Sequence record: MT446396.1
Length of the DNA: 64,000 nt
Reading direction: 5' to 3' (one strand)
DNA from: Escherichia virus TH22
In this document: in pieces, positions 1 through 64,000 of the stretch
Position numbering within the stretch: the stretch's first letter is position 1
Layout of the letters: each line of letters opens with the position of its first letter
Made by a program: the position numbers and the translations under genes
Notes under the pieces: model-generated
Told to the model about the DNA's origin: nothing
The model's database searches: none
The model's input: only the letters and a program-made list of their open reading frames with translations

Positions 1-1461
<1,461 letters not shown>

Positions 1462-1465
<4 letters not shown>

Positions 1466-2337
1466 AGTGGTACCCTATTTTTTCTTGGGGCTGGCGGTGC
1501 TGGGTCAACCGGTACAGGAATATCCTGCGAATATGTTTGAACAGATTCACCTTGCCAGTCTTCTTGGTCGACGTCTCGTGGAACAGCTTCCGAGTCAACA
1601 GATTCGAAATTGCCCTCCGGTGCAAGCTCTCTGGAATTTGCAAAGAAGTCAAGATAGATAGTACGGATTTCCCCGGCTACTTCCTTGACCGGTGGATATA
1701 ACCAACCGTTAACTTCGAACATAATGGACCATTCGAGTCTACGACGAGTCATTGCATCACCTTCAATTTGCTCATCCATTGCTATGGACTGCAATACGAT
1801 TCTTATATCACGTTCGAACGTAATTTCATTCGTATAAAGTTCAGTGATGGTTGTATTAAAATGTGGCTGGAAGTAAGGCATGATTTGTTCGATAATCTGG
1901 AACATATCATCTTGATGCCTTGTATATATTCCAAGCTCGAAAATCATTTTGACCGGTACAGGAGAATATTGAGATATCTGCTTGCGAGGGTCGTTATTAG
2001 CAAATCGCGCCTGTGTGTGATTCTGGAGAGCCGTTTTATATTGCCCATTATACATCAAGTCAACCATATGTAGGTTCATACGGGGCAATATGGTCTCGAT
2101 TTTAGCCTTCTGAGCAGCACGTTCTTGTGGTGACATGTCAGGAGTCGGTGTATTCTGAATAGCGGTCCATTTTCCAAGCTGCATCATGAATTTTTCTTTT
2201 GAAGCATAAGAAATAGGGACCTTAATATATTTAAGTCCAGTGTCTTCTCTGGTTCTGGCCACTTGTACATGGGAAAATAAATCGCCCATTAAAACGATAT
2301 AGCGACGCAGAGACGAATTATAAAAATGCCCAAACAA
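1462..2337 (-). CDS. 15: Tail sheath stabilizer/tail completion protein gp15
   Basis: 291-aa ORF between gp14 and gp16 as in T4; overlaps gp16 start by 4 nt. Confidence 0.8.
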
Positions 2338-2349
2338 AGTAACCTCCAG

Positions 2350-2366
2350 GCGCCCAGTTCGGGCGC
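2350..2366 (-). promoter_or_regulatory. Intercistronic GC hairpin between genes 14 and 15
   Basis: Perfect inverted repeat GCGCCC-N5-GGGCGC followed by GGAGG RBS of gene 15; no U-run, so more likely a stabilising/processing structure than a terminator. Confidence 0.3.
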
Positions 2367-2380
2367 ATTAATAAATGTAT

Positions 2381-3166
2381 TTATTCATCAAAGAAACTAT
2401 CGTCAAAGCTATCCTGTTTTGCCTTAGGTGGAGCCTCAAGTCCACGACCATTCTGCACAAAATATGGTTTAACATATTCAGCTGCTTCTGCGTTAATCTC
2501 ATTGGATTCAGCATAAGGGATATCGCTGATATCTGTAAGACCATCGATATTGTGGATTGGTTGTAAATCGAGCTCACTGAATTCTGGAATATTAATACCT
2601 TCATTTCGTTGCAATTCGGGTTTAAGCTCTTCTCCGGAGTAAATGTATTTGCTCGCGGTGATTTTACGGATAGCATTTTGACCTACCTGATAGAATGGGT
2701 CATAAGGTTGCACCCATGTAATTTCGAACAGGCTGTTATCAAGAGGGAAATAAATCAAATCCCCGGCAATAGGTTCAGTTCCATTGCATTGGTGTTTAAA
2801 CAGATTAGGGTTAATGGATATTGTAATTTCATCGTTCACAGTCATACCGAATTTACTAAAGATAGAACCATCACCCTGATATGCATCGAACGTATCCAGA
2901 TATCCAGCAAATTTCCATGCTTTATCAAATTTACTCTGGAGGTCTTCACCAAATAACAAATCCGGTTTAACGAATTGCCTTGGGATATAATAAAGAGACA
3001 TTCCGCGCATCTGAATACTTTCAGCAACAATAGCATCGGCTAAAGTCTGGGTATTTTCATGATGCATAAAGTTTACATAAGGGTTCAATATCTCTGTAGC
3101 ATTGGTATTGTCATACCCGGTCCCGTCTTCGAGCCGGGCGAATAATCTTGCGTCATAAGTAGCCAT
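2381..3166 (-). CDS. 14: Neck protein gp14
   Basis: 261-aa ORF, size and position (13-14-15) match T4 gp14 (~256 aa). Confidence 0.8.
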
Positions 3167-4104
3167 TAGCCCACCAATATAGGAGTCGGTGCATCCAGCA
3201 GGTCAAGTTCCTCACGAAGACGTTCTTTTTCCATACGAGCTTCTTCAATTAAACGAACACCATCAACCGTGGTACCACCTGGCATCATCATCCCCTGGTG
3301 TTTAGCCAATACGTTGCCGTTAACTTCCTTAACGAGCGCCGTGGCATAGTCTTTCACCCAACGGTTGTTGTATGCGCCATCTTGAAGTCCAAGGTCCTCA
3401 CCTGCTCTCATGCCGCTTATTCTGCGTGCCGGGTTATCCCACTGTGCGCCAGCATTCCACGGATTATCACAATCGGCCGAAGCAAAACCATATCCAGCTG
3501 TATTACCTACCATTGAATCCACGCCGTTATACGATTTGGTATAAACTTCAATTACAATCACATCTCCCTGACGGAAGTTGCCCATAATTTTAAGTTGTTC
3601 AGTATCGTCATTATACCAGTAATCCGGAAGCGGAACCATCAGGTCTTGCATCATTGAACGATATTGCATAAGCTGTGTAAAATAACCAAGGTCTGCACCA
3701 AAAGCATTTGGACCAAAGCTGTTACATGAGCTACCCATTCCACCGTTAATCCCGGCCAGTCCCAGAACAAAATCTGTGAACCATGGATATGTAGCTTGAC
3801 CATCCATCGAAGTTAATGAACCGACGTTAGTACGAATAATCTGCGTTACTGCAAAAATATTACGGCCTTTTAAATCGAAAACACCATCGCGAAATTTCTG
3901 TTGTGAAACGTCATCATGACCGATATAAAAAGCCTGATAACCTTTGTTATAACCATTATAATGATATTCGCCATATAATTCTAATGCACGCTGGATGCAA
4001 TCATAGACCTGTTCGGTCGTAACTTCGATATTCGTAATTGGAGCACCAAGACGTCGAAGGATTGCATCTTTTAATTGTTTCGGGTTGTATGATTCAGTTG
4101 CCAT
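3166..4104 (-). CDS. 13: Neck protein gp13
   Basis: 312-aa ORF downstream of wac as in T4 (gp13 ~309 aa); stop overlaps gene 14 start. Confidence 0.8.
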
Positions 4105-4122
4105 ATGTTTTCCTCTTTACTG

Positions 4123-4130
4123 TATTTATA
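4123..4130 (-). promoter_or_regulatory. T4-type late promoter (TATAAATA) for gene 13
   Basis: Minus strand reads TATAAATAC about 20 nt upstream of gene 13 ATG, just after the wac terminator hairpin. Confidence 0.6.
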
Positions 4131-4132
4131 CG

Positions 4133-4154
4133 AAAAAAGGGCCGAAGCCCTTTT
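4133..4154 (-). terminator. Rho-independent terminator after wac
   Basis: GGGC-TTCG-GCCC hairpin followed by a T-run on the minus strand, immediately after the wac stop. Confidence 0.6.
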
Positions 4155-4155
4155 G

Positions 4156-5781
4156 TTATGGTCCAACAGTCACGAATGTAGACAAAAGAACCCATGCATT
4201 ATCAACGAGCACATAAGGGAGACCATCAGCTGCAGGAGCGACAGGAGGCCTTTTGGCGAGCTCTGTTTCTAAGGCTGATACTTTACCTTCTAAAGTAGTT
4301 ATCTTCGCCTCGGCCGCATCCAGGCGACCAGGGAGCGGAGTTACTGTACCTTCAAGGGTTGTCACGCGAGTGGTTAATGGTGCAATTTTTGCAGTATCGA
4401 GTTTAATTGCATCAATCTCGGTTCTGGTATCGATAATTTCAGTCCAGTTTCCTTGCTTGCGACCATATAACTTATTGTCCAATGGTGCGTCGTTCAGCTT
4501 GGACGCCATCAGCATATCCAAGTTAATTACAACCGGAAGAACACCACGTTCAGCCACGGTAGCACCGTTAGGGTTTGTACCATTCATCTGGCTAGTTAAA
4601 GTCAAAATAGAGCCTTTCATACCAGTGTTATTTGTACCGATTTCGGCCTGTACATCCTGAAGGCCTGATGCAGTTTCGTTAGCCAGTGTAGTGGTCGCAT
4701 TCAACTTATACGTGATAGTGTTTGGCTCCGGAGATTGCTCTGTACCGATTCTCTGAGAAAGCCATGCAGTGGTTCCGCGTAAACCAGAGCTTGAATCCTG
4801 GCCAACAACAACCTGTAAGCCATTAACATCCGAACGCAAAGCACTGATTCGACCATTAATTGTTAACGGTTCCAGAGCGGTGCCGATATCAGCTTCAACC
4901 TTAGCAAGTCTTGGTTTGATATCCACAATATCTGTTTCATTGACCGAAACACGTCCACCAAGATTTTCAACGCGAGTTGTAATTGCAAGTCCGGTACCAA
5001 AACCAATAGCTTCTTGAATGTTGGCAATATCTTCGTCAATTTCAACTGCTTTACCATCAAGAGTATTCAGTCGAACAAATACAGCCGGTTTACCTGTTGC
5101 TAAAGTAGACTCACCTAATTCTTCACGAATTTTAATTACTTTTACGTTAAGAGAACCAACATCAGAATCATGATAGTTATCTTCAAGAGTCTTAATACGA
5201 ACTCCATGAGCAACAATAGCCGAACTGTTATCGATGATGCGGCGTTTCATGCCTTTTGACGGATTGCCGATAACCTGGAGACCATTTATATCTTGGTCAA
5301 CATACTGGCCTAATTCATTTTTAATCCATACGAGGTCATTACGAACTGTGCGATAATATGAATCGGTTAACGGGTCATAAACACCAACATCTTCTTTTAA
5401 CTTTTTAAGGTCTTCAGATGTTTCGCTTGATAACAATTCGGTATTAAATTGACGTTCATCAAGGTCAAGAATATCCGTACGGTTTTTTTCAATTTGTTTA
5501 ACAACTTCCGTGTTAGTTGTTATATTCAAAGCTTCCTGAATATTATTGACGTTATCAATAATTTCGTTTATTTTTTCTTTAGATGCATTTGAGTTGTCGT
5601 CGAGTGTATCTACGTTTGTTTGAACGCCAACTGCAGCGGCGTTCAAATTACCATCATGACCATATTTGGTACTGGCCGCAGTCATACAATCGCCGTTTTG
5701 TATCCAACGAATTCTCTGTTGACCTTCGTCTGGAATACCGATGCTATACGGCAGTTCTTTGAGACTGAGTTTATTAATCAT
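4156..5781 (-). CDS. wac: Fibritin (whisker antigen control), neck whiskers
   Basis: C-terminus ...GLPYVLVDNAWVLLSTFV resembles the T4 fibritin foldon; long coiled-coil-like body; start set at MINKLSL (5781), 9 nt after gp12 stop, not the upstream in-frame Met of the track ORF. Confidence 0.85.
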   Translation of the reverse strand: MINKLSLKELPYSIGIPDEGQQRIRWIQNGDCMTAASTKYGHDGNLNAAAVGVQTNVDTLDDNSNASKEKINEIIDNVNNIQEALNITTNTEVVKQIEKNRTDILDLDERQFNTELLSSETSEDLKKLKEDVGVYDPLTDSYYRTVRNDLVWIKNELGQYVDQDINGLQVIGNPSKGMKRRIIDNSSAIVAHGVRIKTLEDNYHDSDVGSLNVKVIKIREELGESTLATGKPAVFVRLNTLDGKAVEIDEDIANIQEAIGFGTGLAITTRVENLGGRVSVNETDIVDIKPRLAKVEADIGTALEPLTINGRISALRSDVNGLQVVVGQDSSSGLRGTTAWLSQRIGTEQSPEPNTITYKLNATTTLANETASGLQDVQAEIGTNNTGMKGSILTLTSQMNGTNPNGATVAERGVLPVVINLDMLMASKLNDAPLDNKLYGRKQGNWTEIIDTRTEIDAIKLDTAKIAPLTTRVTTLEGTVTPLPGRLDAAEAKITTLEGKVSALETELAKRPPVAPAADGLPYVLVDNAWVLLSTFVTVGP

Positions 5782-5789
5782 TTTGGTCC

Positions 5790-7340
5790 TTAGTAATGAA
5801 TTTTGATAATATAGTTTAAAGACATATTCCATGGGCGAGTTTCATAACCAATAAGACCTTCACGGTTTAACGTACCTAAAGCATCTCTGCCGCCACCGAG
5901 TTCAAATCCATCGTTAGTAAAATATGAAGCGTTATCCCAGTCTGCATATTTTCTTGTACCCAGATAACCTTGATAAACTGATGCACCAAATGGAGCTTCG
6001 TTACGTTGGTATTCACCCCAACCACCCGCGTGTTTATGATATGACATTTGCTGAGCTTGTACACCACCGACCCATGAACCATCACAACCAACACCCAAAC
6101 GGTCTTTGCCATAACCATCTTGACCGCGGTTATTCAGAATATGTCCACCGGTACCAGCACCACGAACAAACAAACCACGCATATCAGGAATACCGACGTT
6201 GGTCCAATCGCCACCGAAACGAGTTCCAACAGTATTTCGATAGTCAGGGAATTGGTCACCATTAACGGTGCCGCCGTGACACATAATCCAGCCAGGAGGA
6301 GCACTATCACCTGCGAACATCATCACCGTTCCAACTGGAACCCGTTCAGAAGCATAACGCTGTGTAGAAAGTAATTGACCGCCCATATGAGCTGTATTGG
6401 AATCAAAATTGCCGGTGGAAATATAATCTAAAGAAAGACTTCCATTAATTCGTTGACCACCGCGAGTGTTGATTACATCAGCATTCCAAGCCAGTGCACC
6501 GGCACCATCACCACCAGGAGCAACCCCAGCCTGAGTAGTTAATCTAACGACGCCGCGATTATCGGTTGTGGCTCCACGACCATTAAGAGTTGCGCCAGTT
6601 ACCGCAACACCATCAGCACTGTTATTAATCTCTGACTGATTACCAAGACGAATAATCCCAGCGCGGTCTTGTGTTGCTGTACGAGCATTTAAACCTGCTG
6701 GAGAAATTGCTACACCGTCACCCAGGGTTCCTGCTTGCACTTCAGCATTTGTAGCAATTCGTACTAAACCAGAAACAGTTTGTGTGGCAGTTGAATAAGT
6801 TGGAAGCGCCGCTGTTGCTTTGCCAATTGCCAGAGCAACTTTCAACGGAGACATAGCGGTTGTGTCATCTGTGCCAGCTAAAGCTGCATCCTCGGTACTA
6901 ATACGAAGAACACCCAGGTTATTTTCAGTACCAACACGAACAGTAAAAACATCATCAATTGTTGCTTTTAATGAAGATGGAACAATAGCTGCATCGGTTA
7001 CTGTCCCGGCAATTGCTTCGGCATTGGTTGCATAACGGGTAATACCTACATAAGTTTCTGTAGCTTGCGTAGGAATGTCTAAACGAGCTTTTAAGGTCGC
7101 TGGAGTAACTGCAGAGTCTGGACTAATACCATCAATAACTTCTTGTGTGGTGGCTAGCCTGATGAGTCCTGCGGTCGTTTCGGATGAGGCTGGGATATAT
7201 CCATCTAACGCAATTTTATTAAGAGACCCTAAAGCCTCTTGCACGTTGGTAACAGTCGACGGGAAAGCTGTTCCCGTCGGGTCGAATGTTTTATATTCGG
7301 ATTTATCGCTAATGTGTTTTAGCGTGTTAGTCGTTGTCAT
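5790..7340 (-). CDS. 12: Short tail fiber gp12
   Basis: 516 aa; C-terminal motifs IPVGTVMMFAGDSAPPGW, LPDMRGLFVRG, SYHKHAGG, ETRPWNMSLNYIIK match T4 gp12 receptor-binding domain. Confidence 0.9.
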   Translation of the reverse strand: MTTTNTLKHISDKSEYKTFDPTGTAFPSTVTNVQEALGSLNKIALDGYIPASSETTAGLIRLATTQEVIDGISPDSAVTPATLKARLDIPTQATETYVGITRYATNAEAIAGTVTDAAIVPSSLKATIDDVFTVRVGTENNLGVLRISTEDAALAGTDDTTAMSPLKVALAIGKATAALPTYSTATQTVSGLVRIATNAEVQAGTLGDGVAISPAGLNARTATQDRAGIIRLGNQSEINNSADGVAVTGATLNGRGATTDNRGVVRLTTQAGVAPGGDGAGALAWNADVINTRGGQRINGSLSLDYISTGNFDSNTAHMGGQLLSTQRYASERVPVGTVMMFAGDSAPPGWIMCHGGTVNGDQFPDYRNTVGTRFGGDWTNVGIPDMRGLFVRGAGTGGHILNNRGQDGYGKDRLGVGCDGSWVGGVQAQQMSYHKHAGGWGEYQRNEAPFGASVYQGYLGTRKYADWDNASYFTNDGFELGGGRDALGTLNREGLIGYETRPWNMSLNYIIKIHY

Positions 7341-8005
7341 TACGATACTCGCTTATAATGGTAAAGTGAAATTGCGCCATCTGCTGTGCCACCTGATAAT
7401 GTCTGGGTTGAAGTTCCAAGATATTCCCAGGAACCATAACCACCGCGCGGTTGCTGTATAATAGTCTGGCTAAGCGTACAACCATATTGAGCAAAAGGTG
7501 CAAAATTATGGTTTTGATAGTCGTTATATGTAATATTTAATATAGACTGGTCTACACTATCAATTGCAGAGCTTGACACAATTAAACTATCAGCAACAGC
7601 CGCCAGCAAAGCATCGTTAACCTTGGAAGCAACTAATACAGCCGAATCCCCGACAATAACCTCAACTGGAATACCAAAAATGAAAAATAAAACAGTATCA
7701 CCAACCCCAGCACCAGAAATAGACCCGGTAAATTTAATTTTATCCGACTGACTGATTGCTGCAGGAGAAAGGTTATTCGTATTAGTAATTACACTGCCAA
7801 CCGGAAGCTCATATCGAAACGCAATATCATCTATTGCGCTCTGAACTGTTGGATAAAAAATACCTTCGGTTGTTTGTGTTGCGGATGGGCCGCCGATTGC
7901 TCGTTGACCCATGACAGCCGTAATATTTTTTGATGTATTTTGAAATTCTAAGCAACTAGCAAGGCGGGAAATTACTCCAGCCTTTTTATTCGTTAATGTT
8001 TTCAT
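7340..8005 (-). CDS. 11: Baseplate wedge protein gp11
   Basis: 221 aa, N-terminus M..NKKAGVISRLA resembles T4 gp11; T4 order 10-11-12. Confidence 0.85.
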   Translation of the reverse strand: MKTLTNKKAGVISRLASCLEFQNTSKNITAVMGQRAIGGPSATQTTEGIFYPTVQSAIDDIAFRYELPVGSVITNTNNLSPAAISQSDKIKFTGSISGAGVGDTVLFFIFGIPVEVIVGDSAVLVASKVNDALLAAVADSLIVSSSAIDSVDQSILNITYNDYQNHNFAPFAQYGCTLSQTIIQQPRGGYGSWEYLGTSTQTLSGGTADGAISLYHYKRVS

Positions 8006-9816
8006 TAAGCAATCCTTACCCAGCGATGAGCAATCAAATATGGAGGCATTGTATAAACCGGTTGAGCTTGAGGGTCTTGCGCCTGATTAATGGTGGCTTT
8101 GTCTTCTCTGTATTTGGTATAGGCTGGACCTTGTGCATCTGGGTCTACCTGACAACCACCGACAACAATCGGGCCATTATCATCAACAACTAAAACCTTC
8201 TCATCAGTTTCAAGTTTAGGTACGTTTATATCTTTAATATGAACTTCAACGCTACCACCTGTACCACCTGCTGTCGCTTGTGGGTTACCACCAGAATCCA
8301 GGTCATTATTGTTTGTATGGAAGTTTGAGGCAGGGTCGTCTGACCAGGCAACAATTACACGTTCTTTCAAACGTTTCCATGAACCAAATCCCATATAAGT
8401 AACCGGGTTATTTGGGTTAACCGTATTTTCGTAAATTGTACCGACCGGATAGAATAATTCAAAGATAACGCCAACAGAAGATGGAACAACTTCCTGAAGA
8501 CCGACTGGTTCAACGTTTGGTGCAAACGGATTATCAAAATCTGTAATACGCACACGACCGGTTAGGCTCAACGTATTTCCCTGAGAAACATAAAGAGTAT
8601 CAGTCTCATCACGGATTTCATCCATGGTCATAGTTGTGCCGATATCGTTATTGTACCAAATGACTGACAGAATATCACCGTCTTCAAATTCACGGTAAAT
8701 GCTAATGCCTTCGATACGGTTATCATCATCAAATTGCAGCAAATAATCCTGGTTTGATTCAGACCAGCTACCACCATTTGCACTACATTCTGCAGCAGTA
8801 GAACCTTGTGCACCTTCACAATAAAATACTGGAGTTCCCGCAGTACCAGCTTGATGTTGCAAAATACTGTTAATGAATACCTGACATGCGTTTGGGTTAA
8901 TTGGGCTACCAGGAGAAATACCAAGTTCTTCAATTGTAAAGGTGTGTTTGGTTGTCAAATCTGTAACAATCAAAGAACCATTAATTGTTGTTTCTTTGGT
9001 CCTGTCTTGACTACGAACAAGTATATCACGACGATTATACGAACTACGCCATTGAGCAATACCATCATTAAATGTTCGGATGATAACAGTATCACCTTCA
9101 GCACATGGCATTTTCAGACGGATGCTTTTACCATCAAGCGCAACGATTTCACCAGGGTTTGCACCAGGGGAACCAAATTCAGCATTCACCGGGTCAAAAA
9201 TATCATCTTTACCATAAAACAGGTCGTTACCACGATGTTTGACTTCTAAGTTCGATACGCTATATGGAATAGCACCAAACACATTGATAAAGTCAGTTTG
9301 TCCTTCGGTGGCAATAAACTGTTGGGATGCAACTGTGGCAACGTCGTTATTTGAAATTTTATCGACTTGTTTATTATCGATATATTCCCAACGACCTGGT
9401 GAACAATATACAAGTTCAAGGTCAGCTAAGTTGCGTTTAATTTCTACTGGATTCGGTGAGCCTTTAATCGTATCCCCGACTGCAGGAACAATTGTCACCG
9501 GGTTGATTTGCCAGGTAGCAAACACATCACGCAAGCGAATTACATAATTGTATTCTTGAGTTGTTCCTTTCGGAAGGACGACTCGAACGGCACCCGCTGA
9601 TGTATCGATGGTATAGCTTCGGCCCATAACAGCGGACAACTCGGTACCTTCTTGCGTAGTCCAAGTTTTCCATGCACCAGCTGCATGGGGATTTTCACCG
9701 TCCCCTAGCTGATAATAAAGGTCATCAAAGTTATTATTTATTTTTTGACCGCCGAGACGAAGGTAATCACCAGTACCATCATCAACCATATTGCCAATTT
9801 TTAAATTCTGTTTCAT
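8005..9816 (-). CDS. 10: Baseplate wedge protein gp10
   Basis: 603 aa (T4 gp10 ~602 aa); between gp9 and gp11. Confidence 0.85.
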   Translation of the reverse strand: MKQNLKIGNMVDDGTGDYLRLGGQKINNNFDDLYYQLGDGENPHAAGAWKTWTTQEGTELSAVMGRSYTIDTSAGAVRVVLPKGTTQEYNYVIRLRDVFATWQINPVTIVPAVGDTIKGSPNPVEIKRNLADLELVYCSPGRWEYIDNKQVDKISNNDVATVASQQFIATEGQTDFINVFGAIPYSVSNLEVKHRGNDLFYGKDDIFDPVNAEFGSPGANPGEIVALDGKSIRLKMPCAEGDTVIIRTFNDGIAQWRSSYNRRDILVRSQDRTKETTINGSLIVTDLTTKHTFTIEELGISPGSPINPNACQVFINSILQHQAGTAGTPVFYCEGAQGSTAAECSANGGSWSESNQDYLLQFDDDNRIEGISIYREFEDGDILSVIWYNNDIGTTMTMDEIRDETDTLYVSQGNTLSLTGRVRITDFDNPFAPNVEPVGLQEVVPSSVGVIFELFYPVGTIYENTVNPNNPVTYMGFGSWKRLKERVIVAWSDDPASNFHTNNNDLDSGGNPQATAGGTGGSVEVHIKDINVPKLETDEKVLVVDDNGPIVVGGCQVDPDAQGPAYTKYREDKATINQAQDPQAQPVYTMPPYLIAHRWVRIA

Positions 9817-10685
9817 TATACCGGTACTCCGATTGTTTGGGCGGAAATTACTTTAATAGCGAGCTTCATGGCAGTGGGTGAGCTTATAGCCGCCTGTATG
9901 ATGTCCTGGTTATCAATTCTAAAATCGATAGCATATATCTCATCATCGTCGTTAGCTTGTCCACGTCTGATTACAGCGTATTCTGTGCTATATACCTTGC
10001 GGTCCTTAAGGTCGATGTAAAGTAACATTTCTGATGCTTTGTATTTAGTTTCGTCTGTTGAAATAGCCGTAAGCATCAATTTGATAGTTTTATAATCTGC
10101 GCGGTAAGCGATTGGAATATCACGAACAACCGAGCTCATATTGTATGTTTTGTCGAGCAATACAGATTGGTTACCAAACATACTTTCAATTTTGTAGTCC
10201 CAGGTCCCTACGCCGTTAGCATCGTCAATACACCACAATGTAATTTTTGTATAAGGCTGAGTAAATTTCATTTTGTTCGTTGCAGCGGTCAGGAATGAAT
10301 CCGTGCCTTGTAGTTCAACTTCCAGAGGCATCGAGGTAGATAATGAACCATTGGAGTTAATAAAGATAACACCTTCGCCTGCTTTACCTTTTGCAATTCT
10401 TGCGGTGATAACACCTTCGGCAGTATTGACATCACGCATAGAACCGAGAGCAACAGTTGAGTTCCATTCGATGATATTTGTAGCTTTTTGATAGTACCCA
10501 GTCGCATGAAGGACCTGGGTGTTTTCTCCATTGTTCACAGAGTACAGACGTTGGTCGCCAAATGTATTATACAAACTGTCTAAATCCACGTTCAGTTTAC
10601 GACCGCCTTCATATAGAATATCACCGGTGCTAGCGTTACCAATCTCGCCGATGTCTACTAATAATTTTGGGGTTTGATTAATCAT
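9816..10685 (-). CDS. 9: Baseplate wedge protein gp9 (long tail fiber socket)
   Basis: 289 aa (T4 gp9 ~288 aa); preceded by its own late promoter as in T4. Confidence 0.8.
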   Translation of the reverse strand: MINQTPKLLVDIGEIGNASTGDILYEGGRKLNVDLDSLYNTFGDQRLYSVNNGENTQVLHATGYYQKATNIIEWNSTVALGSMRDVNTAEGVITARIAKGKAGEGVIFINSNGSLSTSMPLEVELQGTDSFLTAATNKMKFTQPYTKITLWCIDDANGVGTWDYKIESMFGNQSVLLDKTYNMSSVVRDIPIAYRADYKTIKLMLTAISTDETKYKASEMLLYIDLKDRKVYSTEYAVIRRGQANDDDEIYAIDFRIDNQDIIQAAISSPTAMKLAIKVISAQTIGVPV

Positions 10686-10712
10686 AGGTAAGCCTCGTTA
10701 TTGATATAGCTA

Positions 10713-10720
10713 TATTTATA
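10713..10720 (-). promoter_or_regulatory. T4-type late promoter (TATAAATA) for gene 9
   Basis: Minus strand reads TATAAATA ~28 nt upstream of gene 9 ATG, downstream of the gene 8 terminator. Confidence 0.6.
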
Positions 10721-10724
10721 GAAT

Positions 10725-10746
10725 AAAAAAGGGACCCGAAGGTCCC
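10725..10746 (-). terminator. Rho-independent terminator after gene 8
   Basis: GGGACC-TTCG-GGTCCC hairpin followed by TTTTTT on the minus strand. Confidence 0.65.
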
Positions 10747-10749
10747 TAG

Positions 10750-11754
10750 TTAGAATTCAAAAATAATGTTAACTTCTTCTGTCTGGTCCATTGCACGAAT
10801 AATTGGTGGGCGGTTTTCCATATAAATCATTTCCCCAGAATGACGGTCCAAATCAATTGCATCGTAGTATTCTTTGATTGCTTTGATATTTGGGTCATTA
10901 GGATGTACTTTAACTTCAAGTGGGTTGGATATAATCGACAGCTGTCGGAAGCCTTTGTTTCCCGGGAGACTGAATTCCGGGAAGTAAATGGAATCCATAA
11001 ATGCTTTAAATCTGATTGTATATCCTTTGATTCTATATATTAAACCGAAATCATCTTGTTGCCAGCTGATATTATCTTTGTAACCCCAGCGTGACGGGTC
11101 TTCTTCGATTTCTTCAGGCCATGGAACAACAATATATTCGTTAGTACAACGGTTGATGGATACATCAGGCGGAATCTCATACAAATATTCCCAGAGATAA
11201 CCATCGCCCATATCAACTCGTCCTTCAGTGTCGCCAGTCCCTGCTGGAGCTCTCGTCGAGTTATATTCTGCCGTCCATTTACCACCGAGTTTTAAGCACT
11301 CTTCTTTATTGATAATGGAATAAATGGAGCAAGTCCCAACATCAGGAACATCCACGCAACGATAAACCATCCAACCTTTACCAACATCAGTTCGGTTATA
11401 TGGAGCACTGTTAGCTACAACAATTTCCCCTACCTGGAAGTTAAGCGGATTAGGATATCTGATATCGCCCCAGTCTTTACGTGGGACAACACAATCAAGC
11501 ATTGACTTATAAACTTTGACTGCCCCCATCATATTGGTCCAAGTATCTTCAACACCTTGTGCTGTATCAACCGGATAAGGAGGGGCGAACCCCGGGTCAT
11601 TCTCATTCGAAGCCCAGGGTTCAGCCCGACCGAATGTTACATACATCGTATTCTGGTCAGGCTCGTTACCAATCATTTTATAAAAGTTATACATTTTTTC
11701 AGTTCGAAATTTCGAGGTAATTATCGAACGATAAACTACAGATGAATTATTCAT
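10750..11754 (-). CDS. 8: Baseplate wedge protein gp8
   Basis: 334 aa, identical in length to T4 gp8; overlaps gp7 stop. Confidence 0.8.
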   Translation of the reverse strand: MNNSSVVYRSIITSKFRTEKMYNFYKMIGNEPDQNTMYVTFGRAEPWASNENDPGFAPPYPVDTAQGVEDTWTNMMGAVKVYKSMLDCVVPRKDWGDIRYPNPLNFQVGEIVVANSAPYNRTDVGKGWMVYRCVDVPDVGTCSIYSIINKEECLKLGGKWTAEYNSTRAPAGTGDTEGRVDMGDGYLWEYLYEIPPDVSINRCTNEYIVVPWPEEIEEDPSRWGYKDNISWQQDDFGLIYRIKGYTIRFKAFMDSIYFPEFSLPGNKGFRQLSIISNPLEVKVHPNDPNIKAIKEYYDAIDLDRHSGEMIYMENRPPIIRAMDQTEEVNIIFEF

Positions 11755-14700
11755 TTACCTTTACCTGTGTGGGTTCTTTCGGGTCGCGTGGATTACCAAT
11801 ATCATCCTTAAGACGTTGATTAACCAAATTGCGCCAGTTAGCAAAAGTCACGGCAGACTGGTCAAACAATGGACTGTATTTTTTACGACGTTCAGACGGG
11901 AGAGTCCCATGAAAATCTGAAAAATCGTTTTCGGCATCATAATCTGCTGGTAATGGGAATGGTAAACCTGCATTAGGAGCAATATTATATACCGCTTCAC
12001 CTGTAACAGGACTACGCTCAATGTTTCCATCGGCCCCAATAACTGCGATACGGTCGCACCATTCTGACGGAATACCTGACGACCAACGATAGTTGTTCAG
12101 TTTATTGATAATAGTTTCGGTATGTTTTAATGACAGACCAGCATTAACAAACATTGTCAATAATGTAATTCCAACGAATCCAAATCCAACCGGATGAACA
12201 AATCGCAATACGTCATTACGATAACGAGATGTTGGGAGACTTGATTTAATGGTCATTACATAGTAAGAACGATTTCGGTTGATATAATCGATGTTGTTGC
12301 TAAGTAATTCTTTCCCACGAACACCCTGAACAATCATACCTTCAAAGGAAGTCCTTTCGGATTTAATTTCTTGCCCAACAATAAAGCGACCAAGTAAGTT
12401 ATGAATCGTGATACGCCATCTCAATTTACCCTGTTTGTAGTCACGTTCCATATAAGTAACGTTACTGCGACCAGTTGGTGTGTAAATTGTTTGTCCAACA
12501 ATATCTTCGCTGATGTTATCAGATTCGACGATTATGTCATACTCGGTTCCGTTCTTGGATTCAATATCGATTTCAACGTCTTCATTATATAACAATTTGA
12601 ACAAAAATTTATAGGATGCTTCAGTACCCTTAGTGGCCCAAAAATCAGACTGTCTTGCTTCAAAGAAACGAACTACTTCGTCACGCTTGGTCTTTGACAA
12701 ATATATATTTCTTTTGTACATTTCGCTCCAAAGGTATTCCCATGCATCTTCCTCGCGCGGGTACTGGTTGCGAATTAAGTTCAAAAGGTTGTTATAATAT
12801 GTACCAGAGCCATCACTGATAAACTGCAAATAATATTCACAGAATTTTTCAAAGTTGCTATCCTGGAGCAAATAACTATCTGGAACCATCTTTGTTAAAA
12901 GAGGACGCAAGTCTGGGTCTTTCTCTTGTTCGTCATTATCTGGTGTCCATGGAATATCATGTTCCTGGTTCTGTAATTCTGCAGTGAACATAACTTCTTT
13001 CGGTTTCCAGATTAATCTAACTTCATCACGCCTACGATAGTCAAATTCAAAATAGCCAATAAGCTCTCCAGTATTTTTGTGTAACATAATACCCGAGGCG
13101 TATTTTTTAAAGCCATTGAATTCGATGTTAGGAGAAGTAACTTTTACTTGACCTTTATTCCAGTATTCGTGTACAATACGTTCAGGGGATGAACCACCAA
13201 AGGTATCGATAATCTTTTGATACAGCATGTCATTATATACAACCAGAGCTCTGTCTGACGTAGTAATCCAACAACGAGTATCATCACGACGAGACCAGTT
13301 AAAGAACGGTTCAGCGTAATATGACATACGGCCAGGTTTAAACTCTTCCCAACCTGAATCTTTATTCGACCTAAAACTCATCATCAAATAATGCTTGTCA
13401 TGTATCCATTGTTCGTCATACACATATTTGACTGCTTCATTAACTTCTTCAGGATACTTAGCAGGGAGTTCAGTATCCGGCTCTACGGAATAACGGAAGT
13501 TACTTGAACTGATAAAAAGTTCAATTCCGTCGGTTGACATGCTTGTGTAACCATGTTCAATACGTCGACGTTCATCCTCTGTGTTACCAAAAACTCGTGT
13601 CCATGTATCGGTGTCAGCATTTAATTTATAAACGCCCTTAGATAACGAATCGACAACGTTTTCAGGTTTAGTCGGGTCTTGTCGCTCTTCTTTTACTTCC
13701 CCCGTGATTAATGCAAATACTTCACCATCAATTGCATCCATCTTATAACAAACAGCTTTTGGATTACCACTTATTGTGCTATATCCAGCTTCAAATAATT
13801 TTTCACCGAATGTTGGGGAGTTGGGGTCGTTATCAATTGGAGCATCAGAAGATTTAGCTTTGTACACACGGTCGCGCCCGGCAACGTAAATCATGGAATC
13901 GGTCGTAGTGATTGCTTCAGCAATTGTCGAGATATAAGCAGGAAGTCTTGCGTATGTGCCAAATATTTCAATATCAAATCCAAGATTGATATCCGAACCA
14001 ATTTTTGCAAATGTTATATCCTGGGAACTGAATCGAACATCATCAGCAGACCATCTTATGTCACTTGATTTGCGGCCGTAAAAAATTCGGTCATACCCGA
14101 GTACGTAAGTTGTCGTATCTGATTGATAATAAATTGTGCGCGATACTGGGTTACCGATACGGTCATTAAACAATTTTACATAATACCAGTTCTGCCCTTT
14201 ATCATTGGAGACTTTGACAGTTGTCTGGAATCGTTCAAACAAATACAGTACGCCACCGAGTTCAGCAATCATTGTACGATTAACATCGTTACATACCGGC
14301 TGAATGCTACCCTGGATTTCGTGGTATTGGTCTTCTTTTAATACATAGTTTGAAATTGAAGACAAATGAGAATACGCAGGAGTAAAGCTAAAATCTTCAG
14401 ACATCAGCGATGCCATAATTGCATCATTATTAAAGTTGATATAAGCTTGGTTATTGTTTGTAAATTTTTCTTCGATGAATTTATTTGTTAATGTAAATTC
14501 ACGCATGTGCTCAAATGTGTATGCGTTAGTTGCAAAGGTTTCAAATTCTTCGGTATAAACCCAATCAGATTGTTCAAAACCCATTGCTGCAACAGCAACA
14601 CGCATTTTGTAAAATGATACTGGACGAATAAAATCTTGTTCGAACCATTCATTGTCTGGAGTATAACCTAAATTCCTCCATAACAGATTTTCTTCTGGAA

Positions 14701-14845
14701 TAGCAACACCATTTTCTTTTGTCGTAGCAATCTCAACAAAATAATAAAAGTTGGCGCCAACATTATCCCATTTTATGCTAACCTGGTTAGCAGATAGTTT
14801 ATCAATCCGTAAGCTGGTTACATAAGGGGCTTTAACACTCATCAT
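11747..14845 (-). CDS. 7: Baseplate wedge protein gp7
   Basis: Start set at MMSVKAPYV (14845) after gp6 stop, giving 1032 aa, the T4 gp7 length; track ORF has an in-frame upstream extension. Confidence 0.85.
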   Translation of the reverse strand: MMSVKAPYVTSLRIDKLSANQVSIKWDNVGANFYYFVEIATTKENGVAIPEENLLWRNLGYTPDNEWFEQDFIRPVSFYKMRVAVAAMGFEQSDWVYTEEFETFATNAYTFEHMREFTLTNKFIEEKFTNNNQAYINFNNDAIMASLMSEDFSFTPAYSHLSSISNYVLKEDQYHEIQGSIQPVCNDVNRTMIAELGGVLYLFERFQTTVKVSNDKGQNWYYVKLFNDRIGNPVSRTIYYQSDTTTYVLGYDRIFYGRKSSDIRWSADDVRFSSQDITFAKIGSDINLGFDIEIFGTYARLPAYISTIAEAITTTDSMIYVAGRDRVYKAKSSDAPIDNDPNSPTFGEKLFEAGYSTISGNPKAVCYKMDAIDGEVFALITGEVKEERQDPTKPENVVDSLSKGVYKLNADTDTWTRVFGNTEDERRRIEHGYTSMSTDGIELFISSSNFRYSVEPDTELPAKYPEEVNEAVKYVYDEQWIHDKHYLMMSFRSNKDSGWEEFKPGRMSYYAEPFFNWSRRDDTRCWITTSDRALVVYNDMLYQKIIDTFGGSSPERIVHEYWNKGQVKVTSPNIEFNGFKKYASGIMLHKNTGELIGYFEFDYRRRDEVRLIWKPKEVMFTAELQNQEHDIPWTPDNDEQEKDPDLRPLLTKMVPDSYLLQDSNFEKFCEYYLQFISDGSGTYYNNLLNLIRNQYPREEDAWEYLWSEMYKRNIYLSKTKRDEVVRFFEARQSDFWATKGTEASYKFLFKLLYNEDVEIDIESKNGTEYDIIVESDNISEDIVGQTIYTPTGRSNVTYMERDYKQGKLRWRITIHNLLGRFIVGQEIKSERTSFEGMIVQGVRGKELLSNNIDYINRNRSYYVMTIKSSLPTSRYRNDVLRFVHPVGFGFVGITLLTMFVNAGLSLKHTETIINKLNNYRWSSGIPSEWCDRIAVIGADGNIERSPVTGEAVYNIAPNAGLPFPLPADYDAENDFSDFHGTLPSERRKKYSPLFDQSAVTFANWRNLVNQRLKDDIGNPRDPKEPTQVKVNE

Positions 14846-14849
14846 GGTT

Positions 14850-14873
14850 TCCTTAAAAAGCCTCCGAAGAGGC
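14850..14873 (-). promoter_or_regulatory. Intercistronic hairpin between genes 6 and 7
   Basis: AGCCTC-TTCG-GAGGCT hairpin plus short T-run on minus strand, followed by RBS and gene 7 ATG; possible attenuator. Confidence 0.3.
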
Positions 14874-16820
14874 TTATAGTGTAATCGGTTCAAGGTCAAT
14901 CTTTGTATATTGCGGACGAAGGTCATTCTCAAATACAATCAGTGAACCATCTTGCGTGTATATATTATCTTGGTTGGGACTTGCATAAAGTTCGATTGAT
15001 TGAACTTCAAAGCGCTCGGAGGTCAATCCAATCGCGGCGATATCCCAAAAAATATAATCAGAGTAATAGTCAATTTCGCCAATTGCGTAATAAACTGTTT
15101 GGTCAGCCGGAGCTTCCATTTTATTAAAGTCATCTTGGAGGTAAGGCTGGATGTTTACGTTTTCGATAACATCACCCGGACGGAATGGACCAATTACCAT
15201 TTTGCCATCACCGCGAGAATCTTTATCAGTTGCAACAATGCGAACGTTATAGGCTTCACCCGTAGTCGGAACAAATTCAAATTCGCTTGATTCGACTGAA
15301 CGGTTGCCATACTGGTTATAGTATTTAATGCCGGATTCCGGAGTCTTAAAGAAGTTCAGGACTTCACGCACCATCGAAATGGTTGCAGACGAGCCAAGAA
15401 TACTATGGTCGGTATTATCCACATATGTAAGCATTTTTGACTTAGCAAAACTTCTGTTAAAGATTTCAACTTCATCGATATAATAACGGTCAATCTGATT
15501 AATGATTTGTGCTTGCAACCATTGTTCAGATTCTTGCAATTTGTTCAGCGCATAAGACACTTTGATATTATGTTTAAGGAACAAATAATCCGGAGAAATT
15601 ACCGATGGTGTAATTGTTGATACGTTGAACTCGCTAAGGTAGTTCTGGATGTCCTCACGCTGCACTGCAGTGAGATACAAGCCCGATTTAGGCTTAACTG
15701 ATATAAACGCATATCCAGGTTTATTAGCGTCTGTAAACGTCTGCACGGCTTGTACAATTGACCCAAATCTTTCGGATACGAAGGTATCATAATCTGTTCC
15801 GGTGACAGCACGCATCTGCGCTTCACGTTTAACAACAGCCAGTTCACGGATACGTTCGATATCTTCTGGGTCACCACCACCATCAGCACCGACATAATCA
15901 GGGTCATTATTGTAGTTTTCAGTAATCTTATCCACTGTGATATAAGACAACGTATCAGCATAACTGAAATCGACAGCGCCGTTTGCATCTGCCCCGGAAG
16001 TACGAAGATACTCAATAACAATTGTTGAATCTTGCACAGGTTTAAGACCGCCAATATAGTTGGCTTCCATAACGCCACCGGCCACAGATTTGGTGGATTC
16101 GCCTTCACCGAAGAAAAATTCGGTATAGCCATCGATTGTTTCACGCATATAAAATATGGTGGAAGTCGAACCAGCGTGAACCATTGATTTGTTCGTCCAG
16201 TCATCCCACTCAACACCATTCACATATAACTTAACTTCTTTGCGGTCAATATCCGGGTCGCGGATAAGAATAGGTTGTTTCGGGTCATATAAAAGTTCCG
16301 TACGAATAATACGACCCTGTGCCAGAGATACAATCGGAAGGTATTGGTTGTTAATATCTTTAACCGCGATAACGTTTTCCGTGGTAACAAAAACATAAGG
16401 GTCAGCTGATGTATCACGAGCATAAGCCAGGAATTTAGTTCCTCGTGGGATTTCAATATTCGACGGCTGCAAAGCATGAGAACATGTCAACATAACCGAA
16501 GTCTTTGCAGCCGAGCGAGAAGATGGAAGATATCCATTATCCTGCGCAGCCTGAACAACTGAAGACCTTAAGTTTGCAGTTCCAATAAATGATTCATAAA
16601 CCGCTGTATTAGCAAACTGCTGCATATACAATGTATTATATGCAAGCATGTCAATCAGGATATTCATTCGCGAACCTACGAAATCATAATCCTTAAATTC
16701 ATCCTGGCTTGATAACCAGTCGATGATATTCTTTTTAATTTCTTCAAACGTAGCTCCCACAAATACTTTTGGGATAGCGTTAACGGTTCTTGTTAATTGG
16801 TAATTCGTAGGAGTAGCCAT
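14874..16820 (-). CDS. 6: Baseplate wedge protein gp6
   Basis: 648 aa (T4 gp6 ~660 aa); position between 5.4 and 7. Confidence 0.85.
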   Translation of the reverse strand: MATPTNYQLTRTVNAIPKVFVGATFEEIKKNIIDWLSSQDEFKDYDFVGSRMNILIDMLAYNTLYMQQFANTAVYESFIGTANLRSSVVQAAQDNGYLPSSRSAAKTSVMLTCSHALQPSNIEIPRGTKFLAYARDTSADPYVFVTTENVIAVKDINNQYLPIVSLAQGRIIRTELLYDPKQPILIRDPDIDRKEVKLYVNGVEWDDWTNKSMVHAGSTSTIFYMRETIDGYTEFFFGEGESTKSVAGGVMEANYIGGLKPVQDSTIVIEYLRTSGADANGAVDFSYADTLSYITVDKITENYNNDPDYVGADGGGDPEDIERIRELAVVKREAQMRAVTGTDYDTFVSERFGSIVQAVQTFTDANKPGYAFISVKPKSGLYLTAVQREDIQNYLSEFNVSTITPSVISPDYLFLKHNIKVSYALNKLQESEQWLQAQIINQIDRYYIDEVEIFNRSFAKSKMLTYVDNTDHSILGSSATISMVREVLNFFKTPESGIKYYNQYGNRSVESSEFEFVPTTGEAYNVRIVATDKDSRGDGKMVIGPFRPGDVIENVNIQPYLQDDFNKMEAPADQTVYYAIGEIDYYSDYIFWDIAAIGLTSERFEVQSIELYASPNQDNIYTQDGSLIVFENDLRPQYTKIDLEPITL

Positions 16821-16828
16821 TTTATTTC

Positions 16829-17122
16829 CTATTTTATAAAGACTTTTGATGAGGCTTGAGCCACAGTATCACCACATGAAATCGGGTCTGCCATTTGAAC
16901 AGCTTTCTTACCAGTAACAAATACCTTTGATGTACGCGGTTGTGTTACTCCGCCGTGGGTTTCATATGGTTTTTTAATTTCGGTATGCTCGGTAATAGGG
17001 TCTCCGGCGACTAATACTGGAATTCCCCCGGTGAATACTTTACCTTGAGTTGCATTAATTACAGTCGGCGGCCATGCTTCGTGGCCTGCTGTAACACATT
17101 GATTAAAACTTAATCCAGCCAT
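16829..17122 (-). CDS. 5.4: PAAR-repeat baseplate tip/spike-sharpening protein gp5.4
   Basis: 97 aa, same length as T4 gp5.4; Gly/Pro-rich PAAR-like repeats ([21 protein letters not shown]). Confidence 0.8.
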
Positions 17123-17643
17123 TAATCCCTCGCGTATACGTATGAACGCAATTTATCGGCCCATCTTGACCAGTTGCCAACGATAGTTTTTGTGTAAACT
17201 TTTGTCATTGTCTTTCTTACTGGAGCAGGAGGTGGGTCGGTCTCATTACCTGTACGGCTATTACTGCCACCAGAGTTCCCTGTGTCTCCGCCAGAGCTCT
17301 CTTCTTGAAAATCATAGGTTAGGGTTACCGTGTATGAAAAGACCTTCTGGAGGCTCGATGGGGCCCTCCAGAGATACAATTGAGTACTCTTATCGGTAGG
17401 AAGGTCTTCCCATGAACCAGCAGTTTTAAATTCATCATTAAGCCGATATTTAAGTGCATCATCTGCAAATCCAAACACGGATTCATAAACACCATAAAGA
17501 TGATTTCCCTCAACATTAACGCCAGGGGTGACCTCATATTCAGTTATATTTATTTCGACTAATGTTTCGTTTGTTTCTAATTGAGCTGTAAACGTAACAT
17601 CGATTGAGGCTCCTTCCATGGAGTCTCCTAGGTCAGTGCTCAT
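17122..17643 (-). CDS. Hypothetical protein in gene 5.1 position
   Basis: ORF between gene 5 and 5.4; start set at MSTDLGD (17643) just after gp5 stop, but no clear RBS; track ORF extends upstream into gene 5. Confidence 0.5.
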
Positions 17644-17653
17644 CGGAAGTATA

Positions 17654-19396
17654 TTAGCCAATGTCAATCCTCGAACCATCAATAGTATATTGACCAGATG
17701 CAATAGAACTCATTGAAGCCATAGTCTCGGACCAAGCACCTGCACAAGTCCAAGATACGGTACCATTTACAGTCCAGTTTAAATTACCATTAGTCGTGCG
17801 AGTTTCATTACCTTCTACTAAGGTAGTCGCATCACCCTTAACAGTAACATCAGCATTTCCTTCAACAATAACAGTAACGTTGCCTTTAACTCTGAGTGTT
17901 CCATTACCTTCTACAGTTTTCTCTTCGTTACCACGAATATGGATGGTTTCGTTTCCATCGGTCTGACGACGAACGTTAGCCATATTGTAATAGGTTTCAT
18001 CACCACCAACGTTGACTTTATTATTCCCACCAACATAAGTGCTTGAATCGCCCTGGGTCATATAATAGCCATCGGCTACCGTCTTCGAAGTCTTACGACC
18101 ATCTGGTGCAACTTCCTCATAGGAACCGGTCGGATGAATCAGTCGATAACGTTCTTGTCCTGGAGTGTTATCAAATTCCTGAATATGACCGCCTTCAGTT
18201 TGCATTGTCTGCACGTAAGGATATTCACCTTTGTAACTTGATTCTGGCTCTTTAAATAGAATCCTCGTATCTTCTGGAGTCCACGGGTCGGCCGGGTCGG
18301 AATTTGTAGGGGCCACAAAGGTTTGAATCATCCTGTATGAACGCCCTTTAAATGACCTTTCTTTAGGGGCCATAATACCATATGATTCCATGTTACCTGT
18401 GAGGATAATCATTGATACCCTTGATGCACGGCCTTTAGTTTGGTTAAACCATACAGAATCACGAGCGGCATCAAATGCTTTCTTATAATCTCCGGCTAAC
18501 ATTGCAGCGAGCATCGTTTTAAATTTAGCAAGTCCACCTAATCCCATTTGGAAAGCCATGTTTTCAAGAGCCATTTGTCTTGAACGGTTTTCTTTATTGT
18601 AAACCGGACCTACAACACTATGTCTACCTATATCATTTTGGACTTTTTTAAGGTCTTCTTGGAATAACTTAGAAGCCTCGTCCATTGATATTGCACCAGG
18701 GTTACCTTTAACTTCACGGCCTATTTGATTGGATAATATTTTGTTTATCTGATTCATATCTCTAATAGGTTGTGGTGTAATTAAGTGTCCTATACCTATA
18801 GTAGGATAACCTTCAGTGTCCCAATATACTTTCAGACGAAGACCTTCATCGCGGTGAAGCATGTTTTCTATTGTGAAATTAGGATTATCATCAGGCTTAA
18901 CTTGGCTTAAATCTAACCCGTCTGGATTAATACCTACATCAGTGTTTGCATCTTGTATTACGTTTGAAGTGTCATCATAACCGACCTCACCGCCTCGGTT
19001 AAGCGCAGCAGCATCATTGCCCACATAAAGCGGATATTGCCCTGTGGGGTCACTAAAACCTTCTGTTGTGTTTGCCTTCTGTCTTGATGCTGAGCCATAT
19101 GTACCAAGGACTAATCCATTGAGCTTCCACTTGTCCAAAAAGTGACCATATACTTGAGTACCCGGGACCATACCAGTCATGGCAGTTTGAATACCGGAAA
19201 CCGATGCAGATGATGTTGGCATCAATACAGACATCCAGGGCAGGTCTTCAGTTCTGATACCTTTTACAGGCCCTTGCGATTTCTCATATGGATGCATACC
19301 CCATACACGAACACGAACACGACCTTGTTGAAGTGGGTCCATTCGGTCTTCGACAACACCGACGAACCAACTTACACTATCTGACATATTAATCAT
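17654..19396 (-). CDS. 5: Baseplate hub and tail lysozyme gp5
   Basis: 580 aa; internal T4-lysozyme-like segment (YWDTEGYPTIGIGHLI) and C-terminal beta-helix VxGxxxV repeats (VKGNVTVIVEGNADVTVKGDATTLVEGN) as in T4 gp5. Confidence 0.9.
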   Translation of the reverse strand: MINMSDSVSWFVGVVEDRMDPLQQGRVRVRVWGMHPYEKSQGPVKGIRTEDLPWMSVLMPTSSASVSGIQTAMTGMVPGTQVYGHFLDKWKLNGLVLGTYGSASRQKANTTEGFSDPTGQYPLYVGNDAAALNRGGEVGYDDTSNVIQDANTDVGINPDGLDLSQVKPDDNPNFTIENMLHRDEGLRLKVYWDTEGYPTIGIGHLITPQPIRDMNQINKILSNQIGREVKGNPGAISMDEASKLFQEDLKKVQNDIGRHSVVGPVYNKENRSRQMALENMAFQMGLGGLAKFKTMLAAMLAGDYKKAFDAARDSVWFNQTKGRASRVSMIILTGNMESYGIMAPKERSFKGRSYRMIQTFVAPTNSDPADPWTPEDTRILFKEPESSYKGEYPYVQTMQTEGGHIQEFDNTPGQERYRLIHPTGSYEEVAPDGRKTSKTVADGYYMTQGDSSTYVGGNNKVNVGGDETYYNMANVRRQTDGNETIHIRGNEEKTVEGNGTLRVKGNVTVIVEGNADVTVKGDATTLVEGNETRTTNGNLNWTVNGTVSWTCAGAWSETMASMSSIASGQYTIDGSRIDIG

Positions 19397-19995
19397 AGCG
19401 CCTTCTCCATCTCGCGGATTAATGCCGAAATAAATGATTCGATATCATTAGGGTCGATTATCTTTATTTCTCGTTTATATTCATTTTTGCGAATAGCATC
19501 TTCGTAGATATCCACTGCAGCTAATGGGCCTTCATACTGTGGGTATAATTTGTTCTTATCACCTTTATCATACCATGTGTATGGATTATCAGGATAAGAA
19601 ACAAGATTCCAGAATTTTTCACCATCTTCATTTACATGATAAAGAACCTGATTACCACCTATATTCGAATAGCGTTGAATTGATGCCTGATATGATGATT
19701 CTTGTGAACATATCCAACCATAATACGGGTCATAGATATTATTAAGCATAAGGAGAACCCAATAGAGTTGAGTATTACCATAGAGCTGATATGCAAGTTC
19801 TTCAGGTCTCGGAGCTCCGGCGATGTAATATGTTTTCGGTGTATAATTAACCGCGACCTTATCAAAATATGCACGATAGTTTCTGAAGATGTCAGTCATT
19901 GGGATGCTTAAGACATCTTCTTTCGTTAATGATGCCGAGTTTTTTCTGATTGTTTTAGCATCATAATCAATTGGGTTAAAAAATGAAAAAAGCAT
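19393..19995 (-). CDS. 53: Baseplate wedge protein gp53
   Basis: 200 aa (T4 gp53 ~196 aa), first gene of the minus-strand late operon, overlapping gene 5 start. Confidence 0.85.
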   Translation of the reverse strand: MLFSFFNPIDYDAKTIRKNSASLTKEDVLSIPMTDIFRNYRAYFDKVAVNYTPKTYYIAGAPRPEELAYQLYGNTQLYWVLLMLNNIYDPYYGWICSQESSYQASIQRYSNIGGNQVLYHVNEDGEKFWNLVSYPDNPYTWYDKGDKNKLYPQYEGPLAAVDIYEDAIRKNEYKREIKIIDPNDIESFISALIREMEKAL

Positions 19996-20035
19996 AAAGC
20001 CTCCATTTACAATATGGTTTAAGTATGATATACTC

Positions 20036-20047
20036 TATTTATAAATA
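20036..20047. promoter_or_regulatory. Divergent overlapping late promoters (TATTTATAAATA)
   Basis: TATTTATAAATA contains TATAAATA on both strands: minus copy faces gene 53, plus copy lies ~20 nt upstream of the ATG at 20066. Confidence 0.55.
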
Positions 20048-20065
20048 CATATGAGGAAAATATAA

Positions 20066-20773
20066 ATGAACTATCTAAAACATTACAATAACTTAATCCA
20101 ACGAGCTAAAAATCGAGCACCCATTGATGGTTACAAAGAGAAACATCACATTATTCCAAGATGTATGGGCGGATTAGATACTGATGAAAATTTAGTCGAG
20201 CTTACCGCTCCTGAACATTTTGTCGCCCACCTGTTATTGGTTAAAATTTATCCAGATAATCACTCGTTAGCACATGCTGCGAAAATTCTAATGGGTTCCA
20301 ACAATTACAATAACAAACAATTTGAATGGGTGCGCATCCGCGCTGTTGAGACTTCCATTAAGTTTCACACTGGACGTAAACGTTCAAAACAAACATGTGA
20401 AAATATTTCAAAAGCTCTTAAAGGTAAGAAATATGGCCCGCGCTCTGAAGAGCATTGCAAAAAGTTGTCAGAAGCAGCAAAGGGTAAAAAGTTCTCTGAA
20501 GAACATTGTAAGAAATTATCAGAAAGAGTGTTTACAGATGATTGGCGAGCAAAAATATCCAAGGCAAATAAAGAAAGAGTTTTGGTAAATCATAGCGAGA
20601 AAATAAAGCAAGGTATTACTGATGATGTCAGAAAACGTTTATCAGAGCTTAATAAAAATGCTCCCCGTCACACCTGTGAACACTGTGGAAAAATAACAAA
20701 TCCAGGCAACTATAAACGTTGGCATGGTGAAAATTGTAAGGTACTTAAAAATGGCGTACTCCGGGAAGTTTAA
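20066..20773 (+). CDS. Free-standing HNH homing endonuclease (mob-like) with repeated basic nucleic-acid-binding motifs
   Basis: N-terminal HNH signature EKHHIIPRCMGG...ENLVELTAPEHFVAHLL; repeated KKxSE(E)HCKKLSE motifs; stop overlaps gene 4 start. Confidence 0.8.
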   Translation: MNYLKHYNNLIQRAKNRAPIDGYKEKHHIIPRCMGGLDTDENLVELTAPEHFVAHLLLVKIYPDNHSLAHAAKILMGSNNYNNKQFEWVRIRAVETSIKFHTGRKRSKQTCENISKALKGKKYGPRSEEHCKKLSEAAKGKKFSEEHCKKLSERVFTDDWRAKISKANKERVLVNHSEKIKQGITDDVRKRLSELNKNAPRHTCEHCGKITNPGNYKRWHGENCKVLKNGVLREV

Positions 20774-21200
20774 ACCAACAAATCTAGAAAAATATAAAGG
20801 TGATTGGAAGAAAATACAGTACAGGTCGAGTTGGGAGGCATATATGTTCAAGTGGCTCGACACTCACCCCAATGTTGTTCAATGGGGTTCTGAGACTGTT
20901 GTTATTCCATATTTTAGCAATGCTGATGGCAAAAAGCGCCGTTACTATATGGATATATGGTGTAAATTTGATACCGGCCAGCAATTTTTTATTGAAATAA
21001 AACCATTCAAAGAAACACAGCCCCCAAAAATTCCTGTAAATAATACAGCAGCCAGTAAGAAACGTTATATAAACGAAATGTACACTTATTCTGTGAACAG
21101 GGATAAGTGGAAAGCTGCACAAGCTACCGCAGATAAAATGGGTATTACATTTCGCATTCTAACCGAAAACGGCCTGAAAAAATTAGGATGGAAAGGATGA
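20751..21200 (+). CDS. 4: Head completion protein gp4
   Basis: Start at MAYSGKF gives 149 aa (T4 gp4 ~150 aa); T4 order 53/4/2/3. Confidence 0.8.
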
Positions 21201-22024
21201 GTATTTTTACATTTATCAATGAATCTGCAGATAAACCAGGTCCGAAACCCAGTAAATCAGAACAACAATGGGTTGAGATAGGGGTTGAATTTTATACAGC
21301 AAAAGAAAAAGGAATGACCTCGAAGAAGTTTGCTGAAGAGAAAGGAATCAACTATTCGACCTTTACCAAAAGCATGTCGAGGTATCATTCAAGAATTCAG
21401 ACTGCTTATAAAGTATCCAAGCTCAAAAAGAAACCTGCTGGTAAACTTACGAAGGCTGAACGCCAGCTGATAATGGTGAATAGCTTTAGGAAGAGCATAA
21501 GAGATAAGATTGCTAACGAAGGCGCTGCAAGCAACACCAAATCTGCCAGATGGTTCGCAGAGACAATTAAGAAATCAGTTCGCGGCCACGTAACGGCTAA
21601 ACCTCAACCAGGTAAACTTTATGCTTATATCTATGATGCAAAGCATAAGGATACTCTTCCATACTGGGACAAATATCCGTTAATCATTTATCTTGGTCTA
21701 GGTAAGCATAATTTGATGTACGGTTTGAACTTGCACTATATTCCACCGAAGGCACGTCAAGAGTTCCTTGAGGAACTTCTTAAGCAATATGCTAATACTC
21801 CTACGATTACAAACAAGACTCATCTGAAGATTGATTGGTCAAAGGTGAAGGGATTTAAAGGGGCTGACCAGATGATTAAAGCATATATACCCGGCAATAT
21901 AAAAGGTACTATCACTGAAATCAAGCCCAGCGACTGGGCAAATGTGGTATTACTCCCCCTTCAGCAGTTTTTTTCAAAAGGCAAAAGATATTCTTCCCAG
22001 AAAGTATGGAGAAATTCACTTTGA
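21197..22024 (+). CDS. 2: DNA end protector protein gp2
   Basis: Start at MSIFTF (ATGA overlap with gene 4 stop) gives 275 aa (T4 gp2 ~274 aa); in-frame alternative start at 21188. Confidence 0.8.
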
Positions 22025-22680
22025 ATTATCAGTTTATATATTCATCGTTAATTGAAAGGGCCTGTAACAGGGTCCTGATTTCATATAAAGAATCTCATCA
22101 CATCATTCCGAAATGTATGGGTGGTTCAAATGACCCAGATAATCTGGTCGATTTGACTCCTGAGGAACATTATGTAGCCCATCAACTATTGGTTAAAATA
22201 TATCCTACAAATCCAGGTTTAAGTTTTGCTGCTACATCCATGTGCCAGTCAAGCAAGTATTTGAAACGCAATAATAAATTATTTGGTTGGTTAAGACGTA
22301 GACACGCTGACAATATTTCTAAAAGTCAAACCGGTAAAGTTTACTTTAATAATGGTGTCAAATCGATAAAACTATTTCCATGGGAAAATATTCCGGATGG
22401 GTTTGTCAAAGGAAGACATTACAGTCCAACCAAGGGTACAAAACATTCTCGCAATAATGGTCATTTTAAAAATAAAGAGATTCAGGATGAATTGAGAAAG
22501 CGCCGGTGGGAAAAAGATAGGCAAGAAATGTGTAAAAACTTCGGAGTTGATACCGTCGAGCAAGCTCGAGAGTTGGTCTTAGCATATAAAAAGGAATTGC
22601 ATCCTCGATACTGGGTAAAGCCAATGTTGGAACGTTATCCGTTTATGACTAAGCTAAGACTTAACACATTAATAAAATAA
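22006..22680 (+). CDS. Free-standing HNH homing endonuclease (second copy, paralog of 20066)
   Basis: HNH signature [12 protein letters not shown]...[23 protein letters not shown] closely parallels the 20066 protein; start overlaps gene 2 end. Confidence 0.8.
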
Positions 22681-22765
22681 TCTATTATCGGTCAGTGTTA
22701 TTGGTAAGGACAAAAGGTCTAGAACCATTATAACACTGATTGTTTTAAAGCAAACAAGGTGCATT

Positions 22766-23365
22766 ATGTCAGGTTTATATAATCAAACTAACACGACTAA
22801 CTTTATATTAGAGGTAAGCGATTCAAACCTCACACAGACCTTTAAACTCAACGTTCAAGACGTTACCCTCCCAGGGGTTCACATCCCTGTGACAGATGTT
22901 CCTGGGGGAACACAAGGTATAAATCGCTCCAGTCTTCCTGGTAGTACAATAGAATTCGACCCACTGATTGTTAACTTTCTGTGTGACAAAGACCTAAGAG
23001 CATGGCTTGACATTTATAAATGGATGCTCTCGCTCAACAACTACATCACACACGAATCAAAAGCATGGCATCCGAAGGGTCGTCCCGAAGCGGTCACGCT
23101 TCATATCTTAGATAACAACAAGGACAAAATTGTCATGTCAATCCATTACTATGGAGCATGGCCGTCCGACCTGTCAGAGATTCAGTATTCATATAAAGAA
23201 GATTCTGACCCGGCTATCAATGCAACAGCAACTTTTAACTTTAAGTCTTTTGCTGTAGAAATTGATGGTATAATAATAGAAGGTAGACCACAGATTGATA
23301 GTAATGCAGCAATGCAACAGGAAATCAGGTCTAAGTCAATGCATCCATCTATGAGAAACGTATGA
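22766..23365 (+). CDS. 3: Tail completion/sheath stabilizer protein gp3 (by synteny)
   Basis: 199-aa ORF between genes 2 and 1 as in T4; no motif I can name, so assignment is positional. Confidence 0.65.
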   Translation: MSGLYNQTNTTNFILEVSDSNLTQTFKLNVQDVTLPGVHIPVTDVPGGTQGINRSSLPGSTIEFDPLIVNFLCDKDLRAWLDIYKWMLSLNNYITHESKAWHPKGRPEAVTLHILDNNKDKIVMSIHYYGAWPSDLSEIQYSYKEDSDPAINATATFNFKSFAVEIDGIIIEGRPQIDSNAAMQQEIRSKSMHPSMRNV

Positions 23366-24038
23366 AATTAATTGCGATTGTGGGTAAAAAACGCAGTGGT
23401 AAAGATACGACTGCTGATTATGTTATTAGTCAAAACGGAACAAAGTGGCAGCTTGCAGGTCCGATTAAAGAAGCGCTTTATAAAGCGTGGATTCGTCAAG
23501 ACCTGCCACACAATTTGACCCTGGAAAATTTTGATGGACAAGGTTATGACCGTGAAAAAACCTTGATAATGAACAACACCGAAGCTTATATTCTTCTGGT
23601 TGATGCTCTTGAATGGTTGAAACAACAATACAATCTTGACCTTCCGAATCCAGATATGGTTCGTAAAATCATTGAATTTCACACACTAAATAATGTTGAG
23701 CCCTGGACAGTTAGACGTTTCATGCAGACCCTTGGAACTGACATCGTTTGTACAGAGTTCGACAGCATGTTTTGGATTAAAACTTTTGCGTGCGATTATC
23801 TTGACAACCTCTATTCTGGATATAAATATTACGTTGTCCCAGATGTTCGTCAAAAGAACGAACTTGATTCGCTTCGGGCGATGGGTGCTACAATAATCTT
23901 TGTAGAGCGCGATGAAGCAAATCATTCTACTGATACACACATTACGGAAGCTGGACTTCCACCACTAGCTAGTGACATTGTTATTAAAAACGATGGCACA
24001 CTCGAAGAACTTTTTGATAAAATTAATAAGGTAATATA

Positions 24039-24039
<1 letters not shown>
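23362..24039 (+). CDS. 1: Deoxynucleoside monophosphate kinase gp1
   Basis: N-terminus MKLIAIVGKKRSGKDTTADYV...YQLAGPIKEALYKAW matches T4 gp1 P-loop region. Confidence 0.9.
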
Positions 24040-24730
<691 letters not shown>

Positions 24731-24790
24731 TGTACAAATGAGTGTAGGTGCAGTATTATGTTCCTACACCAACGAACAAACGGAGTTAAT
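24731..24790 (+). promoter_or_regulatory. Early promoter cassette with -10 inside inverted repeat
   Basis: TGTACA -35, 17-bp spacer, TATTAT -10 flanked by inverted repeat GTGTAGG...CCTACAC; precedes first internal-protein gene. Confidence 0.55.
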
Positions 24791-25123
24791 ATGAACATCA
24801 AAACTTACAACGAGTTTTTAGCCGAATCCGCCATCAATGAGACCAAATCAATTGATGATAGTGAAGGCTCTCTGAAATTTGGTTTAACCAAAAATGCAGA
24901 TGGTGTTTTCTTTCAGATTGGTAATGAACGTTTTCAAACGTCCAAATATTCCAAAGCTGCAGTTGAAGCTGTCCTGAAATCTGGTGGCAAGTGGAAAGGC
25001 AAAGAAGGTACTAAAGAAATTGGTATCGCTGTTGACGGTGGTATGGCTTATTTTAAAATTGGCGATGAACAATTTATTATGTCTGCTCGCGGACGTAAAG
25101 AACTGGCAAAACTTTATAAATAA
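24791..25123 (+). CDS. Internal protein (IP)-like, CTS variant MNIKTYNEFLAE
   Basis: N-terminus resembles the T4 capsid targeting sequence (MKTYQEFIAE) with a (L/I)xE protease site; first of five tandem genes; start chosen at internal Met of track ORF. Confidence 0.65.
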   Translation: MNIKTYNEFLAESAINETKSIDDSEGSLKFGLTKNADGVFFQIGNERFQTSKYSKAAVEAVLKSGGKWKGKEGTKEIGIAVDGGMAYFKIGDEQFIMSARGRKELAKLYK

Positions 25124-25131
25124 GGTTTCTT

Positions 25132-25404
25132 ATGAAAACTTTCAATGAATTTTTCAACGAGTCCCAACTGAATGAAGAAGTAAAAATTAGTAAAGCAGTC
25201 AAAGCTATGATTGACAATATCAATCACCTGTATAGCATTGACTTGACTGACCATATAACAATTGGTAACAAACGCAACTTTTTCGCGTTTGACATTTCAG
25301 AACTTGACCAGAACCAAATTAATAACATTGAGCGTTTTGCCAATGACAAGGGTCTCCGCCATGAGACAGCTGGTTATAAAAAATACGCAATTTATCTAAA
25401 ATAG
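25132..25404 (+). CDS. Internal protein-like, CTS variant MKTFNEFFNES
   Basis: CTS-like N-terminus; 8-nt spacer with RBS after previous gene. Confidence 0.6.
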   Translation: MKTFNEFFNESQLNEEVKISKAVKAMIDNINHLYSIDLTDHITIGNKRNFFAFDISELDQNQINNIERFANDKGLRHETAGYKKYAIYLK

Positions 25405-25412
25405 GATTTCAA

Positions 25413-25712
25413 ATGCAAACGCTCCATGAATTTTTGGTAGAAAACAATTATCTGGCAGAAGCAAAAACCTGGCCTCTGGGCCTTCAGAAGAAAAACACCT
25501 ACAAATGGGTTGACTTCAAAGGTAAAGGCGACGCTGAAGACTTTGACCAGCTGTGTAAAAATGGTTATACCTTCCTTGACTCTAACTATAATAAAATTAC
25601 CTCATTTAGTCAGAAATCCAGCATTGCATATATTGAAACTGGTAAGAACACCCCTAAGAACATCACTGACGACTTCGCAGCTTATGGCGTGATTCGCGGT
25701 TCAAAAATGTAA
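25413..25712 (+). CDS. Internal protein-like, divergent CTS (MQTLHEFLVENNYLAE)
   Basis: Weaker CTS match but same tandem context and spacing. Confidence 0.5.
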   Translation: MQTLHEFLVENNYLAEAKTWPLGLQKKNTYKWVDFKGKGDAEDFDQLCKNGYTFLDSNYNKITSFSQKSSIAYIETGKNTPKNITDDFAAYGVIRGSKM

Positions 25713-25766
25713 TGTACATGATGGGATAACTGCAGTATAATTATCCCATCAACTACTGGAGACAAC
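25712..25766 (+). promoter_or_regulatory. Early promoter cassette (PeSL-like)
   Basis: TGTACA -35, TATAAT -10 within inverted repeat GGGATAA...TTATCCC, conserved leader CATCAACTACTGGAGACAAC then ATG. Confidence 0.7.
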
Positions 25767-26009
25767 ATGAAAACTTATCAAACATTTATAACAGAATCTT
25801 CCCATGGTATGGAAGTTAAACTTGGTCAAGCCCTTGCTGAAGCAGAGCGCCTGTTTGCACGTATCAAAGAACTTGCTGATTCTGTAGATGCATCATCTTT
25901 TAAAGGCGACCAGGGTAAAGTTAAAGCTCTCCTTGCTCTTTGTTCTGATGCAGGCGAAATTGCTAAGAATGGTACCAAGATGAAAAAACGCCTAGAAGAC
26001 TTAAAATAA
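25767..26009 (+). CDS. Internal protein-like, CTS MKTYQTFITES
   Basis: Near-exact CTS; 80 aa; own promoter cassette. Confidence 0.75.
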   Translation: MKTYQTFITESSHGMEVKLGQALAEAERLFARIKELADSVDASSFKGDQGKVKALLALCSDAGEIAKNGTKMKKRLEDLK

Positions 26010-26064
26010 GTATACATGATGGGATAACTGCAGTATAATTATCCCATCAACTACTGGAGACAAC
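26010..26064 (+). promoter_or_regulatory. Early promoter cassette, exact duplicate of 25716-25766
   Basis: Identical sequence ACATGATGGGATAACTGCAGTATAATTATCCCATCAACTACTGGAGACAAC. Confidence 0.7.
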
Positions 26065-26298
26065 ATGAAAACTTATCAAGAATTTATTAATGAAACTGCT
26101 GATGTTAAAGTGCAATTCATTTACACCGGCAAGAAAGATAAAATGGGCGAAATGCCTTATGGAACTCTCCGCGACGCCTTAGATAATTACGGTCAGCTCG
26201 GCGGTGAAGAGTTTGGGGACTATTTTGTTATCCAGGGTCCGGCAGAAGTTATCGAGAAATGGGCTAACAAGTATAAATCAATTTTCCGTAAAAAATAA
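26065..26298 (+). CDS. Internal protein-like, CTS MKTYQEFINET
   Basis: CTS nearly identical to T4 IP consensus; 77 aa. Confidence 0.75.
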   Translation: MKTYQEFINETADVKVQFIYTGKKDKMGEMPYGTLRDALDNYGQLGGEEFGDYFVIQGPAEVIEKWANKYKSIFRKK

Positions 26299-26357
26299 GT
26301 GTACTTTTAGATATGGGATAGTGTATAATTATCCCATCAACTACTGAGGAGAATAAA
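26299..26357 (+). promoter_or_regulatory. Early promoter cassette (PeSL-like)
   Basis: GTGTAC -35, TATAAT -10 within GGGATAG...TATCCC inverted repeat, leader CATCAACTACTGAGGAGAATAAA. Confidence 0.7.
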
Positions 26358-26543
26358 ATGAAACGTTGCGAATTAATTAGAAATGTTACTGCCCTTGTTG
26401 CTGTTACCGCTTTTGGTTTTAGCATGTTTGCTGGCTTTATGTTGAATATGCTTTCAACTTCTGAGAATATAATCTCTTTAGTAGTTGCATTCTTAATTGG
26501 TTCAATCTCTTTCGTTATGGATAAAATCTCTAAAGGTGAATAA
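26358..26543 (+). CDS. Small hydrophobic membrane protein
   Basis: 61 aa, two hydrophobic segments; directly after a promoter cassette. Confidence 0.6.
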   Translation: MKRCELIRNVTALVAVTAFGFSMFAGFMLNMLSTSENIISLVVAFLIGSISFVMDKISKGE

Positions 26544-26950
26544 TGAACGTTGAATATTATGTATATGCAGATTATGAAAATAATCCGTCTAAAGATGAAG
26601 ATAATCGTTTAGGTGTAGATGCTTTCGATTCCCCTGCTGCCGCGTGGCAATGGGTTGAAAGAACCGATATTCCTTACCGTTATATTGAAGTGGTCGACCA
26701 CGCAGGAAACAAGTATCCTAAGGAAGCATATGTTCCTTCTGGGAAGGTGAATTTCCTTCTGTTTGCAGGTGATAACTATTATCCACGCGGTGGGTATACC
26801 GATTTAATCGCTAAAGCATTTTCTGAAGATGAACTGCGTGAAATTATAGAACAGAACAGTAGAAAACCGATGTATGGTTCTGACCGTTTTGACTGGTGGC
26901 AAATTGTTAATGCCAATACCCATACTGTTGTTGATGAGGGTTGTTTATGA
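26543..26950 (+). CDS. Hypothetical protein
   Basis: 135-aa ORF, start overlaps previous stop (TAATG); no recognisable motif. Confidence 0.55.
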   Translation: MNVEYYVYADYENNPSKDEDNRLGVDAFDSPAAAWQWVERTDIPYRYIEVVDHAGNKYPKEAYVPSGKVNFLLFAGDNYYPRGGYTDLIAKAFSEDELREIIEQNSRKPMYGSDRFDWWQIVNANTHTVVDEGCL

Positions 26951-27423
26951 ATATTAAATTTGGACAGACTATCCCTAAAGGTTATGTTGTTGAAATTGAA
27001 ACCTGGGAAAATGACGGTGATAACTATAAAACCCAGACAATATTTGGTGTAGAAGAACAAGAAATCCAACAGTACAAATATATCCTAGAACTTTTCCATG
27101 GTTCGCATTGCAACAACCCGGATAAATGTGGTAATTCAGAATGGGACGTAGTTAAAGACTTTATTATCGCACACATTGAATCTGGTGTAAAATCTGGCCA
27201 ATTAACTCCTGAATTCATTAACAAAACACTTTGTATTGAAAATCTGGAAAACCTGGTTGAAGGTGGCAATGGCCAGGAATTTGAATTATTGTGTTCTCTC
27301 CAGGAATTGCTGGGCGAGCCGGTGGAATATGATAGCGTTTTGCGCGTAGTTTCGTGGGTAAAATTATACATCATCGAAGAAGAAATCCAAATACCAAACG
27401 TTAAAGCACTTGATATGCTTTAA
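26947..27423 (+). CDS. Hypothetical protein
   Basis: ATG at 26947 overlaps previous stop (ATGA); track ORF start at 26941 is a non-ATG codon. Confidence 0.55.
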   Translation: MNIKFGQTIPKGYVVEIETWENDGDNYKTQTIFGVEEQEIQQYKYILELFHGSHCNNPDKCGNSEWDVVKDFIIAHIESGVKSGQLTPEFINKTLCIENLENLVEGGNGQEFELLCSLQELLGEPVEYDSVLRVVSWVKLYIIEEEIQIPNVKALDML

Positions 27424-27501
27424 TAAAAACGCGTTATTATTAATAAGTACCCTCTATTACCAAAGGTTCTTCCCTCAAAGAGCCTTTCATAATAGAATTA
27501 A

Positions 27502-27575
27502 GGCCCTGTAGCTGGACGGTCAAGCGAGCGACTCATAATCGCTGGATGGTGGTTCGATTCCACCCAGGGCCACCA
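27502..27575 (+). tRNA. tRNA with anticodon CAT (Met, or Ile if lysidine-modified)
   Basis: Cloverleaf folds by hand: acceptor GGCCCTG/CAGGGCC, D-loop with GG, anticodon stem AGCGA/TCGCT, loop CTCATAA, T-arm GGTGG-TTCGATT-CCACC, encoded CCA. Confidence 0.85.
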
Positions 27576-27593
27576 AACTTATTTTAAATTATC

Positions 27594-27701
27594 ATGGCGA
27601 TAGGTATTGTAGATGCGGTTCGATTCCGTCCGGGGTAAGTGCCCTAGCATGCTTGGAGCATGAGTGACTTAATATTGGTGGTTCGAGTCCACCCCGCTAT
27701 G
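27594..27701 (+). ncRNA. Non-canonical tRNA-like element (two T-arm-like motifs)
   Basis: Contains GCGG-TTCGATT-CCGT and GGTGG-TTCGAGT-CCACC T-arm-like hairpins, but no 5' acceptor pairs at tRNA distance; could be a stable small RNA or decayed tRNA. Confidence 0.3.
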
Positions 27702-27709
27702 AACAAACA

Positions 27710-27785
27710 CGAGGCATAGCTCAGAAGGAAGAGCAAGGACCTTCTAAGTCCTAGGTCGTAGGTTCGATTCCTACTGTCTCGACCA
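27710..27785 (+). tRNA. tRNA-Arg (anticodon TCT)
   Basis: Acceptor CGAGGCA/TGTCTCG, D-arm GCTC...GAGC, anticodon stem AGGAC/GTCCT with loop CTTCTAA, T-arm GTAGG-TTCGATT-CCTAC, encoded CCA. Confidence 0.9.
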
Positions 27786-27958
27786 AACAAGAAACCGGGT
27801 CGCTACCGGTAAGTCGTCGGACTGAAGTTCCCTGTTTAAGGACTGGCATTAATAAATCTTTACGATTTGTTGATGTCCCCTTATATCACAGCTGAAACGG
27901 CGCACCTAATTAACGATTCGAGGAAATATCTTTGCCGTAAGCCGAGTAGCGTTTTTGA

Positions 27959-28050
27959 CGGAACGTTCGGATATGGTCGAGATATGGCCTTTTAAAAATA
28001 TTGAGTAGCGTCAACTACTTGATAACCGGGTTCAAATCCCGGCGTTTCGT
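27959..28050 (+). ncRNA. Non-canonical tRNA-like element
   Basis: Perfect T-arm CCGGG-TTCAAAT-CCCGG plus acceptor-like 3' strand pairing with CGGAACG 92 nt upstream, but no valid D or anticodon arms; internal hairpin GAGTAG-N6-CTACTT. Confidence 0.3.
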
Positions 28051-28100
28051 ACAAACACTTGCCTAGCAGGTGGAACCCCGACAAGGTTGCCACAAGGTAT

Positions 28101-28129
28101 AGCCCCTTCCGAAAGGTTGGGGCTTTTTT
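28101..28129 (+). terminator. Rho-independent terminator after tRNA region
   Basis: AGCCCC-loop-GGGGCT hairpin followed by TTTTTT; a TATAAATA motif follows at 28129-28136. Confidence 0.55.
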
Positions 28130-28162
28130 ATAAATATAACGTACCCATAACTAAGGAAATTT

Positions 28163-28717
28163 ATGAAACTTTTAAAATATCTAAGCTGGATTCTGTTAGT
28201 ACCACTGGATTTCATTTCAATGATTCTGGCTGTTATCCTTGCACCATTTGTAGTGCCGTTCCATAACAAAAAGACTGGTAAGCTTCCGTTCGGATTTGAC
28301 TGGATGATGACATACGATAATCCAATTGATGGTGACCGTGGTCATGTTAAACGCTGGGAAAAAATCAGAAAATGGCCGTTAGGCGTTTACTTCCAGCGAG
28401 TGGCCTGGCTCTGGCGAAACAAAGCCTACAATTTTGCTTATCATAAGCTGGGCCGCGATTGCGATTCTAAATTCCATTATAAAGGTAATCCTGATGTTGA
28501 ATCGGGCTCCCCGGATAAAGCTCACCATGGCTGGCTCTGGATGTGGAATGATAATGCATGGGGCGTGTTCGCTTCCGTACCTTATCTTAAAGTTGGTGGA
28601 ATCACCTTTTATCTGCGCGTGTATTGCGGTTGGAAGCTCAAAAGTCTTCTGTCCCGTCCTATCCCGAAAGCTATGTTAGCCTTTCATATCAATCCCTTCC
28701 GTTTTTATAAGAACTAA
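28163..28717 (+). CDS. Hypothetical membrane protein
   Basis: 184 aa, hydrophobic N-terminal segment; RBS GGAAATTTATG. Confidence 0.6.
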   Translation: MKLLKYLSWILLVPLDFISMILAVILAPFVVPFHNKKTGKLPFGFDWMMTYDNPIDGDRGHVKRWEKIRKWPLGVYFQRVAWLWRNKAYNFAYHKLGRDCDSKFHYKGNPDVESGSPDKAHHGWLWMWNDNAWGVFASVPYLKVGGITFYLRVYCGWKLKSLLSRPIPKAMLAFHINPFRFYKN

Positions 28718-28720
28718 TCA

Positions 28721-28746
28721 AACCCGCTCCGGCGGGTTTATTTTTA
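28721..28746 (+). terminator. Rho-independent terminator
   Basis: AACCCGC-TCCG-GCGGGTT hairpin followed by TTTATTTTT. Confidence 0.7.
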
Positions 28747-28764
28747 ATATTTCTTCAAAAAGTA

Positions 28765-28844
28765 GTGTACATCCGAATTGACCGGGTGCATAATGATTCC
28801 ATACTGAGTTACACACTGAATCACAAAAACTTTGGAGAAATAAA
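28765..28844 (+). promoter_or_regulatory. Early promoter cassette (B-type)
   Basis: GTGTAC -35, CATAAT -10, leader GATTCCATACTGAGTTAC...GGAGAAATAAA. Confidence 0.65.
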
Positions 28845-29270
28845 ATGAACTTTCTGACCCTGACCTCTGCATTTTCTGTTACCCGCATCACTAACAAAAT
28901 GGTTGCTGACGAAGTATGTGAAATCTGCATTCGTGAAGATGCACTTATCCATCTGACTTCAACCCAGATTGTTGCCATCGCTAAGTCCCTTAATTCTGAA
29001 CTGAAGGTAAACACCAAACAGTCAAAAGAATCCATCATTGAATTAATCCAAGCTGAAATGATTGAATTCCCAATTGAAGAAGTTAAAGAAGAAAAAATCC
29101 AGTCCAAATCTGGTAACGCCCGTGACATTTGCTTCCAGGCATTTGCAGAAATTGATATGAATGATAATGCAGCTCGCCGCGCTCTGATTGATGTTCTGGT
29201 TACCACCCATGATATCAAAAAGACTGTTGTTCAGTCATATGCTTCCAACTTCCGCAAAGCTCAAAAATAA
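28845..29270 (+). CDS. Hypothetical protein, paralog of 29723 (shared C-terminal domain)
   Basis: C-terminus ICFQAFAEIDMNDNAARRALIDVLV...VVQSYASNFRKAQK closely parallels the 29723 protein. Confidence 0.7.
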   Translation: MNFLTLTSAFSVTRITNKMVADEVCEICIREDALIHLTSTQIVAIAKSLNSELKVNTKQSKESIIELIQAEMIEFPIEEVKEEKIQSKSGNARDICFQAFAEIDMNDNAARRALIDVLVTTHDIKKTVVQSYASNFRKAQK

Positions 29271-29281
29271 TTGAGAAAAGT

Positions 29282-29352
29282 GTTTTACTTCCAGGTGGGA
29301 TAGTGTATAATTATCCCATACTGAGTTGCCAAATAAAACACTGGAGAATAAA
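29282..29352 (+). promoter_or_regulatory. Early promoter cassette (hybrid type)
   Basis: GTTTTAC -35, TATAAT -10 in GGGATAG...TATCCC inverted repeat, B-type leader ending CTGGAGAATAAA. Confidence 0.65.
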
Positions 29353-29649
29353 ATGTTTAACGCACCTGCATGGCACGCTACCCAAGCTCAAGAAGAAAAC
29401 AAAGCAATCATTTCTGCTAAAATTGAAGCTCAACTGAATGAATTGTGCGAAACTGCTTCTGAAGAAGTTGTTGCAATCATCAAACAGTATCCTGCATCCA
29501 ACTATTCTCTGGCATGCATTAAAACAGAAATGGTTAACTTATGGCGCAAGAACAAGAAAACTTTCTTGGGTATGCAGTATCAAGCAATTGCATCTGCAGT
29601 AGTAAACATGTATGACTTTGAAGTTTATTTCCCAACTTCTGAAAATTAA
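29353..29649 (+). CDS. Hypothetical protein
   Basis: Start at ATG after cassette leader (internal Met of track ORF); 98 aa. Confidence 0.6.
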   Translation: MFNAPAWHATQAQEENKAIISAKIEAQLNELCETASEEVVAIIKQYPASNYSLACIKTEMVNLWRKNKKTFLGMQYQAIASAVVNMYDFEVYFPTSEN

Positions 29650-29650
29650 T

Positions 29651-29722
29651 GTGTACTTTGGAATTTGACTAAGGCATAATGATTCCATACTGAGTTACCA
29701 AATAAACAAACGGGATAATAAA
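29651..29722 (+). promoter_or_regulatory. Early promoter cassette (B-type)
   Basis: GTGTAC -35, CATAAT -10, leader GATTCCATACTGAGTTACCAAATAAAC. Confidence 0.65.
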
Positions 29723-30166
29723 ATGAAAACTTCAAAACTGGTTAAGTACGTTAAACTGGCATTAAACAACTCTTCTGAAGCTGAAGCACAATCCGCAGCA
29801 CGTATGTTCTTCAAACGTCTGACAGCTGAAGGTATTTCATTTAACCCGGCAGTATTTGGTATCACTCGTGGCGAAGCTGTTAAACTGGCAACTCTGGCAG
29901 GTAAAATTTTTAAAGGTCTGAATGATGGACAGGTTAAAGCAGAAGTTAAACCTACTCCTAAAGCTGAACCAAAAGCTGAGCGTAAGGCACCTAAACGCTC
30001 CGGTATGAGCAACAAAGATTTATGCTATGATATGTTCAAAACTGTTAATATGTCTAATGGTGCCGCTCGTAGGGCTGTTATTGATATGATTGTGCGTGAG
30101 TTTGGATTCAACAAAGCATCAGTTCAGTCTTATGCTTCCAACTTCCGCAAAGAATTTGAAATTTAA
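29723..30166 (+). CDS. Hypothetical protein, paralog of 28845 (shared C-terminal domain)
   Basis: C-terminus LCYDMFKTVNMSNGAARRAVIDMIV...SVQSYASNFRKEFEI; Lys/Ala/Pro-rich linker. Confidence 0.7.
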   Translation: MKTSKLVKYVKLALNNSSEAEAQSAARMFFKRLTAEGISFNPAVFGITRGEAVKLATLAGKIFKGLNDGQVKAEVKPTPKAEPKAERKAPKRSGMSNKDLCYDMFKTVNMSNGAARRAVIDMIVREFGFNKASVQSYASNFRKEFEI

Positions 30167-30174
30167 TTCAAAAA

Positions 30175-30249
30175 GGGGGTATACAAGCCCCCTGCTTTAA
30201 GGCATAATGATTCCATACTGAGTTACACAATAAAACACTGGAGAATAAA
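30175..30249 (+). promoter_or_regulatory. Early promoter cassette with -35 in hairpin loop
   Basis: GGGGG-TATACAA-GCCCCC stem-loop carrying the -35, then CATAAT -10 and B-type leader. Confidence 0.65.
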
Positions 30250-30555
30250 ATGAAATTCATCATCAACCTGGCGCTTGTTGACTTTGATAAAACTGGTAAT
30301 TTCGCATCTGCTGAAAATATGATTCGTAACACCAAGTTTAAAGTGCAAGTTCAACAGGCGGTAGCAAAAGAGTTCTTTACTGATAAATTAACTAACGTTG
30401 TTAATCACCTGAATGTGCAAGTTAAATTTACTCGTGAAGCAGAAACTACTGTTGCATTTGATTTTGACTGCCAATACCATGATGAATATGTTCGCCGTAT
30501 CCTGGATATTGTGTCTGATGAACTTTACTATGGTGTGCAGGAAAATAAAATCTAA
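30250..30555 (+). CDS. Hypothetical protein
   Basis: 101 aa directly after cassette. Confidence 0.6.
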   Translation: MKFIINLALVDFDKTGNFASAENMIRNTKFKVQVQQAVAKEFFTDKLTNVVNHLNVQVKFTREAETTVAFDFDCQYHDEYVRRILDIVSDELYYGVQENKI

Positions 30556-30559
30556 ATCA

Positions 30560-30631
30560 GTGTACACTTTAATGGGAACATGATAGTATGTTCCCTGGAT
30601 AATAAAACATTAACCAACTGAAGGAAATACC
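30560..30631 (+). promoter_or_regulatory. Early promoter cassette
   Basis: GTGTAC -35; TAGTAT -10 inside inverted repeat GGGAACAT...ATGTTCCC. Confidence 0.65.
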
Positions 30632-31225
30632 ATGAATACTTTAAAGAAACTTGTTGAATTCATCCGCTCCAAACTGGGTACTGCAATGGCAAAAAACCTG
30701 TCTATTGAAGACCAATATACTCAAGCGGCGTCTACCCTGATTGACAAGATTACTGAGCTCCAGACTGCACACGTTAAGTCTGTTAATGAAGAAAAACGCA
30801 TCCGCGAATTAGCAAATGAAAAAGACCAACTCGCCGCTTCAAAAGAGCGGGAAATCCGCAAACTGATTGCTGATGGTGCTGATGTCCAGGTCCATGCTAA
30901 ACTGGGCCTCCTGTATCGTCGCACTGCTAAACAACTTCGTAAGAAGGCAGATGATTATGTTGAAATGCGTAATGAAATTAAATTGAAAGTTAAAGAGCTG
31001 GATGATTCTCGTCAGGAACTAGCTGTTAAACTGGAATACATCCGCGAAACCCGTAAGGTATCTGCCCTGGGTATTGCGACTGCAGATGATGTTGTTGAAA
31101 TCGCTGCATTGACTAAGATTGATATTGAAGACACCCTGATGCGTGTTGAAACCTTCAAAGGTCCACAGGTTGGTGTGGATACCACGTCAGCTGACATTGA
31201 AGAATACATCAATTCACTTAAGTAA
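30632..31225 (+). CDS. Hypothetical coiled-coil protein
   Basis: 197 aa rich in E/K/R/L heptad-like sequence. Confidence 0.6.
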
Positions 31226-31231
31226 GATAAA

Positions 31232-31250
31232 AGGGGGCTTTGCCCCCTTA
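31232..31250 (+). terminator. GC hairpin, possible weak terminator
   Basis: AGGGGGC-TTT-GCCCCCT hairpin after the 30632 gene; only a short U-run. Confidence 0.4.
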
Positions 31251-31269
31251 ATTGGGAGAGGAGAATATT

Positions 31270-31824
31270 ATGACTTCATACGATAATCTTATATCAAATG
31301 TAGACTGGTTTGGTGGTAGTGGCCTTGCTACTGAAACTAATACAGTTCTTTATAGAATCCGTGGTGACTTGGGTTATTCCAATGATTTCTTAAGAAGAAC
31401 AACAAGTCGCGGCGATACTACCAAATTGCCTTTTATTTTTGCTTTAGCTGAAGACCTTTCTTTCGCAGATGCCTTGGAAATTATTGACGTAAATCTGGGT
31501 ATTCAACGAGTGGAATTCGCTGGACTACGTTATTCAGTATATGCTTTAAACGAGAGCAATGATTGCATACTTCTTAATATGGCAGATGATGATTACCATT
31601 TAGTATGTTATGTGGCGCTAGAAAATGGTGATGTATTTGGAATGGTTGACCGACGGCCAGCTTATACTGATATTAAAAATTATGATAAAGCTGAGCTTGC
31701 TATTTTGACTAATGAGTACACATTAGAATGTCATAAACAAAAACGAAAGCTTAATCGTTTTATTACTGAATGTCGTGAATATGCTAAAGGGGTTCAAAAT
31801 GCGAACGCTATATCTGCCAAGTAA
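31270..31824 (+). CDS. Hypothetical protein
   Basis: Start at MTSYDNL after GAGGAGAATATT RBS; 184 aa. Confidence 0.6.
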   Translation: MTSYDNLISNVDWFGGSGLATETNTVLYRIRGDLGYSNDFLRRTTSRGDTTKLPFIFALAEDLSFADALEIIDVNLGIQRVEFAGLRYSVYALNESNDCILLNMADDDYHLVCYVALENGDVFGMVDRRPAYTDIKNYDKAELAILTNEYTLECHKQKRKLNRFITECREYAKGVQNANAISAK

Positions 31825-32158
31825 ACCAGAAAAATTTGTATATGCAGACAAAATTGATAAAGACCTTATGCCTCCATTTGGGGCTCTGTCCATGTGCATC
31901 GTTGGGGTTATAATGATGGTGCTTTGTGGGGATATGGGTATCATTAGTGTTGGAGCCGCCTGGGCACTAATAATTGCAGCTCCTTTTATTACAGTCCTGG
32001 GTATGATTTTGATAAATGTGTGGCATCAAAATCATATGAATAAAGGATACCGTGGACGAGTTAAAGAGTGGGAACAAAAATGTGTTTCCCTACAAGAAGA
32101 GCACAAAATTAAATGTGCCGAAGAATTTATTAAGGAGGTTCGTAATGGAACGGCCTAG
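31799..32158 (+). CDS. Small membrane protein, FIKEC-tail family member 1
   Basis: Start at MRTLYL after AAGGGG RBS; one or two TM segments; C-terminus ...CAEEFIKEVRNGTA. Confidence 0.5.
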   Translation: MRTLYLPSKPEKFVYADKIDKDLMPPFGALSMCIVGVIMMVLCGDMGIISVGAAWALIIAAPFITVLGMILINVWHQNHMNKGYRGRVKEWEQKCVSLQEEHKIKCAEEFIKEVRNGTA

Positions 32159-32498
32159 TCTTGCATCACATGTTTATCAATTGGCTGAATATGATATTGG
32201 TGCCAATTTATTATTAGGAATTGTCACCGCTATGCTCGGGGGGCTGGTTGGCCTGGTAATGACCACAGTTATGGCTGCAATCGAGGGAGTCATGCCTATT
32301 GAGATGGGCTTCTTTATGATAATTGCTCCGGCTGTTGTGGCTTATTTTATCCCGGTTGTGTATGATATCTGTCACACAAATGCCTTGAATGCTCCTAGCC
32401 GCAAGAGATACGCTTCGGCAATGGCTGAGTATAATAAGTTCCTAGACAAAACAAAACGCAATGACCTTGAAACCTTTATTAAGGAATGTAAATCATGA
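32145..32498 (+). CDS. Small membrane protein, FIKEC-tail family member 2
   Basis: Start at MERPSLASH; hydrophobic core; C-terminus ...LETFIKECKS. Confidence 0.55.
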   Translation: MERPSLASHVYQLAEYDIGANLLLGIVTAMLGGLVGLVMTTVMAAIEGVMPIEMGFFMIIAPAVVAYFIPVVYDICHTNALNAPSRKRYASAMAEYNKFLDKTKRNDLETFIKECKS

Positions 32499-32785
32499 AT
32501 AAAATTGAAATTGCTATCCCCAAGTATTATGATGAGAAATCTGCAGAAAAAGCTATCTATTCTCTTCTAAATAAGACCTCTGAAATTGAAAAACACTGTG
32601 AAGAAATCGCAGATGAATATGGTATCGAATTCAGCACTGGTGATTACGGCACCGGCCGTACATATCACCCAGTCGGTTATGGATGCTCTGAATGGTTCGC
32701 TCACCATATTGAAAACAACGGCGGGCAAGTTGAAAACGGCATTGTTACTGTTGGTGCCTGGGTTTCCTCTTCTGAGGTGTGCTAA
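32495..32785 (+). CDS. Small protein, W-V-S-S-S-x-E-C C-terminal family member 1
   Basis: 96 aa ending ...GIVTVGAWVSSSEVC. Confidence 0.6.
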   Translation: MNKIEIAIPKYYDEKSAEKAIYSLLNKTSEIEKHCEEIADEYGIEFSTGDYGTGRTYHPVGYGCSEWFAHHIENNGGQVENGIVTVGAWVSSSEVC

Positions 32786-32786
32786 T

Positions 32787-33068
32787 ATGATGAATGATTA
32801 CCGTAAAAATAAAGAACTGGCTAACGCAGTAAATGACATCCATAAAGCTATTCGTCGTGCCGAGGAAATTGCAAACAAATATGAGACTCATTTTAATATA
32901 TACCCTGCTCGCGGTATGGGCGGTGACTATTATTCTCCTGGCGCCTTGAAAACTGACCTTGCTCATTGGGAAGAACATGGTGAAGCTCAATACGCTATTG
33001 TTAACCAACACGACTACACAACAAGCCTAGAGCATGGTGGTTGGGTGTCCTCTTCTTCTGAATGTTAA
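32787..33068 (+). CDS. Small protein, W-V-S-S-S-x-E-C family member 2
   Basis: Start at MMNDYRK (track ORF 32586 is a 5' over-extension into the previous gene); ends ...LEHGGWVSSSSEC. Confidence 0.6.
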   Translation: MMNDYRKNKELANAVNDIHKAIRRAEEIANKYETHFNIYPARGMGGDYYSPGALKTDLAHWEEHGEAQYAIVNQHDYTTSLEHGGWVSSSSEC

Positions 33069-33076
33069 GGAATTAT

Positions 33077-33274
33077 ATGTCTCGTGAATTAGATTGTGCA
33101 ATCCGTACTGCTGCGGCAGCTATTGAAAACGTTATCCAGATTTGCAAAGAAGAACGCGAAGAAGCTGATATCTACATTGATGGTGTTCGTGACTTAGAAC
33201 GACATATCACGCTTTATAACGGTTGTATTACTATTAGTGGTACCTCTTGGGTATCATCCTCTTACGAATGCTAA
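33077..33274 (+). CDS. Small protein, W-V-S-S-S-x-E-C family member 3
   Basis: Start at MSRELD; ends ...ISGTSWVSSSYEC. Confidence 0.55.
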   Translation: MSRELDCAIRTAAAAIENVIQICKEEREEADIYIDGVRDLERHITLYNGCITISGTSWVSSSYEC

Positions 33275-33284
33275 GGAAATAAAA

Positions 33285-33509
33285 ATGTCTGATATTAATG
33301 AATTAGAAAAAGCAGCACTTGAACTGGCTGCATTGTATAAGAAAGTAAAAGATATGGCTTCTGCTCAAGATTTTGGTGTCGAGCTCGATGATTATGACGG
33401 CGAAGTCCGACTTGAAGACTGGTTGAACAGCTCTTGTTATGGTGAAGAAGCTGGCCGTACCTTCGTTGCTCGTGCCGATGGTAAAATCTGGTACCCGAGC
33501 AGCTGCTAA
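33285..33509 (+). CDS. Small protein, degenerate family member 4
   Basis: Start at MSDINEL; ends ...DGKIWYPSSC. Confidence 0.5.
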   Translation: MSDINELEKAALELAALYKKVKDMASAQDFGVELDDYDGEVRLEDWLNSSCYGEEAGRTFVARADGKIWYPSSC

Positions 33510-33539
33510 AATTATCACAAGGATGTGATAGGAGGACTT

Positions 33540-33869
33540 ATGCACAGAGATTCAGTATTTAAATATCTTTTAAAAACAGATAAAGAATTTTATATGGATG
33601 GACAAGCATTCTTGTTCGTTCGCGGTAAGCGTGAAATGTTTTATAAATGCGACCTCTCCATGCATCATCACATGTACCATACCCATGGCGAGTCCATACT
33701 AGGGTTCTCTGGTGATGAGACTAAACATATAGCTATGTATTATGACCATTTCAAGCTTAATGATTGTGGTGATAATGCTTTGGTCTGGAATCCATCTTGG
33801 TGTCGGTGGGATACAATAGACAACAATAAATTATTTTTAGAATATTGCAGAAGTAGTATACAACTCTAG
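33540..33869 (+). CDS. Hypothetical His/Cys-rich protein
   Basis: Start at MHRDS after AGGAGG RBS; HHHMYHTH stretch and several Cys. Confidence 0.55.
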   Translation: MHRDSVFKYLLKTDKEFYMDGQAFLFVRGKREMFYKCDLSMHHHMYHTHGESILGFSGDETKHIAMYYDHFKLNDCGDNALVWNPSWCRWDTIDNNKLFLEYCRSSIQL

Positions 33870-33933
33870 AAAATCGTGTTACTATTCTCTTATCAACTGA
33901 TGACACTCACGTTATCAGAACAGGAGAATAAAA

Positions 33934-34134
33934 ATGTCTATCGCAAACGAATTAATCAAAGTTCTGAACGAAGCCAAAGCCAACCAACTGGAGGTTAATC
34001 TCCAGGAAGTTTCAGATGGCATTAAAGTAACCATCAGCGGCGATGGCGTTCCAGGCACTACAGAGGTTTACGATTCTTTGGAAGAAGTGGTTTCTTGCAT
34101 TAAAAGAGCCGTTTACTTATATGGTATAATTTGA
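33934..34134 (+). CDS. Hypothetical small protein
   Basis: 66 aa; preceded by degenerate promoter-like leader ending CAGGAGAATAAAAATG. Confidence 0.5.
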   Translation: MSIANELIKVLNEAKANQLEVNLQEVSDGIKVTISGDGVPGTTEVYDSLEEVVSCIKRAVYLYGII

Positions 34135-34144
34135 GGAAAATATT

Positions 34145-34312
34145 ATGTATAATGTTCTTATTGTTTTTGTCACTCATCCGCAAGGTGGAGTAAGACAGAA
34201 TACTTCTCAAGTGGTTCAATTTTCTTCACTAGAGGCCGCCAATCTTGCTGCCTCACGAATTGAAGCGAAAAAATCGGCACTTGGAAAATATGAAGTAACT
34301 CGTCTTTACTAA
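34145..34312 (+). CDS. Small ORF (55 aa), below ORF-track size cutoff
   Basis: ATG preceded by GAGGAAAATATT, the same initiation region reused at 34326 and 35345; translation MYNVLIVFVTHPQGG... Confidence 0.4.
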   Translation: MYNVLIVFVTHPQGGVRQNTSQVVQFSSLEAANLAASRIEAKKSALGKYEVTRLY

Positions 34313-34325
34313 TGAGGAAAATATT

Positions 34326-35285
34326 ATGATGTTAGTTATTGGCTCTCGCGCATTGCATAACGCCGGTCTGATTGAAAGTAAGAAAATTGAAAACTCTGAT
34401 TGGGACTTTATAGCAGACCAAGGTTCCTGGAACAACTTTAAAACCCAGATGATGGGGCAGCATGTTCCTGTGGATAACCCAGATGTGCAAGCTTTTAAGT
34501 GTATGCACAACGGTAAAGAAACCTATTTTGAAGCATACATCGTCCGAGCCCTGACAAGTGTTCGTGAGCTGACTGATGAGCTACAAGAGGAAGATTTTAC
34601 TTCCAGTTATCGTCTGCTCAAATATGCGAAGGCGAATATTCAGAAAGACCGTCTATCTGGTTTTTACTGGGCGACTCCTGATATTTGTCTGGCAATTAAA
34701 CTGTCTCATCGTTACCTGAAGAACAATCCATTCTTCCTGAAGACCATGAGTCATATTAATTACCTTCGTAATAAGGGTGTTGTTCTTAATGATGAACTGC
34801 AGAAAATCATGCTGCAACGCCAGGCAGAAACATTGTCATATAGCCACCCTAAACTAGACGTGGGCAAGAAAACTTTCTTTAATGATACAATCTATACCCT
34901 TGACCATGACTCCATCCACGAGGCCGTGGCACTTGCTGATAAGCCTGCATATAAGTTCTATATGAAGGATGATTCAGAAGTCATGACCTCACGTGAAAAA
35001 TTTGAAGCACTCCCTGATGTTATTAAACTGGCAGGGGTTTATGAAGAAGCATGTGTGCTTGCTCTGGAACGTTCACAGGTTCCTAATGAGTTCAATATCT
35101 CTCCATCCGTGAGCTTCCATATTGCTCTGGAAAAAGTCTGTACCTCCATTACTTCTGGATGGTTCCGTGAGTATGCCTGGGAACATTACCAGGATGTGGT
35201 TAATATGTACAACACCCTGGGACACGAAGACTATGTTAAACGTTTCAAAGCTAACCAACATTTAATTCGTCCTTTCGAAAAATAA
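34326..35285 (+). CDS. Hypothetical protein (319 aa)
   Basis: Long ORF with strong RBS; N-terminal GSRAL...SDWDFIAD is loosely reminiscent of a nucleotidyltransferase G-S...D-x-D motif but the spacing is atypical. Confidence 0.65.
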   Translation: MMLVIGSRALHNAGLIESKKIENSDWDFIADQGSWNNFKTQMMGQHVPVDNPDVQAFKCMHNGKETYFEAYIVRALTSVRELTDELQEEDFTSSYRLLKYAKANIQKDRLSGFYWATPDICLAIKLSHRYLKNNPFFLKTMSHINYLRNKGVVLNDELQKIMLQRQAETLSYSHPKLDVGKKTFFNDTIYTLDHDSIHEAVALADKPAYKFYMKDDSEVMTSREKFEALPDVIKLAGVYEEACVLALERSQVPNEFNISPSVSFHIALEKVCTSITSGWFREYAWEHYQDVVNMYNTLGHEDYVKRFKANQHLIRPFEK

Positions 35286-35344
35286 GTGTGTACAACCAAA
35301 TGGGGCTATGACATAATGGTCCCACAATCAATGAGGAAAATATT
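35286..35344 (+). promoter_or_regulatory. Early promoter cassette
   Basis: TGTACA -35, CATAAT -10 flanked by GGGGCTATG...(C)ATAATGGTCCC imperfect inverted repeat, leader GAGGAAAATATT. Confidence 0.65.
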
Positions 35345-36031
35345 ATGAACGGTCCTAAAACTTTTAATAGTCAAGCTCGTGCAGTAGGTGGTTTTGCCGG
35401 CGGTATTTCTAATGATAAAATCAAGAACGAGCCTATGTTCTTCAACTGTAGTTTAGAATTTGCTTATAATAACGGCGGTCCTATTACTCGCAGCTTCATC
35501 ATGAACTTGCCAGATGATTGGAACACCGACCAGGTTGTATTTGATTCTCGGGTTCATATGCTGATGCCTGGTTGGTATCCTGCTATCCCAGGTTATCACC
35601 ATGACGATGTACCACGCCCGGATATTCCGGTTGGTCAACACTTTATTACTGCAGGGCAACCTGATTATGATAATCCTCGTTACCATTCTGAACATATTCT
35701 TGGTCTTGTTAACGCTGATGTGTGTCCTACTTATTTTGCAACCGGAACTGCACAATTTAGTCAGATTCCTGAAGGCGAACTTATCTATCGCCAGTGGCAT
35801 AAAGAAGTTCTGGAAAAAATTGAGTCCAATGAATTAACCAAGTGGGATGCTCCTGACCGCACGTTGCTCCAGTTTGATTGGCAGACATGGCATACAGGTT
35901 CTCGCGCAGTAAGTAACGGTTGGCGCTGGTTTGGTCGCGTGTCTCGTAATACCGACCGTGTTAAAAAGATTACAAATGAAATCCGCGTTAATGCTCAAGT
36001 ATATCTGGAATTCCCTATGGAGGGATGGTAA
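35345..36031 (+). CDS. Hypothetical protein (228 aa)
   Basis: ORF directly after cassette; no motif I can name. Confidence 0.65.
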   Translation: MNGPKTFNSQARAVGGFAGGISNDKIKNEPMFFNCSLEFAYNNGGPITRSFIMNLPDDWNTDQVVFDSRVHMLMPGWYPAIPGYHHDDVPRPDIPVGQHFITAGQPDYDNPRYHSEHILGLVNADVCPTYFATGTAQFSQIPEGELIYRQWHKEVLEKIESNELTKWDAPDRTLLQFDWQTWHTGSRAVSNGWRWFGRVSRNTDRVKKITNEIRVNAQVYLEFPMEGW

Positions 36032-36606
36032 TGATGTATGAACCCGGTTGCATGGGTGATATGAAAGGTCCACAAGGATGTGCAGGTATTCCAGTTCCAA
36101 GAGATGAATTTATGATTACCAAAAGATATTGGGCAGACCTTGATGATGGCGATGAAGGAATCAAGGTGGAAAACGTTGATTGGTCGCGATGCAATCGCCA
36201 TATGAAAGAGCTTTTAATTGAGGAATATAAAATGAAGCACATCGTTAAAGGTTGGCAACCAGAACCACATAAAGAACAAACACCTGACCCATTGATTTGT
36301 TATAGTGAAAAATATGGTTTTCGTACATGGAGCGATGAATATGACAAGTTAGTGTGCTCCAGATTCTATGCCTGGATGGGAATACTATTTTTTCCAATCC
36401 TGTGGTTTTTCCTGACAACGAAAAATGACTTGCCAGTTTGCATATTCGGGGCAGCAGTGACTGCGGCCATTGCAGGTATTATCGCCTCATTTTTATGGAC
36501 TGCGATTATTGAAGTACCTTTTCGTATTTCTAAAGTTAAAAAGGTATATGACAATATCACAAAGAAAAATACATTGAACTCTTTTATTGAGGAATGTCGC
36601 AAATGA
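36031..36606 (+). CDS. Membrane protein, FIKEC-tail family member 3
   Basis: Start at ATG overlapping previous stop; C-terminal hydrophobic segments then ...TLNSFIEECRK. Confidence 0.55.
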   Translation: MMYEPGCMGDMKGPQGCAGIPVPRDEFMITKRYWADLDDGDEGIKVENVDWSRCNRHMKELLIEEYKMKHIVKGWQPEPHKEQTPDPLICYSEKYGFRTWSDEYDKLVCSRFYAWMGILFFPILWFFLTTKNDLPVCIFGAAVTAAIAGIIASFLWTAIIEVPFRISKVKKVYDNITKKNTLNSFIEECRK

Positions 36607-36839
36607 GTATTGCAATTTATATTAAATCCGAGTCATGTGATTCTTACCTGTATTCCTATGATAAAGGTACGCCCGAAGTTGAAATCAAAGATGATTTAGA
36701 AATTGACCTGGACTTGTTCCGCCCAATTTCTGAATACAGAGTTCAAACTTCTAGTAGTGAATCACCTTCAACAGAAACACGCATTGAAATTATTATGGCT
36801 GAAATCTTTAAAAAATCTTGGGAACGTGATGATGAGTAA
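36594..36839 (+). CDS. Hypothetical acidic protein
   Basis: 81 aa; overlaps nudE start. Confidence 0.5.
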   Translation: MSQMSIAIYIKSESCDSYLYSYDKGTPEVEIKDDLEIDLDLFRPISEYRVQTSSSESPSTETRIEIIMAEIFKKSWERDDE

Positions 36840-37290
36840 GAAAAACGTGGTGAAAGAATTATCTGCTGGCATTATTTTCATGACTGAAGATAAAGAGTTA
36901 TTCATGGGGCGCGTGACTGGTTCTCGCAAACCGGGTATGCCTGCGCATAAATGGGATATCCCTAAGGGTCATGTTGAAGCCGGTGAATCCCCGATTGAAG
37001 CAGCTATGCGTGAATGTGAAGAAGAAACAGGCTTTACCCAGTATGACCCGGCATTCTTAAAAGACCTAGGCGAGTTCCGTTATTCAGATAACAAAAACCT
37101 TCACCTGTTTTTGTACACGGCCCCGGTCGAGCATGAGCAGTTCAGACATAGTAAATGCTCTGCCTATCATACCTTCCCGGATGGTAGTTCGGCCCCCGAG
37201 TTTGATGCATTTGCTCTGATTAAACCGAGCCAATGGCAATACGTAATGGGTAAATCGATGTACAAGGTTTTGACTCAAATTTTCGGATAA
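36832..37290 (+). CDS. nudE: Nudix hydrolase NudE
   Basis: Nudix box GHVEAGESPIEAAMRECEEETG; 152 aa; immediately upstream of lysozyme e as T4 e.1/nudE. Confidence 0.85.
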   Translation: MSKKNVVKELSAGIIFMTEDKELFMGRVTGSRKPGMPAHKWDIPKGHVEAGESPIEAAMRECEEETGFTQYDPAFLKDLGEFRYSDNKNLHLFLYTAPVEHEQFRHSKCSAYHTFPDGSSAPEFDAFALIKPSQWQYVMGKSMYKVLTQIFG

Positions 37291-37316
37291 TAAATACCCC
37301 TATATAAGGGGGTATT

Positions 37317-37808
37317 ATGAATATATTCGAAATGTTACGCATAGATGAAGGTTGTAAGTTGGATTTGTACCGTGACACCGAAGGCTTTTGGACCATCGGC
37401 ATCGGTCAATTGATAACTAAGAACCCATCGAAAGACGTTGCTCGCGCTGAGCTGGACAAATTAATGGGTCGTGTTTGCAACGGTAGGATTACCCAGATTG
37501 AAGCTGAAACCTTGTTTAACCGTTCAGTGGAAAAAGCTAAAGCCGGAATCTTGAAACATCCTGTCTTAAAACCTGTTTATGATGTACTGGATGAAGTTCG
37601 TCGTTGCGCACTCATTAATATGGTATTCCAAATGGGTGTAGCTGGTGTAGCTGGTTTTCCTAAGGGGCTGCGATTGCTCAAGGCTAAATCATGGGAAGCT
37701 GCTGCTAAGGAACTGGCTGACTCAAGATGGTATAAAGTCCAGACTCCGAACCGGGCCAAACGAGTTATTGAAACTTTCCGTACTGGAACTTTTGACGCAT
37801 ACAAATGA
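37317..37808 (+). CDS. e: Endolysin (T4 lysozyme e)
   Basis: [12 protein letters not shown]...[14 protein letters not shown]...[19 protein letters not shown] matches T4 lysozyme over its length (163 vs 164 aa). Confidence 0.95.
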
Positions 37809-37864
37809 GTTTACATCTCCAAACGATAGGGTTATAATGACCCTATCAACTACGGAGAACAAAC
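37809..37864 (+). promoter_or_regulatory. Early promoter cassette
   Basis: GTTTAC -35; TATAAT -10 in loop of inverted repeat GATAGGG...CCCTATC. Confidence 0.7.
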
Positions 37865-38281
37865 ATGACTCGCATTAATTTAACCCTGGTATCTGAACTT
37901 GCTGACCAACACCTTATGGCTGAATACCGTGAGCTTCCTCGCGTGTTTGGTGCTGTTCGTAAGCATGTGCAAAATGGTAAAAAGGTGTCTGACTTTAAAA
38001 TCCCATCATCTTTTCTTTTAGGAACTGGTCATGTCACCTTCTTTTATGATAAGCTTTTGTTCCTTAAAAACCGTCATCAAGAACTTATTGCTGAATGTTT
38101 AAAGCGAGGGTTTAATATAAAAGATATTTCTACCCAAGATTTAAATGATATTCCTGATGAATGGAAGAATGATTATCAACCATCAATCTGGTCAATTGAA
38201 ATCAGTCAATCCAGACTGAATGAGAAAATTTCTCAAAAGCCTACCTGGTACAAATACTATGGGAAAGCTGTGTACGCTTAA
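37865..38281 (+). CDS. denV: Endonuclease V (pyrimidine-dimer DNA glycosylase)
   Basis: [35 protein letters not shown]...[13 protein letters not shown] matches T4 DenV (138 aa). Confidence 0.95.
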
Positions 38282-38329
38282 CTAAAAAGGTTGTATAATG
38301 ATTTTATCAACCAAACAATGGAATATAAA
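38270..38329 (+). promoter_or_regulatory. Early promoter cassette overlapping denV stop
   Basis: GTGTAC -35 within last denV codons, TATAAT -10 inside GGTTG...CAACC inverted repeat. Confidence 0.6.
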
Positions 38330-38644
38330 ATGAAAACTTATCAAGAATTTATTACTGAATCTACTCAACAACGTGTTGAAGGTGGTTATGTCTGGATTGA
38401 ACAGTTAACCCCACCAAGTGAAACAAGCACTGGTTCGTGGAAAATTACTGTTGATGGTCCTGGTGGAAAACGCAAGACTATTAAAGAAATTAAAGGTTAT
38501 TATGACGAAGCTAAATCATGGGCTGGTAGTCATGTAATGCAGATTAAAATTGCAAACCCAGATAACGTTCATGCGGCAAAAGCGTTCCGTCGCATTGGTA
38601 ATAAACTTTATGATGCGTTTTTGCGCGATTTCCCTAAAGCTTAA
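38330..38644 (+). CDS. Internal protein-like, CTS MKTYQEFITES
   Basis: Start at internal Met of track ORF; CTS identical to the 38658 protein; position matches T4 ipII/ipIII beside denV/e. Confidence 0.7.
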   Translation: MKTYQEFITESTQQRVEGGYVWIEQLTPPSETSTGSWKITVDGPGGKRKTIKEIKGYYDEAKSWAGSHVMQIKIANPDNVHAAKAFRRIGNKLYDAFLRDFPKA

Positions 38645-38657
38645 CTAAAGAGCCATT

Positions 38658-38921
38658 ATGAAAACTTATCAAGAATTTATTACTGAATCCGCTAAAGCTC
38701 CTGCTGGTTCCTTTAAAGTCCGCGCCTTCGCTGGTGATGCTGAAGACTTTGGTACCATGAAGCGCAATGGTTATTCTTTCTTTGGCGGCGATGGCAAAGA
38801 AATTGTTACCTATGCAAAACGCCGCGAAATCGCATTTGTGGTTGCTGGTAAGAAAGTTGATGTTGACGATATTGAATGGGACTTTGAGACCTTTGGTATT
38901 GTTTCTGGCGGTAAAGCGTAA
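38658..38921 (+). CDS. Internal protein-like, CTS MKTYQEFITES
   Basis: 87 aa; first 32 nt of coding sequence identical to 38330 gene. Confidence 0.7.
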   Translation: MKTYQEFITESAKAPAGSFKVRAFAGDAEDFGTMKRNGYSFFGGDGKEIVTYAKRREIAFVVAGKKVDVDDIEWDFETFGIVSGGKA

Positions 38922-39063
38922 TAATTAAATGGGAATAACCTGGACCTCAATCCTGAGGGACTCCCGCCAACCTGTAATAAGGTCGAGCCCGCGGCGGTAA
39001 TGGGTAATACAGGAAGGGATGAATTAATGTGCCAAGGAACGGCCCCACAACTAAGAGACAACT

Positions 39064-39591
39064 ATGAAATTTTTAACTCCAATTTATCTAACCTTAATGC
39101 ACGCCTTCGCTGAACGCGCCATTGAACGCTTAGATTCAGACCAATACACCTGGTATGAACCTACTTCAAGAATGCAAGAGTTTGGTACTCTTAGACTTGA
39201 TGGTGGAAGACAAACAGGTAAAACAAGTGCCATTGCACAGTTCGCCGCAGATTGGGTTTCTAAGGGTAATGATGTGATTGTTATGTCGAGTTCTTCGCAT
39301 CGCTCACGAGAAATCTGTGATATAATAAAGCGGGTTTCTAAAGCACAACCACATCTTAATGTTGAACGACCTGGTTTTGTTGTATATGATACCGTTCGTT
39401 CATTTTTAGACGAAGATAATTTCCATAAGTATCGTGGGTTATCTGTTACTCGATTATTGATTATTATCGAAGAGCCTATTCGCCTTCCAGCGATGGATAA
39501 GTTCTATGAAGCTTACCAGGTAATGCTGAATAAATTTATGTGTCAAGGTTCTAAACCTCTGCCGTTATTCTTTGTGATAGGAATGCAATAA
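39064..39591 (+). CDS. P-loop NTPase-like protein
   Basis: Walker A-like GGRQTGKTS and hydrophobic strand then acidic residue (LLIIIEE). Confidence 0.6.
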   Translation: MKFLTPIYLTLMHAFAERAIERLDSDQYTWYEPTSRMQEFGTLRLDGGRQTGKTSAIAQFAADWVSKGNDVIVMSSSSHRSREICDIIKRVSKAQPHLNVERPGFVVYDTVRSFLDEDNFHKYRGLSVTRLLIIIEEPIRLPAMDKFYEAYQVMLNKFMCQGSKPLPLFFVIGMQ

Positions 39592-39887
39592 TGACTCATG
39601 AAGAGCTTTTTGACCAAATCTATTTTATTCCAAAGGTTAGGTCTGAAGATTTCGTAAAGAATTTTGAAATCTTTAATAAAGCAAATTTCTTTGAGTACGT
39701 GTTTTTGTCTGGACCTTTTATTGGGTCCAGATTTCGTTGCACTGCTCCGAGTATTCGCTTGATGAAGTTGGTTCCTTACTTTACTCTGGAATTTATTTCT
39801 GGACCATGTAGGGGTATTATAACTCGTAGCCTCCTGACGTATGACCAGGATGTGCGATTAATTAGTGACTGGAAAAAATATGTCTAA
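39591..39887 (+). CDS. Hypothetical protein
   Basis: 98 aa; ATG overlaps previous stop. Confidence 0.5.
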   Translation: MTHEELFDQIYFIPKVRSEDFVKNFEIFNKANFFEYVFLSGPFIGSRFRCTAPSIRLMKLVPYFTLEFISGPCRGIITRSLLTYDQDVRLISDWKKYV

Positions 39888-40094
39888 ACTGACGATTGAA
39901 GGCTCTGATGCAGCCTTGAAAAGATTCGTTGAATGGTTTAATGGCCCTGGCGAACAAGACTTTCTGGAAGTCTGGGACGGTGGTCAATGGAACGGTAAAG
40001 AACTGGTTTATCCTAGCACTTATATCTCCGTACAAGGTTGGACGGATGGGCTTCGTTTGGTAGAATATGATATCGCAACCGGCGAGGAAGTGAA

Positions 40095-40098
<4 letters not shown>
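39880..40098 (+). CDS. Hypothetical protein
   Basis: Start at MSKLTIEG (internal Met of track ORF). Confidence 0.45.
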
Positions 40099-40677
<579 letters not shown>

Positions 40678-40678
<1 letters not shown>

Positions 40679-40734
40679 TGTACAAGCAGGTTGAAATGAG
40701 TTATGATTATCCCATCAAACAAAAGGAGATAATC
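40678..40734 (+). promoter_or_regulatory. Early promoter cassette
   Basis: GTGTAC -35, TATGAT -10, leader TATCCCATCAAACAAAAGGAGATAATC. Confidence 0.65.
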
Positions 40735-41193
40735 ATGACTACTATCGATTCAAGTGTTTACATTCGCCGCAATAAACTTCGTCGTATTTTTGAAACGGAG
40801 TTCCTCAAAATTAATAATGCTATCAACAAGGCTTGTAAAGAAGCAGGTCTTGAAGCATTCTTCATTAAGTACAGTCCACACCTGTTGGACCGTGCAATCC
40901 AACGTGAAATTGACGAACAATATGTTTTTGACTTGTTTGGAAAAATCACACCACATGTAAAAGAAATCGTTGAATTCCTGGAGATGAAACCACTCCCGGA
41001 AGTTGAAGCACAAATTGACCCGAGTGTGAACTACCGTCCACTTCGTCTGGAAATCACAGACAAGAACCTATGGTTAGGAATGACAGTTAACCCAGCTCTT
41101 CCTGGGAAGTCTCCAACCATGTGTTGTCGTATGGCGTTTGTTAACTCTAATCGTCTTGAAGGAAAAATTAGCACAAAAGTGATTTATATCTAA
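40735..41193 (+). CDS. regB: Sequence-specific endoribonuclease RegB
   Basis: Start at MTTIDSSVYIRRNKLRR...SPHLLDRAIQREIDE...RPLRLEITDKNLWLG matches T4 RegB as I recall it; 152 aa (T4 153). Confidence 0.8.
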   Translation: MTTIDSSVYIRRNKLRRIFETEFLKINNAINKACKEAGLEAFFIKYSPHLLDRAIQREIDEQYVFDLFGKITPHVKEIVEFLEMKPLPEVEAQIDPSVNYRPLRLEITDKNLWLGMTVNPALPGKSPTMCCRMAFVNSNRLEGKISTKVIYI

Positions 41194-41203
41194 TGGGGAA
41201 TTC

Positions 41204-41746
41204 ATGAAAAAAGTAATCGCCACCTTACTATTGACAGTTAGTATGTCTGCCCATAGCGTAGAGCCTACTTTCAGTAATGAACAGATGGAAAATCTTCAAT
41301 ATGCTTATGCGTTTGGAGAACAGTTCCAGAAAAATGGTAAGTACAAAGAAAATCCGCACCAACATAATGGTTTGGGATATATCATGGCTGGTTTAACCTG
41401 GCAGGAATCATCTGCTGGTGTTAATACAGGATTAAATAAAGATAAGCATCATGCATATGGTATATTCCAAAATTATCTTCCAACCGTGCGCGAGCGCGTA
41501 AAACAGGTTGGGTGGACAATGACAGATAAAGAAATAATCAAGATGATAAGCAAGAGAGAGAACAGTGCACGCTGGGCTTATATTGAGTTTTCATACTGGT
41601 TAAACATTCACAAGGGGGACATAAGAAAAACACTATCATCATATAACGCAGGGTGGAATGTGAAAGCTGGAAATACGTATGCTTCGCAAGTCCTAGAAAA
41701 AGCTAACTACTTAAAATCACGAGGCCTATTAAAAACGGTGGATTAA
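41204..41746 (+). CDS. Secreted protein, possible lytic transglycosylase-like
   Basis: N-terminal signal peptide (MKKVIATLLLTVSMSAHS); GLTWQESS...YGIFQ loosely resembles SLT catalytic region. Confidence 0.5.
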   Translation: MKKVIATLLLTVSMSAHSVEPTFSNEQMENLQYAYAFGEQFQKNGKYKENPHQHNGLGYIMAGLTWQESSAGVNTGLNKDKHHAYGIFQNYLPTVRERVKQVGWTMTDKEIIKMISKRENSARWAYIEFSYWLNIHKGDIRKTLSSYNAGWNVKAGNTYASQVLEKANYLKSRGLLKTVD

Positions 41747-42106
41747 ATGGTAAGAGTCATAACTTTAGCCATAGGGTTAGTATTCAGCACGGGAGGAATA
41801 GCTTCAGTACAGAGCGATGACAATAATAGCATCATAGAATATGCAACGAGGACGGCCAAAGATTATTGCGCATCAAGCAATGTGGATTGTGTAATCCGGT
41901 TCAGTGCCAAGCTCACCGCGGCATATAAAGACGGTCAAAATGATGTTGAACACACTCTTATGAAAAAGAGCACTTTATCCAACAAATATGAAAAGAAACT
42001 ATTTGAAATGGATTGTATTCTGTCGAGTGCCAAATATAAAGCGGCCTGCACCAGTATGGTTGACAGGTTAGTCGATTCCTATAACAGAGGATTGAACTCT
42101 AAATGA
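41747..42106 (+). CDS. Secreted Cys-containing hypothetical protein
   Basis: Signal-peptide-like N-terminus; four Cys. Confidence 0.5.
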   Translation: MVRVITLAIGLVFSTGGIASVQSDDNNSIIEYATRTAKDYCASSNVDCVIRFSAKLTAAYKDGQNDVEHTLMKKSTLSNKYEKKLFEMDCILSSAKYKAACTSMVDRLVDSYNRGLNSK

Positions 42107-42567
42107 TTGTTAACTATATTAAGGGCGATATTGTCGCCCTTTTTCTCGAAGGAAACATCATAGCTCATGGCTGTAACTGCTTCCATACAATGGGTTCAGG
42201 CGTTGCTGGCCAACTGGCAAAGGCTTACCCAAAAATTTTAGAAATGGATAAGACAACAACTGAATACGGTTCCCGAGAAAAACTCGGTGATATGTCTATT
42301 GTTTTTAAACATAAGCCAACTGGATTTGGTATGTGCTATAACCTTTATACCCAGTATGAACCGGGTCCAAATCTGGATTATGGCGCTTTAGTAAATTGTA
42401 TGATAGAATTAAATCTACAAGCAGAAACCCTTTTGTTTAAACCGGTAATTTATATTCCCAGGATTGGCTGTGGTATTGCAGGTGGTGATTGGGATAAGGT
42501 TTCCCGGTTAATTGATATGTTTACTCCTGATATTGATTTGATAGTGGTGGATTATGAGTCAAACTAG
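42103..42567 (+). CDS. Macro-domain (ADP-ribose-binding/processing) protein
   Basis: NIIAHGCNCFHTMGSGVAGQL resembles the macro-domain N...GGGV motif and IPRIGCGIAGGDW the G-I-x-G phosphate-binding motif. Confidence 0.7.
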   Translation: MIVNYIKGDIVALFLEGNIIAHGCNCFHTMGSGVAGQLAKAYPKILEMDKTTTEYGSREKLGDMSIVFKHKPTGFGMCYNLYTQYEPGPNLDYGALVNCMIELNLQAETLLFKPVIYIPRIGCGIAGGDWDKVSRLIDMFTPDIDLIVVDYESN

Positions 42568-42760
42568 TATTCTTAAAAATGCTCACTGTGAAAAGTGTAA
42601 ATGGCCAGTTGTTTTTGCTTTATGCAACGATGAAATGATATGTGATTTTGATTATTGGTGCTATTGTTCTAATAAAGGGTGTGTGAATCATGCAGGCGCC
42701 GGTTTCTATTCCGGGTTTCAACCGTATCCAGACTTTGTAAAACAAGGTGAACCGAAATGA
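42554..42760 (+). CDS. Small Cys-rich (likely Zn-binding) protein
   Basis: 68 aa with CxxC and several further Cys/His. Confidence 0.5.
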   Translation: MSQTSILKNAHCEKCKWPVVFALCNDEMICDFDYWCYCSNKGCVNHAGAGFYSGFQPYPDFVKQGEPK

Positions 42761-42942
42761 GTTTAAGTATTAGTCAGAAAAGTAGATTGTTTGAGCTTAT
42801 CCATGAGCTTTTGGACGAGCATACGGAAGCGAACGCTTTTTATGATGAATACGGCCCGATAGATGCCGAGCATCAGGAAGAATTTGCTAATCGGTTTGAT
42901 GAGAAAGAAAACGAATTAATTGCTTATGTGAATACTCTTTAA
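42757..42942 (+). CDS. Small acidic protein
   Basis: 61 aa; overlaps previous stop. Confidence 0.45.
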   Translation: MSLSISQKSRLFELIHELLDEHTEANAFYDEYGPIDAEHQEEFANRFDEKENELIAYVNTL

Positions 42943-42951
42943 GAAGGTGAT

Positions 42952-43524
42952 ATGGCGAGTTTAATTTATCATTACGCGGCAATGAATGCAGGCAAAACAG
43001 CTTCATTGCTGACTGCAGCTTATTCCTATAAAGAGCGTGGAATGAGTGTGCTTTTGCTAAAACCTGTTATTGATAATCGGGACTCGGAATCTGAAATTAA
43101 ATCACGTATTGGTATTAGCCAGGAAGCAAACCTGGTAACGGCCGACATGAACCTGTTTGAATTCTATAAATGGGCCGAGTCTCAAAAGGATATCCATTGT
43201 GTCCTGGTCGATGAAGCTCAATTTTTGTTACCAGAGCAAATTGACCAGTTAGCACGAGTGGTTGATAATTATAATATCCCCGTTATGTGTTACGGGCTAA
43301 GAACAGATTTTCGGGGTCAGTTATTTCCCGGTTCGGCCAGACTTCTGGCTATTTCGGATAAACTGGTTGAATTAAAGGGCGTCTGCCATTGCGGCCGGAA
43401 AGCAACCATGACCGCTCGAGTAATCGACGGTGCTGCTGTAAAGGTCGGCGAGCAAGTATTGGTCGGTGGGAATGAATCGTACGTATCTTTATGCAGGAAA
43501 CATTGGCTCGAATTGACAAGCTGA
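42952..43524 (+). CDS. tk: Thymidine kinase
   Basis: P-loop YAAMNAGKTASLL, VLVDEAQFL and C-terminal Zn site CHCGRKAT...CRKH match thymidine kinases; 190 aa (T4 Tk 193). Confidence 0.9.
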   Translation: MASLIYHYAAMNAGKTASLLTAAYSYKERGMSVLLLKPVIDNRDSESEIKSRIGISQEANLVTADMNLFEFYKWAESQKDIHCVLVDEAQFLLPEQIDQLARVVDNYNIPVMCYGLRTDFRGQLFPGSARLLAISDKLVELKGVCHCGRKATMTARVIDGAAVKVGEQVLVGGNESYVSLCRKHWLELTS

Positions 43525-43531
43525 GGTCCTT

Positions 43532-43807
43532 ATGATATATAAGATTTGGACGTATATCTCTATTTTTGTTATTGCTGGAATTGCATTTATCCCCACACAA
43601 ACAGATAGCGAGAGATATGAAAGGGAAATTGAAATAGTAGCAAGCACGTACCATTCTGTTAATAAAGAATGCCCGAATAAAAATGGAATAAATTTACAAA
43701 AAGCACATTATATGCTGACTGTTACTAGCCCAGTGCAAAGAATATGGGTTGATAGACATTTTTCTGATTTATTTGCAATATATTGTTTCAAGTTTAAAAG
43801 ATTATAA
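43532..43807 (+). CDS. Small membrane protein
   Basis: 91 aa with N-terminal TM segment. Confidence 0.5.
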   Translation: MIYKIWTYISIFVIAGIAFIPTQTDSERYEREIEIVASTYHSVNKECPNKNGINLQKAHYMLTVTSPVQRIWVDRHFSDLFAIYCFKFKRL

Positions 43808-43810
43808 ATA
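43803..43810 (+). promoter_or_regulatory. Late-promoter-like TATAAATA upstream of rI
   Basis: TATAAATA overlapping the stop of the 43532 gene, ~70 nt upstream of the rI ATG. Confidence 0.45.
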
Positions 43811-43881
43811 CAGTTACTAACTAGTATTCCGCTATGTTAAGGCTGCAAAGCGTAATCATGACCAACAATAAGGAGTCCTTT

Positions 43882-44178
43882 ATGGACCTTATTCGAGGAC
43901 TTTCTCTAAGTCTATTACTAATGGGCTGTTTAGGCCCAAATCTGTCCTCTGCTACAGATGGTAAATTTACCCAGTACGCAGATAGTGCGATGCAAATCTA
44001 TTCGCAATTCAAAGAACCCAGCGTCGAGCAGTCCGAACAATTTTGGGCTTTTATTAAAACCGAATGGAACAATAAGAGTCAATGTGTAAATGAAATCACA
44101 TGTCAAATTGATGGCCGGGCTGCTGCAGTCGAATACGCTAAATTAATGAAGGTAAAATTGGAAGATGAAATTCGATGA
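43882..44178 (+). CDS. rI: Lysis-inhibition regulator RI (antiholin)
   Basis: Start at MDLIRG after AAGGAG RBS; N-terminal signal-anchor; C-terminal ...SVEQSEQFWAFIKTEW...C...C...AVEYAKLMKVKLE parallels T4 RI; 98 aa (T4 97). Confidence 0.6.
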   Translation: MDLIRGLSLSLLLMGCLGPNLSSATDGKFTQYADSAMQIYSQFKEPSVEQSEQFWAFIKTEWNNKSQCVNEITCQIDGRAAAVEYAKLMKVKLEDEIR

Positions 44179-44548
44179 TTTCGTAACAGGTCGTGGGTCT
44201 GAGGTGGATTCATACATTGGGTGGCTATTAGTCTCTTTAGCATATTTTAAGTCCGCCCATCTTGAAACCAAAAGTTACGCCCGCCATAAAGCTTATGATT
44301 TCTACTTCACAGAAATCCAAGGTCCACTCGACCAGTTCAGTGAGCAATGGTTAGGTTACAGCGGGAAACAATACAAAGCTGCATTACCGTCCGCCTCGGA
44401 CTTGCCGAAAGATACAATTTTGTTTTTAGATGAAATGATTAAAAGCTCTGAAAGAGTCTATAAAGTTGTGCCCAAGGCTATTCAATCGACTCTGGACGAT
44501 ATCGTTGGCGTTTTCTTTCAAACCAAGTACCTGTTAACATTAGAGTAA
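44165..44548 (+). CDS. Hypothetical protein
   Basis: 127 aa overlapping rI stop. Confidence 0.5.
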   Translation: MKFDDFVTGRGSEVDSYIGWLLVSLAYFKSAHLETKSYARHKAYDFYFTEIQGPLDQFSEQWLGYSGKQYKAALPSASDLPKDTILFLDEMIKSSERVYKVVPKAIQSTLDDIVGVFFQTKYLLTLE

Positions 44549-44551
44549 TTC

Positions 44552-44581
44552 AAAAGGTCTGCCTTCGGGTGGACCTTTTTT
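44552..44581 (+). terminator. Rho-independent terminator
   Basis: AAAGGTC...GACCTTT hairpin with GC-rich inner stem, followed by TTTTTT. Confidence 0.65.
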
Positions 44582-44589
44582 CATTTAGG

Positions 44590-44648
44590 GGTTTACATCC
44601 TCATCAAAAGGGTGTACTATTATCCCATCAACTACTGAGGAGAATACA
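44590..44648 (+). promoter_or_regulatory. Early promoter cassette
   Basis: GTTTAC -35, TACTAT -10, leader TATCCCATCAACTACTGAGGAGAATACAA. Confidence 0.65.
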
Positions 44649-44852
44649 ATGAGAATTAAAAATATCAAGATTGATGCAGTTAATACTGGTGATGAGGTTG
44701 TTATCTATCTTAATGATTATGCAATCTTTATGGACAGTGCCACTGATGAAGAAGTGGTTGAACTCTTACAGAAAGCTCCATTTGAACTGTGTGAAGAAGA
44801 TGCTACCCATCTTTCATCAGCAATTTTCTCATTATCATATGTGGTGGAATAA
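44649..44852 (+). CDS. Hypothetical small protein
   Basis: 67 aa directly after cassette. Confidence 0.55.
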   Translation: MRIKNIKIDAVNTGDEVVIYLNDYAIFMDSATDEEVVELLQKAPFELCEEDATHLSSAIFSLSYVVE

Positions 44853-45088
44853 TGAAACTTACAAATACCATGGTTTCATTGGAATATGAAACCAATAATC
44901 ATATTCTTGAAATTAAGATATTTGATGACGGAAGCATATTTGCTGATTACCGCGGATATAGAATTCGCCTGGAAAAGGAACAGCTTAAAGATGTTGAGCT
45001 TTTTAAAGAAACATTAAAAAGTTGTGGGTGTAAACTGAAAAATACTCAAGTCCAAGAATTAATTTCTACCATCAACAAATACTGGTGA
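44852..45088 (+). CDS. Hypothetical small protein
   Basis: 78 aa; ATG overlaps previous stop. Confidence 0.5.
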   Translation: MKLTNTMVSLEYETNNHILEIKIFDDGSIFADYRGYRIRLEKEQLKDVELFKETLKSCGCKLKNTQVQELISTINKYW

Positions 45089-45092
45089 TATT

Positions 45093-45275
45093 ATGTTAAC
45101 TACTGAACAAATTGAAAAAATTATTAAACTCGCCTGGCATATTGAAAATGCATCTAATGACCTGGCAGTGGAATTATGTGAAGGCTATTCATATTCTGGA
45201 ATAGAACAGTGTAAGCGTGATTTGAATAGTTCTAAAGCTAATTTGGTTGAATATCTGAATGGGTTGAAAGCATAA
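45093..45275 (+). CDS. Hypothetical small protein
   Basis: 60 aa. Confidence 0.45.
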   Translation: MLTTEQIEKIIKLAWHIENASNDLAVELCEGYSYSGIEQCKRDLNSSKANLVEYLNGLKA

Positions 45276-45532
45276 TGGCTGTTGGATTTGCAAAAGATGG
45301 CGCTGAACAGTTAGAGATGGAAGCGGTTGTACAAGCCGCTATCACCCATGCGAGAGCACAGGTTGCAGTTGAAAGGGAGTCTGCTGAATTCTGTTTTGAC
45401 TGCGACGAAAAAATTCCTGAAGCGCGGAGACAAGCGATTAAGGGTGTGATATATTGTGTTGGTTGTCAATCAATGCATGATGAAATTTTTAAACGTGAGC
45501 CACGTAACTGTTGGCATAGGAGCATGAGATGA
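45275..45532 (+). CDS. DksA/TraR-type C4 zinc-finger protein
   Basis: CFDCDEKIPEARRQAIKGVIYCVGCQS: CxxC-x17-CxxC typical of DksA/TraR zinc fingers. Confidence 0.55.
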   Translation: MAVGFAKDGAEQLEMEAVVQAAITHARAQVAVERESAEFCFDCDEKIPEARRQAIKGVIYCVGCQSMHDEIFKREPRNCWHRSMR

Positions 45533-45623
45533 TTTACTATCTTGAACCTTGGGCTTGGTTAATAATGGCTGTAGGGCCTGTTTTAATTGGTTTATTCTTT
45601 TCATGGTTAGCGAGGAAACTGTA

Positions 45624-45839
45624 ATGTTATACGACCCAAGTGGTAATTCTGAAAATGGTGTGATTGTTCTGGAGCCTGAGCATCCGACTGGTGAGGTGTA
45701 CCGTACCGTTGAAGTGTGTGAATGTAATTTCGTTGAAGGAAATACCGGTGGGATTTCCATTGAGCAAGATGATGATGTTATTTACCTGGATGCAAGCCAA
45801 GTAGAAGCTCTTTATAGTATTTTAAAACATAACCGTTAA
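45624..45839 (+). CDS. Hypothetical small protein
   Basis: Start at MLYDPSG (internal Met of track ORF). Confidence 0.45.
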   Translation: MLYDPSGNSENGVIVLEPEHPTGEVYRTVEVCECNFVEGNTGGISIEQDDDVIYLDASQVEALYSILKHNR

Positions 45840-45851
45840 GAGGAAATTAAA

Positions 45852-46406
45852 ATGATTATTGAAAAATCTGGGTTGTTTGGTGACCTGACTGCCGATGTAA
45901 TTGATAATGCAATCGTGCTTAAACAAGAAGATGATACAGTCGTTTTGACCATTCAAGATATTCAGAACCTGTACAAGTTGTCTGTTATTGATGCAGAGCA
46001 GTATATTCGAACTCATAATCGTGTCTTTAAAATTAACGATGAAGTTGTGGCTTGGTTGTATCGAGGTGAAAATGGCTTTAATCTGGAAACCGAATGGGCT
46101 TGTTTATCCATTAAAAACCGTTCAGAATTTTTAGAGAAAATTTTTAAACTGTTCCAAGAAGAGTGTGTACCTGAGCTCGAATGGAAAATCCATGGTTGTG
46201 ATGCTATTATGCATTCAAGCGAAACCTTTGAAGGTGATGAAGAAGGTGATTATAATACTGAATTCAGTGTCCACCAACATCAAGGTCGCGATATGTTATC
46301 TATCATCCAGACCCACGATGGTGAAGCTGAAGTAGTATTCACTAAAGACGAATTAAAAGTTCTGGTAAAATACCTGAACACTGTTATCCCAACTATGAAC
46401 GCATAA
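45852..46406 (+). CDS. Hypothetical protein
   Basis: 184 aa. Confidence 0.55.
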   Translation: MIIEKSGLFGDLTADVIDNAIVLKQEDDTVVLTIQDIQNLYKLSVIDAEQYIRTHNRVFKINDEVVAWLYRGENGFNLETEWACLSIKNRSEFLEKIFKLFQEECVPELEWKIHGCDAIMHSSETFEGDEEGDYNTEFSVHQHQGRDMLSIIQTHDGEAEVVFTKDELKVLVKYLNTVIPTMNA

Positions 46407-46415
46407 GGAATTACA

Positions 46416-46868
46416 ATGATTATTAATGAAAACGCCTGGCACGTTAAATTACACGACCGTTTTTATGGCCATTATTCTCGCCCACACTCTTTGTGTGCTT
46501 ACTTCTGGAAAATTGTATGGGTCTGCTTTATTTGTTCTGTGCTTGCAGGTAGTACAATCTTCGCCTTAACTGTTGCAGGTGCTGGTGTATTGGAGCAGTT
46601 CTTTGTATTAAGTACTCCTGTTGGTTTAGGGTTAGGGTTTATTTTAGGACTAGCTACAATGGCTCTTATTTTGGCGGTAGCATTTGGTTTAATATATGGT
46701 CTAATGAATTTATGGGCCTGGTATGATTTACGTAAAGAAGAAAAAGAATGGGAACGAATTAAAGCCAAACGCGAAGGAAAGGAAATTAAAGAAAACGTTT
46801 TCATTCAATATATCAAAGCTCGTAAATCTAAGATGTGTCCGGTAATCCATTTTGAGGCGAAGAAATGA
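46416..46868 (+). CDS. Hypothetical membrane protein
   Basis: Two or three TM segments, Gly/Leu-rich. Confidence 0.55.
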   Translation: MIINENAWHVKLHDRFYGHYSRPHSLCAYFWKIVWVCFICSVLAGSTIFALTVAGAGVLEQFFVLSTPVGLGLGFILGLATMALILAVAFGLIYGLMNLWAWYDLRKEEKEWERIKAKREGKEIKENVFIQYIKARKSKMCPVIHFEAKK

Positions 46869-47875
46869 GAACAGTTATGAAGGGATATTTTGGGTCCCAT
46901 CTTTATGGAACAAGTACTCCGGAATCTGATGTCGATTTTAAGGAAATCTTTGTTCCACATCCACGTGATATTCTGTTAGGTACGGCAATGAATCATACAA
47001 ACTTGAACACGAATAACACGGCATCCAAAAACACTAAAGACGATGTTGACCACGAGCTTTATAGCCTGAAATATTTCTTTAAACTGGCGGCTGAAGGTGA
47101 AACTGTTGCTCTGGACATGATTCACACTCCGGCTAACCTGGTAGTCAAATCCGATTTACCAGATGTATGGAAGTTTATCCAAGACAACCGTTCACGGTTC
47201 TATACGACCAACATGAAAGCATATTTGGGGTACGTCCGTAAGCAAGCTTCAAAATATGGTGTTAAAGGTTCTAGACTGGCTGCTTTACGTGGTGTACTGG
47301 CAATTGTTAACCAGATTCCTGAACAGTGGGTTGACTACCAAGAAGATGGTTCGACTAAACAACGTCGCACTAAAGTTGAAGATATTAAGCATCGTCTCCC
47401 AGAGAATGAATTCTGTGAATGGGTATTCCATAACCATGAGAAAACCGGTCCTCAAACGTTTTATACTGTTCTCGGTCGCAAATACCAAACTACTTTGTCA
47501 TTAATCGAGCTTAAGCAATCTCTGAATAAACTTGATGCCGAATATGGTGAACGCGCTCGTAAGGCCGAAGCTAACGAAGGTATTGACTGGAAAGCTCTGA
47601 GCCACGCTTATCGTGCTGGATATCAGTTGAAGGAAATTTATATGACCGGTGACCTTCAATATCCTTTACGAACAGCCCCATTTATCCTTGAAATCAAACA
47701 AGGGCTACATGCTTTTAAAGATGTACAAGCTGAACTTGAAGCAATCGTCGATGAAGTCGAAACCAATGCCATCTGGGCGGCCAAGAACGGCATGCCCGAT
47801 AAGGTAGACATGAAGTTCTGGGACAAGTTTGTTGAAGAGGTATATCTTGACAACCACAATTCCTATTATCGTTAA
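46865..47875 (+). CDS. Pol-beta-superfamily nucleotidyltransferase-like protein
   Basis: N-terminal GSHLYGTSTPESDVDF fits the G-S-x(9-13)-D-x-D nucleotidyltransferase signature; 336 aa; function not assignable by eye. Confidence 0.65.
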   Translation: MRTVMKGYFGSHLYGTSTPESDVDFKEIFVPHPRDILLGTAMNHTNLNTNNTASKNTKDDVDHELYSLKYFFKLAAEGETVALDMIHTPANLVVKSDLPDVWKFIQDNRSRFYTTNMKAYLGYVRKQASKYGVKGSRLAALRGVLAIVNQIPEQWVDYQEDGSTKQRRTKVEDIKHRLPENEFCEWVFHNHEKTGPQTFYTVLGRKYQTTLSLIELKQSLNKLDAEYGERARKAEANEGIDWKALSHAYRAGYQLKEIYMTGDLQYPLRTAPFILEIKQGLHAFKDVQAELEAIVDEVETNAIWAAKNGMPDKVDMKFWDKFVEEVYLDNHNSYYR

Positions 47876-47882
47876 TGAAGAA

Positions 47883-48071
47883 ATGAAGGTCTTCTTATCA
47901 TATGGAAGACCCAATAAAGGTCGGCGCTGGTATCTCGAAGCAGTCTGTCGGAAAACTGGCAGACGAATCAACATTAAGTACACGTGTAAACCAACTTCCA
48001 AACAAACCAGGCGTTTTGTTAACTGGGCTATCAATATTATAAGATTCCATAATTTTTGGAGTGCAATCTAA
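47883..48071 (+). CDS. Small basic protein
   Basis: Start at MKVFLSYG; Arg/Lys-rich. Confidence 0.45.
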   Translation: MKVFLSYGRPNKGRRWYLEAVCRKTGRRINIKYTCKPTSKQTRRFVNWAINIIRFHNFWSAI

Positions 48072-48097
48072 GGACCCTTCGGGGTCCTTTTTTATTT
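48071..48097 (+). terminator. Rho-independent terminator
   Basis: AGGACCC-TTCG-GGGTCCT hairpin followed by TTTTTTATTTT. Confidence 0.75.
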
Positions 48098-48106
48098 TAA
48101 AAAGTA

Positions 48107-48174
48107 GTGTACAACAAGATGGTCATGAGGCATAATGATTCCATACTGAGTTACCAAATAAACTGGAGAATAAA
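48107..48174 (+). promoter_or_regulatory. Early promoter cassette (B-type)
   Basis: GTGTAC -35, CATAAT -10, leader GATTCCATACTGAGTTACCAAATAAACTGGAGAATAAA. Confidence 0.7.
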
Positions 48175-48381
48175 ATGTTAGAATTAATCAAAGCTGCTGG
48201 TGAAAAAGGTCTGATGGTTAACACTCGTGACCCTGAACAACGTCAAGCATTTGGTGAGTTAAAAGCCAAAGGTCTGGTTAAAGCATCCCTTGGTATTGGT
48301 AATGCTTTGCGTGTGACTTTGACCCCTGCAGGTAAAGCAATGTTCTTCCCTAAACCATTACCAAAACGTCGTCGCAAGTGA
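48175..48381 (+). CDS. Hypothetical small basic protein
   Basis: 68 aa; C-terminal KRRRK. Confidence 0.55.
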   Translation: MLELIKAAGEKGLMVNTRDPEQRQAFGELKAKGLVKASLGIGNALRVTLTPAGKAMFFPKPLPKRRRK

Positions 48382-48387
48382 GGAATT

Positions 48388-48690
48388 ATGAAAAAGTATG
48401 AAATTGACATGATTGATGCATGTCTGAAATCTGCTGACCATTTTAAATTGAAAATGCACAAGTTAAGAGGAATGGTCAAAACTCCAGAAGAGAAGAAACG
48501 TTATGCTCTGAAGGAGAAATGTAAAGCTCTTATCATGATGGATAAGCTGCAAATGGTCGCCGCAGAAGCTCACAGGACAAGAAAAGCAGAGGCTCTTGGT
48601 GTTTATATGGCTGAACAGATTCATCGCGCACAGCAAGCCGTTAAGAGCGCCTGGTTCAGTGGTGAAAATACTGAAAGAACTTTTAATTAA
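48388..48690 (+). CDS. Hypothetical protein
   Basis: 100 aa. Confidence 0.55.
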   Translation: MKKYEIDMIDACLKSADHFKLKMHKLRGMVKTPEEKKRYALKEKCKALIMMDKLQMVAAEAHRTRKAEALGVYMAEQIHRAQQAVKSAWFSGENTERTFN

Positions 48691-48692
48691 AT

Positions 48693-48760
48693 GTGTACAC
48701 AAGTATGGGAGCGTGGCATAATGTTCCTATACTGAGTTACCAAACAAACGGGAGAATAAA
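48693..48760 (+). promoter_or_regulatory. Early promoter cassette (B-type)
   Basis: GTGTAC -35, CATAAT -10, leader GTTCCTATACTGAGTTACCAAACAAACGGGAGAATAAA. Confidence 0.7.
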
Positions 48761-49285
48761 ATGGAAGCCAAATCAATCTTTAATCTGATTAATTACAATA
48801 ATGGTAATTTTAAATCAGAAGCACAAAGCAAGTTCTTTAATGATGTTGCTTGTGCAGGTGAGATTACAGTATCAGGTGGTCAAACTTATAAAAACGCCTG
48901 GAACTGGATTGTGACTGTTGATTCAGTTGGTATTGTTGATGTGTATAAAAACACTAACAAAAACCGCTCTTTGTTCTGGTCAAGAGAGACTAATGCTGAG
49001 TATCAAGCGGCAAGAGCAAAGAAAAATATGCCAACTGAATCTGATATCCAAAACATCAAATCAGATATCCAATATTATGATGGTCTGATTGCTGAACAAC
49101 AAGCAGTGCTTGATAAGTTCAATGAAATCAAAGCATGTAAAGAGATTCCTGAATTCATGCGGGAATCAGTTAATGAACAATACAATCTCACTTCAGAGCG
49201 TATTGAAACCTATACCAAACAAAGAGCAGAGCGCCAGGTACTCCTTCAGAAGTTTGAAGAGCGTTTAAAGACGGTTCTCGCATAA
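48761..49285 (+). CDS. Hypothetical protein with C-terminal coiled coil
   Basis: 174 aa. Confidence 0.6.
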   Translation: MEAKSIFNLINYNNGNFKSEAQSKFFNDVACAGEITVSGGQTYKNAWNWIVTVDSVGIVDVYKNTNKNRSLFWSRETNAEYQAARAKKNMPTESDIQNIKSDIQYYDGLIAEQQAVLDKFNEIKACKEIPEFMRESVNEQYNLTSERIETYTKQRAERQVLLQKFEERLKTVLA

Positions 49286-49311
49286 ACGCTTTATACCAAG
49301 GATGGTATAAT
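49284..49311 (+). promoter_or_regulatory. Possible MotA-type middle promoter
   Basis: CGCTTTA (one mismatch to TGCTTTA box) 14 nt upstream of TATAAT; precedes 49349 gene. Confidence 0.35.
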
Positions 49312-49348
49312 GGTTCTGACCTTTGATTAATCTATTGAGGAAATTATT

Positions 49349-50197
49349 ATGTCACAAGCAATTAATGAAATTCGTTCTGAAGTTAAAAAAGTTGTTAAAT
49401 TTAACAGTATTCCAAGCACTAAAGATGTGGTTTTAAATGTTCTATATATGATGTGGAATAAGTTCAATGTTTGTACTAATTCTGCTGAATTCACTAAAAT
49501 CTTTAATAAAACAACGGGCTTGCTTACATTAGAAGACCGAGTCATGAAATCTCTTCAACGTTCAGGTATGTTGTCTCGTGCTAATGTCAAAATTTTACTT
49601 AAAAATTATAATAAAGGTTATGACCTTTATGGTCGTGCGATTAGCACCATGACATTTGATGAAGTGGTCAAAGACCTTCATACTAACCAACGACGTTTAT
49701 TAGCTCTTGGTGCTCGTTTAGCAAGCGGTCAAGATAAACAAATGACCTTTAAAACCAATAATTCTTTAGATTATAAACTATTTAATGTTATTAAAGGTCA
49801 AAATGAAGGCGAATACAGTATTTCTTCTTTTAGCGGATGTCAATACGAAAACTGGAAATTCCACCTCCGTTTGGCTTTGTCTGAACTCGAACATCATGGG
49901 GTTCTTACCTTCTATGATGTTAAAACTGGAGGTGTCCAGCGCATTAAACTATGTCAAATTAAAGACCGAGTTGTAGTTGAGAGTCCTTCAGAGCAAGCTC
50001 CTAAAATGGAACCTGTTCCAGTGCGAAGCAATGAAAAATATTCAGAGCAAATTGAGCTTTTCACTAAACAGATTGAAGAACTTAACATCACTATCCAGCA
50101 GCAAGATGATGAAATTTTCCGTCTGTCAGGACTGAACAATGCAGCGAAAGCCGAACGTCAGAAACTGATGAACGTTATTGAATTGCTTAAGGATTAA
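49349..50197 (+). CDS. Hypothetical protein with C-terminal coiled coil
   Basis: 282 aa. Confidence 0.6.
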   Translation: MSQAINEIRSEVKKVVKFNSIPSTKDVVLNVLYMMWNKFNVCTNSAEFTKIFNKTTGLLTLEDRVMKSLQRSGMLSRANVKILLKNYNKGYDLYGRAISTMTFDEVVKDLHTNQRRLLALGARLASGQDKQMTFKTNNSLDYKLFNVIKGQNEGEYSISSFSGCQYENWKFHLRLALSELEHHGVLTFYDVKTGGVQRIKLCQIKDRVVVESPSEQAPKMEPVPVRSNEKYSEQIELFTKQIEELNITIQQQDDEIFRLSGLNNAAKAERQKLMNVIELLKD

Positions 50198-50198
50198 T

Positions 50199-50414
50199 AT
50201 GACCATTTTGATTATCAGTATTATTTTTGGTTATCTTTTGACGGGATTTATTACTACCCTGTTGCTCCACAAGTTTGATAGTCCCTACGAAAGTGGGGAC
50301 GAGTATGATGCGGTGTTCACAACATTTTGCTGGCCTATATTCTGGGTAGTCGCTGTTATAATGTGTGTGGCCTGGCCTTTTGCTAAACTCTATAAAAAAT
50401 TATTTGGATTATGA
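50199..50414 (+). CDS. Small membrane protein
   Basis: Start at MTILIISI; two TM segments. Confidence 0.5.
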   Translation: MTILIISIIFGYLLTGFITTLLLHKFDSPYESGDEYDAVFTTFCWPIFWVVAVIMCVAWPFAKLYKKLFGL

Positions 50415-50415
50415 T

Positions 50416-51297
50416 ATGAACATTAAAACACGTAAAGAATATTCTCGATTTGAACAGCGTGAAGGTCGTGCAACCCGTCTTATCGCGATGAATTCTCTGG
50501 TTAACTTTGGTAAAATCAAATCAGGTTCTGCCACCCAGGGGTATGGGCAACGTATTGTAAGAATTAACTCTCTGAATGATTACTGCCGCCGCCCTGCGTT
50601 TTTGTTTGGTGCCACAGTTCGTAAGAGCATTAAGGAAATCCTGGCTGGCGGGCTTCGTATTCGCAAGGCTCCGGTTAACATCAAGAACTATAATTTTAAC
50701 TCTGACAACTTGATTATCAATATCAAGAATGATGGTATACAGATTAAGTTCAAACCAACCACCAAGGGCGACGTTGCTCTTTGTGATACCTTTAAAGAGG
50801 TTATGGGTATCGCGCTGTTTTATATGCGCCATGCTGTTGAAGCATACACGTTTGAAGAAGATACAAATTATATCCACCAAACGGAAAAATTCCTTAAAAC
50901 TATAGTCATTGATATTAAATTAACTAAAGAATATCTTTTGTCTTATGCACCTTATCAAGAGAAAAAGGAACCAGAAATGGCAGAACATATCCCTACTGCG
51001 ACATATAACCCAGCAGTTACAGGTCAGTTTAAATCTTACGACCAGGCTAAAATTTCACCACTGGAAGTTAAAAATATGTATCAATGGAAAATCCAGCCAA
51101 ACAGCTCTCTTGAAATCTTTAACCCACCAATGAAGCCTATTGAGAGCTATCATGCTGATGCTATCCAGGAATCAGTCAACCGCTTAAACGGTCTGATTGA
51201 AGATGAGAAAAAGGGTATTCAGGATGTTCTGAATCGCATCAAGAATATGGAAACACAACGCAATAAATTGCAGGCGGCGATTTTAGCATTAAAATAA
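50416..51297 (+). CDS. Hypothetical protein with C-terminal coiled coil
   Basis: Start at MNIKTRK (internal Met of track ORF); 293 aa. Confidence 0.6.
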   Translation: MNIKTRKEYSRFEQREGRATRLIAMNSLVNFGKIKSGSATQGYGQRIVRINSLNDYCRRPAFLFGATVRKSIKEILAGGLRIRKAPVNIKNYNFNSDNLIINIKNDGIQIKFKPTTKGDVALCDTFKEVMGIALFYMRHAVEAYTFEEDTNYIHQTEKFLKTIVIDIKLTKEYLLSYAPYQEKKEPEMAEHIPTATYNPAVTGQFKSYDQAKISPLEVKNMYQWKIQPNSSLEIFNPPMKPIESYHADAIQESVNRLNGLIEDEKKGIQDVLNRIKNMETQRNKLQAAILALK

Positions 51298-51298
51298 T

Positions 51299-51355
51299 GT
51301 TTACTTCCAAGGATGGAGGGAGTATAATGAATTCCTACTTTATGAGGAGAACACT
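51299..51355 (+). promoter_or_regulatory. Early-type promoter
   Basis: GTTTAC -35, 18-nt spacer, TATAAT -10; leader ends GAGGAGAACACT ATG. Confidence 0.6.
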
Positions 51356-52345
51356 ATGACACGTAACGAATATATCCAGGCCTTTAACACCACTATCGAT
51401 GCAAAAGTAAAACCATTAATAGGTGAATCGGCTATCCTTTTAATTATCAATTACTGGTTAAATCAGATTGACTCGACGATTGTTGCATCCGGGCGCTTCA
51501 AGAAAGACATTGCGACTATTGCGAGCCGTGCCGGTAAAGATGATATCAAGAAAACTTTTAAAGGTTCCCGAGTCCTGGCATACCTGGTTAATAAAGACCT
51601 TCTTAATAAGTTTGGCGTTGAATCCAGACATGGTAAAGGTACAATTGGATATCATTGGTTTGGTGATGTTGAAAAATACTACCTTGATAAACAAGGCTAT
51701 ACTGTTTCTGAATTCGCAAATTGCTGGGCTCGTGAATTCAGAGATAACAAAATGTCTATCATCAAATCAGCGACAAAATTGATGGGTAGCGATTATCGCA
51801 CTATCTCCCATTTGGCTGAGCACATGATAAATGTTAAAGAGTCTGGTGAAAACCAGGTAATTATTACAGTTAAGTATGAATTCTTTACGCCGGTAGCTAC
51901 TCCAGAAAATGTCAAAAAGTATCTTGATGCCGCGAGCACGCTTACTTCACAGATGCAGTGCGCCCTTAACTATATGCGCACTGTTGAAAAAATTAAAGTA
52001 GACCCTATCACCAGTACTCATGGTTGGAAAGGTTGGAAAATTGTGGTGACATTACGCGAAGTTAAATGCGCAAAACAACCAACTGATGCAGAAATTTATA
52101 AAAAGAAAAGTGAGGAAATTATGAATGCTCCGCAAGAAACCACCCTTGAAGACCTGATTGATAATCTGAATAATGAGCCAGTGGAACAAAAAGCGCCTGA
52201 AATTGTTGCTCTGGAAATGGCGTATAATAAAGCTCTTGCTGTTAATAAAAAGGCAACTGAAGACTATACCAAAGCCAAGCGACTTTGGGAAGAATCAACT
52301 AATCGTCTGGATAAACTGGAACAGGCTCTGGAGCTACTGAAATGA
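51356..52345 (+). CDS. Hypothetical protein with C-terminal coiled coil
   Basis: 329 aa. Confidence 0.6.
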   Translation: MTRNEYIQAFNTTIDAKVKPLIGESAILLIINYWLNQIDSTIVASGRFKKDIATIASRAGKDDIKKTFKGSRVLAYLVNKDLLNKFGVESRHGKGTIGYHWFGDVEKYYLDKQGYTVSEFANCWAREFRDNKMSIIKSATKLMGSDYRTISHLAEHMINVKESGENQVIITVKYEFFTPVATPENVKKYLDAASTLTSQMQCALNYMRTVEKIKVDPITSTHGWKGWKIVVTLREVKCAKQPTDAEIYKKKSEEIMNAPQETTLEDLIDNLNNEPVEQKAPEIVALEMAYNKALAVNKKATEDYTKAKRLWEESTNRLDKLEQALELLK

Positions 52346-52635
52346 AACAACGTTTAGCTGAAGATATTGCAGAAACTGCATTTCCAGAATGGACCCCCGC
52401 AGCGGGGTTTAATAAAGGTCTTATAAACTGGACTGATGATTATAGTCAGGTTCCCGATTGGGATATGGTAATGGCTATGGTTCGCCGCCGTGAACGTGCT
52501 TCTAAGAGCGTTCCTAACTGTCCAGAATGTGGAACTGAACAGGTCCAGTTAGTCCATTGGCAGACTAGTACTCTTCGTTACAAATGCAGACATTGTAAAC
52601 ACAAATTTGAGCGAGACGAAAATGGCAAAGCGTAA
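52342..52635 (+). CDS. Zinc-ribbon protein
   Basis: CPECG...CRHCKH (CxxC-x(n)-CxxC). Confidence 0.55.
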
Positions 52636-52864
52636 AGAATATCTTGAGACTGCTGATAAGGCGGTCCGTGAATTAACTCTGGCCTATTATAAAGAACACG
52701 GTAAACTTCCGGATAGTTATTCAGTATTGAAATCTGCTTTAACTCGTTCATATAATAATATGCGTTCAGAAGTTTATGGTATTATGGTCAAACATAAAGA
52801 ACAAACCGGTCAATACCCCGATTATACTGAGACCTTCAAACAAGTATTAGGAATTAAGGAATAA
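52622..52864 (+). CDS. Hypothetical small protein
   Basis: Start at MAKRKEY within previous gene's last codons; alternative in-frame start at 52607. Confidence 0.5.
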
Positions 52865-52865
52865 T

Positions 52866-53129
52866 ATGTTTAAAGTATATGGTTATGATTCATCTATTCA
52901 TCGCTGTGTATTCTGCGATAATGCAAAACGTTTTTTGGATGTTAAAAAACAACCTTACGAGTTCATCAACGTTATGCCAGAAAAAGGTGTGTTTGATGAT
53001 GAGAAGATTGCCCAACTCCTGGCTGCACTTGGTCGCGAATCTCAAATTGGTTTGACCATGCCGCAAGTATTTGCTCCTGACGGAAGTCATATTGGCGGCT
53101 TTGACCAACTGCGAGAATATTTTAAATGA
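52866..53129 (+). CDS. nrdC: Thioredoxin/glutaredoxin NrdC
   Basis: MFKVYGYDSSIHRCVFCDNAKR...MPQVFAPDGSHIGGFDQLREYFK matches T4 NrdC (87 aa) with CxxC active site. Confidence 0.9.
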   Translation: MFKVYGYDSSIHRCVFCDNAKRFLDVKKQPYEFINVMPEKGVFDDEKIAQLLAALGRESQIGLTMPQVFAPDGSHIGGFDQLREYFK

Positions 53130-53293
53130 TTGAATTATCGTTGGGTGTTTTGTATCTTATCATCGGTATTGGTTATGCTAAGACCCTAGCTAAATTAGAT
53201 GATTTCGGTGCAGGTGACTTTTGCTGGTGGCTGACGTCTATGATTTGTTGGCCTTTATTTCTGGTTGGTGCTTCATTCTGGAACTTTAAATGA
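53126..53293 (+). CDS. Small membrane ORF (55 aa), below track cutoff
   Basis: ATGA overlap with nrdC stop; hydrophobic MIELSLGVLYLIIGIGYAK... Confidence 0.4.
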   Translation: MIELSLGVLYLIIGIGYAKTLAKLDDFGAGDFCWWLTSMICWPLFLVGASFWNFK

Positions 53294-53466
53294 CCGAATT
53301 TGATATGGCTTATAAAACCTGCGCAAGAGAGTTTGATACTCCTGCGCCTAGTAAAGAAACCGTATTGGCAAATCTCCCGGATTGGTTAAAAGAAGAAGCC
53401 AACGAATGGGGTTGGACTGATACTTGTGTACGCGACCAGTTATTTGAATTTATGGTGGAATTATGA
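53290..53466 (+). CDS. Small ORF (58 aa), below track cutoff
   Basis: ATGA overlaps at both ends, linking it to neighbours by translational coupling. Confidence 0.4.
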   Translation: MTEFDMAYKTCAREFDTPAPSKETVLANLPDWLKEEANEWGWTDTCVRDQLFEFMVEL

Positions 53467-53771
53467 GTGAATTAGACGGACAAACAATTTATCTGGGCGA
53501 TGGCAACGAAGACGACCTGGAATATAAACTATACGAATACATGGTCGCCCTGGCAAAGGAAGAAGGTATTGACTTTGCTGTGGCTAACCCGTATGGTGAG
53601 AACACTGTTGTAATTGGTGGCACTGCTTATGAAGTCCAATGGCAATACGTTGGGCTTGAATCTATAGAATATGAAGAAGATAAGCATGGCGATTGGCATC
53701 CGGTGGGTCCCTGGTACTGGGACGACGGCGAGCCTGATTTTGAAGTATCAAGCTATTGGAGTGACCAATGA
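53463..53771 (+). CDS. Hypothetical acidic protein
   Basis: 102 aa, Asp/Glu/Tyr/Trp-rich. Confidence 0.55.
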   Translation: MSELDGQTIYLGDGNEDDLEYKLYEYMVALAKEEGIDFAVANPYGENTVVIGGTAYEVQWQYVGLESIEYEEDKHGDWHPVGPWYWDDGEPDFEVSSYWSDQ

Positions 53772-54088
53772 CTATTGAAAATGAATTAGATGTTGATGCT
53801 GTTTTAAGCGAAATCATTGAAGACCATGATGCGTTTACTGAATCATACGAGTTTGAATTTTCGGACTACCTGGTTCCGGTTGAATTAGGCGAATGGACAC
53901 AAACCGGCAAATACCAATATCGCCAGGCAATTTATTTCAGCAAAAAACATAATGTGCATGTGGCTGTAAACGAAACTCGTACCGGTTCTTATCATACCGA
54001 CTGGGACCATATGGTCCCGACTGTTGAACTGGTTAAGCTCCAAGAACGTGTCGTAACCCAAACTATCAGAGAATGGATTACGCTATAA
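53768..54088 (+). CDS. Hypothetical protein
   Basis: 106 aa; overlapping start. Confidence 0.55.
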   Translation: MTIENELDVDAVLSEIIEDHDAFTESYEFEFSDYLVPVELGEWTQTGKYQYRQAIYFSKKHNVHVAVNETRTGSYHTDWDHMVPTVELVKLQERVVTQTIREWITL

Positions 54089-54205
54089 AACCATGGTATA
54101 CCGCTCGATGGGAAACCGTCGAGCCAGAGGAACCTGTTTACAACGATTCCGAAATAGATTATAATGAACCTTCAAACAATGATTTAATCGATATGGAGTT
54201 TGGAT

Positions 54206-54379
54206 ATGAGTACCAAAATTGAAATTGGCCGTCATAAAGGCCGCCTGATTGAAAAATCACTTTATGAACTGTCGGATTCCCGTAAGTTACCTGATGAAGA
54301 ATCTGCTTTAATTTTTGCCGCGGCGGATTATATCCATTGGCTTGAAGCTCAACTTCGCTTTGCTGATGAGGCCTTCTGA
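54206..54379 (+). CDS. Small ORF (57 aa), below track cutoff
   Basis: MSTKIEIGRHKGRL...; stop overlaps ATG of 54379 gene (ATGA). Confidence 0.35.
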   Translation: MSTKIEIGRHKGRLIEKSLYELSDSRKLPDEESALIFAAADYIHWLEAQLRFADEAF

Positions 54380-54681
54380 TGAATTTATTTGAATTTGAAG
54401 GTAAAACTGTTCGTATTACTGAAGAAGATGTTGACCATTATGTTGACTGGCCTGAATTAAACGGCAATCGCGGTTTTGAGTCAGGCGAGCTCTGTGAAGG
54501 TGCTGAAGTTAAAATCTTGAAGGTGGAGATTTCTCCATGGGGCAATCCTGAAATCATTGGCGTAACTGCTATCGAATTCAATGGTAAGGTATACGAATAC
54601 ACTAAAGAAATGTTTGAAGATACTAAAGCTTCATTCTGGTGTTTTTGGACTAACGATGATAATGAATTTGAGGTCGCATGA
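54379..54681 (+). CDS. Hypothetical protein
   Basis: 100 aa. Confidence 0.55.
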   Translation: MNLFEFEGKTVRITEEDVDHYVDWPELNGNRGFESGELCEGAEVKILKVEISPWGNPEIIGVTAIEFNGKVYEYTKEMFEDTKASFWCFWTNDDNEFEVA

Positions 54682-54854
54682 AAACTGCATTAGTCTATAC
54701 CGAAAAGTTAAATGGTGTCAAGGTCTGGAAACTTCTTATTAAAGGAAGTCCTACCGACCAGTTTATGGCCACCTGTGTAGGATTGTATACTCGTCCTACT
54801 AAAAAGATGATTCGTCAATTTAAACGGTTACACCGCGCGTTTTATAAGATTTAA
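54678..54854 (+). CDS. Small ORF (58 aa), below track cutoff
   Basis: ATGA overlap with previous stop; basic C-terminus. Confidence 0.4.
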   Translation: MKTALVYTEKLNGVKVWKLLIKGSPTDQFMATCVGLYTRPTKKMIRQFKRLHRAFYKI

Positions 54855-54889
54855 TAAATACCCTTATCTAATAATGGTAAGGGTTTATT

Positions 54890-55363
54890 ATGTTGTTGAC
54901 TGGCAAATTATACAAAGAAGAAAAACAAAAACTTTATGATGCACAAGCTGGTAAGTGTCCAATTTGCCACCGTGATTTGGACTCCGATGTTCAGGCCAAC
55001 CATCTTGACCATGACCACGAATTGAACGGGCCAAAAGCTGGTAAGGTTCGCGGGTTACTATGCAATCTGTGCAATGGGACAGAAGGACAAATGAAGCATA
55101 AGTTCAGCCGTTCGGGTCTGAAAAGTCGCGATGTTGACTACCTGGAATGGTTAGAGAGTTTGCTTGTCTATCTGAAATCTGATTATACCGAAAACAATAT
55201 TCACCCCAATTTTGTAACAGACAAAGCCAAAGAGTTCGGTCGTCTGGGGAAAGAAGAAATGATTCGGGAAATGCTTTTGAATGGTATGACTTATAATGAA
55301 TCTGACACCAAAACACAATTAATGGCTTCATTTAAGAAGCAGCTTAGAAAGAGTTTAAAATGA
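54890..55363 (+). CDS. 49: Endonuclease VII (Holliday-junction resolvase)
   Basis: MLLTGKLYKEEKQK...GKCPICHRDL...HLDHDHELNGPKAGKVRGLLCNLCN...KKQLRKSLK matches T4 gp49 (157 aa) including Zn site and H-N-H-like catalytic core. Confidence 0.9.
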   Translation: MLLTGKLYKEEKQKLYDAQAGKCPICHRDLDSDVQANHLDHDHELNGPKAGKVRGLLCNLCNGTEGQMKHKFSRSGLKSRDVDYLEWLESLLVYLKSDYTENNIHPNFVTDKAKEFGRLGKEEMIREMLLNGMTYNESDTKTQLMASFKKQLRKSLK

Positions 55364-57177
55364 CAATTGAAAACGAAATTGAAGGATTGATTCATAAAAC
55401 TAATAAAGACCTTTTAAACGAGAATGCTAATAAAGATTCTCGTGTTTTTCCAACTCAACGGGACCTTATGGCTGGTATTGTATCTAAACACATTGCCAAA
55501 AATATGGTCGCGTCTTTTATTATGAAAGCACATGAAAGTGGAATTATTCATTTCCATGATATTGATTATTCCCCTGCTCTTCCATTTACTAATTGCTGTT
55601 TAGTAGATTTAAAAGGAATGCTTGAGAACGGATTTAAGCTTGGTAATGCACAGATTGAAACTCCTAAATCAATCGGTGTTGCTACTGCAATTATGGCACA
55701 AATTACTGCACAGGTTGCTTCTCACCAATATGGCGGAACGACTTTTGCTAATGTAGACAAAGTATTTTCTCCTTATGTTAAACGTACATACGCAAAACAT
55801 ATTGAAGATGCAGAAAAATGGCAAATCACTGATGCATTGAATTATGCCCAATCTAAAACAGAAAAAGACGTATACGATGCATTCCAAGCTTATGAATATG
55901 AAGTAAATACGCTCTTTAGTTCAAATGGGCAAACGCCTTTTGTGACAATTACGTTTGGCACGGGAACTGACTGGACTGAACGAATGATTCAGAAAGCAAT
56001 TCTGAAAAATCGTATCAAAGGTCTTGGTCGCGATGGGATAACTCCTATTTTCCCTAAACTTGTTATGTTCGTTGAAGAAGGTGTTAATCTTTATAAAGAC
56101 GACCCGAACTATGATATTAAGCAGCTTGCTCTAGAGTGTGCAAGCAAAAGAATGTATCCTGATATTATTTCAGCTAAGAACAATAAAGCTATCACTGGTT
56201 CATCTATTCCTGTTTCTCCAATGGGTTGCCGTAGTTTCTTGGGCGTATGGAAAGATTCGACTGGTAATGAAATTCTTGATGGACGTAATAATCTTGGTGT
56301 TGTAACACTGAATCTTCCTCGCATTGCGTTAGATTCTTATATTGGAACACAGTTCAATGAACAGAAATTTATCGAATTGTTCAATGAGCGAATGGATTTG
56401 TGTTTTGAAGCTTTGATGTGTAGAATTAGTTCTTTAAAAGGAGTTAAAGCGACTGTTGCTCCTATTCTTTACCAAGAAGGTGCATTCGGGGTTCGTCTTA
56501 AACCTGATGATGATATAATTGAGTTATTTAAAAACGGTAGAAGTTCAGTGTCTTTGGGATACATTGGTATTCACGAATTGAATATTCTTGCCGGTCGTGA
56601 TATTGGGCAAGAAATTTTAACTAAAATGAATGCTCGTCTTAAGCAGTGGACTGAAAGAACCGGTTTTGCTTTTAGTTTGTATTCTACACCTGCTGAAAAC
56701 CTTTGTTATCGCTTCTGTAAACTTGATACTGAAAAATATGGAAGTGTAAAAGATGTTACCGATAAAGGATGGTACACTAACAGTTTCCACGTTTCAGTAG
56801 AAGAAAATATTACTCCGTTTGAAAAGATTTCTCGCGAAGCCCCATATCATTTCATTGCGACAGGTGGTCACATTTCTTATGTTGAACTTCCTGATATGAA
56901 AAATAACTTAAAAGGTCTTGAGGCTGTATGGGATTATGCCGCGCAACATTTAGATTATTTTGGTGTTAATATGCCAGTAGATAAATGTTTTACGTGTGGA
57001 AGTACCCATGAAATGACTCCTACTGAAAACGGATTTGTTTGTTCTATTTGTGGAGAAACTGACCCTAAAAAGATGAACACAATAAGAAGAACTTGCGGTT
57101 ATTTGGGAAATCCGAACGAACGTGGATTTAATCTCGGCAAAAATAAAGAAATCATGCATAGGGTTAAACACCAATGA
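55360..57177 (+). CDS. nrdD: Anaerobic ribonucleoside-triphosphate reductase NrdD
   Basis: 605 aa, same length as T4 NrdD; C-terminal Zn ribbon CFTCGSTHEM...CSICGE and glycyl-radical tail RTCGYLGN; single uninterrupted ORF. Confidence 0.95.
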   Translation: MTIENEIEGLIHKTNKDLLNENANKDSRVFPTQRDLMAGIVSKHIAKNMVASFIMKAHESGIIHFHDIDYSPALPFTNCCLVDLKGMLENGFKLGNAQIETPKSIGVATAIMAQITAQVASHQYGGTTFANVDKVFSPYVKRTYAKHIEDAEKWQITDALNYAQSKTEKDVYDAFQAYEYEVNTLFSSNGQTPFVTITFGTGTDWTERMIQKAILKNRIKGLGRDGITPIFPKLVMFVEEGVNLYKDDPNYDIKQLALECASKRMYPDIISAKNNKAITGSSIPVSPMGCRSFLGVWKDSTGNEILDGRNNLGVVTLNLPRIALDSYIGTQFNEQKFIELFNERMDLCFEALMCRISSLKGVKATVAPILYQEGAFGVRLKPDDDIIELFKNGRSSVSLGYIGIHELNILAGRDIGQEILTKMNARLKQWTERTGFAFSLYSTPAENLCYRFCKLDTEKYGSVKDVTDKGWYTNSFHVSVEENITPFEKISREAPYHFIATGGHISYVELPDMKNNLKGLEAVWDYAAQHLDYFGVNMPVDKCFTCGSTHEMTPTENGFVCSICGETDPKKMNTIRRTCGYLGNPNERGFNLGKNKEIMHRVKHQ

Positions 57178-57644
57178 ATTATGATAGATTTTATCCTTGT
57201 GATTTTGTGAATGGCCCTGGATGCAGGGTCGTTCTTTTCGTTACAGGTTGTTTGCATAAATGTGAAGGGTGTTATAATAAATCAACATGGAATGCTAGAA
57301 ATGGGGTTCCATTCACTGGTGAAACACTAGAACAATTAATTGAATGTTTGAATAATGATTATATAGAAGGATTAACTATAACTGGAGGAGACCCTCTCTA
57401 TCCTGATAACCGAGATGTTATTCACTCTGTGGTTCAAACTGTTAAAAATCTTTATCCAAATAAAAGCATTTGGATGTGGACAGGATATAAGTTTGAAGAT
57501 ATTAAACAACTAGAAATGCTTAAATATGTTGATGTTATTATTGATGGGAAGTATGAGAAAAATCTTCCGACCAAAAAACTGTGGCGAGGGTCAGATAATC
57601 AGCGACTTTGGTCAAATACCGATGGGGTGTGGAAACATGATTAA
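57174..57644 (+). CDS. nrdG: Anaerobic RNR activating protein NrdG (radical SAM)
   Basis: Radical-SAM cysteine cluster CLHKCEGCYNK; overlaps nrdD stop. Confidence 0.9.
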   Translation: MNYDRFYPCDFVNGPGCRVVLFVTGCLHKCEGCYNKSTWNARNGVPFTGETLEQLIECLNNDYIEGLTITGGDPLYPDNRDVIHSVVQTVKNLYPNKSIWMWTGYKFEDIKQLEMLKYVDVIIDGKYEKNLPTKKLWRGSDNQRLWSNTDGVWKHD

Positions 57645-57758
57645 ATTTAATTATATTATGGATACTATAAATGATATGATTTTTCATTTTGGTCCAGAAT
57701 TTTATTCGCAGTATAGTTTAGTGCTTATCAATGCTTGGTTAATCAATTAAGGGTAAAT

Positions 57759-57974
57759 ATGAATAAATTTCGTAATGCTGTTTCTGATATCCTGGCCAAT
57801 ATTACATTTGTCCTGTTTATTGTGTGCCTTTTAATCCTGGTTATCCCATTTGGATTGCTGTTTGTGATGATTGGTGCCCTGAGTACTGAAAAGGGCCTTG
57901 AAGGGTCTGAGTTCGACAAACGAATCCAGGCTGTCCATAGTGTTATTGCTAAAATGATGAAGGTGAAAGAATGA
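57759..57974 (+). CDS. Small membrane protein
   Basis: Start at MNKFRNAV; one long hydrophobic segment. Confidence 0.5.
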   Translation: MNKFRNAVSDILANITFVLFIVCLLILVIPFGLLFVMIGALSTEKGLEGSEFDKRIQAVHSVIAKMMKVKE

Positions 57975-58270
57975 AACGTTTCGAAGAATATGTAGCTACT
58001 AATTGGACCGCATGGGACAAGTTCGGTGATGAATGGTACTTCCATGACTGTGACTTGGACCCGAAATTCTTTGCTGATAAAGAAGAAGACCTTAAAGATA
58101 TCTATGCTCTATCTGAGATTCATGGAATCAAACCGACGGTTTATTTCTCTTTCGATGACACAGGTTTCCTTATTCAGGTTTATGTCCCGTATGCAACCGC
58201 CAGCGATGAAGAAGTTATTAAAACCTGGAACTACCAAGGAGTGATTTCCTGTGGGCCAAAACTCGACTAA
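57971..58270 (+). CDS. Hypothetical protein
   Basis: 99 aa. Confidence 0.5.
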   Translation: MKRFEEYVATNWTAWDKFGDEWYFHDCDLDPKFFADKEEDLKDIYALSEIHGIKPTVYFSFDDTGFLIQVYVPYATASDEEVIKTWNYQGVISCGPKLD

Positions 58271-58568
58271 GATTGAAATCTATGGTATCCCCGAAGAAGT
58301 CGGTCGATGCCCTGGTTGTATGCACGTCAGGAGCCTTCTGGGCTCCTTAAACCTTCCTTATACATTCTATTCAGTCCTTAACAAACAAGGCTCTGAAATC
58401 GCTTATGACAGGCCTTTAATCGTGTCTTTGGCTAAGCGTGGTGGATATCCTACTCTTAACATTCGTTACCCGGTGATTTTTGTCAATGATGAAAAAATGA
58501 CCAATATTCCTGCCTTTAAAACAAAACTGATATCCCTGGGGTACGACCAGGACTTAATTGAAGATTAA
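58251..58568 (+). CDS. Glutaredoxin-like protein (NrdH-like), probable GTG start
   Basis: KIEIYG...CPGC thioredoxin-fold redox motif; position after nrdG as T4 nrdH; start is a non-ATG codon. Confidence 0.55.
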   Translation: MGQNSTKIEIYGIPEEVGRCPGCMHVRSLLGSLNLPYTFYSVLNKQGSEIAYDRPLIVSLAKRGGYPTLNIRYPVIFVNDEKMTNIPAFKTKLISLGYDQDLIED

Positions 58569-58574
58569 AAAGGG

Positions 58575-58635
58575 GTGTACAAGCCCCTTTGAACGGTGTA
58601 TCATTATCCCATCAACTACTGATGAGGAAAACAAA
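58575..58635 (+). promoter_or_regulatory. Early promoter cassette with -35 in hairpin loop
   Basis: AAGGGG-TGTACAAGC-CCCTT hairpin carrying the -35, TATCAT -10, leader TATCCCATCAACTACTGATGAGGAAAACAAA. Confidence 0.65.
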
Positions 58636-58812
58636 ATGGTTATTGAAGATAAAGAAATTAAAGTCAACCAGTATTATTCAATCAACGGCAAAGCTGTTTT
58701 AGTAACTGAAATATCTAGCCTGGATGTGTGGTATACCATAATTGACCTTGGTATTAAAATGATTTGTGACCGTGGAGTGTTTTGTTCGATAGCTAAGGAA
58801 ATTAAATTATGA
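58636..58812 (+). CDS. Hypothetical small protein
   Basis: Start at MVIEDKE (internal Met of track ORF). Confidence 0.45.
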   Translation: MVIEDKEIKVNQYYSINGKAVLVTEISSLDVWYTIIDLGIKMICDRGVFCSIAKEIKL

Positions 58813-59063
58813 GCCTGAAATTACACTCAATGAAAAATATCATTACCCTTAATCTGGATGATGAGCGCCTAATTTTTCTCACCGTCACTGATAAGAATAT
58901 TGAAATTGCAAATGGTCCTAAGACTTATTGTTGCCCAGTGAAGAATTGGAAGCATGTAACCTTTTTGACCCTGTGCGACCGTCTGAAAGACCTTAAGTTG
59001 GATTTGGATGTCAAAGATATTCAGTACATTAAAAATCTTATTGGATACAAACTGTTGAGGTAA
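58809..59063 (+). CDS. Hypothetical small protein
   Basis: 84 aa. Confidence 0.5.
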   Translation: MSLKLHSMKNIITLNLDDERLIFLTVTDKNIEIANGPKTYCCPVKNWKHVTFLTLCDRLKDLKLDLDVKDIQYIKNLIGYKLLR

Positions 59064-59065
59064 CT

Positions 59066-59359
59066 ATGGGTAAAACTATTCGTCGTAAAGATTTGTCTTC
59101 TAAAGATTTTAATTGCATAGCTAGACGTAAAGCGCCTGATGGTGTATCAGAAGAAACTTTAAACGAAAATATCTTCCGTTCAGACAAATGGAAGCGTATG
59201 CGTGGCGTTGATTCAGAAGTCAAGAATGAGATGAATCGTCAACTGCGTAAAGAAGTTCGTCAGTTGAAAAAAGATGTATACGTTGAGGATGATTTGGATT
59301 ATAATACTTCTCATCTTGTTGCAAAACGTAAATCAAACGAGTGCTATCGTTACAGCTGA
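59066..59359 (+). CDS. Hypothetical basic protein
   Basis: 97 aa, Lys/Arg-rich. Confidence 0.5.
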   Translation: MGKTIRRKDLSSKDFNCIARRKAPDGVSEETLNENIFRSDKWKRMRGVDSEVKNEMNRQLRKEVRQLKKDVYVEDDLDYNTSHLVAKRKSNECYRYS

Positions 59360-59366
59360 GGAAAAC

Positions 59367-59498
59367 ATGAATATCAAACGAATGCTTTTTAAACAAGGAT
59401 TATACGCTTTAAATTCTGCTCCAAAAGGCGATACAACTAAGTGGTCAGTAAATGACTGGATTAAATTTATTGATGAAAACGGTAACTGGAAAATTTAA
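59367..59498 (+). CDS. Small ORF (43 aa)
   Basis: Start at MNIKRMLF after GAGGAAAAC; the longer track ORF would overlap the previous gene. Confidence 0.35.
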   Translation: MNIKRMLFKQGLYALNSAPKGDTTKWSVNDWIKFIDENGNWKI

Positions 59499-59696
59499 AT
59501 GAATCCTGAATCTAAATTATCACAGCGAATTGTTGAATCTCGTCGTCAGTTCTTTGAAAATATGATAGCTCAAGGTATTGATGATGAAGTTTTTCTGAAC
59601 TGGTTTTGGAATCTCTATTATTCAAAATGTGCAGGAACAATATTATTATCGGCCGCATTGATGTACGAAGGCTGGAAAGGCGCTAAAGCGCAGTAA
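59499..59696 (+). CDS. Hypothetical small protein
   Basis: 65 aa. Confidence 0.45.
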   Translation: MNPESKLSQRIVESRRQFFENMIAQGIDDEVFLNWFWNLYYSKCAGTILLSAALMYEGWKGAKAQ

Positions 59697-59704
59697 AAAC
59701 CAAC

Positions 59705-59768
59705 GGGGTCATGGTATAATGACCCTAGGATAATAAAATTTTAATTTAATGAGACTGAGGAATATATC
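59705..59768 (+). promoter_or_regulatory. Promoter-like cassette with -10 inside inverted repeat
   Basis: TATAAT inside GGGTCAT...ATGACCC inverted repeat; no clear -35 match. Confidence 0.5.
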
Positions 59769-60095
59769 ATGACTGCATCTATCACTAACATCATCGCTAA
59801 TTTCGCATTTGCTAAAGTTAACACTCTGATGAAATCTGGTTTTGTTACTCCTGAGATTCTGGACCAGTGGGAAGGCGATGTACAGAAACTGATTATTGCA
59901 GAAGGTCAGACAATGGGCAAAGCGCGTATTCGTGAAAGCCTTGTCCAGTATATCCTGAATGAATTTGATGTAGTAGCGTTTGGTTTACCGCTTCTGCGTG
60001 AAAACAAAGAAGTTTCTGATAAAGCTATCAAGCGTATGAAGGCCCAGCGCAAGAAGGGGTTTGTTGACCTGAAAATTGTTAAGGGTGCGAAATGA
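59769..60095 (+). CDS. Hypothetical protein
   Basis: 108 aa. Confidence 0.55.
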   Translation: MTASITNIIANFAFAKVNTLMKSGFVTPEILDQWEGDVQKLIIAEGQTMGKARIRESLVQYILNEFDVVAFGLPLLRENKEVSDKAIKRMKAQRKKGFVDLKIVKGAK

Positions 60096-60349
60096 TGTGT
60101 CCTGCTATTGAATTACCTGAAGGTGTTGCGGTAATAGTATCTTACAAGTATGCTAATGGAATTCGCCGAGCTCATAAAATTAGTCACGGTTACTATTTAC
60201 AAAGGATTTTAAATTATTTCATTTCAATGGGATATGAATTCAGAATCTATCCTATGTGTACTAAAACCAAGTACACTAAAATCGATGCTTGGGAAGCTTG
60301 GGGGGAAGGTATGACATTAGACGAATTCCTGGACTACTTAAATGATTAA
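60092..60349 (+). CDS. Hypothetical protein
   Basis: 85 aa. Confidence 0.5.
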   Translation: MMCPAIELPEGVAVIVSYKYANGIRRAHKISHGYYLQRILNYFISMGYEFRIYPMCTKTKYTKIDAWEAWGEGMTLDEFLDYLND

Positions 60350-60608
60350 AATTAAACTCTCTCATTATGAGAAAAACCTGGAAATGATTGCTATGAAAGA
60401 AGAACTCCTGAATGATGTACGTCTGGCAGGTTATGCTGTTTGTGTCAATGATGTTGGTGTCCTCCAGATTGAAGGTGACCACTTTATTATTGAATATGAA
60501 TTTCATCAGTATTGGTTGTATGCTAAAGATGAAGTAGGTGGGATTGATTATGTTGACCAGTTTGATAAGCTTGACGATGTTTTAGAAGCTGCTCAGATGG
60601 TGTACTGA
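60342..60608 (+). CDS. Hypothetical protein
   Basis: 88 aa. Confidence 0.5.
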   Translation: MIKIKLSHYEKNLEMIAMKEELLNDVRLAGYAVCVNDVGVLQIEGDHFIIEYEFHQYWLYAKDEVGGIDYVDQFDKLDDVLEAAQMVY

Positions 60609-60874
60609 TGCACATCAATCATACAATGATATCCGTCCAGGACCTGGGAACGTTTTGGGTGGATGAATTTATGAAAATAACATTCTTCCCGCACGCAGAA
60701 GGGTACGGCTCTTGGGAGTCCCATATTAGTATGCTGAATGAAGGGCAATACCGCAACGAACATGACCGCCTGATGGAATTCATTAGCGATGCCGAGGTTA
60801 TCCCTTATATTGACATTCATGAATTTAAGGCAATTATGGAGAAGGTCTTTCAGGCTTACTGTTTACTTCGCTAA
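60608..60874 (+). CDS. Hypothetical protein
   Basis: 88 aa. Confidence 0.5.
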   Translation: MHINHTMISVQDLGTFWVDEFMKITFFPHAEGYGSWESHISMLNEGQYRNEHDRLMEFISDAEVIPYIDIHEFKAIMEKVFQAYCLLR

Positions 60875-60899
60875 TGCTTTGTATTAAGGATGATATAAT
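60873..60899 (+). promoter_or_regulatory. Possible MotA-type middle promoter for gene 55
   Basis: AATGCTTTG (MotA-box-like TGCTT) 14 nt upstream of TATAAT; ~25 nt before gene 55 ATG. Confidence 0.4.
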
Positions 60900-60922
60900 A
60901 TTCATATACTAAGCGAGGCGAT

Positions 60923-61480
60923 ATGAACGAAATTAAATTAACCAAGAATAACTATGTAAATAATAAAGAGCTTCTGAAAGCTATTTCGGAGTGGAAACAG
61001 AAGCTGAATGCGAACACCGACCCGAATAAAATTATTCGCCAGAACGACGTTATTGGTCTGGCAATTATGCTTATAGCCGAAGGTCTTAGCAAACGTTTCA
61101 ACTTCTCCGGATATACCCAATCCTGGAAGCAAGAAATGATTGCAGACGGAATTGAGGCCGCAATAAAAGGTCTTCACAACTTCGACGAAACAAAATACGA
61201 TAATCCACATGCTTACATAACAATGGCTTGCTTCAATGCTTTCGTTCAGCGTATCAAAAAAGAACGTAAAGAAATGGCAAAGAAATATAGCTACTTCGTC
61301 CATAACGTGTATGATTCACGTGATGACGATATGGTGGCTCTGGCTGATGAAACATTTATCCAGGACATCTATGACAAAATGACACAGTACGAATCCTCTT
61401 TAGTTAAAGCGCCAGGGTCTGATAAGAGCGCCAAAGATAAAGAAGGTGATTTGGATTTTTTATATGGAACATCAATTTGA
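60923..61480 (+). CDS. 55: Late-transcription sigma factor gp55
   Basis: [12 protein letters not shown]...[37 protein letters not shown]...[17 protein letters not shown] matches T4 gp55; 185 aa. Confidence 0.9.
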
Positions 61481-61697
61481 TATTACCGATTTTTTAGATA
61501 AAATCGAGGAAGACTTTACTGCGCTCCCATATTTCATTAAACTTTATCTGCGAGACATAAAAGGTCTTCCAATTGATATCGACCCTTTAAACGTCCGGAA
61601 TCTGGAATTTACTTCACCGGATAATAACGTTGATTACCGTTATCATGTAGATAATGCTAATCTATATTTTACAATTGAGTTAACTCCCAAGGATTAA
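61467..61697 (+). CDS. Hypothetical small protein
   Basis: Start at MEHQFD (internal Met of track ORF). Confidence 0.45.
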
Positions 61698-61698
61698 T

Positions 61699-62010
61699 AT
61701 GCAAGCTCCAGATATTTCTCAACTGACCGATAAGCAGATTGAAGAAGCACAGGAACGTCTCGAAGAAGCGAACGCACTCGAAGCACAGAGTCAAGCGGCA
61801 AAGATTCTGAAAAAGAATGCTCGTGAAATTGCACGACTGAATAAGCATGCTCAAGGGGCAGTGCTGGAAAACAATTTTGAAGCATACAAATATGCTTTAG
61901 TTAAACTGCGTGGAATTTACCGCCAACCAGTTACGGAAGACCTGATTAAGTTGATGTGGGAAACTACTCGCAAACAAATTTGGGAAATCGTAAATGGCAT
62001 TAGTAAATAA
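61699..62010 (+). CDS. Hypothetical protein
   Basis: 103 aa, helical. Confidence 0.5.
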   Translation: MQAPDISQLTDKQIEEAQERLEEANALEAQSQAAKILKKNAREIARLNKHAQGAVLENNFEAYKYALVKLRGIYRQPVTEDLIKLMWETTRKQIWEIVNGISK

Positions 62011-62194
62011 ACCTTTTAAACGGCTTCTTGTTGGAGCCGCTTTCAGACTTCGCTCATATGGTAATATCTGTATCAAGCAGACTGAAACCGAATATAAAAT
62101 GGTTGGGCAGTATTCCGATGAAATTTTTCGGATTGAGCCTGTAGCCAAGGTTTGGGTGGATTCACATCAACTTAAGAAGTGGTGGCAACGATGA
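61994..62194 (+). CDS. Hypothetical small protein
   Basis: 66 aa. Confidence 0.4.
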   Translation: MALVNKPFKRLLVGAAFRLRSYGNICIKQTETEYKMVGQYSDEIFRIEPVAKVWVDSHQLKKWWQR

Positions 62195-62349
62195 TAACAT
62201 GGACTGCCGGTTAATGAATGACGAATACGAAAAAGTTTAAGAGGTGTATTATGACTATTGATGATGTAAATATTCTTACTTCCGACGAATTAAAACGATT
62301 GGGTAATATATTTCAAGACGAACATCCTGATTTTTAAGAGGTCATATGA

Positions 62350-62523
62350 ATGACGAATTCGACGGATTTTGATAAGATTAAATCTGATAAAAATGAGATG
62401 ATACTTCAATTTGAAGCCGCTCGTATTAAAGCAGAAAATGAAGGTACTATTACCCATAAGAAAATCAAGTTCAAGTCTAATCGCGAACCTCTGTATGGTG
62501 TATTAATTGGAAAGGAAGCCTAG
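62350..62523 (+). CDS. Small ORF (57 aa), below track cutoff
   Basis: MTNSTDFDKIKSDKNEM...; ends inside the terminator hairpin. Confidence 0.4.
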   Translation: MTNSTDFDKIKSDKNEMILQFEAARIKAENEGTITHKKIKFKSNREPLYGVLIGKEA

Positions 62524-62537
62524 TGCTTCCTTTTTGC
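62513..62537 (+). terminator. Rho-independent terminator
   Basis: AGGAAGC-CTAGT-GCTTCCT hairpin followed by TTTTTG. Confidence 0.7.
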
Positions 62538-62719
62538 TTTATATTCGGGATGATAAAATGAACCAACTGAGGAGATTATATGGAATTATTTTTAGGATAT
62601 GTTGTGTTATTCATGGCATTCTACACATTCACACGAGCTTGTTGGATAGGATTCTTTTCTACTCCTGACGGGTTCATTTCAATAATTTTATTTTGCACTG
62701 CGATAACGGCGCTTGGCTT

Positions 62720-63739
62720 ATGAAAATTTTAAATTTAGGTGATTGGCACTTGGGTGTCAAAGCTGACGACCCATGGGCTCAAAACATTCAACGTGATGGT
62801 ATTTTACAGGCGATTGCATATTCCAAAGCAAATGGAATTAAAGTCTGGATTCAATATGGTGATATTTTTGACGTCCGTAAGGCTGTAACGCATAAGACAA
62901 TGGAATTCAGCCGCGAGATTATGGAACTCCTTCGTGAAGCAGGAATTACTATGCACACGATAGTCGGGAACCATGACATGAATCTGAAGAATAAGATTCA
63001 TCCTAATGCTATCACCGAACTCCTGAATAAGTATGACCATGTTAAAATCTACGACAAGCCAACGACTGTTGATTTTGACGGTTGTCAGATTGATATGATT
63101 CCATGGATGTGTGACGAGAACGCGACTGACATTCATCAACACATCAAAACTTCTGGTGCCGAATATTGCATCGGTCACTGGGAATTAACCGGGTTTTATT
63201 TCTATAAAGGATTGAAATCCCACGGGCTTGAGCCTGATTTCCTTAAGAAGTACAAGCAAGTTTGGTCTGGGCACTTCCATACCATTTCGGAAGCTGCGAA
63301 CGTTAAGTACATAGGAACGCCATGGACATTAACAGCAGGTGATGAGAATGACCCGCGCGGATTCTGGGAATTTGATACAGAAACCGAAGAGATGAAATTT
63401 ATTCCGAATGAAACCACTTGGCATCGGAAGATTTTCTATCCAAACGAAACTATTAACTACGACGACTTCAAAGACTTATCAGTCCGTGTTATTGTAGAAA
63501 AAGTCGATAAAGACCTGACCAAGTTCGAATCTGAATTAGAAAAGCGTGTACATGAATTGCGTGTTGTCAATAAGGTTGATAACAGTGTTGATACGACTGA
63601 CTCCGAAGAAGAGTTAGACATAAAACGCTTAACTGATATGATGGCAGAATATATTGATGCATTACCTGACACCAATGAGAAAGAATCAAAAGCTCTTAAA
63701 GCATTGGCCAACAAATTATATCTTGAGGTGCAACCGTGA
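62720..63739 (+). CDS. 47: Recombination endonuclease subunit gp47 (Mre11-like)
   Basis: Start at MKILNLGDWHLG (phosphoesterase motif I); GDIFD, GNHD, GHWE, SGHFH motifs; 339 aa, the T4 gp47 length. Confidence 0.9.
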   Translation: MKILNLGDWHLGVKADDPWAQNIQRDGILQAIAYSKANGIKVWIQYGDIFDVRKAVTHKTMEFSREIMELLREAGITMHTIVGNHDMNLKNKIHPNAITELLNKYDHVKIYDKPTTVDFDGCQIDMIPWMCDENATDIHQHIKTSGAEYCIGHWELTGFYFYKGLKSHGLEPDFLKKYKQVWSGHFHTISEAANVKYIGTPWTLTAGDENDPRGFWEFDTETEEMKFIPNETTWHRKIFYPNETINYDDFKDLSVRVIVEKVDKDLTKFESELEKRVHELRVVNKVDNSVDTTDSEEELDIKRLTDMMAEYIDALPDTNEKESKALKALANKLYLEVQP

Positions 63740-63999
63740 GACTTTATGATTTTAATGAAGCGGGGCTTGAACATATCCGCGAATGTGATGTGGTTGACGA
63801 CGATAATCAACCGAATACTATTAAGTATTGGTTTGAAGCTATCACTGACCGGGAAACCGGTCAACTTATCAAAGTCTATGTAGTCACCGATTGGGCCGTA
63901 GAATTTAGTTTTAATGTAATGGAAGATGATACTCCAGAGACATTAATTCATATGGCTGAATCATGCATCAAGGATGCTTATTACGATGAAGACTTTTGA
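63736..63999 (+). CDS. Hypothetical acidic protein (probable GTG start)
   Basis: 87-aa ORF overlapping gp47 stop, first codon non-ATG; between 47 and the expected gene 46 beyond the window. Confidence 0.4.
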   Translation: MRLYDFNEAGLEHIRECDVVDDDNQPNTIKYWFEAITDRETGQLIKVYVVTDWAVEFSFNVMEDDTPETLIHMAESCIKDAYYDEDF

Positions 64000-64000
64000 A

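What the first reader, a model, noticed from the sequence alone, without database searches (positions are those of the whole stretch)
20066..22680. Two paralogous free-standing HNH homing endonuclease genes in the gene 4-2-3 module
HNH endonuclease ORFs sit (i) between the divergent late promoter and gene 4 and (ii) between genes 2 and 3, each overlapping its neighbour by a few codons. Both share ...HHIIP(R/K)CMGG...NLV(E/D)LT(A/P)(P/E)EH(F/Y)VAH(L/Q)LLVKIYP. Insertions of this kind are typically absent from close relatives and mark recent mobile-element invasion; gene 4 here must be read through from the endonuclease transcript.
Basis: partly seen in the sequence, partly recalled or inferred. 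Interest (0 to 1): 0.5.

Follow-up and report, generated by a model that had tools for sequence, protein, structure and literature searches.

The report
Two homing-endonuclease genes flanking phage genes 4-2
Two selfish "homing endonuclease" genes have inserted on either side of the head-completion genes 4 and 2 of a T4-like coliphage and carried short stretches of foreign neighbouring DNA in with them; this is real and well documented here, but it is an ordinary, well-known kind of mobile element in such phages.

Summary
The window is a Gaprivervirus, a T4-type coliphage 99.9% identical to UPEC07 and TH55. It carries two intact HNH endonuclease ORFs: HNH-1 (20066-20773) between genes 53 and 4, and HNH-2 (22006 or 22021 to 22680) between genes 2 and 3.

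- **Relationship:** they share only the N-terminal ~100-aa HNH domain (45% identity). Each is closer (57-64%, full length) to genes at the same position in other phage genera. They are family members, not a recent duplication.
- **Polymorphism:** close relatives show all four states (both, either one, neither).
- **Linked tracts:** against the nearest endonuclease-free relative (ECML-359) the backbone differs by about 1%. Gene 4 beside HNH-1 differs by 22% and the last 65 nt of gene 2 beside HNH-2 by 25%. The only other HNH-1 carrier has the same gene 4 allele on a different backbone.
- **Promoter:** the HNH-1 block replaced the resident 53|4 promoter with its own palindromic late promoter, so gene 4 is probably transcribed through HNH-1.
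- **Selection:** both ORFs are under purifying selection.

Verdict: free-standing Mob-like homing endonuclease genes with linked conversion tracts, a textbook phenomenon already annotated as such in GenBank. Cleavage activity and targets are untested. Low interest.

The parts
20010..20065 (+). Leader of the HNH-1 block, replacing 33 nt of the resident 53|4 intergenic region. It holds a sigma-70-like promoter (TTTACA at 20006-20011, 17-nt spacer, TGaTATACT ending at 20034). It also holds the palindrome TATTTATAAATA (20036-20047), which reads as late promoter TATAAATA on both strands, and the Shine-Dalgarno GAGG at 20053-20056.
   Evidence: Alignment with empty alleles; sequence; promoter scans. 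The promoters are consensus matches only; no transcript data were available.
20066..20773 (+). HNH-1, a 235-aa free-standing HNH endonuclease gene. Domains: N-terminal HNH (H27 H28 N42 H51 H55), NUMOD3-type repeats (about residues 103-170) and a C-terminal CxxC...H...C zinc-finger-like motif (C204 C207 H220 C224). Its last 23 nt overlap gene 4. Its Cys-Lys codons TGTAAGG supply the AAGG ribosome-binding site of gene 4.
   Evidence: pN/pS of 0.03 against the phage 212 copy. About 40% full-length identity to the endonuclease gene next to nrdA (the mobE position) in T6 and JEP6. AF2 model pLDDT 89.
20751..21200 (+). Gene 4 (head completion protein). This is a divergent allele inherited together with HNH-1. 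The tract of high divergence runs from the ATG to about 21180.
   Evidence: 94/430 differences from ECML-359 against 15/1409 in the left flank. Only 6/430 differences from phage 212, whose left flank differs at 145/1409. The nearest other gene 4 in 50,697 phage records is 78.7% identical. Pfam PF08722.
21197..22024 (+). Gene 2 (DNA end protector). The body is of ordinary backbone type. The insertion changes its end from ...RNS-TAA to ...RNSL-TGA.
   Evidence: 9/760 differences from ECML-359.
21941..22005 (+). Variant 3' end of gene 2 linked to HNH-2 (16 substitutions in 65 nt, 3 amino-acid changes). This is the candidate conversion tract and the candidate cleavage-resistant target region.
   Evidence: all five carriers of the window-type HNH-2 have this haplotype. 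Most empty alleles have another haplotype. RZ (empty) also has it, and TH40 has it in part. The target role is inferred, not shown.
22018..22677 (+). The 659-bp HNH-2 insertion (22018-22676 or 22019-22677, a 1-nt ambiguity), lying between the last sense codon and the stop codon of gene 2. The HNH-2 ORF runs from 22006 (ATG already present in empty alleles) or 22021 (TTG, where homology to all relatives begins; GGAG at 22008-22011) to 22680. It ends on the original TAA stop of gene 2.
   Evidence: Junction alignment; gap block. All homologues start MNY, corresponding to residue 6. PHROG 655. Invariant H31 H32 N46 H55 H59. pN/pS 0.11-0.16. AF2 pLDDT 87.

Best explanation
Both ORFs are free-standing homing endonuclease genes of the T-even 'Mob' type: an N-terminal HNH nuclease fused to a lineage-specific C-terminal DNA-binding region.

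Proposed mechanism:
1. Each gene is transcribed late. HNH-1 uses the late promoter it brought with it. HNH-2 is read through from genes 4-2.
2. In a mixed infection with a related phage that lacks the gene, the enzyme nicks or cuts a conserved sequence close to its own insertion point. The likely locations are within or next to gene 4 for HNH-1 and within the last ~65 nt of gene 2 for HNH-2.
3. The break is repaired by T4-type recombination using the endonuclease-carrying genome as template. This copies the endonuclease gene and the adjacent DNA into the recipient.
4. The carrier's own allele differs at the target and is presumably not cut.

For HNH-1 the unit that moves is a block of about 1.17 kb (20010 to about 21180). 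It comprises the bidirectional late promoter, HNH-1 and a divergent gene 4 allele. It is bounded by conserved gene 53 and gene 2 sequence, which can serve as the homology arms.

Shown here: nuclease-family membership by sequence, exact junctions, presence/absence polymorphism, tracts of linked flanking divergence, purifying selection, and the same positions being occupied in other genera.

Inferred: cleavage activity, target sites, immunity of the carrier allele, and transcription of gene 4 through HNH-1.
For: **Family**
- PHROG 655 'homing endonuclease', E=7e-61 and 7e-57.
- NUMOD3 above the Pfam cut-off in HNH-1.
- Invariant HH...N...H...H columns in 34-sequence alignments. The motif aligns to the HNH sites of McrA, pyocin AP41 and a group II intron maturase.
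- HNH-1 is about 40% identical over 96% of its length to the endonuclease gene beside nrdA in T6 and JEP6. HNH-2 is 49.5% identical over its N-terminal domain to T4 mobB.

**Mobility signature**
- All four presence/absence states occur among close relatives.
- The 2|3 insertion is a clean 659-bp indel between the last codon and the stop of gene 2.
- Against ECML-359 the differences are: left flank 15/1409, gene 4 94/430, gene 2 body 9/760, last 65 nt of gene 2 16/65, gene 3 region 6/685.
- Phage 212 shares the gene 4 allele (6/430 differences) on a 10%-divergent backbone (145/1409).
- Genes at the same positions occur in other genera: Providencia PSTRCR_121 (both sites), Klebsiella phiKp_22 (53|4), Escherichia Elenatom (2|3) and Acinetobacter Konradin (2|3).

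**Function retained**
- pN/pS is 0.03 for HNH-1 and 0.11-0.16 for HNH-2.

**Literature**
[quoted passage not shown] Overlaps with the upstream ORF, displaced promoters and co-conversion are typical of T4 seg and mob genes (PMC2988022).
Against: - No cleavage, nicking or inheritance data exist for either protein, so current activity is not shown. T4 itself carries a defunct endonuclease, I-TevIII (PMC2790892).
- Pfam HNH is below its gathering score for both proteins.
- The link between the gene 2 haplotype and HNH-2 is imperfect. RZ has the haplotype without the gene. VR7 has a divergent HNH-2 variant on another haplotype.
- The relatives compared are not independent samples.
- The divergent gene 4 allele could in principle have been exchanged by ordinary recombination, with HNH-1 as a passenger.
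Confidence: 0.85

Rival explanations
1. The two genes are inactive relics. They were once mobile endonuclease genes but no longer cut, and they persist only because deleting them would damage neighbouring essential genes (the gene 4 promoter and ribosome-binding site; the gene 2 stop).
For: HNH-1 supplies the only recognisable late promoter and the AAGG ribosome-binding site for gene 4. The HNH-2 insertion rewrites the end of gene 2. Embedded essential signals are known to favour retention, and defunct endonucleases exist in T4 (PMC2988022; PMC2790892).
Against: Both ORFs are full length with every invariant catalytic and zinc-finger residue intact. Synonymous changes far outnumber non-synonymous ones, with pN/pS 0.03 and 0.11-0.16. 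A decaying gene would not show this pattern.
Confidence: 0.1
2. They are domesticated accessory nucleases working with gp4 and gp2 in head completion or DNA-end handling, like the HNH proteins that assist terminases in cos phages, rather than mobile elements.
For: They flank two DNA-packaging and head-completion genes. gp4 itself has a TnsA-like nuclease fold, PF08722.
Against: Most close relatives, with about 99% identical flanks, lack one or both genes and are viable isolates. Homologues sit next to unrelated genes (nrdA, topoisomerase, helicase) in other phages.
Confidence: 0.03
3. HNH-1 and HNH-2 act together as the two ends of a 'HEG island' that mobilises genes 4 and 2 as a single cargo (the model of Barth et al. 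2023).
For: The arrangement (endonuclease, gene 4, gene 2, endonuclease) matches the published description (PMC10448857). The same double arrangement occurs in Providencia phage PSTRCR_121.
Against: The body of gene 2 is of ordinary backbone type (9/760 differences from ECML-359), so it did not travel with either endonuclease gene. Phage 212 carries only the HNH-1 plus gene 4 block, and VR25, VR7, P479 and fPSFA carry only HNH-2. The two tracts therefore segregate independently.
Confidence: 0.15

Closest known systems
Phage T4 MobE (and MobA): free-standing HNH homing endonucleases of T-even phages
   Same: - N-terminal HNH domain followed by NUMOD3-type repeats and a C-terminal DNA-binding region.
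- Intergenic position between conserved essential genes.
- ORF overlaps with neighbouring genes.
- Sporadic distribution among relatives, with linked flanking conversion tracts.
- HNH-1 is about 40% identical over its full length to the endonuclease gene beside nrdA in T6 and JEP6.
   Different: - The insertion sites (53|4 and 2|3) are not among the T4 sites listed in PMC2988022.
- Nicking and biased inheritance are demonstrated for MobE and MobA but untested here.
- HNH-1 brings its own late promoter, whereas mobE is described as a promoter-less cassette.
Phage T4 MobB
   Same: The HNH domain of HNH-2 is 49.5% identical to it. The VR7 and VR25 annotators named their copies 'similar to T4 MobB'. 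MobB likewise has a promoter in the upstream non-coding region (PMC2988022).
   Different: - Similarity is limited to the N-terminal ~100 aa; the C-terminal region is different.
- The genomic site differs (alpha-gt region in T4).
- MobB activity and target are themselves unknown.
'HEG islands' (Barth, Dunham & Seed 2023, PMC10448857)
   Same: Essential genes are bracketed by endonuclease genes. The endonuclease at a given site varies between relatives: HNH, GIY-YIG and a third family occur at the four junctions of the 5-53-4-2-3 module. DNA-binding domains are shuffled between nuclease classes.
   Different: The segment between the two genes is not co-inherited as one island here. Only gene 4, and separately the last 65 nt of gene 2, track their adjacent endonuclease gene.
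T4 SegG / SegF intronless homing with co-conversion (marker exclusion)
   Same: The proposed genetic outcome is the same: localised replacement of the recipient's flanking markers, with a tract extending from a cleavage site near, but not at, the insertion point (PMC2988022).
   Different: Those enzymes are GIY-YIG enzymes that make double-strand breaks. HNH enzymes of this type are reported to nick.

Membership tests
HNH (beta-beta-alpha-metal) nuclease superfamily | Catalytic motif: general-base His on strand 1, structural Asn, and metal-binding His/Asn on the helix | tested here: met
   H27/H28, N42, H51 and H55 (HNH-1) and H31/H32, N46, H55 and H59 (HNH-2) are invariant in 34-sequence alignments. 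The motif aligns to the HNH sites of McrA, pyocin AP41 and a group II intron maturase.
HNH (beta-beta-alpha-metal) nuclease superfamily | Match to the curated Pfam HNH model (PF01844) above its gathering score | tested here: not met
   HNH-2 scores 20.4 bits against a 21.4-bit cut-off; HNH-1 scores 13.9 bits. PHROG 655 'homing endonuclease' matches strongly, E=7e-61 and 7e-57, so the shortfall reflects the generic Pfam model.
HNH (beta-beta-alpha-metal) nuclease superfamily | Beta-beta-alpha fold | tested here: inconclusive
T-even Mob-type free-standing homing endonuclease genes | HNH domain fused to a distinct C-terminal DNA-binding region | tested here: met
   HNH-1 has NUMOD3 at 21.3 bits against a 20.4-bit cut-off, plus a conserved CxxC...H...C motif. 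HNH-2 has an unrelated, conserved C-terminal half: a beta-hairpin YFNNG followed by four helices. DNA binding itself was not tested.
T-even Mob-type free-standing homing endonuclease genes | Own ORF between conserved genes (not in an intron or intein), present in some close relatives and absent from others, with an intact empty site | tested here: met
   Four presence/absence states with exact junctions.
T-even Mob-type free-standing homing endonuclease genes | Co-conversion of flanking markers with the endonuclease gene | tested here: met
   The evidence is comparative only. Divergence is 22-25% in the tracts next to each gene against about 1% elsewhere (versus ECML-359). The gene 4 allele is shared with phage 212 on a different backbone.
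T-even Mob-type free-standing homing endonuclease genes | Site-specific nicking or cleavage of the endonuclease-free allele, with the carrier allele resistant | not testable with these tools
   Needs enzyme assays on ECML-359 or VR20 DNA compared with window-type DNA.
T-even Mob-type free-standing homing endonuclease genes | Biased (super-Mendelian) inheritance in mixed infection, dependent on the nuclease | not testable with these tools
   Needs phage crosses.
HEG island (Barth et al. 2023) | The whole segment bracketed by two endonuclease genes is inherited as one highly conserved unit across otherwise diverged phages | tested here: not met
   The gene 2 body follows the backbone (9/760 differences from ECML-359). 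The two endonuclease genes occur separately in phage 212 and in VR25, VR7, P479 and fPSFA.
Terminase-associated / structural-module HNH accessory proteins | Conserved in all members of the phage group and required for packaging | tested here: not met
   Absent from most Gaprivervirus isolates.

The most novel reading that the evidence does not exclude
HNH-1 is part of a co-adapted, self-sufficient replacement cassette rather than a simple insertion. The cassette holds a bidirectional late promoter serving genes 53 and 4, the endonuclease, and a cleavage-resistant allele of essential gene 4 whose ribosome-binding site is encoded by the endonuclease's conserved Cys-Lys codons. It overwrites the resident promoter and gene 4 in one step. 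In other Gapriverviruses a GIY-YIG endonuclease on the other side of gene 4 carries a related DNA-binding module and its own gene 4 allele. Gene 4 would then be a contested target of rival endonucleases, each spreading its own allele.
Probability: 0.4. Interest if true: 0.4.

Novelty: new member of a known kind. Interest (0 to 1): 0.22.

Why it matters
It matters little as a discovery. Free-standing HNH and GIY-YIG homing endonuclease genes are a textbook feature of T4-like phages. These very ORFs are already labelled 'homing endonuclease' or 'putative mobile endonuclease' in GenBank (UPEC07, VR7, VR25).

The locus is nevertheless a clean natural example:
- The window and ECML-359 are almost isogenic except for two endonuclease-linked tracts. 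They would make an unusually tidy pair for measuring HNH-type homing, co-conversion tract length and marker exclusion in a non-T4 system.
- The four junctions of the 5-53-4-2-3 module are each polymorphic for a different endonuclease gene. This makes the module a convenient place to study competition between homing elements.
- For annotation and phage engineering, gene 4 probably depends on the promoter and ribosome-binding site supplied by HNH-1. The gene 4 start in some records is also mis-called.

Tried and rejected
1. **PDB sequence search.** Both proteins gave only marginal hits (E 0.09-1) to HNH motifs of McrA, pyocin AP41 and a group II maturase. No I-HmuI-like structure was retrieved.
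3. **Internal promoter for gene 4.** No TATAAATA with up to one mismatch lies inside HNH-1 beyond its start codon, and there is no MotA-box pattern. One weak sigma-70-like match (9/12, at 20220-20247) is no better than chance: 15 sites found against 12.7 expected.
4. **RNA hairpin sequestering the HNH-1 ribosome-binding site, as for I-TevI.** The leader 20040-20110 is unstructured, with minimum free energy 0 kcal/mol. Rejected.
5. **Donor of the divergent gene 4 allele.** Nothing closer than 78.7% exists outside the HNH-1 carriers in 50,697 phage records, so the donor lineage is unsampled.
6. **Other copies in the window.** tblastn finds only the two.
7. **Literature.** No paper characterising endonucleases at the 53|4 or 2|3 sites was found. 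One search failed on a too-short term.
8. **Recent intragenomic duplication.** Rejected. The two genes share 45% identity over the N-terminal domain only, and each has closer full-length positional counterparts in other genera.
Full report
**What the window is.** Megablast of 19300-23500 finds 99.9% identity over the full length to Escherichia phages UPEC07 and TH55. It finds 90-98% identity to about thirty other records of the genus Gaprivervirus (VR7/SP18-like T4-type coliphages, Straboviridae). The ORF map is:

| Feature | Coordinates | Strand |
|---|---|---|
| gp5 | 17654-19396 | - |
| gp53 | 19393-19995 | - |
| HNH-1 | 20066-20773 | + |
| gp4 | 20751-21200 | + |
| gp2 | 21197-22024 | + |
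| HNH-2 | 22006-22680 | + |
| gp3 | 22766-23365 | + |
| gp1 | 23362-24039 | + |

Sources are the ORF list, Pfam (PF11246 for gp53, PF08722 for gp4, PF06841 for gp3, PF21448 for gp1) and the UPEC07 annotation. UPEC07 already labels both extra ORFs 'homing endonuclease'.

- The two proteins share the quoted motif and align at 45% identity over about 137 residues (E=7e-31). Beyond that their C-terminal halves are unrelated.
- Pfam is weak: NUMOD3 just above its cut-off in HNH-1, and HNH just below its cut-off in HNH-2.
- Both proteins match PHROG 655 'homing endonuclease' at E about 1e-57 to 1e-61.
- Alignments with 33 homologues each show invariant HH...N...H...H columns. HNH-1 also has a conserved C-terminal CxxC...H...C motif.
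- AF2 models are confident (pLDDT 89 and 87) and put a strand-strand-helix unit around the motif. Structure-database matches to HNH nucleases were weak, so I count the fold test as inconclusive.

**Junctions at the 2|3 site.**
- Empty alleles read ...GAGAAATTC-ATAATCTATT....
- The window has a 659-bp insertion between the last sense codon (TCA) and the TAA stop of gene 2.
- gp2 thereby gains one Leu and a new TGA stop.
- HNH-2 ends on the old gp2 TAA.
- Homology of HNH-2 to all relatives begins at TTG 22021 (they all start MNY-), preceded by GGAG at 22008-22011 in native gene 2 sequence. The ATG at 22006 already exists in empty alleles. Either start is possible, and the two differ by five residues.

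**Junctions at the 53|4 site.**
- This event is a replacement, not a pure insertion. Thirty-three nt of the 48-nt resident intergenic region, including its TATAAATA, are replaced by 20010-20748.
- The incoming leader carries the palindrome TATTTATAAATA, a perfect late promoter on both strands at 20036-20047. It also carries a sigma-70-like TTTACA-17-TGaTATACT.
- HNH-1 runs 23 nt into gene 4.
- The conserved Cys-Lys codons TGTAAGG at its end provide the AAGG ribosome-binding site of gene 4. The same arrangement is seen in Klebsiella phiKp_22 and Providencia PSTRCR_121.
- No late promoter (up to one mismatch) or MotA-type promoter lies between the HNH-1 start and gene 4.

**Presence/absence among 19 aligned Gapriverviruses**.

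| State | Phages |
|---|---|
| Both genes | window, UPEC07 (TH55 also; it was not in the 19-phage alignment) |
| Only the 53\|4 gene | phage 212 |
| Only the 2\|3 gene | VR25, VR7, P479, fPSFA |
| Neither | ECML-359, VR20, VR26, SP18, UPEC01, CJ20, TH40, TH54, P896, P8, RZ, PSD2001 |

**Linked flanking tracts.** This is the most informative result. Differences between the window and ECML-359, its closest endonuclease-free backbone:

| Segment | Differences | Percent |
|---|---|---|
| Left flank | 15/1409 | 1.1% |
| Gene 4 | 94/430 | 22% |
| Gene 2 body | 9/760 | 1.2% |
| Last 65 nt of gene 2 | 16/65 | 25% |
| 2\|3 spacer plus gene 3 | 6/685 | 0.9% |
| Gene 1 | 2/674 | 0.3% |

- Phage 212, the only other HNH-1 lineage, has the same gene 4 allele (6/430 differences) on a left flank that differs at 145/1409.
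- Gene 4 comes in three allele classes. One is tied to HNH-1. One is tied to the endonuclease genes that other relatives carry at the 4|2 junction. One occurs in phages empty at both sites.
- The HNH-1-linked gene 4 allele has no closer relative than 78.7% in 50,697 phage records. Its synonymous divergence from the common allele is near saturation (pS 0.69). It therefore came from an unsampled, more distant lineage.
- The gene 2 3' haplotype is found in all five carriers of the window-type HNH-2. It is also found in RZ, which has an empty site. That could reflect loss of the endonuclease gene or a resistant allele without it.
- These patterns are what homing with co-conversion predicts (PMC2988022). 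They place the likely targets in or next to gene 4 and in the last ~65 nt of gene 2. That placement is inference.

**Are the genes functional?**
- pN/pS is 0.03 for HNH-1 (window versus 212; pS 0.21) and 0.11-0.16 for HNH-2 (versus VR25, P479, fPSFA).
- This argues for proteins under selection rather than relics.
- It also shows that the lineages are not very young.

**Wider distribution.**
- tblastn finds over a thousand phage records with related HNH domains.
- Full-length relatives sit at the same positions in other genera:

| Phage | Genus | Arrangement |
|---|---|---|
| Providencia PSTRCR_121 | Gualtarvirus | 53-HEG-4-2-HEG-3 |
| Klebsiella phiKp_22 | Jiaodavirus | 53-HEG-4 |
| Escherichia Elenatom | not given in the record | 2-HEG-3 |
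| Acinetobacter Konradin | Lazarusvirus | 4-HEG-2-HEG-3 |

- The two genes are therefore members of two position-specific lineages, not a local duplication.
- HNH-1 is about 40% identical over its full length to the endonuclease gene beside nrdA (the mobE position) in T6 and JEP6. HNH-2 resembles T4 mobB only in the nuclease domain.

**Comparison with known systems.**
- Every feature seen here is described for T4 seg and mob genes. These features are overlap with the upstream ORF, displaced or supplied promoters, sporadic distribution, co-conversion and marker exclusion. MobA and MobE are reported to nick their targets and to be inherited at high frequency (PMC2988022; PMC2790892).
- The bracketing of genes 4-2 resembles the 'HEG islands' of Barth et al. 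(PMC10448857). However, the gene 2 body follows the backbone and the two genes occur separately in relatives. The island-as-one-unit criterion is therefore not met here.

**Verdict.** The genes are real, correctly interpreted and ordinary. They are new, uncharacterised members of the Mob-like HNH homing endonuclease family, at insertion sites not present in T4 and already annotated as such in public records. The added value of this check is threefold: the exact anatomy, the finding that HNH-1 travels with a promoter and a foreign gene 4 allele, and the identification of a near-isogenic empty partner (ECML-359) for experiments.

Noticed in passing
Relatives: L005 (P479) 1594-2229(-) and 3332-3979(+); L006 (fPSFA) 2299-3027(+); also P8, RZ, PSD2001, P896: Two further junctions of the same module are polymorphic for other endonuclease genes. 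GIY-YIG/NUMOD3 (Seg-like) genes occur at 5|53 and 4|2, and a third family (phrog_681, treble-clef zinc finger) occurs at 4|2. All four junctions of 5-53-4-2-3 are therefore endonuclease-gene hotspots in Gapriverviruses.
   Followed up: partly
window 20372-20749 versus L005 3332-3979: The C-terminal DNA-binding half of HNH-1 is 34% identical (E=1e-11) to the C-terminal half of the GIY-YIG endonuclease that sits on the other side of gene 4 in P479. The same DNA-binding module is thus joined to two different nuclease domains, both next to gene 4. They may share a target; this was not tested.
   Followed up: no
window 22689-22742: A stable hairpin (13-bp outer stem CGGUCAGUGUUAU/AUAACACUGAUUG; minimum free energy -23.9 kcal/mol, z=-3.7, 0 of 200 shuffles as stable) followed by UUGUUUU lies in the gene 2|3 spacer. 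It is conserved in all relatives with or without HNH-2. It may be a terminator or an RNA-processing or stability element upstream of gene 3.
   Followed up: partly
window 22057-22076: A terminator-like GC-rich hairpin (AGGGCCUGUAACAGGGUCCU followed by GAUUUCAUAU) lies in the 5' end of the HNH-2 coding region. Pairing is kept in the other carriers (for example P479 has GGGCCC/GGGCCC). T4 mobE and segF are reported to have internal terminators in the same relative position (PMC2988022). The local fold is not significant on its own (z=-0.84).
   Followed up: partly
window 20006-20034: A sigma-70-like promoter with an extended -10 (TTTACA, 17-nt spacer, TGaTATACT; 10/12 matches) sits just upstream of the late promoter in the HNH-1 leader. 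If it is used, HNH-1 and gene 4, normally a late gene, could also be transcribed early. This is a consensus match only.
   Followed up: no
window about 24101-24300 (end of 57A / start of 57B): Relatives fall into two sharply different allele classes here: 28-47% against 1-7% divergence from the window per 100 nt. No endonuclease gene is present at this spot in the sequences examined. Similar dimorphic patches occur in gp5 (17801-17900, and 18301-18800 in VR25 and VR7).
   Followed up: no
window 20724-20750; L001 (UPEC07) 2925; L002 (phage 212) 3045: Public annotations disagree on the gene 4 start: UPEC07 starts 27 nt upstream and phage 212 starts 93 nt downstream. Homology with all relatives begins at the ATG at 20751. 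In phage 212, gp53 is annotated only as a misc_feature 'similar to baseplate wedge subunit'.
   Followed up: partly
window 22063: The only protein difference between the window's HNH-2 and that of UPEC07 is Cys20 in place of Arg (TGT versus CGT). The position is variable in the family. It lies in the stem of the hairpin noted above, where C-G becomes U-G.
   Followed up: no
window 20066-20600 versus L002: There is a mosaic boundary inside HNH-1. Between the window and phage 212 the first ~540 nt differ by 3-10% per 100 nt, whereas the last ~170 nt and gene 4 are nearly identical. In VR7 the middle of HNH-2 is 13-33% divergent from the window while both ends match. Recombination therefore also occurs within the endonuclease genes.
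   Followed up: no

Follow-up and report, generated by a model that had tools for sequence, protein, structure and literature searches.

Between gene 57B and trna.4, where T4 carries the single internal protein gene ipI, Escherichia virus TH22 (MT446396.1) carries five consecutive small genes on the plus strand, and the question this locus raises is whether their products are packaged into the phage head and injected against host defences, as an earlier note on this DNA had proposed. We analysed a 64,000-nt stretch of the TH22 genome (hereafter the window), which represents a VR7/EAWsc9-like Gaprivervirus (95–97% identity). The region is a T4-like coliphage hypervariable "internal protein" locus, real and ordinary for the genus; more exactly, it is the ipI locus, hyperplastic in this VR7-like T-even phage, and its five genes are, in order, a member of an unnamed family, ip9, a member of another unnamed family, ip5 and ip6 (Table 1). 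To the reading of the whole as an array of proteins with capsid targeting sequences (CTS) at the ipI locus, packaged, processed and injected as an anti-restriction arsenal, we assign a probability of roughly 0.7.

Table 1. Features of the two internal protein loci in the window
Feature	Coordinates	Strand	Remarks
gp57B, anti-CBASS Acb1; upstream boundary of ip locus	24275..24730	+	Pfam PF23474 Acb1, E 1.2e-59; annotated 57B or Acb1 in VR7, EAWsc9
P1, promoter/stem-loop	24731..24790	+	TGTACA-N17-TATTAT; stem-loop 24739-24771 around the -10, then GGAG ribosome-binding site; -14.8 kcal/mol, z -2.0
Gene 1, CTS protein, 110 aa	24791..25123	+	Leader MNIKTYNEFLAE, then S; phrog_3966, mostly annotated hypothetical; mature ~10.7 kDa, pI 9.3
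Gene 2, ip9 ortholog, 90 aa	25132..25404	+	Leader MKTFNEFFNE; phrog_7673 internal head protein, E 1.7e-56; annotated ip9 in VR7, VR26
Gene 3, CTS protein, 99 aa	25413..25712	+	Diverged leader MQTLHEFLVE; PHROG family 'internal head protein'; paralog of the 38658 gene
P2, promoter/stem-loop (PeSL-like)	25713..25766	+	TGTACA-N17-TATAAT; stem-loop 25719-25751 with the -10 in and beside the loop, then GGAG ribosome-binding site; -16.2 kcal/mol, z -3.0
Gene 4, ip5 ortholog, 80 aa	25767..26009	+	Leader MKTYQTFITE, then S; phrog_3499 internal head protein, E 2.4e-41; annotated ip5 in VR26
P3, near-exact copy of P2	26010..26064	+	TATACA-N17-TATAAT at 26011; stem-loop 26017-26049; z -3.6
Gene 5, ip6 ortholog, 77 aa	26065..26298	+	Leader MKTYQEFINE, then T; phrog_8111 internal virion protein, E 1.8e-51; annotated ip6 ('similar to T6 Ip6') in VR7, VR26
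P4, promoter/stem-loop ahead of trna.4	26299..26357	+	GTATAATTATCCCATCAACTACTG motif, its third copy; T4 has this element ahead of trna.4 too
trna.4 homolog; downstream boundary of ip locus	26358..26543	+	phrog_1692; annotated trna.4 in VR7, T4
Second ip locus, gene A, CTS protein, 104 aa	38330..38644	+	Leader MKTYQEFITE, then S; follows e (37317-37808) and denV (37865-38281)
Second ip locus, gene B, CTS protein, 87 aa, gene 3 paralog	38658..38921	+	Opens MKTYQEFITES

Position and gene content of the locus

All five genes lie between 57B/Acb1 and trna.4 and fill that gap, the layout being the one seen in T4 and in 32 other loci (of the 33 loci compared, 32 were anchored on trna.4); the earlier placement of five consecutive genes here, and of a single ipI beside 57B in T4, were both borne out. 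Across the 32 other T-even loci in which the interval could be delimited, it held between one and five genes per phage, almost exclusively genes with CTS-type leaders, their 67 proteins falling into 14 families. The note's description of the array as expanded is right by comparison with T4, which has one gene, but not within the genus, whose members normally carry four or five.

Four of the five genes belong to PHROG families named internal head or internal virion protein, and for three of them near-identical genes in related phages are annotated as ip9, ip5 and ip6. Genes 2, 4 and 5 are orthologs of these in VR7/VR26 at 97–100% nucleotide identity (97–98% between gene 2 and its relatives), which places them with the polymorphic T-even ip genes (ip4–ip10; RB32, RB51, T6, VR7), a polymorphism credited in later papers to Repoila et al. 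1994; gene 1 differs from that group in that its family is usually listed just as hypothetical. We found no end-to-end match to the order 1-ip9-3-ip5-ip6 in 50,697 phage records, the best coverage being 90%, and an Rfam search of 24000–28400 returned two tRNAs only. With T4 IPI and IPI* the array genes share the 57B–trna.4 slot, the kind of leader, and similar size and charge (IPI* has 76 aa and a pI of 9.0; the five mature parts are predicted at 7.5–10.7 kDa with pI ~6.8–9.3). They differ from T4 IPI in number, in mature parts that lack similarity to it, and in the leader, which in T4 has 19 residues and is cut between ITE and A, whereas in the leaders of the window genes the first x-E site is reached at residue 10, or at residue 12 for gene 1.

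Capsid targeting leaders

That all five proteins begin with a T4-type CTS was confirmed by a regular-expression scan of every ATG start in the six frames of the window, with 30 shuffled windows as the control: seven ORFs with a CTS were found in the window (the five of the array and those at 38330 and 38658) versus 0 in the 30 shuffles. In the summary of Mullaney and Black's work that PMC9026906 gives, residues 4 and 7 of the CTS matter for targeting and residues 8 and 10 for processing, and these four residues are kept in the array leaders. At residue 4, genes 1–5 have Y, F, L, Y and Y, and at residue 7 all have F, gene 1 being shifted by two residues.

The leaders of genes 1–5 end in LAE, FNE, LVE, ITE and INE, so that the (L/I)xE cleavage site which had been claimed for every leader is there in four of five; the exception is gene 2, which has F-N-E at residues 8–10, with Phe at P3 of the cleavage site, and a canonical L-N-E further on at residues 13–15. 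The leader of gene 3 is decayed (Q2, L4, H5); it has L-V-E at residues 8–10 plus a second site, L-A-E-A at 14–17, and it is this second site whose position is conserved in homologs.

Promoter/stem-loop units and exchange of cassettes

From the sequence, the array is predicted to comprise three transcription units, with P1 serving genes 1–3 (which are 8 nt apart), P2 serving gene 4 and P3 serving gene 5, and each unit opens with a sigma-70-type early promoter whose -10 lies inside a conserved stem-loop, the PeSL architecture. The stem-loops of the array promoters have predicted energies of -14.5 to -16.2 kcal/mol (z -2.0 to -3.6) and occur in two or three near-identical copies; T4 ipI is flanked by the same promoter/stem-loop elements. 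The PeSL concept and the shuffling of cassettes in T4-type phages are due to Arbiol 2010 and Comeau 2014 (PMC2839356, PMC4122927). Like those cassettes, the elements in TH22 are repeated and intergenic, combine a sigma-70-type promoter with a stem-loop, and lie in a hyperplastic region in which the flanked genes differ among close relatives; unlike them, they have the stem GATGGGATAA/TTATCCCATC (GTGTAGG/CCTACAC in P1), the stem encloses the -10 hexamer, and no T-run follows it. A terminator scan did not call these stems. The only candidate T4 late promoter in the array was a lone TATAAATA at 25115, and the 8 occurrences of TATAAATA in the window, against 5.8 expected, amount to no enrichment.

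The gene order 1-2-3-4-5 of the window becomes 1-2-3-X-5 in VR7 and VR20, 1-2-3-4-Y in EAWsc9, 1-2-3-5 in VR25 and 1-2-4-5 in VR26. Gene 4 is thus present in EAWsc9 and VR26, swapped for an unrelated 92-aa CTS gene in VR7 and VR20, and missing from VR25; gene 5 is represented in EAWsc9 by a different 84-aa allele; and VR26 has lost gene 3 as one unit. Close relatives thus differ by whole cassettes behind P2 and P3, each gene there being present, absent or replaced; the breakpoints fall in the promoter/stem-loop and about the first 30 nt of the leader codons, and P2, P3 and P4, which sit at the cassette junctions, are 95–100% conserved (P1 is 91–100% conserved in five relatives). Read from these alignments, the array is modular, and its insertions, deletions and replacements map to the repeated promoter/stem-loop units. 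It offers a clean example of a promoter-plus-leader cassette as the exchange unit.

These junctions could also be read to mean that the leader is mainly a DNA-level recombination linker, the promoter and first codons together moving cassettes, and that the proteins act as early cytoplasmic effectors after infection without being meaningfully packaged. Such a role would suit the early-type promoter on every unit, the 95-nt stretch of promoter and leader codons that is directly repeated at P2 and P3 (89% identical), the nearly identical leader codon usage of genes 4 and 5 and both second-locus genes, and replacement breakpoints that fall directly after the leader codons, as well as the report that plasmid-supplied IPIII still works without its CTS (PMC9391042). 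We regard it as quite improbable, since the leader is kept at the protein level despite divergence of the DNA: the aromatic/hydrophobic residue, the Phe and the x-E pattern recur in genes 1–3 although the codons used differ; genes 2 and 3 retain the leader with no promoter cassette of their own; and the leader K, T, Y, F and E are invariant in family alignments of distant homologs of genes 1 and 3. Moreover, the 10-residue CTS alone has been found experimentally to suffice for packaging foreign proteins (PMC9026906).

Mature parts of the proteins

The mature parts had been described as unrelated to one another, and this stood among the five themselves (all BLASTP E > 0.1; five different PHROG families) but not across the window, where gene 3 has a paralog in the 38658 internal-protein gene (34% identity over 61 aa, BLASTP E 6e-13). 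Profile–profile comparison also put forward the families of genes 1 and 3 as homologs with 87% probability; we rejected this pairing, as the signal came from the shared leader, the other columns were of low confidence and the predicted folds differ. No BLASTP similarity was found between any of the five mature parts and T4 IPI, IPII or IPIII (E > 0.1 throughout). The known inhibitors Ip1, Ip2 and Ip3 are likewise mutually unrelated, and for that reason homology of the array proteins to them is not to be expected. Pfam searches with all five proteins gave sub-threshold noise only (AHD, CspB prodomain and VirC1, each under the gathering score), and a sequence search of the PDB with the five found nothing credible, only weak matches with E ≥ 0.025, the best being a coiled stretch of NusG for gene 4 (E 0.025). 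To judge from its sequence, the mature part of gene 4 looks helical.

For gene 1 the model (pLDDT 76.7, moderate confidence) predicts a 2x(beta4-alpha), Whirly/PUR-like fold, with sequence identity to the Whirly/PUR/MRP1-MRP2 fold of only 8–13%. The fold consists of beta4-alpha repeats and is typical of single-stranded nucleic-acid binders. SsgA-like proteins, which are not known to bind nucleic acids, score as well against the model, and we therefore offer nucleic-acid binding by the gene 1 product as a hypothesis only. The predicted fold would fit a DNA-associated role at least as well as one as an enzyme inhibitor. The structure of IPI* was absent among the fold matches listed for the gene 1 and gene 3 models.

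A second alternative is that the proteins are packaged but are mainly structural or physical components of the head, basic lysine-rich counter-ions or DNA organisers that aid core assembly, DNA packaging or ejection and inhibit no defence, their diversity reflecting weak constraint. Consistent with it are the predicted fold of gene 1, the calculated mature pI of 8.8–9.3 for genes 1, 3 and 4, the 11–17 Lys+Arg in each of the five mature parts, and literature on IPIII in head morphogenesis and on contacts between internal-protein lysines and DNA (PMC9026906, PMC3012670); the failure of ip4–10 to show a GmrSD target in published assays (PMC12373910) points the same way. Genes 2 and 5, however, are not clearly basic (pI 6.8–8.3), T4 is viable without its internal proteins, and a specific anti-restriction target is now on record for each of the three T4 Ips (PMC12373910). 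Generic charge neutralisation also fails to account for 14 unrelated families, for the turnover of cassettes in near-identical phages or for the adjacency of acb1, and we consider a mainly structural role unlikely.

Proposed function as injected inhibitors

The T-even internal proteins have been described as highly diverse defence proteins whose conserved CTS is their sole shared part (PMC3012670). IPI* of T4 is injected and inhibits GmrSD, a type IV restriction enzyme, of E. coli CT596, IPIII is required on ECOR17 (PMC9391042), and Silas et al. 2025 reported that the type IV restriction enzyme of the GmrSD kind that is inhibited differs for each of T4 Ip1, Ip2 and Ip3, Ip2 and Ip3 being inhibitors of GmrSD-ECOR21/BrxU and of the two-gene GmrSD-ECOR17 (PMC12373910). 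In the same study ip4–10 gave no reproducible inhibition of the GmrSD variants assayed.

Set against this background, the likely fate of the five TH22 products is packaging into the phage head, followed by injection that serves to disarm host defences. From T4 biology, the leader would dock the proteins on the prohead's scaffolding core (gp22), cleavage after Glu by the gp21 protease would remove it, and the mature proteins, probably in hundreds of copies, would remain in the head and enter the host with the DNA. The head module lies outside the 64-kb window, and the relative VR7 (95–97% identical) encodes gp20, gp67, gp68, gp21, gp22 and gp23. Synthesis of the array proteins at the time of prohead assembly is assumed here; the promoters look early. 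By analogy with Ip1–3, each mature protein may inhibit, in a stoichiometric manner, a single variant of one of the host's first-response nucleases, and type IV (GmrSD-family) restriction enzymes are the likeliest targets; the five genes would in that case amount to a shuffled arsenal against restriction, set next to the anti-CBASS gene acb1. Our literature search found no report of virion proteomics on VR7-type internal proteins. The observations that we counted against this reading were the early-type promoters, the Phe at P3 in gene 2, the decayed leader of gene 3, the GmrSD result for ip4–10, the lack of dCMP hydroxymethylase in the genus and of gene 42 and the glucosyltransferase genes in the VR7 record, and the fold of gene 1.

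In our analysis the leader, locus and mature-part diversity elements of the earlier note are supported, and its overall reading, an injected anti-restriction battery, matches the published view and is in our judgement correct and already known. The window adds no new principle. Because internal proteins act at DNA entry they are the phage's first counter-measure to host defences, and the ip locus catalogues, as found in nature, small proteins directed against restriction. The TH22 window holds a compact, well-delimited set of seven candidates; this set and the example of cassette exchange are of use both for target-discovery screens and for engineering phage host range or CTS-based protein delivery.

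The enzymes that these candidates meet may not be those that the T4 proteins meet. Gene 42 and both glucosyltransferase genes are absent from the record of VR7, the nearest relative, and the genus lacks dCMP hydroxymethylase while still carrying dCTPase, denA, denB and alc. Glucosyl-hmC-specific enzymes may therefore not be the relevant enemy, and the targets of the array proteins may differ from those of the T4 proteins. In a variant to which we give a small share of the probability, the DNA would, in view of these absent and retained genes, carry a cytosine modification of another kind, and the seven CTS proteins, five of them from the ipI locus, would form an arsenal aimed at defences other than the glucosyl-hmC-specific GmrSD enzymes that T4 Ip1–3 counter. 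One of its members, the injected gene 1 protein of Whirly/PUR fold, would not bind a nuclease but have nucleic acid as its object, as a shield for the incoming DNA, for instance, or as a decoy.

A second internal protein locus

As with Ip2 and Ip3 of T4, the window has a second ip locus near e and denV with two CTS genes. The order differs, being e-ipIII-ipII-denV in T4 and e-denV-IP-IP in the window, and the mature parts are unrelated to those of IPII and IPIII; the leader of the window locus, MKTYQEFITE, departs from the T4 leader MKTYQEFIAE by a single residue.

A five-gene internal-protein array at the ipI locus

Open reading frames with a capsid targeting sequence (CTS) were found at exactly the five starts for which the earlier note had claimed them; these genes 1-5 lie consecutively on the same strand at 24731-26298, in the slot where T4, as also claimed, has a single ipI. 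When every ATG in all six frames was scanned for the motif, T4-type CTSs turned up at seven starts, those of genes 1-5 and of two genes at a second ip locus (38330 and 38658), against 0 matches in 30 shuffles; the five-gene CTS array is genuine and chance is ruled out. The array is preceded by gp3, gp1, gp57A and gp57B and is followed by trna.4, trna.3 and then two tRNA genes. By its Pfam match (PF23474, E 1.2e-59), gp57B is clearly an anti-CBASS protein of the Acb1 family.

Genes of the CTS array, in window coordinates
Gene	Position	Strand	Feature
gene 1	24791-25123	+	ORF, 110 aa
gene 2	25132-25404	+	ORF, 90 aa
gene 3	25413-25712	+	ORF, 99 aa
gene 4	25767-26009	+	ORF, 80 aa
gene 5	26065-26298	+	ORF, 77 aa

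Megablast assigned the window to the T-even coliphages of the VR7 group, in genus Gaprivervirus (95-97% identity), and GenBank already lists near-identical genes under ip names: the labels in annotated relatives are ip9 for gene 2, ip5 for gene 4, ip6 ("similar to T6 Ip6") for gene 5, "internal head protein" for gene 3 and "hypothetical" for gene 1. The five belong to five different PHROGs families, four of which are named internal head or virion protein; that of gene 1 is phrog_3966, function unknown there.

Leaders and mature parts

The first 10 residues of IPIII are enough for packaging, CTS residues 4 and 7 serving targeting and residues 8 and 10 processing (PMC9026906). In all five window proteins position 4 is aromatic or hydrophobic and position 7 is Phe. 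That each leader ends in (L/I)-x-E held at positions 8-10 for four of the five but not for gene 2, where the residues are F-N-E and a canonical L-N-E follows five positions later. Homologs of genes 1 and 3 in other phages carry the canonical leader, MKTYxEF(L/I)xE, with key residues invariant or nearly so. The leader codons differ among genes 1-3, so it is the protein sequence, rather than the DNA alone, that is being conserved. Gene 3 carries L-V-E plus a second site, L-A-E-A, the latter being the one kept in its homologs. Its leader, MQTLHEFLVE (25413-25460), has drifted from the MKTYQEF(I/L)xE of more distant homologs while the downstream L-x-E-A remains conserved, a hint that processing in this family really takes place at the second site.

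The mature parts showed no similarity to one another (all-against-all BLASTP) or to T4 IPI, IPII and IPIII (BLASTP; all E > 0.1 in both comparisons). The description of them as unrelated therefore holds among the five but not beyond the array, since gene 3 is a paralog of the 38658 gene (BLASTP E 6e-13). Pfam and PDB sequence searches with the five proteins gave no credible match, and so, with the BLASTP results, revealed no clear homology to non-packaged proteins, which the earlier note had named as counting against its reading. The mature proteins have calculated masses of 7.5-10.7 kDa and pI values of about 6.8-9.3, comparable to IPI*. Two AlphaFold2 models were made (genes 1 and 3), and the gene 1 family has a predicted Whirly-like fold.

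Promoter/stem-loop cassettes

Genes 1, 4 and 5 are each preceded by a sigma-70-type promoter (TGTACA or TATACA, N17, TATAAT or TATTAT; P1, P2 and P3), and a fourth copy (P4) lies ahead of trna.4; in each, a stem-loop encloses the -10 element (z -2.0 to -3.6). P2, P3 and P4 are near-identical repeats, that of P2/P3 covering 95 nt at 89% identity and extending ~40 nt into coding sequence, including leader codons. Genes 1-3 are spaced by 8 nt and have P1 in common. This arrangement is of the promoter-early stem-loop (PeSL) type known from T4-type phages (PMC2839356, PMC4122927).

T4 ipI likewise has such an element on either side: in its region (L003 8500-8970) two promoter/stem-loop copies of 40-50 nt bracket the gene (ATTTCACAAAGTTGTTTACATA...GTGATACTATTACC..ATCA), so the single ipI of T4 is itself a PeSL-type cassette. 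The sequence TATAAATA at 25115-25122, which we take to be the T4 late-promoter -10 consensus, overlaps the gene 1 stop codon 10 nt ahead of the gene 2 ATG and might allow genes 2 and 3 to be transcribed late; the window shows no enrichment of this motif.

Cassette turnover among relatives

The array cassettes behave as units. The order is 1-2-3-4-5 in the window, 1-2-3-X-5 in VR7 and VR20 (X, an unrelated 92-aa CTS gene), 1-2-3-4-Y in EAWsc9 (Y, a different 84-aa allele in the place of gene 5), 1-2-3-5 in VR25 and 1-2-4-5 in VR26. Conservation is 95-100% at the promoter/stem-loop junctions, and similarity is lost about 30 nt after the start of the coding sequence. Of 33 other T-even loci, 32 allowed the 57B-trna.4 interval to be delimited; nearly all of its genes have CTS-type leaders, with 1-5 genes per phage and 67 proteins in 14 sequence families; five genes is the maximum observed among these loci and 4-5 is typical for Gaprivervirus. 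No searched phage record spans the order of genes 1-5 end to end, the best coverage being 90% (Megablast).

Beyond the array, trna.3 (region 26543-27423) aligns with close relatives over only ~180-190 of 408 nt at 78-82% identity, and only some relatives have the next ORF (160 aa, 26941-27423), so plasticity runs on past the ip array. The 'rimM' label given to this ORF in EAWsc9 looks doubtful.

Proposed role

By analogy with T4, the leader would bind the array proteins to the scaffolding core, gp21 would then trim it, and the mature proteins would be injected together with the DNA; VR7, the nearest relative, encodes gp21, gp22, gp67 and gp68. With T4 Ip1, Ip2 and Ip3 as the model, the five proteins would most plausibly be specific inhibitors of first-response nucleases. 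Later papers credit Repoila et al. (1994) with the polymorphic ip locus and its shared leader. A 2010 review treats T-even internal proteins as highly diverse defence proteins with only the CTS in common (PMC3012670), and work in 2025 put the defence role on an experimental footing for T4: Ip1, Ip2 and Ip3 each inhibit a different GmrSD type IV enzyme, with no cross-protection (PMC12373910). In the same study ip4-10 had no reproducible effect against further GmrSD variants. Given these accounts, we consider the earlier note's reading of a probable anti-restriction battery correct, yet already the established view. The kind of feature is known; added here are the CTS status and predicted Whirly-like fold of the gene 1 family, the paralogy connecting both ip loci, the exact cassette junctions, and a five-gene order unmatched end to end in the phage records searched.

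Gene 42, a-gt and b-gt are all missing from the VR7 record. Gaprivervirus lacks dCMP hydroxymethylase and retains dCTPase, denA, denB and alc, a gene set implying an unidentified base modification (PMC8056088, PMC12115623); the relevant host enzymes may therefore be other than those T4 meets. In VR7 (L032 12000-45000) a 167-aa ORF occupies the T4 place of 42 and b-gt.

Other loci in the window

The second ip locus (37317-38921) has the order e, denV, IP, IP, whereas T4 has e, ipIII, ipII, denV, and neither of its IPs (104 and 87 aa) is related to T4 IPII or IPIII. The tRNA cluster (27502-27785) is reduced to tRNA-Met/Ile2 (CAT) and tRNA-Arg (TCT), separated by a 134-nt spacer with two T-arm-like GGTTCGA(T/G)TCC motifs (27613-27631 and 27676-27694) at which neither ARAGORN nor Rfam called a tRNA; possible explanations are decayed tRNAs or a small stable RNA akin to T4 rnaC/rnaD. 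Directly 5' of gp3, a 224-aa HNH/Mob-type homing endonuclease ORF (22006-22680) occupies a site with a MobB-like gene in VR7 and none in EAWsc9, and is thus a mobile insertion whose presence differs among close relatives.

Follow-up and report, generated by a model that had tools for sequence, protein, structure and literature searches.

Organisation of the internal-protein locus

The window analysed here, 64,000 nucleotides of Escherichia virus TH22, belongs to a T4-type phage from the VR7/SP18 group of the genus Gaprivervirus. It contains a polymorphic internal-protein (IP) locus extending from 57B to trna.4, and the repeat that concerns us sits within it. The gene order, taken from the ORFs of the window and the annotations of relatives, is 57B, ORF156, ip9, gp154, linker, ip5, linker, ip6, linker, trna.4, trna.3, one more ORF, tRNA-Met and tRNA-Arg (Table 1). 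The IP locus has the same borders in the RB15 and GiZh records, and no record of the phage collection covers more than 86% of positions 24500-27500.

All five small genes of the IP locus open with a variant of the leader MKTYQEFIxE, which reads MKTYQTFITE in the 80-aa gene and MKTYQEFINE in ip6, with further variants in ip9, gp154 and ORF156. The T4 prohead protease cleaves the leader of internal proteins after Glu. This N-terminal signal sends the T4 internal proteins into the capsid (PMC12373910; PMC3012670). The initial annotation had recognised two IP genes behind the repeat, and both ORFs indeed fall into PHROG families of internal head or internal virion proteins and carry a leader of the form MKTYQxFIxE; the PHROG match of the gp154 homologue is also to internal head proteins. 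For the ORF156-like gene, the ORF list starts at ATG 24758 (24758-25123, 121 aa), whereas the start at ATG 24791 (110 aa) is favoured by the leader MNIKTYNEFLAE, by a preceding GGAG and by the annotations of several relatives.

At the left border, the 57B homologue has Pfam PF23474 (Acb1) among its precomputed hits and is named 'anti-CBASS protein Acb1' in EAWsc9 (L006, PQ341120.1), so that an anti-defence gene directly adjoins the IP cassettes. Annotation pipelines mislabel other genes of this region: in EAWsc9, spurious-looking names are 'profilin' (ORF156), 'homing endonuclease' (gp154 homologue) and 'ribosome maturation factor RimM' (the ORF that follows trna.3).

Table 1. Features of the IP locus, in window coordinates
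Feature	Position	Strand	Description
57B homologue, left border of IP locus	24275-24730		Gene order; annotations of relatives
Locus-entry linker, type C, after 57B	24731-24790	+	TGTACA, 17 nt, TATTAT; unrelated stem GTGTAGG (24742-24748) / CCTACAC (24763-24769) brackets the -10
Three packed leader-bearing genes	24791-25712	+	ORF156-like (24791-25123, MNIKTYNEFLAE), ip9 (25132-25404), gp154-like (25413-25712); no promoters between
Early-promoter-like site 1	25713-25741	+	TGTACA (25713-25718), 17 nt, TATAAT; consensus scan, 10/12 positions
Linker copy 1, type A	25715-25781	+	Exact 67-nt identity with copy 2; between gp154-like gene and 80-aa ip5-like gene
Inverted repeat 1	25719-25751	+	11-bp stem TGATGGGATAA (25719-25729) / TTATCCCATCA (25741-25751); 11-nt loop with most of the -10
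Cassette gene between repeats, 80-aa Ip5-like internal protein	25767-26009	+	phrog_3499 'internal head protein', E 2e-41
Early-promoter-like site 2	26011-26039	+	TATACA (26011-26016), 17 nt, TATAAT; consensus scan, 10/12 positions
Linker copy 2, type A	26013-26079	+	Exact 67-nt identity with copy 1; between ip5-like gene and ip6
Inverted repeat 2	26017-26049	+	Identical to inverted repeat 1
ip6, 77-aa internal protein	26065-26298	+	phrog_8111 'internal virion protein', E 2e-51
Third linker, diverged, type B, before trna.4	26299-26357	+	GTGTAC; stem ATGGGATA / TATCCCAT around TATAAT (26324-26329); then GAGGAG; stem covariation across clades
trna.4 homologue, 61 aa, conserved right border of IP locus	26358-26543	+	phrog_1692; annotations of relatives

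The repeat was originally described as an exact 66-nt sequence at 25716-25781 and 26014-26079. This string does occur twice on the + strand with 0 mismatches, but it is one base short: a repeat search and a separate scan both gave an exact identity of 67 nt (linker copies 1 and 2 in Table 1). The spacing, announced as about 300 bp, measures 298, and comparing the window with itself recovers a direct repeat with this period. Past the exact core, a looser identity of 89% over 95 nt reaches 25809 and 26107. No match to the 66-nt string arose in 100 dinucleotide shuffles, and none is expected by chance. Rfam has no family over the linkers, its only matches being two tRNAs.

Such exactness is moderately unusual. 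Among the 36 loci compared, VR7 has an exact linker pair of 73 nt and the window one of 67 nt, while 33 other loci share 0-37 nt. This points to a recent exchange or gene conversion, although purifying selection on promoter, ribosome binding site and leader may account for some of the exactness, since the core of the type-A linker is near-invariant between genomes.

Could one IP gene have been duplicated in tandem recently, its two bodies diverging afterwards? The head-to-tail layout with its 298-bp period would suit such an event. However, the ip5-like and ip6 proteins align only over residues 1-12, which indicates that neither is a diverged duplicate of the other; their PHROG families differ, and each body has its own near-identical orthologues elsewhere (98.6% and 100%). 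We thus reject this scenario, to which we attach practically no credence.

Repeats of related design occur elsewhere in the window. The hairpin core GGGATA..TATCCC has four occurrences, against 0.01 expected, including one at 29297-29317, beyond linkers 1-3. A second promoter-leader family has four copies (28765-28850, 29282-29355, 29651-29725 and 30179-30252, with spacings of 517, 369 and 528), each before a small non-IP ORF, downstream of the tRNAs. It shares ATAAT(G/T)AT(T/C)CCAT and GGAGAATAAAATG with the IP linkers; its copy at 29282 has the same TGGGATAGTGTATAATTATCCCA hairpin as the trna.4 linker, and that at 30179 has a GGGGG/CCCCC stem around the -35, resembling a classical promoter-early stem-loop (PeSL).

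Predicted expression signals and the hairpin around the -10

The expression signals read from the repeat in the initial annotation are all in place: a -10 hexamer TATAAT in both copies (25736-25741 and 26034-26039), a ribosome site GGAG (25758-25761 and 26056-26059) and a start codon ATG (25767 and 26065) followed by the MKTYQ codons. Each candidate promoter has an A-rich stretch upstream and a 17-nt spacer, and its 10/12 agreement is with a sigma-70/T4-early-like consensus. The -35-like hexamer lies only partly within the exact repeat (four of its six bases in copy 1). Each copy would combine a putative sigma-70-like promoter, a Shine-Dalgarno sequence and a start codon in one module.

An inverted repeat GGGATAA/TTATCCC had been described as enclosing the -10. 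The inverted repeat is present, but its stem has 11 bp, not 7, and only the last T of the -10 belongs to the right arm, the other five bases lying in the loop. The hairpin folds at -13.3 kcal/mol as RNA (z -3.7, with 0 of 200 shuffles as good) and at -9.2 kcal/mol as DNA (z -5.0, again with no shuffle as good). Over 57 distinct promoter-bearing linkers drawn from Gaprivervirus, Tequatrovirus, JS98-like phages and more distant T4-likes, the median folding z against mononucleotide shuffles is -4.05. At least nine unrelated stems bracket the -10 in these phages: TGATGGGATAA, ATGGGATA, GTGTAGG, GGTCTAG, GATAGGGTA, AGGGTTAT, AGGTCTATAG, GGGCT.TAG and TGATGAG.

A formal count of pairs was kept to the trna.4 linkers, since the left arm stands in another register in the JS98-like, type-D and some ip linkers. 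In the alignment of 12 orthologous trna.4 linkers from three clades (A3), 95.8% of cells pair, versus 36-58% when the partner is slid, and three pairs are changed on both sides, which amounts to few independent events. As a test of pairing in RNA against pairing in DNA, the variant stems present seven G-T versus two A-C oppositions on the sense strand, a bias that is at most suggestive, these events being non-independent. The pairing in the trna.4 linkers suggests, in a way that is supportive rather than conclusive, that the 11-bp inverted repeat is selected as a base-paired structure across clades. That a stem is kept, rather than one particular sequence, argues against a sequence-specific protein site.

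What might this hairpin do? We rejected a canonical intrinsic terminator: there is no U-run after the stem, and the terminator scan called none at the linker hairpin. The transcript of the linker's own promoter would start inside the right arm, so the hairpin could form only in RNA reading through from the putative promoter further upstream (24731-24759). Our best guess is that it forms in this read-through RNA, where it could define or stabilise the upstream message at its 3' end, or act as an insulator, as a weak, overlapping counterpart of the PeSL stem-loop.

In T4, promoters lying inside hairpins (gene e, soc, I-TevI) separate read-through from promoter-own transcripts. The window linkers resemble them in that the left hairpin arm is upstream of the predicted transcription start, so that only read-through RNA could fold. 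However, 6 nt separate the end of the right arm (25751) from GGAG (25758), and hence the ribosome site is not sequestered. Four distant T4-like contigs (L029, L031, L033 and L035, at ~3430-3500, upstream of trna.4) have an 11-nt inverted repeat ATCTCCATTTG ... CAAATGGAGAT that links the spacer just past the -35 to the Shine-Dalgarno sequence. Their ribosome site would be hidden in read-through RNA and free in RNA from the linker promoter, the same layout as in the T4 hairpin promoters.

A bolder reading, which we consider rather improbable, is that the -10 hairpin is no by-product but a dedicated signal, conserved from one T4-like genus to another. It would be either a structure-specific exchange hotspot, with cruciform or hairpin extrusion drawing breaks or template switching and thereby directing the exchange of cassettes to the linkers, or an RNA switch separating read-through from promoter-own transcripts. 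If this were true, the IP locus would constitute an integrase-free, integron-like array for anti-restriction proteins.

Probable cassette exchange at the linkers

The comparison covered about 45 related loci; breakpoints were placed by pairwise BLAST, locus by locus, and linkers were located by a Hamming scan. The same linker stands before every promoter-bearing cassette in 10 relatives, at two to three copies each. VR25 aligns up to window position 25789 and again from 26013, on overlapping VR25 bases 2707-2781; two linkers and the 80-aa gene of the window correspond to a single linker in VR25, and the two loci differ here by exactly 298 bp. With VR7 and VR20, homology extends up to 25798 and resumes from 26003, and the same linkers enclose an unrelated 92-aa gene, gp153. 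In VR26, P8 and RZ, position 25420 is joined to 25767, ip5 coming directly behind ip9 and replacing gp154 and linker 1. EAWsc9 is colinear with the window to 26111 and then carries another gene instead of ip6, while SP18 and CJ20 have the left half of a type-A linker fused to the trna.4 leader. The metagenomic contig L038 contains a chimeric linker whose joint lies inside ATAATTATCCC. The identical 80-aa protein was found in 82 blocks of the assembly collection; independent assemblies place it behind ip9, gp154 or gp153.

The repeat had been proposed as a substrate for deleting or exchanging an IP gene, to be checked by looking for repeat-bounded indels in related genomes. These loci bear the proposal out: one 298-bp unit is missing from VR25, another gene body occupies the slot in VR7 and VR20, ip5 occupies another slot in VR26, P8 and RZ, and in every comparison the boundaries of indels and replacements coincide with linkers. 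The closest relative also changes from one segment to the next: EAWsc9 and P8 for orf156 (99.7%), VR7 and VR20 for gp154 (97.0%), VR26 for the ip5 body (98.6%), VR25 for the ip6 body (100%) and TH40 for trna.4 (99.5%).

Is the identity of the copies compatible with shared function alone, selection keeping promoter, ribosome site and leader alike while recombination plays no real part? In line with this explanation, the core of the type-A linker (GGGATAAC...GGAGACAAC) hardly varies between genomes or positions, and the leader is conserved as a protein sequence. Yet identity also runs through the spacer, the loop and synonymous positions, and the copies within a genome share anywhere from 0 to 73 exact nucleotides, a range that pure selection would not give. 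Nor would selection account for indel and replacement boundaries at linkers in every comparison, or for the chimeric linker of L038 and the per-cassette mosaic. We thus hold this explanation to be unlikely.

The joints are spread over ~110 nt, at six or more positions from the -35 to codon 16: one at the stop codon/-35 (26003), one within the hairpin of L038, one in CATCAACTAC of SP18 and CJ20, one at the start codon itself (25420|25767) and two in the coding sequence, following codons 11 (25798) and 16 (26111). A scatter of this kind is in keeping with homologous exchange along a stretch of shared sequence and less so with a mechanism acting at a fixed site, and together with the L038 joint it led us to reject fixed-site recombination as the main explanation. 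Small patches of homology are all that T4 recombination needs, according to Singer 1982 as cited by Arbiol 2010 (PMC2839356).

An integron-like, structure-specific exchange, in which the hairpin would be recognised or cut by a dedicated protein such as a cruciform-cutting endonuclease, seems highly doubtful to us. The hairpin is kept as a structure in spite of many unrelated stem sequences, one natural joint (L038) falls in its right arm, and a similar idea was put forward for PeSL stems by Arbiol 2010 (PMC2839356). However, scattered joints are what homologous exchange predicts, and no recombinase is known or seen beside the locus: none of the 8 locus ORFs scanned matches a recombinase family in PHROG, and none is annotated in the locus of relatives.

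The repeat therefore very probably represents two copies of an intercistronic linker module of the IP locus, whose role in cassette exchange is shown by the comparison of relatives and whose role in expression is read from sequence. Each copy would supply the downstream cassette with an early-type promoter, a GGAG site and the start of a ~10-residue capsid-targeting leader. In T4, internal proteins enter the prohead by means of such a leader, which is subsequently removed by cleavage. Because the same ~70-110 nt precede unrelated gene bodies, they act as portable homology. Through it, the general homologous recombination of the phage could lose, gain or exchange entire cassettes, with the reading frame and the expression signals intact. 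In the window, crossing over of copy 1 with copy 2 would excise the 80-aa gene, so that the locus came to resemble that of VR25; the opposite event, or recombination with a relative infecting the same cell, would add or replace a cassette.

The junction gp154-linker-ip5 is peculiar to the window among the assemblies searched. In other genomes where ip5 follows gp154, the two genes are separated by a different, terminator-like linker, GGGGATAATTATCCCC followed by TTTTTAT, and only the window has a full type-A linker at this place. Hairpins of the promoter-less gp154-ip5 linker, GGGGATAATTATCCCC or GGGGCTAATTACCCC and then TTTTTAT, are located at 2718-2762 in L006, at 2074-2119 in L014 and at ~2455-2500 in L037, L039, L042 and L043; this linker resembles a type-A linker that has lost its loop and -10. 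The type-A and terminator-like linkers share the 25-nt sequence TGGAGACAACATGAAAACTTATCAA, which is likely to be a crossover zone. A junction-specific 42-mer (type-A linker plus ip5 codons) is absent from IMG/VR and from JGI metagenomes in exact-pattern scans, no GenBank phage record spans the junction, and the cassette order gp154, ip5, ip6 occurs in no other assembly searched. We read this junction as the probable product of a recent recombination or conversion.

The same absences would be expected of an assembly error, in which a short repeat in a mixed phage population misled the assembler into producing the second copy or into joining gp154, linker and ip5. The shared TGGAGACAACATGAAAACTTATCAA could conceivably have served for such a misjoin, and the window is strongly mosaic, matching UPEC07 and TH55 perfectly up to 22062 and diverging thereafter. 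However, the two-linker layout, with a spacing of 298-334 bp, recurs in many independently sequenced genomes, including VR7 with its exact 73-nt pair, which makes an artefact unlikely for this architecture. Moreover, ordinary reads span a 67-nt repeat, and the sequence shared with the alternative parental junctions is only 15-25 nt, below usual assembly k-mers. An artefact is accordingly very improbable.

The mosaic structure of the window is not confined to the IP locus. Positions 1-22062 are 100.0% identical to TH55 (MT446421.1) and UPEC07 (MW250787.1); mismatches begin after 22062 and are dense from 23907, and identity is only ~93% over 32000-56000. This switch of relatedness, at ~22.06-23.9 kb, is not at the IP repeat and adjoins a gene that the UPEC07 annotation names a homing endonuclease (~22006-22680 in the window). 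A 122-nt direct repeat with 70% identity (20132-20253 and 22084-22205) lies in two paralogous genes, homing endonucleases according to UPEC07, that flank the head-completion and DNA-end-protector genes.

Relation to known shuffling elements

Two later articles, Arbiol 2010 (PMC2839356) and Comeau 2014 (PMC4122927), describe how Repoila, Tetart, Bouet and Krisch (1994, EMBO J 13:4181) found PeSL-like sequences at two variable IP loci of T-even phages. As these articles present them, the T-even elements are built on T4 early promoters, have AT-rich stem-loops of lower strength and were suggested to underlie the shuffling of IP genes. The PeSLs themselves were defined in RB49/phi1, PST/T4 and nt-1/KVP40, and neighbouring copies recombine, deleting or circularising the genes between them (PMC2839356; PMC4122927). 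For Arbiol 2010 (PMC2839356), the IP elements and PeSLs are analogous rather than homologous.

The window linkers share with the T-even elements, as far as the later accounts describe these, the locus (57B to trna.4), small genes with a conserved N-terminal leader and, before each promoter-bearing cassette, an element of ~60-80 nt with a weak AT-rich stem-loop. Where the T-even elements have a T4-early-type promoter, the window linkers have a candidate that agrees with the consensus at 10 of 12 positions. As in T-even phages, elements lie both 5' and 3' of the IP ORFs (the two type-A copies and the third linker), also in relatives; the promoter-associated stem-loop is weak and AT-rich, with its 11-bp stem at -13.3 kcal/mol; and the downstream genes carry predicted capsid-targeting leaders, MKTYQTFITE and MKTYQEFINE. 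The RB15 record (Z35082.1) has Ip5, Ip9, Ip7 and Ip8 between 57B and trna.4, in the same layout and with detectably homologous linkers: blastn to this and other Tequatrovirus records gives 81-84% over 50-57 nt, the RB15 ip9 linker is 83% identical over ~50 nt, with the common motif TTATCC(C/T)ATCAACTACTGAGGAGAATAAAATG, and the trna.4 linkers can be aligned in register.

The differences are the genus, Gaprivervirus here versus Tequatrovirus; the -35 (TGTACA/TATACA versus GTTTAC) and -10 (TATAAT versus TACTAT/GATACT) hexamers; a stem sequence altered through compensatory changes; and, in the window, copies of unusual exactness and a cassette order not found elsewhere. The window linkers are thus a further instance, in another genus, of the T-even IP-locus element. 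This instance is real and well supported, and it is not a new observation, as the architecture of the T-even IP locus was already published (PMC2839356, PMC4122927).

Like PeSLs, the window linkers are composite modules of putative promoter, stem-loop, Shine-Dalgarno sequence and ATG, repeated between small non-essential genes and situated at the boundaries of indels and replacements between close relatives. However, a PeSL stem-loop is upstream of the promoter, usually GC-rich, and a terminator, whereas the window stem overlaps the -10, is AT-rich and lacks a U-run, and the homology extends into coding sequence, through the leader codons. With this overlap, no U-run and an empty terminator scan at the hairpin, the linkers are not PeSLs in the strict sense of Arbiol 2010.

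A parallel with integron cassettes and their attC sites, by analogy only, lies in the array of small unrelated promoter-proximal genes, in the imperfect inverted repeats with structure kept over sequence, and in the gain, loss and reordering of cassettes. In contrast, the locus has no recognisable integrase, gives each cassette its own putative promoter and shows joints that are not at one fixed site; with at least six joint positions and no recombinase match in the 8 locus ORFs scanned, we rejected its classification as an integron cassette array.

The current understanding of the IP locus is thus unchanged and is confirmed in another genus; the mechanism itself was described thirty years ago, in the 1994 work as later articles relate it. 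The locus is expected to be unstable, and recombination at the 67-nt repeat could plausibly eliminate the 80-aa gene. T4 injects its internal proteins along with its DNA, and each of the three, Ip1, Ip2 and Ip3, inactivates a different restriction enzyme of the GmrSD type (PMC12373910). IP genes that can be swapped as ready-to-express, ready-to-package cassettes would offer a simple route to rapid change of host range, and such swapping may be relevant to phage therapy cocktails and to the reading of phage pangenomes.

Follow-up and report, generated by a model that had tools for sequence, protein, structure and literature searches.

Phage tRNA clusters are commonly read as codon-supply or anti-nuclease toolkits. 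To our knowledge, the two non-tRNA RNAs of the T4 cluster, rnaC (species 1) and rnaD (species 2), have gone fifty years without an assigned function. T4 rnaC is a demonstrated stable RNA made from the same cluster as the tRNAs (PMC9697503, PMC3014915), and the literature assigns it no function (PMC3014915, PMC9697503, PMC12685909). Other RNAs outside the tRNA family also carry tRNA-like parts, and at least one of them is handled by tRNA enzymes: RNase P cuts the Y RNA YrlA of M. smegmatis (PMC4201824). Here we describe an element from the tRNA region of Escherichia virus TH22 (MT446396.1) that compares with these RNAs in plan. Judged from its sequence and that of its relatives, it appears to be a genuine, conserved, folded and unannotated structured RNA gene, not a broken tRNA. 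Coordinates are those of the window, which is the whole 64-kb stretch of DNA that was analysed.

The phage is T4-like, and the element lies in its tRNA region. The nearest records, those of the Escherichia phages TH15, VR25 and VR5, share 96-97% identity with the window over 27400-28200 and 100% identity within the element. The neighbouring tRNA(CAT) is probably tRNA-Ile2 and not tRNA-Met; its counterpart in phage KLB31 is annotated as tRNA-Ile2. Further downstream, T4 rnaD and rnaC (NC_000866) align to their homologues in the window at about 90% identity or better (Table 1). The element sits on the tRNA strand and follows the preceding CCA end after a gap of 18 nt in the window and of 3 nt in phages PEi20, KLB31 and CkP1.

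Table 1. Position of the element, of its neighbours and of the parts of its proposed fold within the window.
Feature	Coordinates	Strand	Remarks
tRNA(CAT), CCA encoded	27502-27575	+	ARAGORN, Rfam; upstream of element, same strand
Element (tRNA-like RNA gene)	27594-27701	+	edges coincide exactly with covariance-model match
Acceptor-type stem, 5' strand ATGGCG	27594-27600	+	pairs with 27695-27700; A27600 opposite C27694
5' junction UAGGUAUUGUAGAU	27601-27614	+	GGU and (G)UAGAU invariant
Inner T arm (T1) GCGG-UUCGAUU-CCGU	27615-27629	+	4-bp stem, 7-nt T loop, 100% paired
HP2, "acceptor-like" closed hairpin, G.U then GGGU-AAGU-GCCC	27632-27645	+	three pairs changed on both sides
HP3 CAUGC-UUGGA-GCAUG, D-arm-like, invariant UUGG loop	27648-27662	+	100% paired
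3' junction AGUGACUUAAUAUU	27663-27676	+	near-invariant single-stranded GACUUA(A/G)UA
Outer canonical T arm (T2) GGUGG-UUCGAGU-CCACC	27677-27693	+	5-bp stem
3' end: C27694 mismatch, CGCUAU 27695-27700, discriminator G27701	27694-27701	+	
tRNA-Arg(TCT)	27710-27785	+	ARAGORN, Rfam; downstream of element, same strand
T4 rnaD homologue (species 2 RNA)	about 27787-27906	+	alignment to T4 NC_000866
T4 rnaC homologue (species 1 RNA)	27913-28051	+	alignment to T4 NC_000866

Two T-loop motifs occur within this single short element. A preliminary description of this DNA had noted a second T-loop-like sequence upstream of a canonical T arm, between tRNA(CAT) and tRNA-Arg, and both are indeed there on reading the sequence: GGTTCGATTCC at 27617-27627 and GGTGG-TTCGAGT-CCACC at 27677-27693. 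The consensus GGTTCRANTCC has five copies in the window, every one of them within 27551-28039, against 0.21 expected from shuffles (0 of 100 shuffles reached five). Two of these copies belong to the element, one to each of the two tRNAs and one to rnaC.

The element does not fold as a canonical tRNA. ARAGORN with default settings called the two flanking tRNAs and left the element uncalled. Rfam at the gathering threshold, one of the checks proposed in the preliminary description, likewise matched those two tRNAs only, and at a permissive E<=10 the element matched no family, with no full-length tRNA match. The Rfam tRNA model (RF00005; gathering score 29) reached 16.1 bits on the element, over its 3' half only, and 17.4 bits on the copy in phage G7C. 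Forced or relaxed ARAGORN runs on the element gave mutually contradictory folds, with either an "intron" or a 4-base anticodon. The canonical tRNA fold that would have refuted the preliminary description was thus not found. The tRNAscan-SE annotations of relatives (UE-S5a and kin) also skip the element (PMC11927229). When helices that all sequences can form were searched for exhaustively, no D and anticodon arms appeared at standard spacing, as had been seen in the single sequence.

A tRNA-type frame is present all the same. Its acceptor-type stem has six pairs and a conserved 7:66 mismatch (A27600/C27694) and continues directly into a T arm with a 5-bp stem and a UUCRANY loop. The positions of the anticodon and D arms are taken by T1, HP2 and HP3. 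The preliminary description could find no 5' acceptor strand to pair and confined the tRNA likeness to a 3' domain; neither view holds, since ATGGCG (27594-27599) pairs with CGCTAT (27695-27700), with compensatory changes in relatives, and the acceptor stem closes the whole molecule. The six pairs form in every one of 18 distinct sequences, and three of them have changed on both sides. Variants across phages are AUGGCG/CGCUAU, ACGGCG/CGCUGU, ACAGCG/CGCUGU, GACGGG/CCCGUU and GGUGGG/CCCACU. At the 3' end CCA is not encoded, and the next bases are AACAAACA. The absent CCA and the conserved 7:66 mismatch could each make it harder for RNase P or the CCA-adding enzyme to recognize the RNA.

The interior of the molecule holds three further hairpins joined by conserved single strands. 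For the outer T loop, the GG of the 5' junction could stand in for a D loop without a stem. An alternative weak helix, P2 (27603-27606 with 27673-27676), fits all sequences; we keep it as tentative because it shows one-sided changes only and is energetically unfavourable by ~4 kcal/mol. The second T loop noted earlier is that of a genuine internal hairpin, which covaries: T1 pair 23:35 (alignment columns) is C-G in one clade and G-C in the other, pair 22:36 occurs as G-U, A-U and G-C, and the loop pattern UUCRAUY is kept. HP2 reads GUGGA/GUAGA-GUAA-UCCAC/UCUAC in the N4-like copies, and its G39.U54 pair is replaced by A-U in phage PhAPEC5. HP3 alternates between A-U and G-C at pair 58:70 and between G-C and G-U at 60:68; its loop is only 5 nt long and is thus not a canonical D loop. 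The GACUUA(A/G)UA stretch of the 3' junction varies at one position only, A/G. In tRNA, U8-A9-G10 follow the 5' strand of the acceptor stem. Here, both the outer and the inner "acceptor 5' strand" are followed by UAG, with CUG instead at the outer stem in the N4-like copies.

Comparative evidence supports all five helices. In the alignment of 18 distinct sequences, standard pairs account for 99.3% of cells, a share that drops to 39-57% once the 3' partners are displaced by 1-3 columns. Covariation scores 0.343; displaced partners give 0.016-0.078 and shuffles up to 0.163, none of 500 reaching the observed value. Eight pairs have changes on both sides, many of these compensatory "events" being one inherited split, because the diversity consists of two clades (T4-like and N4-like) plus minor variants. 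Changes within clades affect acceptor pairs 2 and 3, HP2 (G-C/A-U), T1 (G-U/A-U/G-C) and G39.U54 (to A-U). Invariant columns make up 39 of 62 unpaired positions versus 25 of 50 paired ones, as in an RNA that makes tertiary or ligand contacts. At -29.5 kcal/mol, the consensus fold lies within 1.6 kcal/mol of the minimum free energy (-31.1 kcal/mol). The thermodynamic signal relative to shuffles is weak (z = -0.08 for the window copy, -2.0 for G7C), and we dropped stability as evidence given the value for the window copy.

The element is shared by two unrelated phage families. We found one copy per genome, at 19 distinct loci, in the T4-like genera Gaprivervirus, Kanagawavirus and Karamvirus and in the N4-like podophages of Gamaleyavirus. 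BLAST with a 130-nt segment returned 39 phage records in three groups: VR5, VR25, TH15 and TH40 at 100% or 98.5% identity; Kanagawavirus (PEi20, PEi26, KLB31) and Karamvirus CkP1 at 95-98%; and 28 Gamaleyavirus records (including G7C, EC1-UPM, pSb-1 and PhAPEC5/7) at 76-81%. Homology starts at the first base of the element and stops within a few bases of its last. All but one of the 39 records leave the element unannotated. We found no description of this RNA, or of two-T-arm tRNA-like RNAs in phages, in the literature, and no paper reporting the detection of stable small RNAs in cells infected by VR5-like or G7C-like phages.

Wider searches returned copies of the same two groups. A covariance model built from 11 copies (R1) gave exactly one strong match per genome (112-138 bits) in T4-like and N4-like phages. 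The remaining matches were weak and fell on ordinary tRNAs or, at about 20-25 bits, on tandem tRNAs, whose layout resembles that of the element (T arm, acceptor strands, D arm, T arm). A search of 5,426 complete E. coli genomes gave no match; the pattern CTAGCNTGCTTGGNGNANG was too permissive on the metagenome and genome collections, and absence from bacteria is claimed for complete E. coli genomes alone. Among the matches listed in the CTAGCNTGCTTGGNGNANG scans, 3 of 240 loci were real, all of them on Gamaleyavirus-like metagenome contigs. Stricter patterns on IMG/VR added only four loci (L014, L017, L020 and L023), while a looser T1-to-CTAGC pattern yielded chiefly tandem tRNAs, at <= 25 bits. 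The additional IMG/VR and metagenome copies all fall into the T4-like and N4-like groups.

The element is more strongly conserved than the tRNAs beside it. Across Gaprivervirus, Kanagawavirus and Karamvirus it keeps 93.5-98% identity, compared with 68-70% for tRNA(CAT) and 63-78% for tRNA-Arg. Phages G7C, EC1-UPM and HK2 have kept the element and have no tRNA genes. In phages MN04, PhAPEC2 and SP18, a tRNA-Asn(GTT) fills the exact slot that the element occupies in the window. The tRNA(CAT) on one side of the slot is identical and the tRNA-Arg on the other is 91% identical, which suggests cassette-like exchange of the element, as for a tRNA. In Gamaleyavirus, the element is found in a long stretch without credible genes and has a terminator downstream. 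The downstream neighbour differs by phage (tRNA-Arg, various ORFs or other RNAs), and no protein gene was found to co-occur with the element across both families. A small ORF within the element (MAIGIVDAVRFRPG) was rejected, because PEi20, CkP1 and every N4-like copy have lost its ATG.

Comparison with the T4 RNAs shows a common principle and no common sequence. The preliminary description likened the element to the species 1 and 2 RNAs of T4; in kind the likeness is apt on comparative grounds, while as a statement of identity it fails. Local alignment of the element with rnaC and rnaD scores 14, below the shuffle mean of 15.6, and model R1 matches neither T4 gene. We accordingly rejected homology with either RNA, the true homologues of which occupy 27787-28051, downstream of tRNA-Arg. 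The element, rnaC and rnaD are alike in being small non-tRNA RNAs on the tRNA strand inside a T4-type tRNA cluster. Like the element, rnaC has ends that form a 7-position acceptor-type stem (CGAUUCG/CGUUUCG, with a tandem U.U) abutting a canonical T arm, and a non-tRNA body between the acceptor strand and that T arm. An A-U to G-C compensatory change in this stem is seen in the distant homologues ZX13, KM16, KaAlpha and NM4.3. Both RNAs lack an encoded CCA and are followed by ACAAAC. As with the element, conservation of rnaC far exceeds that of the tRNAs, with 679 of 747 records at 95-99% identity. They differ in that rnaC has one T arm and was found only in T4-like phages, whereas the element has two T arms and a closed inner minihelix and is also carried by N4-like podophages. 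We would thus regard the element as a new family of "tRNA-framed stable RNA", a type exemplified by rnaC, with the second T arm and the two phage families as its marks.

The element also resembles, in part, three other systems. Its inner domain has the same order of T, short acceptor-like and D-like stem-loops as the tRNA-like module of YrlA (RF02553; PMC4201824). In YrlA, however, a Ro60-binding stem stands where the ends of the element close an acceptor stem. Rfam YrlA scored 12.5-14.5 bits (gathering score 69) and did not match the inner domain; this weak match is a dimer-type artefact, combining T2 with the D arm of tRNA-Arg. The Ro-binding motif GNCGAAN0-1G is absent from the 108 nt of the element, and no Ro60 gene is found among the annotated neighbours at 12 loci. 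The tRNA-like domain of tmRNA shares with the element an acceptor stem and T arm without a D stem, a GG-containing single strand after the acceptor 5' strand, and the remainder of the molecule inserted at the anticodon-arm position. Unlike tmRNA, the element has no tag reading frame, no pseudoknots and no conserved G3.U70. Neither ARAGORN nor Rfam reports a tmRNA match on it, the weak Rfam tmRNA alignments (5-9 bits) covering bare T loops only. The engineered "tRNA scaffold", used to express recombinant RNA in E. coli, likewise places a foreign RNA body in a tRNA frame, and the body thereby undergoes tRNA-like processing and protection (PMC3753655). The scaffold differs in being artificial, in keeping the D arm and in carrying its insert at the anticodon stem. 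One further candidate, throat-1 RNA (RF03110), gave 7.5 bits (E = 6.3) on the G7C copy and no match on the window copy, and was treated as chance.

On balance, we think that the element is probably a structured, non-decoding tRNA mimic of ~108 nt that would be processed like a tRNA from the cluster transcript and would act in trans. The paired ends form an acceptor-type stem abutting a canonical T arm, which is the "top half" of a tRNA. In place of the D and anticodon arms, the body has another T arm, then a short closed hairpin and a UUGG-loop hairpin, flanked by the conserved single-stranded junctions. The inner order of T, acceptor-like and D-like parts is the order found in a tRNA opened at the anticodon. 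Together with the UAG after both acceptor 5' strands, this order leads us to infer an open and a closed tRNA top half within the molecule, with a candidate GG partner for each T loop.

Established tRNA biology suggests how such an RNA might be made. The element would be transcribed together with the tRNA cluster and excised as a tRNA is: an RNase P cut at 27593/27594 would free its 5' end, and 5' maturation of tRNA-Arg would define and free its 3' trailer, with exonuclease trimming to follow. Its stability would be supplied by the tRNA frame. T1 may be capped by the GG of the HP3 loop and T2 by the 5' GGU; with a GG element capping each T loop, the RNA would display two tRNA-like elbows. Acting in trans, it might then serve as a decoy or titrator by occupying a host or phage factor that recognizes the top half or the elbow of tRNA. 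This last step is the weakest of the mechanism, and we hold it with low confidence.

The location of the element also allows a reading in cis. The acceptor stem and T arm are the substrate determinant of RNase P. The element could accordingly serve as processing "punctuation", recruiting RNase P or RNase E to separate tRNAs and mRNAs and leaving an excised piece without function. It always lies inside co-transcribed arrays, a Shine-Dalgarno sequence and start codon follow ~20-30 nt downstream in PEi20, KLB31, CkP1 and L014, and an acceptor stem with a T arm is what RNase P recognizes (shown for YrlA; PMC4201824). A minihelix would be enough for this role, however, and T1, HP2 and HP3 are conserved as well. 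In addition, ~28 nt of single-stranded junctions are held more strictly than the stems, what lies downstream is not constant (tRNA-Arg, different ORFs or other RNAs), and the cross-genus identity of 93-98% exceeds that of real tRNAs. We thus consider a purely cis-acting role unlikely.

Two strictly conserved T loops within one small RNA also raise the idea of a tRNA-binding RNA. Interdigitated double T-loop platforms are familiar from the L1 stalk, RNase P and stem I of the T-box. Such a double T-loop is a universal docking module for tRNA elbows (PMC3664808); the two T loops of the element could similarly interdigitate into a flat platform stacking on a tRNA elbow, while GACUUAAUA, a conserved single-stranded 9-mer free to pair, contacts the tRNA elsewhere. 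The known platforms, however, are not built from two tRNA-type T arms: their T-loops are pentanucleotides set in bulges and apical loops of a single helix stack. For each T loop of the element there is, as in tRNA, a separate candidate GG partner, and no complementary tRNA target was identified. An elbow-binding platform is in our estimate quite improbable.

That the element is a decaying remnant of a tRNA or tandem tRNA pair, now functionless, had been suggested in the preliminary description as a decayed tRNA, and this reading fares very poorly. Some observations do point back to tRNA: the covariance model weakly matches tandem tRNAs (about 20-25 bits), T2 agrees with the T arm of the adjoining tRNA(CAT) at 18 of 19 positions, and the element stands in place of tRNA-Asn in a slot that is conserved in other respects. 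The first two of these suggest that an origin from a tRNA dimer is plausible. Decay is another matter: five helices carry compensatory changes, conservation is above that of the functional tRNAs in the same genomes, the boundaries are sharp, and two unrelated phage families carry the element, including genomes without tRNA genes. The retention of pairing at 75% identity contradicts very recent transfers without selection.

G3.U70 is the alanine identity pair. An aminoacylatable and translation-active molecule, be it an aberrant tRNA or a mini tmRNA-like RNA, is hardly credible: an acceptor stem and T arm are present, G3.U70 (pair 3:109) occurs in four of the five T4-like copies and ACU-UAA changes only to ACU-UAG, stop to stop, in the N4-like copies, but no conserved anticodon stem-loop can be drawn, the tRNA model scores below gathering, G3.U70 is missing in CkP1 (A-U) and in 14 of 14 N4-like copies (C-G or U-A), CCA is not encoded, ARAGORN gives no credible tmRNA, tRNAscan-SE as applied to UE-S5a and relatives made no call (PMC11927229), and rnaC has the same ACUUAAUA beside its T arm yet varies there among UAA, UGA and UUG. 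The remnant and the chargeable tRNA or tmRNA-like molecule are both contradicted by the tests on the element. Alanine identity as such was rejected, with G.U at 3:70 in only 4 of 18 distinct sequences, as was a stop-codon or mini-tmRNA idea drawn from UAA/UAG and the shared ACUUAAUA, since distant rnaC homologues have UUG there.

As the element shows, there is more than one family of "tRNA-framed" RNAs, which may make it of note to RNA and phage biologists alike. Such RNAs appear to move between unrelated phage families as cassettes swappable with tRNA genes, and to be constrained more tightly than the tRNAs that adjoin them.

Arrangements with two T arms occur in other phages as well. We scanned IMG/VR for two T-loop motifs nearer to each other than tandem tRNAs allow and, among the matches listed, retained 62 non-redundant candidates in which the first T arm lies outside any predicted tRNA. 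In 19 of these 62 (again among the matches listed), the heptamer after the second T stem pairs 7/7 with a heptamer upstream of the first T arm, compared with 2-7 for displaced controls, an enrichment of about four-fold. Rfam, run on 13 scanned candidates, matched neighbouring tRNAs only. One of these candidates, from the Streptomyces phages YDN12, Geonosis and Abt2graduatex2, has one acceptor stem and two T arms, with two compensatory changes in the inner T stem. This family is independent of the element, and the plan of one acceptor stem and two T arms recurs in unrelated phages.

It is possible, though on present evidence doubtful, that the element is the best-sampled member of an unrecognized architectural class of phage RNAs with two T arms enclosed by one acceptor stem, double tRNA mimics that would neutralize a tRNA-directed host activity or capture tRNAs by their elbows. 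Such a class would include RNAs of Streptomyces phages as well as those of the T4-like and N4-like phages of enterobacteria. Candidate host activities include tRNA-targeting immunity nucleases and tRNA-sensing factors. The function of the class is testable by deletion, pull-down and structure determination, as the element is compact (108 nt, five helices and two T loops) and VR5, VR25 and G7C are culturable. In Gamaleyavirus, two further RNAs framed by an acceptor stem and T arm, about 67 and 124 nt long and ending in CCA, lie just upstream of the element.

The plan of the element, a tRNA-like RNA with two T arms and one acceptor stem, also occurs in Streptomyces phages. YDN12, Geonosis, and Abt2graduatex2 encode an unannotated 97-nt RNA in which an acceptor stem encloses, in order, a T arm, a closed 6-bp hairpin, a small hairpin, a linker, and a second T arm. 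This RNA lies outside any tRNA cluster, and its inner T stem shows two compensatory changes. In viral contigs, T-loop motifs commonly occur as pairs with a spacing of 40-58 nt (at least 120 loci; IMG/VR loci L427-L546). Among the matches listed, acceptor-type 7/7 pairing brackets both T arms in 19 of 62 filtered candidates, versus 2-7 when displaced controls are used. Likewise among the matches listed, 51 of 134 raw matches consist of a canonical tRNA and, close downstream, a short element that is not a tRNA but has a T arm of its own. The T-loop motif is mimicked by collagen-like Gly-X-Y coding repeats (GGTGCTCAAGGTTCAAGTCC...) in the viral contigs L466, L469, L472, and L533; such coding repeats are a source of false positives for T-loop motif scans.

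Gamaleyaviruses encode two more unannotated RNAs, of ~67 and 124 nt, that have a frame of acceptor stem and T arm and an encoded CCA end. The pair sits immediately 5' of the element and is also found in L008, L011, L012, L017, L020, L023, L070, L106, and L126. The framed RNAs show compensatory variation (TACCAGT/ACTGGTA versus TATCAGT/ACTGATA; inner hairpin in L011). The motifs UAGGUA and GCAUGAGUG are common to the 67-nt RNA and the T4-like form of the element.

Coordinates of the features discussed (window, the TH22 stretch; L-numbers, loci from other phages or viral contigs)
Feature	Sequence	Position	Strand
ORF upstream of the RNA cluster	Window	26941-27423	
tRNA(CAT)	Window	27502-27575	+
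T4 rnaD (species 2) homologue	Window	27787-27906	+
T4 rnaC (species 1) homologue	Window	27913-28051	+
Hairpin 3' of rnaC	Window	28101-28130	+
ORF 3' of the RNA cluster	Window	28163-28717	+
tRNA-Asn(GTT) in the element's slot	L001	2004-2078	
tRNA-Asn(GTT) in the element's slot	L002	1673-1747	
Element copy, G7C	L003	2470-2587	
tRNA(CAT) 3' half region, CkP1	L005	1328-1997	
Gamaleyavirus acceptor-plus-T-arm RNAs	L010	1205-1275 and 1277-1400	
Element copy, PhAPEC5	L023	2905-3016	
Streptomyces-phage 97-nt RNA	L454 (YDN12)	5977-6073	-
Streptomyces-phage 97-nt RNA	L547, L548, L549	601-697	

An acceptor-type stem also adjoins the T arm of rnaC, the T4 species 1 RNA. It is formed by the rnaC ends (CGAUUCG/CGUUUCG, with a tandem U.U), and an A-U pair within it becomes G-C in distant homologues. 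The identity of rnaC is 95-99% in 679 of 747 phage records. An 8-mer is common to rnaC and the element, and ACUUAAUA in rnaC occupies the same position relative to the T arm as GACUUAAUA does in the element. The rnaC ACUUAAUA has the variants UAA, UGA, and UUG. Across copies of the element, GACUUAAUA is conserved, and its sole variation is UAA to UAG in seven N4-like copies (window 27669-27671; column 83 of A3, the alignment of element copies).

One sequence, the PhAPEC5 copy of the element, carries two G-to-A changes. The first, at A3 column 16 (GUAGAU to AUAGAU), could reflect a tertiary contact. The second, at column 39 (CCGG to CCAG), turns the pair with column 54 from G.U into A-U. Comparison of the G7C copy with the Rfam throat-1 RNA (RF03110) gave a weak, non-significant match (7.5 bits, E = 6.3), in which the unpaired motifs GGU, UAG, UAAGAC, and UAAUA are lined up; the window copy has no match to throat-1 RNA.

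The element's slot can hold a canonical tRNA. In MN04, PhAPEC2, and SP18, tRNA-Asn(GTT) occupies exactly this slot between the same two flanking tRNAs, which are 100% [tRNA(CAT)] and 91% (tRNA-Arg) identical to those of the window. Here, one cassette has been swapped for another. The flanking "tRNA-Met(CAT)" of the window is probably a tRNA-Ile2 (lysidine, reading AUA). Its counterpart in KLB31 is annotated as tRNA-Ile2, and its acceptor and anticodon stem-loop resemble those of T4 tRNA-Ile and E. coli ileX.

The ORF CkP1_0150 of Citrobacter phage CkP1 is immediately followed by the 3' half of tRNA(CAT), which is itself immediately upstream of the element, and ARAGORN calls no tRNA at this half. 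Because CkP1_0150 has NUMOD3 and Phage_endo_I matches, both sub-threshold, the tRNA gene may have been split by an insertion of the homing-endonuclease type. HNH endonuclease genes are close to the element in G7C and ZQ2 too.

Downstream of rnaC, the hairpin AGCCCCUUCC-GAAA-GGUUGGGGCU, followed by UUUUUU, is probably the terminator of the cluster. The corresponding site in PhAPEC2 is annotated as a terminator; a consensus scan missed the window hairpin because of its internal 2x2 mismatch. The ORF upstream of the RNA cluster has no Pfam match, and the one 3' of it encodes a full-length DUF7338 protein (E = 1.4e-62).
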